Source: a bacterium
GTDB taxonomy: Bacteria > Krumholzibacteriota > Krumholzibacteriia > G020349025
Assembly: GCA_031362565.1 (NCBI GenBank)
Contig: JANLSU010000034.1
Coordinates: forward strand, 1-11,071
Length of the DNA: 11,071 bases
Direction of reading: 5' to 3'
Below, in pieces: positions 1 to 11,071 of the stretch. Each line of letters begins with the position of its first letter. Positions within the stretch are counted from its first letter, which is position 1. The notes under the pieces were generated by a model that saw only the letters and a program-made list of their open reading frames with translations, did no database searches and was not told the origin of the DNA. Both the position numbers and the translations under genes were made by a program.

Positions 1-37
1 CGGTGCTCCGTCCTCGACGCGCCAACGGGAATCGCAT
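1..37 (-). CDS. Probable N-terminus of a gene running off the left edge (MRFPLARRGRST...)
   Basis: Minus-strand ATG at 37-35 with GGAGG at 46-42. Frame is open to the window edge, and a sigma54 promoter lies upstream at 154-168. The Arg-rich start resembles a signal-peptide n-region, but only 12 codons are visible. Confidence 0.45.
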   Translation of the reverse strand, partial: MRFPLARRGRST

Positions 38-153
38 CCTGCCTCCGAAGGGCCGCATTCGTTGCGGCGCACATCCAGCGCGCCGCGTTCACCAACTCGC
101 TCTGTACCGGATCCAAGGTGTCCGGGGGGCGTACGAGATTCGGGAATGCATCG

Positions 154-168
154 GCAATCGGCGTGCCA
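154..168 (-). promoter_or_regulatory. sigma54 (RpoN) -24/-12 promoter, leftward
   Basis: Minus strand reads cTGGCAC-GCCGA-TTGC, matching TGGCAC-N5-TTGC with exact GG-N10-GC spacing. Predicted TSS is about 142, upstream of the SD and ATG at 46-35. Confidence 0.75.
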
Positions 169-432
169 GGGAAGGACTTGGCGTTGTTGGATGCGCCGCG
201 GACACATTGTGCGGTTTGGCGCGAAGCGGTACGAACACCGATGCTCTGGACACCGCCATTTGCAAGTGCCGCGTGCAACGGCCGCGCCGCGATGAGGTGC
301 AGCGCTCCCTCTCCGAACATACGTGCCACGCTTTCCGCACACTACGCGCGTGTTGCTCCGCGAACGGCGTCACCATTGCGCACCGTTTCGCGGGCGCGAT
401 GGCGATGGCGATGGAAACGCTGGTGCGTGGCG

Positions 433-554
433 GTCTTCGGAGGTGTTCGACCCCCGCCTGCTCAGACAGAACGGGCCGCGCCGCGCGCTTCGCGCGCAAT
501 ATGAGATGCGCGAGCCCGTTAACTCGCGGTCGGAGGTCCCAAACCTCCGAAGAC
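433..554. repeat. REP/REPIN-like inverted-repeat element
   Basis: Perfect 12-bp inverted repeat GTCTTCGGAGGT (433-444) / ACCTCCGAAGAC (543-554). Each arm also belongs to a local hairpin: CGGAGGT-gttcg-ACCCCCG (438-456) and TCGGAGGT-cccaa-ACCTCCGA (530-550). Internal hairpins at 483-497 and 509-528. Confidence 0.55.
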
Positions 555-564
555 GTGCTCCTAC

Positions 565-600
565 TCGGAATCGGAATCGGAATCGGAATCGGACTCGGCG
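565..600. repeat. Hexamer tandem repeat (TCGGAA)x4 plus two degenerate units
   Basis: TCGGAA four times at 565-588, followed by TCGGAC and TCGGCG. Confidence 0.95.
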
Positions 601-635
601 TGACACCTCGCTGACCACACTGTCATCGAGGCTGT

Positions 636-664
636 TTGACAGTCGTGGCGGGCTCTACTATCGT
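636..664 (+). promoter_or_regulatory. sigma70-type promoter for the deacetylase gene
   Basis: Perfect TTGACA (636-641), 17-nt spacer, TATCGT (659-664, TAnnnT). Predicted TSS falls at about 671-672, on the ATG. Confidence 0.6.
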
Positions 665-671
665 GCGGGGC

Positions 672-1949
672 ATGCGTACTTTGATCATCTTGCTTTTCGC
701 GCTCGGGGTTTTGAACACGGGCGTGTTTGCGGCGCCGGTGTTGCGGCCGGTTTTGGTTACGGTGGACGACTTGCCGATTGCTTCGCCGGGGAAACACCGG
801 GAGATGAAGGACCGCGACGAGATTACGGGCGGGTTGTTGGCGGTGCTCGAGAAGCATCACATTCGGGCGGTGGGGTTGGTCGTTTGGAACAATGTTTTGC
901 GGGCGCGGGACGAGGAGTTACTTGCGAGATGGTTACGGGCGGGGCATGAACTGGGGAACCACTCGTTTGGGCATCTTGACTACACGGCGACGGATTCCAC
1001 GGTTTATGTTGCGGATGTCGAGCATGGGCGGGCTGAATTGGCGGCGTTTTTGGGGCGCGATCAGCGGCAAGAGGCGGTGCGGTTTTTCCGGTTTCCCTAT
1101 TTGCGCGAGGGGGATACGCCCGAGAAGCTTGGGGCGATGCGGCGCTACTTGGATGCGAGCGGCCAGCGCAATTTGACGGTCACGATCGACGACGAGGATT
1201 GGTCGTACGAGGAAGGCTGGGTTGCGGCGCGCAAAAGCGGCGATCAAGCGGCGATGGACAGCATCGCCACCGACTATCACACCGCATTGCGAATGGAAAC
1301 CGCCGACCACGAATCGCGTGGTGACGATCTGTTCGGCCGGCCGGTGCCGCAAATCTTGCTCTTGCACGCGAACTCCGTCGGGGTCGCGCAGTGGGACCGG
1401 CTGTTCACGTGGCTCGAGCACACTGGGCATCGATTCGCGACCGCCGACGAGGTGCTGGCCGATTCGGCTTTTGCCGCGCCGCACGCCTATGTCGGGCGCT
1501 ACGGGTGCAGCCTGTGGCACCGGCTCTTGGACGGGCGGCGGCGTGCGAAGGCGCGGGCCGCGGTGCAGCAGCTTCTCGACGACTCGGCCGCGAATTGGAA
1601 CAAGGGCGACCTCGACGCCTTCTGCGCCGACTATGCCGAGGACGCGCTCTTCGTCTCACCGAGCGGCACGACGCGCGGCCGCCAAGCGGTGCTCGATCGC
1701 TACAAGAAGAAGTACGTCGACAAGACCGGCATGGGCACGCTGGGGTTCGAATTGATCGAGATCCGGCTGACGGCGGGCATGGAAGCCTCCGTGCTGGGCA
1801 GCGCCCGGCCGGCGCTCGTGCAGGGAGCCTCCGTGGCGGCGCGTTGGACGCTCACTTATCCAGATCACAACGCGACCGGCCTGACGTTGCTCGTGCTCCG
1901 GCCACGCGGCGGCGGCCGCTGGGAAATCCTGCAAGATTCGTCCATGTAA
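672..1949 (+). CDS. Exported polysaccharide deacetylase (CE4/NodB domain) fused to a C-terminal NTF2/SnoaL-like (DUF4440-type) domain
   Basis: Signal peptide MRTLIILLFALGVLNTGVFA. All five CE4 motifs are present: VTVDDLP, HELGNHSFGH, FFRFPY, DDEDW, ILLLH. The C-terminal ~130 aa (WNKGDLDAF..DYAEDA.F...RGRQAV..RY...WEILQD) is NTF2-like. ATG 672 preferred over TTG 636, which is the -35 box. Confidence 0.88.
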   Translation: MRTLIILLFALGVLNTGVFAAPVLRPVLVTVDDLPIASPGKHREMKDRDEITGGLLAVLEKHHIRAVGLVVWNNVLRARDEELLARWLRAGHELGNHSFGHLDYTATDSTVYVADVEHGRAELAAFLGRDQRQEAVRFFRFPYLREGDTPEKLGAMRRYLDASGQRNLTVTIDDEDWSYEEGWVAARKSGDQAAMDSIATDYHTALRMETADHESRGDDLFGRPVPQILLLHANSVGVAQWDRLFTWLEHTGHRFATADEVLADSAFAAPHAYVGRYGCSLWHRLLDGRRRAKARAAVQQLLDDSAANWNKGDLDAFCADYAEDALFVSPSGTTRGRQAVLDRYKKKYVDKTGMGTLGFELIEIRLTAGMEASVLGSARPALVQGASVAARWTLTYPDHNATGLTLLVLRPRGGGRWEILQDSSM

Positions 1950-1979
1950 CACCGCCTCGACCCATTGGAGCGGCTGGTT

Positions 1980-3026
1980 TTGAAATACGCGGTGACCGGC
2001 GCCACCGGTTTCATTGGTGGGCGCGTCGTGCAGCAGTTGCTCGCAGCCGGCCATACGGTACACGCTCTCGTGCGTGATCCGGACCGGGCCCGCGACCTCG
2101 AGCAGCGGGGCGTACGCCTCTTCAAGGGCGATGTCACGGATGCCCCGTCGCTCGCCGCACCCCTGCAGGGTGTCGACGGAATTTTCCATTTGGCCGCGTG
2201 GTACGAGATCGGTACGAAGAACCGGGCGCGCGCCGAGGACATCAACATTCAGGGCACGCGCAACGTGCTTACCACCATGCGCGATCTCGGCATTCCAAAA
2301 GGTGTGTACACGAGCAGCGTCGCGGTATTTTCGGATACGCACGGCGAGTTGATGGACGAGTCGTACCGGCGCGGTGGGCCCTGGCTCACGCTCTACGATC
2401 GGACCAAGTGGCGGGCCCACTACGAGATCGCCGAGCCGATGATCCGCGACGGCCTGCCGCTCGTCATCGCGCAACCGGGGCTCGTATACGGCCCCGGCGA
2501 CCAGAGCATCGTGCATCGCACGTTGCTGCAGTACTTGCGCGGCAAGCTGCATGTGGCGCCGCAGGCGACGGCGTATTGTTTCGGTTACGTCGACGATATC
2601 GCCACGGGCCACCTCCTGGCCATGCAGAAGGGCCGCGTCGGTGAGAGCTATATCTTCGCGGGTCCGCTGCACACGTTCATCGAACTGTTCGCGCTCTGCG
2701 AACGGCTGACCGGAGTCAAGCAACCACGCTTCAACCCATCACCTACTCTGATGAAGGTGCTGGCGCAAACCATGCGCGTCGCCGGAACCTTTGCATCGCT
2801 GCCCGAGAACTACCGGTACGAGAGCTTGCGCGTCATGGCGGGAGTGACCTACGGCGGCAACGACGCCAAGGCACGCCGCGAACTCGGCTGGACGTGCCGC
2901 GACATCGAAAGCGGCATGCGCCCGACGCTCACCGCCTACCTGCGCGAACTCGGCATGCCGTTGCCGCCGCAACTTCAGCCGGCGGCCGGGATCGACGTCG
3001 AACTAAATCGGCGCGGTGTCCGGTAG
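1980..3026 (+). CDS. NAD-dependent epimerase/dehydratase family protein (extended SDR, dihydroflavonol-reductase/HpnA-like)
   Basis: VTGATGFIGG Rossmann motif, FHLAA, YTSS, catalytic YDRTK (YxxxK), PGLVYGPGD. TTG start at 1980 with GGAG at 1967-1970. Confidence 0.9.
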   Translation: MKYAVTGATGFIGGRVVQQLLAAGHTVHALVRDPDRARDLEQRGVRLFKGDVTDAPSLAAPLQGVDGIFHLAAWYEIGTKNRARAEDINIQGTRNVLTTMRDLGIPKGVYTSSVAVFSDTHGELMDESYRRGGPWLTLYDRTKWRAHYEIAEPMIRDGLPLVIAQPGLVYGPGDQSIVHRTLLQYLRGKLHVAPQATAYCFGYVDDIATGHLLAMQKGRVGESYIFAGPLHTFIELFALCERLTGVKQPRFNPSPTLMKVLAQTMRVAGTFASLPENYRYESLRVMAGVTYGGNDAKARRELGWTCRDIESGMRPTLTAYLRELGMPLPPQLQPAAGIDVELNRRGVR

Positions 3027-3184
3027 CGTTCACTGGGGTTCCGCGATCGTGTACCGCATGGGGCAGCCGCGGCACGCCGAGACATCTTGGTGACCCACCC
3101 GTCCCACCCCGCGACGCAGGTTTTCATTCGTGTGTACAAGGGGTTGCGGCGCGCACCCCAGGCGGGAACGGGCTTGGCGCCGGA

Positions 3185-3200
3185 TGGCACCGCGGTTGCT
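3185..3200 (+). promoter_or_regulatory. sigma54 (RpoN) -24/-12 promoter with no downstream sense CDS
   Basis: TGGCAC-CGCGG-TTGCT, with GG at 3186-3187 and GC at 3198-3199 (10-nt spacing). Predicted TSS about 3211. Confidence 0.75.
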
Positions 3201-3210
3201 CTGCCCCTCT

Positions 3211-3283
3211 AGGCCGGGTTCTGCGGACGGGTGCGGCAAATCGTCCAGCGCTGCAGTGGTTGGCAGCAGCAGAACCCGGCTTT
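3211..3283 (+). ncRNA. Candidate sigma54-dependent structured small RNA (three-way junction)
   Basis: P1: GCCGGGTTCTGC (3213-3224) pairs perfectly with GCAGAACCCGGC (3269-3280), extendable by G-U and A-U. P2: GGACG (3225-3229) / CGTCC (3242-3246). P3: GCTGC (3250-3254) / GCAGC (3263-3267). Begins at the predicted sigma54 TSS and ends in TTT. Confidence 0.5.
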
Positions 3284-3297
3284 CCCCACCCATGGCT

Positions 3298-4122
3298 TTA
3301 CTTCTCGAGCGCCACGGTCACCATCGGAATCAGCCGGTGTCCGAGTGACCGGCGGATTCCGAGCGGCAGGCACGCGATGCCGGCCTCGACGGCGCACAGA
3401 AGCCCAAGCGGCAACGCGAGGCGCTGCCCGCGCCCGTTCCAATAGGCGTGCACCTGTTCGAAGCCCACCGCGCGCGCTTCCGCCGCCACCTCTCTATAGG
3501 ACCATTCCCGCAGATGAAAACCCTGCGGCTCGTCCGAGAACCACCGTGAAATATCGTGCGGCCCGGTCCAGCGCTCCGGCGTCCGCAGGACGTAACGCCC
3601 GCCCCGCCGCAGCATGCGATGCACGAGTTCGAGGTGATGGCGCGCATCGTCCGGATGCAAGTGCTCCAAGAATTGTTCACTGAAGACCAGGTCGACGCTG
3701 CCTGCATCCAAGTCGAGCGTCCAGCCGTCGTACAGCACCAGGGCGAAGTTCGCGGGCGGCGTGACATCGGCCGGAATCTGGGCGGCGATTTCGACGGCCC
3801 GCGCGCGCCGCACGTGCCGTGCAACCTCAGACGCAAGAACACAAGTACCGGCGCCGAACTCGACGTATTCCGTGTCGCGCCCGAGATAGGGACGCAGAAG
3901 ATGCATGAGGCGCTGCACCTGGCGCCGCTCGGCATCCGGATCGCGATGCGCCGTGAGACGCGGATGGTCGGGGACGCGCGCGAAGAGTTCGTCATACATG
4001 GTCGCGTAGATGCGGGCCCGGCCGGCCGGCGTGGGGGCGGCTTTGAGCTGCGTGGCCAGCGCCCGTTCGACTTCATAGTGATTGCGAAGCTGGGCGCGGC
4101 TGCGCTCAGGGGCCGGTGTCAT
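3298..4122 (-). CDS. Class I SAM-dependent methyltransferase (Methyltransf_11-like)
   Basis: Motif I YVEFGAGTC, plus DLVFSEQFLEHLHP and LRRGGRYVLRTP. ATG at 4122 with GGAGAGGT at 4138-4131. The longer ORF start at 4446 overlaps the upstream gene. Confidence 0.88.
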   Translation of the reverse strand: MTPAPERSRAQLRNHYEVERALATQLKAAPTPAGRARIYATMYDELFARVPDHPRLTAHRDPDAERRQVQRLMHLLRPYLGRDTEYVEFGAGTCVLASEVARHVRRARAVEIAAQIPADVTPPANFALVLYDGWTLDLDAGSVDLVFSEQFLEHLHPDDARHHLELVHRMLRRGGRYVLRTPERWTGPHDISRWFSDEPQGFHLREWSYREVAAEARAVGFEQVHAYWNGRGQRLALPLGLLCAVEAGIACLPLGIRRSLGHRLIPMVTVALEK

Positions 4123-5242
4123 AGGCGCGCACCTCTCCGGCGCTCCCCGTCTCCGGGGCGGTCTCGAAACCTTCCAAGAGCCATGTCCCAACAAACCGCA
4201 AGCCGCGGCCTGTCCCGATGGCAACACCACATTCCACACCATCCGGCCCGAGCACGACCAACTCGACCTGCGCCTCGCGCCGGCGATGATACGCGACGGC
4301 GCCGGCGTCATTGACCACTGCTTCCAGAATGACGGACGGCTCGTCATGCGACCACACGGCGCGGGGCTGCAACATCGGGTCACGGTCGGCGTCGAGGCGC
4401 AAGCGACCCGGCTGCACCGCCAAAACGAACCCGCCGGAAGGTGCAACAGACCTCCGGTCCCAACCCGCCGGAAGGGCCGTGGTGCGCAGCGTCCCGTGTT
4501 CGAGATCGAGTGCGATGCGCAGCTTTTCTCCGCGCCGGGACGTCACGGGCCAGTCGACCCAGGGCCCGCCCTCGAGAACGCGCGCCGCACCGAACAATGC
4601 CTTTGGAACGATGTGTTCCTGCACCACGTGCCCGGTGTAATCCAGAACCACGATGCGGTTCAGAGCGGACTCGTCGCCACGAATCGCCACGGCGCGTTCG
4701 CGGCCATCTGCAAAGGCCAGGTTCTGCAAGAGAAACGGCAGGGTTGCGACAGGCGTGCTGCCGGGCAGCGCCAGAATCGATGTCGCCGCGGCAGTGACGA
4801 AGACGATTCGCCCACTCGGCGGCCGCATGATGTGAGCCCGCAGAGCCCGGGTGCCGACGTCGGCGTGCACCATCTGCACGATTCTTTCGGAAGCGCCACG
4901 AGCGGCGCGCGCCGCATCCGCGTATGCGAGCACCGCGACTGGCGTGTCGAAGCCGCCGGCCATGTGTACGCCGGTGAAGGGGCCATAGGCGCGCACCCAA
5001 GCACCTGCTGAATCGACGTCCGCCACCCACCGGCGCGAACCGCCGAGCGGCAAGGCCAGGCGTGGGAATGCGGGCGTGGAAGCGGCTGGATGGGTGCGAA
5101 TAGTCAGCGCGAGAGCGCGATCCGTTCGCCGTTCGACTTGCAGAAGCCAGGCGGGTTGAAGGGTTGCGGTGTGGGCGGCGGCGGCGTTGAAAGTGACGAG
5201 GGCGCACGCGGCGGCGAGAACGCGGCGGTGGATTGCGATCAC
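4106..5242 (-). CDS. Hypothetical exported protein
   Basis: Fills the gap between two confident same-strand genes. The GTG start overlaps the HD gene's TGA (GTGA, 5242-5239). N-terminus MIAIHRRVLAAACALVTFNAAAA looks like a Sec signal peptide. No family recognised. Confidence 0.65.
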   Translation of the reverse strand: MIAIHRRVLAAACALVTFNAAAAHTATLQPAWLLQVERRTDRALALTIRTHPAASTPAFPRLALPLGGSRRWVADVDSAGAWVRAYGPFTGVHMAGGFDTPVAVLAYADAARAARGASERIVQMVHADVGTRALRAHIMRPPSGRIVFVTAAATSILALPGSTPVATLPFLLQNLAFADGRERAVAIRGDESALNRIVVLDYTGHVVQEHIVPKALFGAARVLEGGPWVDWPVTSRRGEKLRIALDLEHGTLRTTALPAGWDRRSVAPSGGFVLAVQPGRLRLDADRDPMLQPRAVWSHDEPSVILEAVVNDAGAVAYHRRREAQVELVVLGPDGVECGVAIGTGRGLRFVGTWLLEGFETAPETGSAGEVRAYDTGP

Positions 5243-5874
5243 GTCGGGTCGCCGGATGCCGGCGGCGAAGCCGCCGGCGACTTCGCCCACACCCACCAGT
5301 CGTCGCGGTCGCCCCACCACCAGTCACTCGAATGCGCCTCGAGAATCGCCGCGGCAAGCTGCTGCGAAACGAGCTCTTTCAATCTCTTGAGCGCGAACGG
5401 AATCCAGTCCTTGGCCTGTGGATTGCCGCGGTCCTGCTCTTCCTTCAGGACCAGCAACAATTCCAACTGGTCGCAATCGTGCGCCAGGCGCGACTCGAGA
5501 GTCTCGCGACCGGCGAATTCCGCCAACAGCGATTCGATCTCCGGCCCGAACGGCAGCGGCGCCGCCAGCTCGCGAATCGCCTTCTCTTCATCCACCGTCA
5601 CGTACTTCTTGTTTTCGTAATTGAGGTCCCCGGTCCGCGCCTCCGGCAGGTCGTGCAGCAGACACATGAGAACGAGCTTGTGACGATCGACGCCATCCAC
5701 CATGCGTCCAAGCGTGAAGGCGAGATAGGTCGCCCGCAACATGTGCTCGGCAACCGAGGCCTGCGTGTTGCCCAAGAACGGCATGCCGCTGCGCGGGGTT
5801 CGCCGCAACATCCCGACTTCGAATAGAAAGTTGGTGACGGCCGCCAGGGCGCGTGGATCGTCGTTCGCCGTCAA
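5239..5874 (-). CDS. HD domain hydrolase (HD_3 / YfbR-HDDC2-like 5'-deoxynucleotidase family)
   Basis: LRRTPRSG, SVAEH, CLLHDLPEARTGD and AHDCDQLE motifs are typical of this HD subfamily. The TTG start overlaps the upstream TGA (TTGA, 5874-5871). Confidence 0.88.
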   Translation of the reverse strand: MTANDDPRALAAVTNFLFEVGMLRRTPRSGMPFLGNTQASVAEHMLRATYLAFTLGRMVDGVDRHKLVLMCLLHDLPEARTGDLNYENKKYVTVDEEKAIRELAAPLPFGPEIESLLAEFAGRETLESRLAHDCDQLELLLVLKEEQDRGNPQAKDWIPFALKRLKELVSQQLAAAILEAHSSDWWWGDRDDWWVWAKSPAASPPASGDPT

Positions 5875-6842
5875 TGCGCCGGTCCGCTCGCCGGTGCGGA
5901 ATCGGCCACGCACCTGAATCCGATGTTGCCCCAGCGGGCGCCGGGCCCGGCATGTTCGCGGTTCGCACAGCGCAGGAAACGCGCGAAACTATTGAAGGAC
6001 CCACCACGATAGGTCCGTTGGCGATCGTCCTTCAGTTCTTCAGGCGTGAAGAACTGCAGGCGATAGTCCTCGCCGTCCTTGGGCGTAACGGCGGCCGCGG
6101 TGGTCGCATCGAAGGCGGGCGACGTCGACGCATCGCGTGACATGGCGGCGGCCTTCGCCCCGGCGCTGCCGCCGAACTCGCTCGGCAGAAGTGCATCCGG
6201 GCGTGGATACGGTGCGTACGCGCTCGCGGTCCACTCGCCAACATTGCCCGACATGTCGAGTACCCCGTACGGCGTCGCGCCGAGCGAATTCGATCCCACG
6301 GGCAGCAGGTACCGGTCGTTGTTCGCATGATCGATCTCGAAGTCCTCGCCCCATGGAAAACGCCGCCCGTCGGTACCACGTGCCGCCTTTTCCCACTCGG
6401 CCTCGGTCGGCAGACGCTTCTTCGCCCAGCGCGCATACGCCATCGCGTCCCACCAACAGACATCGGTCACCGGCATGAAATCGGCGCCCTCGGGATACTG
6501 GTGCTCCCGGCCCCACGCGGCAGGCGCGGGCCAACCGGTCGCCTCGAGGAACTGCGTGTACTTCAAGTTGCTGACTTCGATCTGTTCGATGTAGAAAGTC
6601 GGCAGGAATACGGTGCGCTGCGGAAACTCGTCTTCATCAGCCCAGTGATCGGCCTTCGTGCTGCCGAATTTGAATTCACCGGCGGGCACCGGTACCATTC
6701 CATCCTGCTCATCGGCGAGCGCCCCAAGGTCGGCTTTGGGTGGGTCCGTTGCCGGCGGCGCGAACGCGGTGCCGGCCAGTACGCCGATTGCGAGCACGGC
6801 GATCCCCACACTTCCGCCACGAACCACTGTGCGGTAATGCAT
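5871..6842 (-). CDS. Formylglycine-generating-enzyme (FGE-sulfatase / SUMF1-fold) family protein, exported or membrane-anchored
   Basis: MVPVPAGEFKFGS, EVSN..Y..F, PVTDVCWWDA.AY, RLPTEAEWEKAARG, FPWG, PYGVLDMSGNVGEW, RGGSF, IGFRC. Hydrophobic N-terminus. ATG 6842 with GGAGG at 6853-6849. Confidence 0.92.
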   Translation of the reverse strand: MHYRTVVRGGSVGIAVLAIGVLAGTAFAPPATDPPKADLGALADEQDGMVPVPAGEFKFGSTKADHWADEDEFPQRTVFLPTFYIEQIEVSNLKYTQFLEATGWPAPAAWGREHQYPEGADFMPVTDVCWWDAMAYARWAKKRLPTEAEWEKAARGTDGRRFPWGEDFEIDHANNDRYLLPVGSNSLGATPYGVLDMSGNVGEWTASAYAPYPRPDALLPSEFGGSAGAKAAAMSRDASTSPAFDATTAAAVTPKDGEDYRLQFFTPEELKDDRQRTYRGGSFNSFARFLRCANREHAGPGARWGNIGFRCVADSAPASGPAH

Positions 6843-6894
6843 CGAGTTCCTCCGCATCGTTCGAGCCGGGGGGATGGGTGCGCCCAATGGGCCC

Positions 6895-6923
6895 AATATA
6901 GAGCCCACGGCGGGGGGCGGCAA
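6895..6923 (-). promoter_or_regulatory. Internal sigma70-type promoter upstream of the FGE-family gene
   Basis: Minus strand TTGCCG (6923-6918), 17-nt spacer, TATATT (6900-6895), in the only intergenic gap of the minus-strand block. Confidence 0.6.
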
Positions 6924-6953
6924 GCATCACCGGACCCAACCCACCGAAGAGGA

Positions 6954-7928
6954 TCAGCGCAGAAACACGTCGGGGGGCGAGATGCCGAGGATCGAAGGAT
7001 CCAGGGATTCGACGATGCGGGTCGCGGGGCTCGTGTCGAGGTCGATCCATTCCTCGCCGGGGACGGAGAGCCCGCCGGAGTCGCGCAGCACGCGCACCAG
7101 CGGCCGGTCGAGTTTGGCGATCGCCGGATTCGGCCGGACCACGACACCGATCTCGCCTTCGGCGAGACGCACCGTTGTCCCCGGCGGGTAGATCCCGAGG
7201 AGCTGGGCGAAGCGTTGCAGGAGGGTGGGCTCGAAACGCGCCCCGGTGGCCTGCAGCAAGAACGCGACGACAAGGTCTGGACTGCCGGCCAGCCCCGGGC
7301 GGGCGGTCAGATCATCGTAAGCATCCGCAATGCGAACGATACCGAGACTCGGATCTTCCGAGCCGGGAGCGATCGTCCGCACGGGGCCGCGGAACTCTTC
7401 CTGATGTTCAACGGCGATCCAGGCCGCATGTGCCACGCGCTCGATCGGGCCCGTCCGCAGAATCGCGGTGACGCCGGCGAGGCCATGCTCTTCGGTTTCC
7501 ACACTCGCATCGCGCCCCAGATCGTGGAGCAATCCCGCCAACGCGATCGGTACGCACGAGGTGCGGTCGATTCCCACCGCCAAGGCCAGCGACACCGAGT
7601 GCACCATGACATTCACTGCGTGGGTCTGCATGAAGCGCTGGGCGGGCGGCACCGCAAGCGATTTGACCGTCGTCAGGCCAACGAGTGAAGCAGCGTCATC
7701 GCGCATGGCATCGACAGTGCGCTGTGCAATGCGTTCCAGTGCGTCGAGATCGATGCCGGCACCACGTTGCAGTGCCGATGCCGCGCTCTCGTATGCCGTG
7801 ACGGCTTGAACATAGAGGCGCCGCGCTGCAGCGCGCTTGCCTGCCGAAGGCGCCGGGCTCGAATTCGATACGACGCTCGTTGTCCGGGCGAGCGTCAGCG
7901 CGCCGGTTGCCGAGGTTCCCTCAAGCAT
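6954..7928 (-). CDS. HD-GYP-like protein with degenerate motifs
   Basis: HAVNV, LAGLLHDLG, EHQE, IVRIADAYDDLTARP, and the C-terminal LGIYPPGTTVRL..GEIGVV extension seen in HD-GYP proteins. The GYP loop is absent. ATG 7928 overlaps the HEAT gene stop by 8 nt. Confidence 0.82.
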   Translation of the reverse strand: MLEGTSATGALTLARTTSVVSNSSPAPSAGKRAAARRLYVQAVTAYESAASALQRGAGIDLDALERIAQRTVDAMRDDAASLVGLTTVKSLAVPPAQRFMQTHAVNVMVHSVSLALAVGIDRTSCVPIALAGLLHDLGRDASVETEEHGLAGVTAILRTGPIERVAHAAWIAVEHQEEFRGPVRTIAPGSEDPSLGIVRIADAYDDLTARPGLAGSPDLVVAFLLQATGARFEPTLLQRFAQLLGIYPPGTTVRLAEGEIGVVVRPNPAIAKLDRPLVRVLRDSGGLSVPGEEWIDLDTSPATRIVESLDPSILGISPPDVFLR

Positions 7929-9735
7929 CGTCGGCCTCCAAGCCGAAGCCCTGATCCTCGCGCGGCGCCTTGCCGATTCGAGCCGGCTGGCACCAGCCGT
8001 CCTCGTCGGTGAAGTTGGGGACTGCACGGCGCCCCTCGAACGACGCGAGCGCCAGCTCACAGGCCTCCCGCAATTTCCGGTCACGCCCCGCGGCGTACTC
8101 GCGCAGGACCTTCGCAGCTTCGGGCCGCCCGGTTTCGCCGAGAGCGATTGCGGCGCCGCGCCGCAACTCGGATTGCCAACCGACCCGCAAGAGTTGGCGC
8201 TGCGTGAGCTGCTCCAACAGTTCGGTGAACGTCGCGTCGTCCGCGAGCCGGCCGTAGGTGCGGAAGAAATCGTCGCGCTCCTCGGCAGTGCGGGTTCGAA
8301 ACGTCCGGTCTTCGAAGAGAATGGCGCGCAACCAGGGCAGCGCCTGACGATCGCCCGCGGTTGCGAGCGCCCAGACCGCCGACTGGCGCACTCGCACATC
8401 CGCGTCCTCCAGCATCGCACCGAGCAATTCGGTGGACTGCGCGGCCGGGACGCGGCCGAGCGCACGCGCCGTCTCGATGCGAACGCGTTCGTCCTCGTGA
8501 CGCGTCCACGGTGCCAAGAGCGGCAAGACGCCGGGGTCGCCGATGCGTCCTAGAACGTAGGCGACGTTGCGGGCCACGAACCACGGCCGGCCCGCGGCCT
8601 GGGTGATGAGAACGCGCGGATCACCGGCCGACACGGCGGCGAGGACTTGGCACACCAAGCGGCGCGCCTCCATCGTCGCGAGCTTTTCGAGCAACAGGCC
8701 AAGCGGTTCGACGGCGCCCGGCAGCGTTGCCAGTACATTTCGCACCGCGGTTTTCTCTTCGACGTCGGCATTGGGATCGTCGAGCACCGCGCCGAGCGCG
8801 AGTGCGTTGGTCTCCGTGCACAGCCGCTGCAGCGATGGTTCGATCCACGCCGGTGTTTCTTGGCCGGCGACACCGCCCGCCCGCAGGCGCACGAGTGCAT
8901 CGCGCAGCCATGGCACGCGCCGCTGCTCGACAAGTGTTTCCACGACATCGCCGAGCACCTTGGCGGCGCTGGCACGCACCACCGGATCCGGGTCGCGTTC
9001 GGCACACATGGCGATGCGACGAATGCAGCGCGACGCCGCTTCTTCCGACGTCACGACTTGCAGGCGATGGATCCAGGAGCGTCCGTCGGCGCCGATCGCG
9101 ATCAAGTGGCGCCAGTCCGTCGATTGCGTCGCAGTGGCCTGTCCAGGCCCCGCATCGAAAAGCCGTACGAGTTCCGCATGCTCGCCGGTGAGGGCGGCCG
9201 GGACCACCGCCGCGGCGCGCAGGCCGGCCGTTGCTGCGCCGGCGGTCGCCATTTCGTCCGCCGTCCGTACGACGACATGATCGAAGTCGATGCGCCACAA
9301 ACGCAGCGCGGGTGACGCCTGCGGCGTTTCGCCGTCCTGAAACAGCGCGATCAGGTGTTCGATTTCGCGGCGCTCGACGCCGCACTTGAAGAGCAATTCG
9401 CGGATGCCGGCGGCCGCGAGACGCGCCGCCACCTCGGATCCGGCGGTCAGCCGGGTGCGATGCGCCCGGAATCCGTCTGGCGCCACCTGAATGGCGAGGA
9501 AGGAGTGCTCATCGAGCCATGCTTGTAGGGTCCGGGTGAGCGTGACCGCCGCCGCTTCGGCGCGCACGCTGCTGTATTTTTCTTCCGCGGCGCGTTCGAA
9601 CGCGCTGCAGACTTTGGACGCGACGCTCACTTCAGCGGCGGCGACACCACCAGGCGATGGCGCCAAATCGTCCGCCCCCGGTCCGGTCGTACCGGCGCGT
9701 GGAGGCTGATTTGTGGGCTCGCTCACCAGCGACAT
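7921..9735 (-). CDS. HEAT-repeat domain protein
   Basis: Repeated HEAT/PBS-like units: DPDPVVRASAAKVLG, PWFVARNVAYVLGRIGD, HEDERVRIETARALGRV, DADVRVRQSAVWALA, SELRRGAAIALGETG, DRKLREACELAL. 604-aa ORF downstream of a sigma54 promoter. Confidence 0.88.
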   Translation of the reverse strand: MSLVSEPTNQPPRAGTTGPGADDLAPSPGGVAAAEVSVASKVCSAFERAAEEKYSSVRAEAAAVTLTRTLQAWLDEHSFLAIQVAPDGFRAHRTRLTAGSEVAARLAAAGIRELLFKCGVERREIEHLIALFQDGETPQASPALRLWRIDFDHVVVRTADEMATAGAATAGLRAAAVVPAALTGEHAELVRLFDAGPGQATATQSTDWRHLIAIGADGRSWIHRLQVVTSEEAASRCIRRIAMCAERDPDPVVRASAAKVLGDVVETLVEQRRVPWLRDALVRLRAGGVAGQETPAWIEPSLQRLCTETNALALGAVLDDPNADVEEKTAVRNVLATLPGAVEPLGLLLEKLATMEARRLVCQVLAAVSAGDPRVLITQAAGRPWFVARNVAYVLGRIGDPGVLPLLAPWTRHEDERVRIETARALGRVPAAQSTELLGAMLEDADVRVRQSAVWALATAGDRQALPWLRAILFEDRTFRTRTAEERDDFFRTYGRLADDATFTELLEQLTQRQLLRVGWQSELRRGAAIALGETGRPEAAKVLREYAAGRDRKLREACELALASFEGRRAVPNFTDEDGWCQPARIGKAPREDQGFGLEADDA

Positions 9736-9822
9736 GCTCGTCCCGACACGGCTGCAGGCCTACGATCACCGCGAGCTGCCGTTGGCAACCCGCGCGACAT
9801 TTGCCGAGCGCGCATGGAAAAC

Positions 9823-9838
9823 AGCAAGGACGGTGCCA
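9823..9838 (-). promoter_or_regulatory. sigma54 (RpoN) -24/-12 promoter for the HEAT/HD-GYP pair
   Basis: Minus strand TGGCAC-CGTCC-TTGCT. Predicted TSS about 9812, about 77 nt upstream of ATG 9735. Confidence 0.78.
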
Positions 9839-9880
9839 TCGGGCGCGATGCGGAACGGCGGGCGCGTTCCGGACACGGGG

Positions 9881-9910
9881 TTGCCGGACACGCCGCGGCT
9901 CCGCTATGAT
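9881..9910 (+). promoter_or_regulatory. sigma70-type promoter for lipA
   Basis: TTGCCG (9881-9886), 18-nt spacer, TATGAT (9905-9910), about 45 nt upstream of the lipA ATG. Confidence 0.55.
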
Positions 9911-9954
9911 TCTGCGGCTTTGCTGCGGCACCCACCACGATCCTGCAGGTGTGC

Positions 9955-10845
9955 ATGTCCCTCGCGACGGATCCGAAACCCGACAACGCGCGCCCCCGCC
10001 GTCCCGAATGGCTGAAGGTGACGCTGCCGCACGGCGAGAACTACGGCCTGATCAAGTCGCTCATCGACCAGCACCGTCTGCATACGGTGTGTGAAGAGGC
10101 GCGCTGTCCGAACGTCGGCGACTGCTGGAGCGCCGGCACTGCGACGTTCATGATTCTGGGCGATACCTGCACGCGGAGCTGCGGCTTTTGTGCCGTCAAG
10201 ACCGGCCGTCCGGCGGCGCTCGATCTCGACGAACCACGCCGTCTTGCACAGGCGATCAAGGTCCTGAATCTGACTCACGCCGTCATCACCAGCGTCAACC
10301 GCGACGAACTCCCGGACGGCGGCGCCGCCATCTTCGCGGAATGCATCCGCGAAGTTCGGCGTGAACTCCCCGCCTGCCGGGTCGAAGTCTTGATTCCGGA
10401 TTTTCGCGGTGAGTGGAGTGCCTTGCAAACCGTGATCGATGCACGCCCCGACATTGTGAATCACAACACCGAAACCGTGCCGCGCCTGTACTCGGTCGTG
10501 CGGCCGCAGGCGAAGTACGAACGTTCGCTGGAACTGCTGCGGCGTGCCAAGGATCAGGGCGCATTCACCAAGACCGGCATCATGATCGGCATCGGTGAAC
10601 GCGACGAAGAAGTCTACGAAGTCATGCGCGATCTACGCACCGTCGAGTGCGACGTGCTGACTATCGGCCAGTACCTGCAGCCATCAAAACAGCATCTCCC
10701 GGTCGACCGTTTCGTACCGCCCGCCACCTTCGCCGACATGCGCACAGCCGCCCTCGCCATGGGCTTCCGTTACTGCGAATCCGGCCCCCTAGTCCGCAGC
10801 TCCTACCACGCCGAACGCCAAGTAGCCGGCCCCCCAAACGCCTAA
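9955..10845 (+). CDS. lipA: Lipoyl synthase
   Basis: RPEWLK, auxiliary-cluster motif [12 protein letters not shown] (CX4CX5C), ATFMILG, radical-[11 protein letters not shown] (CX3CX2C), [19 protein letters not shown], and C-terminal VRSSYHA. ATG 9955 chosen; GTG 9949 is an alternative. Confidence 0.98.
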
Positions 10846-11071
10846 TTCGCAGCCGTTTTTTCCGGCGCGCGACTGACATGCGGGCGGCCTCGCGGTCGTT
10901 CGATGGCGATCACGGTCATGCAAGACGCACCCCGGCTCGTAGACCGTCGCGCGCCACCCAGCCCAAAAAACTCCTCAACCCGAACACGACACCCCTTGGC
11001 CCTCTGCTCGAGCGCCGCCGGTGGCGGCGGGGCTTGGGCGCGGCGAGTGCGGGTGGGCGAGTCGCGAGGAG

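Follow-up and report, generated by a model that had tools for sequence, protein, structure and literature searches.

Genes and features of the locus

The window analyzed here is the whole of an 11,071-bp contig (JANLSU010000034.1 of assembly GCA_031362565.1) from a 5.4-Mb genome rated 100% complete, the own genus of which is represented by a single genome in the collection that we searched. On the plus strand, a gene for an NAD-dependent epimerase/dehydratase (1965..3026; stop codon at 3024–3026) converges with a minus-strand operon of six tightly packed genes (3298..9735), whose products are, from first to last, a HEAT-repeat protein, an HD protein, an FGE-sulfatase-like protein, an HD_3 protein, a 404-aa unknown protein and a methyltransferase. 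The methyltransferase stop codon lies at 3298–3300, and the convergent genes leave an intergenic gap of 271 nt between them (3027–3297), as the initial annotation had described it. The gap holds a sigma-54 promoter sequence on its plus strand and, downstream of this, a structured element built around a long stem; the epimerase stop codon is 185 nt ahead of the stem, and the operon ends 17 nt before it. Read on the minus strand, the same element makes up the hairpin at the 3′ end of the operon mRNA.

The promoter sequence had been reported to have no sense coding sequence downstream, and a closer look at the reading frames bears this out. Plus-strand open reading frames (ORFs) over 3231–5011 have the composition of shadow frames, judged by GC content at the codon positions, and give Arg/Gly/His-rich translations, and the minus-strand frame opposite them has a protein-like translation. 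The gap is filled by a minus-strand ORF of 87 aa with neither a Pfam match nor a homolog, and for want of a homolog we rejected a protein-coding gap. A search for tRNA and tmRNA genes found none, and a scan of 2800–3600 for a sigma-70 promoter and a canonical terminator found neither.

A perfect sigma-54 promoter sequence in non-coding DNA

The –24/–12 element (TGGCACCGCGGTTGCT; 3185..3200, plus strand, in non-coding DNA) is made up of TGGCAC (3185–3190), the spacer CGCGG and TTGCT (3196–3200), with the GG and GC dinucleotides 10 nt apart, and it matches 10/10 core positions in addition to carrying the TTGCT. With the –12 C at 3199, the predicted +1 is A3211, the first paired base of the stem, so that the box and the coincidence of start and stem boundary both read as the initial annotation claimed. 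The genome contains rpoN (Sigma54_DBD, 213 bits) and is rich in bEBP genes, with 26 Sigma54_activat matches, 22 of them strong (E-value ≤1e-61).

Perfect TGGCAC-N5-TTGC sites number 16 on both strands of the 5.4 Mb. Nine of these stand 14–79 nt upstream of a coding-like ORF. Of the remaining seven, two are enclosed by long coding-like ORFs, a repeat tract accounts for one, another is directed off the end of this contig, and no gene is near the last three, 3185 among them. A rough mask that assigns 12% of the genome to non-coding DNA takes in 8 of the 16 sites, against a mean of 2.0 (s.d. 2.1) for 120 permuted motifs, an enrichment of about four-fold. By the same comparison, some two perfect sites are expected in non-coding DNA by chance, which is roughly the number of orphans, and on this count site 3185 could be a chance match.

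A chance match is one form of an alternative that we regard as a serious contender, if a somewhat doubtful one, in which the inverted repeat is a bidirectional terminator or 3′-end stabilizer and nothing more, and the sigma-54 match is either fortuitous or a silent holoenzyme-binding site that yields no RNA product. The expected number of about two chance sites speaks for it, and so does precedent: a ChIP-seq study of Escherichia coli describes 135 sigma-54 sites, among which 8 are intergenic and directed away from any nearby gene, and describes the sigma-54 holoenzyme as binding in an inactive state (PMC4591121). Orphan sigma-54 sites are discussed for Salmonella as well (PMC3844500).

The position of the site is harder to square with chance. 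This 11,071-bp contig carries three of the 16 perfect sites (168, minus strand; 3185, plus strand; 9838, minus strand), and by our own arithmetic a random position has at least two other perfect sites within 6.7 kb with a probability of ~7e-4, which is what a chance site joining the other two would require. Likewise, only ~2% of placements in the gap (again our own arithmetic) would bring a chance start to within 2 nt of the base of the stem. The genome has 342 sigma-54-like sites with at least 9/10 matches, and of these 3185 is the only perfect site that has a stem of at least 9 bp starting within 2 nt of the +1. A second genomic example with a stem at the +1 (C109:3072, 9/10 matches) was set aside because a probable gene encloses it in antisense orientation and it shows no similarity.

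Facing promoter sequences and upstream boxes

The operon has a perfect sigma-54 promoter of its own (9824..9838, minus strand), with a start predicted at ~9812, 77 nt ahead of the ATG at 9735, and the third perfect site of the contig (154..168, minus strand) is directed off the left end of the contig. Promoter sequences 3185 (plus strand) and 9838 (minus strand) therefore face each other across the operon, an arrangement that would suit a long antisense RNA or transcriptional interference, with most polymerases passing the UUU and running through the operon and the stem serving as a 5′ stabilizer or attenuator. The tail is a mere UUU, and for E. coli and Salmonella it has been proposed that sigma-54 sites of opposite orientation have antisense roles (PMC4591121; PMC3844500). 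Against this, a GC-rich stem of 12–14 bp with a T tail is this genome's way of stopping transcription, and a plus-strand transcript would have to run 6.7 kb to meet the next gene on its strand, that for lipoyl synthase at 9949; we judge a long antisense transcript to be very improbable as the main product.

A 12-mer upstream may link the two facing promoters. This sequence, ACAAGGGGTTGC (3136..3147, plus strand), lies ~45 nt upstream of the –24 element and is a candidate activator site; its second and last genomic copy, ACACGGGGTTGC (9873..9884, plus strand), lies ~46 nt upstream of the facing promoter, and the pattern ACA[AC]GGGGTTGC has only two occurrences in the genome, at 3136 and 9873. 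The box is inverted relative to the two promoters. In 57,630 pairs of sigma-54-like sites, a position-matched 8-mer is held in common by 7.8% and a 9-mer by 2.5%. As a box for both promoters, the 12-mer is only suggestive.

Other links between the promoters were considered and dropped. Two GTGTCC boxes mark promoters 9838 and 168 and are found at none of the 13 perfect sites outside the contig (0/13); promoter 3185 has a single copy at –169, no more than chance, so that co-regulation through these boxes is convincing at 9838 and 168 and at chance level for 3185. A paralogous origin of 3185 and 9838 was discarded because their flank identity (16/35) is no outlier, being tied with two other pairs among 120.

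In favor of a selected promoter at 3185 stand the clustering of perfect sites on the contig, a predicted +1 at the base of the stem and, more weakly, the 12-mer common to the facing promoters. The clustering and the shared upstream 12-mer, together with the T tail on the plus strand, lend the predicted promoter indirect support.

The closing stem and its interior

The structured element (3211..3283, plus strand) consists of a closing stem (3211–3224 with 3269–3282), a 44-nt interior and U3283, and corresponds to a predicted RNA of ~73 nt. Its core is a 12-bp perfect inverted repeat with the left arm GCCGGGTTCTGC (3213..3224) and the right arm GCAGAACCCGGC (3269..3280), which the pairs G3212-U3281 and A3211-U3282 extend to 14 bp. 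The interior contains one inner hairpin whose 6 bp include one G-U and whose loop has 10 nt (GGACGG/TCGTCC; 3225..3246, plus strand) and another of 5 bp with an 8-nt loop (GCTGC/GCAGC; 3250..3267, plus strand). Right after the perfect stem comes a TTT tail (3281..3283), on the plus strand only and in the style of the tails of the genome's terminator stems. There are four GCAG units, mostly within stems, and, apart from the tail, the predicted RNA has no single-stranded 5′ or 3′ region. Stem, inner hairpins, GCAG units and TTT are all where the initial annotation had placed them, and RNAfold returns exactly the plus-strand fold that it proposed.

How much of this fold exceeds chance is another matter. 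The plus strand of the element folds at –42.5 kcal/mol (z –3.0; 1/200 shuffles as good), and the minus strand is weaker at –39.1 kcal/mol (z –1.9; 7/200 shuffles as good). Taken alone, the 44-nt interior reaches z –0.72 on the plus strand (44/200 shuffles as good) and z –1.54 on the minus strand (20/200), which is how any GC-rich 44-mer folds. The 'three-way junction' accordingly owes its standing to the closing stem, because the interior folds no better than its shuffles: of the branched fold that had been proposed, the closing stem exceeds chance, whereas the two inner hairpins are not beyond it. A long-range pairing of 3060–3072 with 3191–3208 was dropped since the whole region folds no better than shuffles.

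The closing repeat itself calls for two yardsticks. The genome has 198 inverted repeats of at least 12 bp with 3–80 nt between the arms, of which 68 have fewer than 10 nt between them; beyond that distance the counts are 9–31 per 10-nt bin, and our own composition estimate puts the chance expectation at ~10 per 10-nt bin. A 12-bp repeat is therefore improbable by chance in a gap of 271 nt, yet it is no rarity genome-wide.

The initial annotation had further suggested that the transcript acts in trans, as a protein sponge or as a base-pairing regulator of distant mRNAs. The arguments from the promoter and from the compact fold would apply to such an RNA as they do to the explanation that we prefer below, the genome has a CsrA gene, and sigma-54-dependent small RNAs are known, with glmY and glmZ as examples (PMC3844500). 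The element itself offers little for a trans-acting RNA to work with. Neither of its loops, GUGCGGCAAA and AGUGGUUG, contains GGA, and the sole GGA sits in a stem, so the element does not show the several GGA motifs in hairpin loops that characterize a CsrA/RsmA sponge. Pairing takes up most of the GCAG units, a search of this genome, rated 100% complete, found no Hfq gene, and the idea of a protein sponge is left without support. A base-pairing regulator would have no free seed region, and the tail is the sole single-stranded end. Within the window, the loops have just one strong duplex partner, the element's own opposite strand, which the operon mRNA carries at its 3′ end; the best non-self loop duplexes in the window have –32.8 and –28.5 kcal/mol, values that fall between the 1% and 0.1% tails of 4,000 random genomic windows and are unremarkable for the ~1,470 windows scanned. 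Neither paralogs nor homologs were found in the genomes searched, and a trans-acting role appears highly unlikely to us.

Terminator stems of this genome

The stem resembles what is found at many gene ends in this genome. We counted gene ends with at least 90 nt downstream free of confident genes (n = 1,216), and 125 of them have a perfect stem of at least 10 bp within 120 nt, compared with 12 of 1,216 intragenic controls. In 90 of these 125 long stems the loop is at most 12 nt, and in only 19 is it 20 nt or more; the longest stems listed have 12–15 bp, loops of 4–6 nt and short T-rich tails. TTT follows within 6 nt after the stem in 26/125 on the gene strand and in 12/125 on the opposite strand, where the genome background is 2.2%. 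Long T runs (at least 6 T in 7 nt) are barely enriched, at 69/2,534 gene ends versus 31/2,534 controls.

With its 12 perfect bp and a start 17 nt past the methyltransferase stop codon, the element falls within this definition of a terminator stem. Its 44-nt interior does not share the short loops of the genome's terminators. The TTT is present on the plus strand and absent from the minus strand, and as only 26 of the 125 stems have a gene-strand TTT, the absence excludes nothing. No other strong hairpin was found between the epimerase stop codon and the element, so a plus-strand epimerase unit would also end at the element. Bidirectional terminators between convergent genes are a general phenomenon. 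The length of the convergent gap was dropped as evidence because the ORF mask is too incomplete.

As the stem follows the operon's final stop codon by 17 nt and is of the same kind as the genome's terminator stems, a terminator role is likely, though perhaps not as its only role, and it seems fairly safe to call the stem a terminator-type element common to both convergent units. Placed where the terminator of the operon is expected and resembling other terminator stems as it does, the stem needs no promoter to explain it. This speaks for the purely terminating alternative introduced above: the distance from the operon's last stop codon, the stems at 125/1,216 gene ends against 12/1,216 controls in a genome where 12–15 bp and short T tails are typical, and an epimerase unit that would otherwise have no strong hairpin to end on all fit it. 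Set against it are the interior of 44 nt, where 90/125 genome stems have loops of at most 12 nt and 19 have loops of at least 20 nt, and a T tail that is on the wrong strand for the adjoining operon. The initial annotation had named a stem acting only as the 3′ terminator of the minus-strand operon as an outcome that would overturn its proposal; here position and stem class fit the terminator role, though perhaps not as the sole one.

Homologs, repeats and known RNA families

The element is single-copy, in that both a DNA search and R1, a covariance model of promoter plus structure, match only the element itself in its genome. A dispersed repeat of the REP or MITE kind, which had been raised as another way in which the small-RNA proposal could fail, is rejected on this basis. 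Over the whole window, Rfam gave 0 matches at gathering scores, and over 2900–3500 Rfam 15 gave two sub-threshold matches at E ≤10, neither of them to the element; one of these, to mir-132 at 3277–3328, touches only its last bases. Judged by Rfam, then, the element belongs to no described RNA family, which agrees with the initial annotation in fitting novelty and proves nothing. The attC site, the retron, the hammerhead-type ribozyme and the ANTAR dual hairpin were also considered and dropped, as the locus lacks their core motifs or partner genes and the element has no Rfam match.

The homolog search covered roughly 208 genomes of the class and phylum. With the 271-nt gap as query, a DNA search of 40 relatives, among them all six genomes of the same family (64–100% complete), gave no credible match; two short matches reached E ~0.005, and the one that overlaps the element is inside an ORF. 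R1, run against 100 relatives and 150 genomes of the phylum, returned no homolog and only chance-level matches. Its best non-self match had 24.4 bits (E 0.012 per genome, 100 relatives) and no promoter, and the –24/–12 element was kept in 0 of the four alignments listed.

The flanking genes are scarcely better represented. Methyltransferase matches occur in 46 of the 208 class genomes, including the own genome, at no more than 49% identity in the others, and in none of the six same-family genomes (0/6). Metagenome contigs yielded 21 methyltransferase loci, with a best identity of 62%; in the closest of these relatives the next gene follows directly and the element is absent. Genome contigs contain six loci of the epimerase, at 53–61% identity, in unrelated archaeal and bacterial MAGs, and the 404-aa operon protein had no match in the 207 other class genomes. 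The closest genomes belong to other genera, in which the flanking genes are not syntenic. From these comparisons the locus is lineage-specific. Among DNA runs, one contig spans 503–10305 with one differing letter, none in the element, and is uninformative on variation; two further runs contain only short pieces elsewhere in the window. A contig from one of the DNA runs (X1) continues ~5.4 kb to the left of position 1. Among RNA runs, none was found to contain the stretch 1500–6500.

Comparison with known systems

The closest parallels differ according to whether one compares design or structure. The GlmY and GlmZ RNAs have a length of 150–200 nt and single-stranded regions. Their genes in Enterobacteriaceae depend on sigma-54 plus GlrR (PMC3844500), and the present locus is like them in having a –24/–12 promoter sequence before a short non-coding stretch without an ORF, in a bEBP-rich genome (PMC3844500). 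It is unlike them in that the element has no Rfam match, is predicted to be ~73 nt long and fully closed, and has a candidate activator box but no defined activator sites, and in that homologs were not found.

Other sigma-54-dependent small structured RNAs are Qrr of Vibrio, CrcZ/NrsZ of Pseudomonas and Pxr of Myxococcus, several of which start with a 5′ stem-loop; they have conserved single-stranded seed or protein-binding motifs, and the RNAs themselves are conserved across genera. The element has the promoter class and the small structured predicted RNA in common with them, whereas the Rfam search, for whichever of those families Rfam includes, gave nothing on it.

As a binding site, 3185 recalls the intergenic 'outside antisense' sigma-54 sites described in E. 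coli (PMC4591121), being consensus-like, intergenic and directed away from gene starts; it departs from that description in being a perfect consensus and in having its predicted start right at a long T-tailed stem, and a product of this sort is not known from those sites. With the long-stem terminators of its own genome the element shares a GC-rich perfect stem of 12–14 bp, a short T tail, a position 17 nt past a stop codon and a place between convergent genes, and it differs from them by its 44-nt interior, where theirs have loops of at most 12 nt, and by having its tail only on the strand opposite the adjoining operon.

The cis-antisense RNAs CopA/CopT and RNAI/RNAII act through loop–loop kissing, and their targets are plasmid 5′ leaders or primers. 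As in these pairs, the predicted RNA and its partner would be perfectly complementary hairpins able to meet by their loops; unlike in them, the RNA here would have its putative partner at the 3′ end of an operon mRNA from the chromosome. Overall, the element comes closest in design to the genes of sigma-54-dependent small RNAs (glmY, glmZ) and in structure to the terminators of its own genome.

A possible short antisense RNA of the operon's 3′ hairpin

Weighing these lines together, our leading but still tentative explanation, to which we give a probability of roughly 45%, is that a sigma-54-driven RNA of ~73 nt is produced as the exact antisense of the operon's 3′ hairpin. In this explanation, the inverted repeat would be a terminator-type stem that serves two convergent transcription units, and the promoter at 3185–3200 would be real and activator-dependent, with a transcript beginning at A3211, the first base of the stem. 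Once the polymerase had passed the 44-nt interior and the right arm, the two ends of the transcript would pair. Some polymerases would terminate at the UUU, releasing a closed RNA of ~73 nt, and the others would continue and produce RNA that is antisense to the methyltransferase gene. A long-range stem followed by UUU makes a weak terminator.

The short RNA would complement the 3′-terminal hairpin of the six-gene operon mRNA exactly, and it may act in cis, by loop–loop pairing with the 3′ end of the operon mRNA that alters its processing or stability. Action in cis on the operon's 3′ end is more economical than a sponge or a role in trans, because the only strong partner of the loops in the window is their own antisense. 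We infer the firing of the promoter, the end of the RNA and any effect on the operon from the features described above. In a more ambitious form of the short antisense RNA explanation, one activator would drive both facing sigma-54 promoters and the ~73-nt RNA, by pairing with the operon mRNA at its 3′ end, would set the lifetime of that mRNA; we consider this full scheme decidedly unlikely, if less so than a trans-acting or a long antisense RNA.

The observation from which this analysis started is real and was partly over-read, with the inner hairpins at chance level. Its general impact is modest either way, as it concerns a single locus without relatives found. If the promoter is silent, the locus serves as a warning that, in GC-rich genomes, a perfect –24/–12 match beside a terminator can mimic a small-RNA gene. 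If the promoter fires, its product would be a sigma-54-dependent RNA from a phylum not known to have cultured members, the design would be unusually compact, the whole of a sigma-54-dependent RNA being the antisense of a terminator, and orphan sigma-54 sites at operon ends can then be more than silent binding sites. Should one activator indeed drive both promoters and the RNA set the lifetime of the operon mRNA, the locus would be a self-contained 'terminator-antisense' feedback device in an uncultured bacterium of the FCB group.

Sequence surrounding the element

Terminator-like structures throughout this 5.4-Mb genome consist of long, GC-rich, perfectly paired stems followed by very short T tails, and long T runs after genes are hardly enriched genome-wide, occurring at 69 of 2,534 gene ends versus 31 of 2,534 controls. 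Inverted repeats of at least 12 bp are also located at the ends of its contigs (for example, C6 2–105, C53 65–168, C16 1–49, C42 7–98, C96 1–98 and C39 28805–28904), several with 68–80 nt between the arms and several extended, and these may represent a repeated element at which the assembly is interrupted. At the left end of the window, positions 1–615 comprise ~600 nt without a coding-like open reading frame (ORF) and contain a tandemly repeated GGAATC hexamer, especially at 566–600; sequencing depth rises roughly ten-fold at 371–740, and contigs of the same sequencing run break at 489/503.

Within the epimerase 3′ region, GGGGCAGCCGCGG (3060–3072) is able to pair with CCGCGG..CTGCCCC (3191–3208), which covers the spacer and −12 region of the sigma-54 site at 3185–3200. 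The region's minimum-energy structure includes this pairing, but the region folded as a whole did not outperform shuffles.

The putative sigma-54 operon and perfect sigma-54 promoter sites

Because relatives of the methyltransferase mostly begin to align at about residue 100–115 of its 382-codon ORF (3298–4446, minus strand), and because this ORF overlaps the upstream gene at 4106–5320, the methyltransferase as called is probably over-long; its true start is likely near 4110. The upstream gene, a minus-strand, protein-like ORF of 404 amino acids within the sigma-54 operon, has a hydrophobic stretch at its N-terminus, matches no Pfam family and has no relatives among the 207 other genomes of the class.

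Another genome belonging to this class has a perfect sigma-54 promoter (1503–1517 of locus L072, contig G189:C357) immediately ahead of an ORF in which a Walker-A-like motif, GDSGTGKE, was read from the translated DNA; this ORF may be an autoregulated activator gene.

On the window's own 11-kb contig, the perfect minus-strand sigma-54 promoters at 9824–9838 and 154–168 each have a pair of like-oriented GTGTCC boxes no more than 85 nt upstream, at −53/−38 and −85/−37, respectively. No GTGTCC box was found within 200 nt of any of the 13 perfect sigma-54 sites elsewhere in the genome. The two promoters probably share a common activator.
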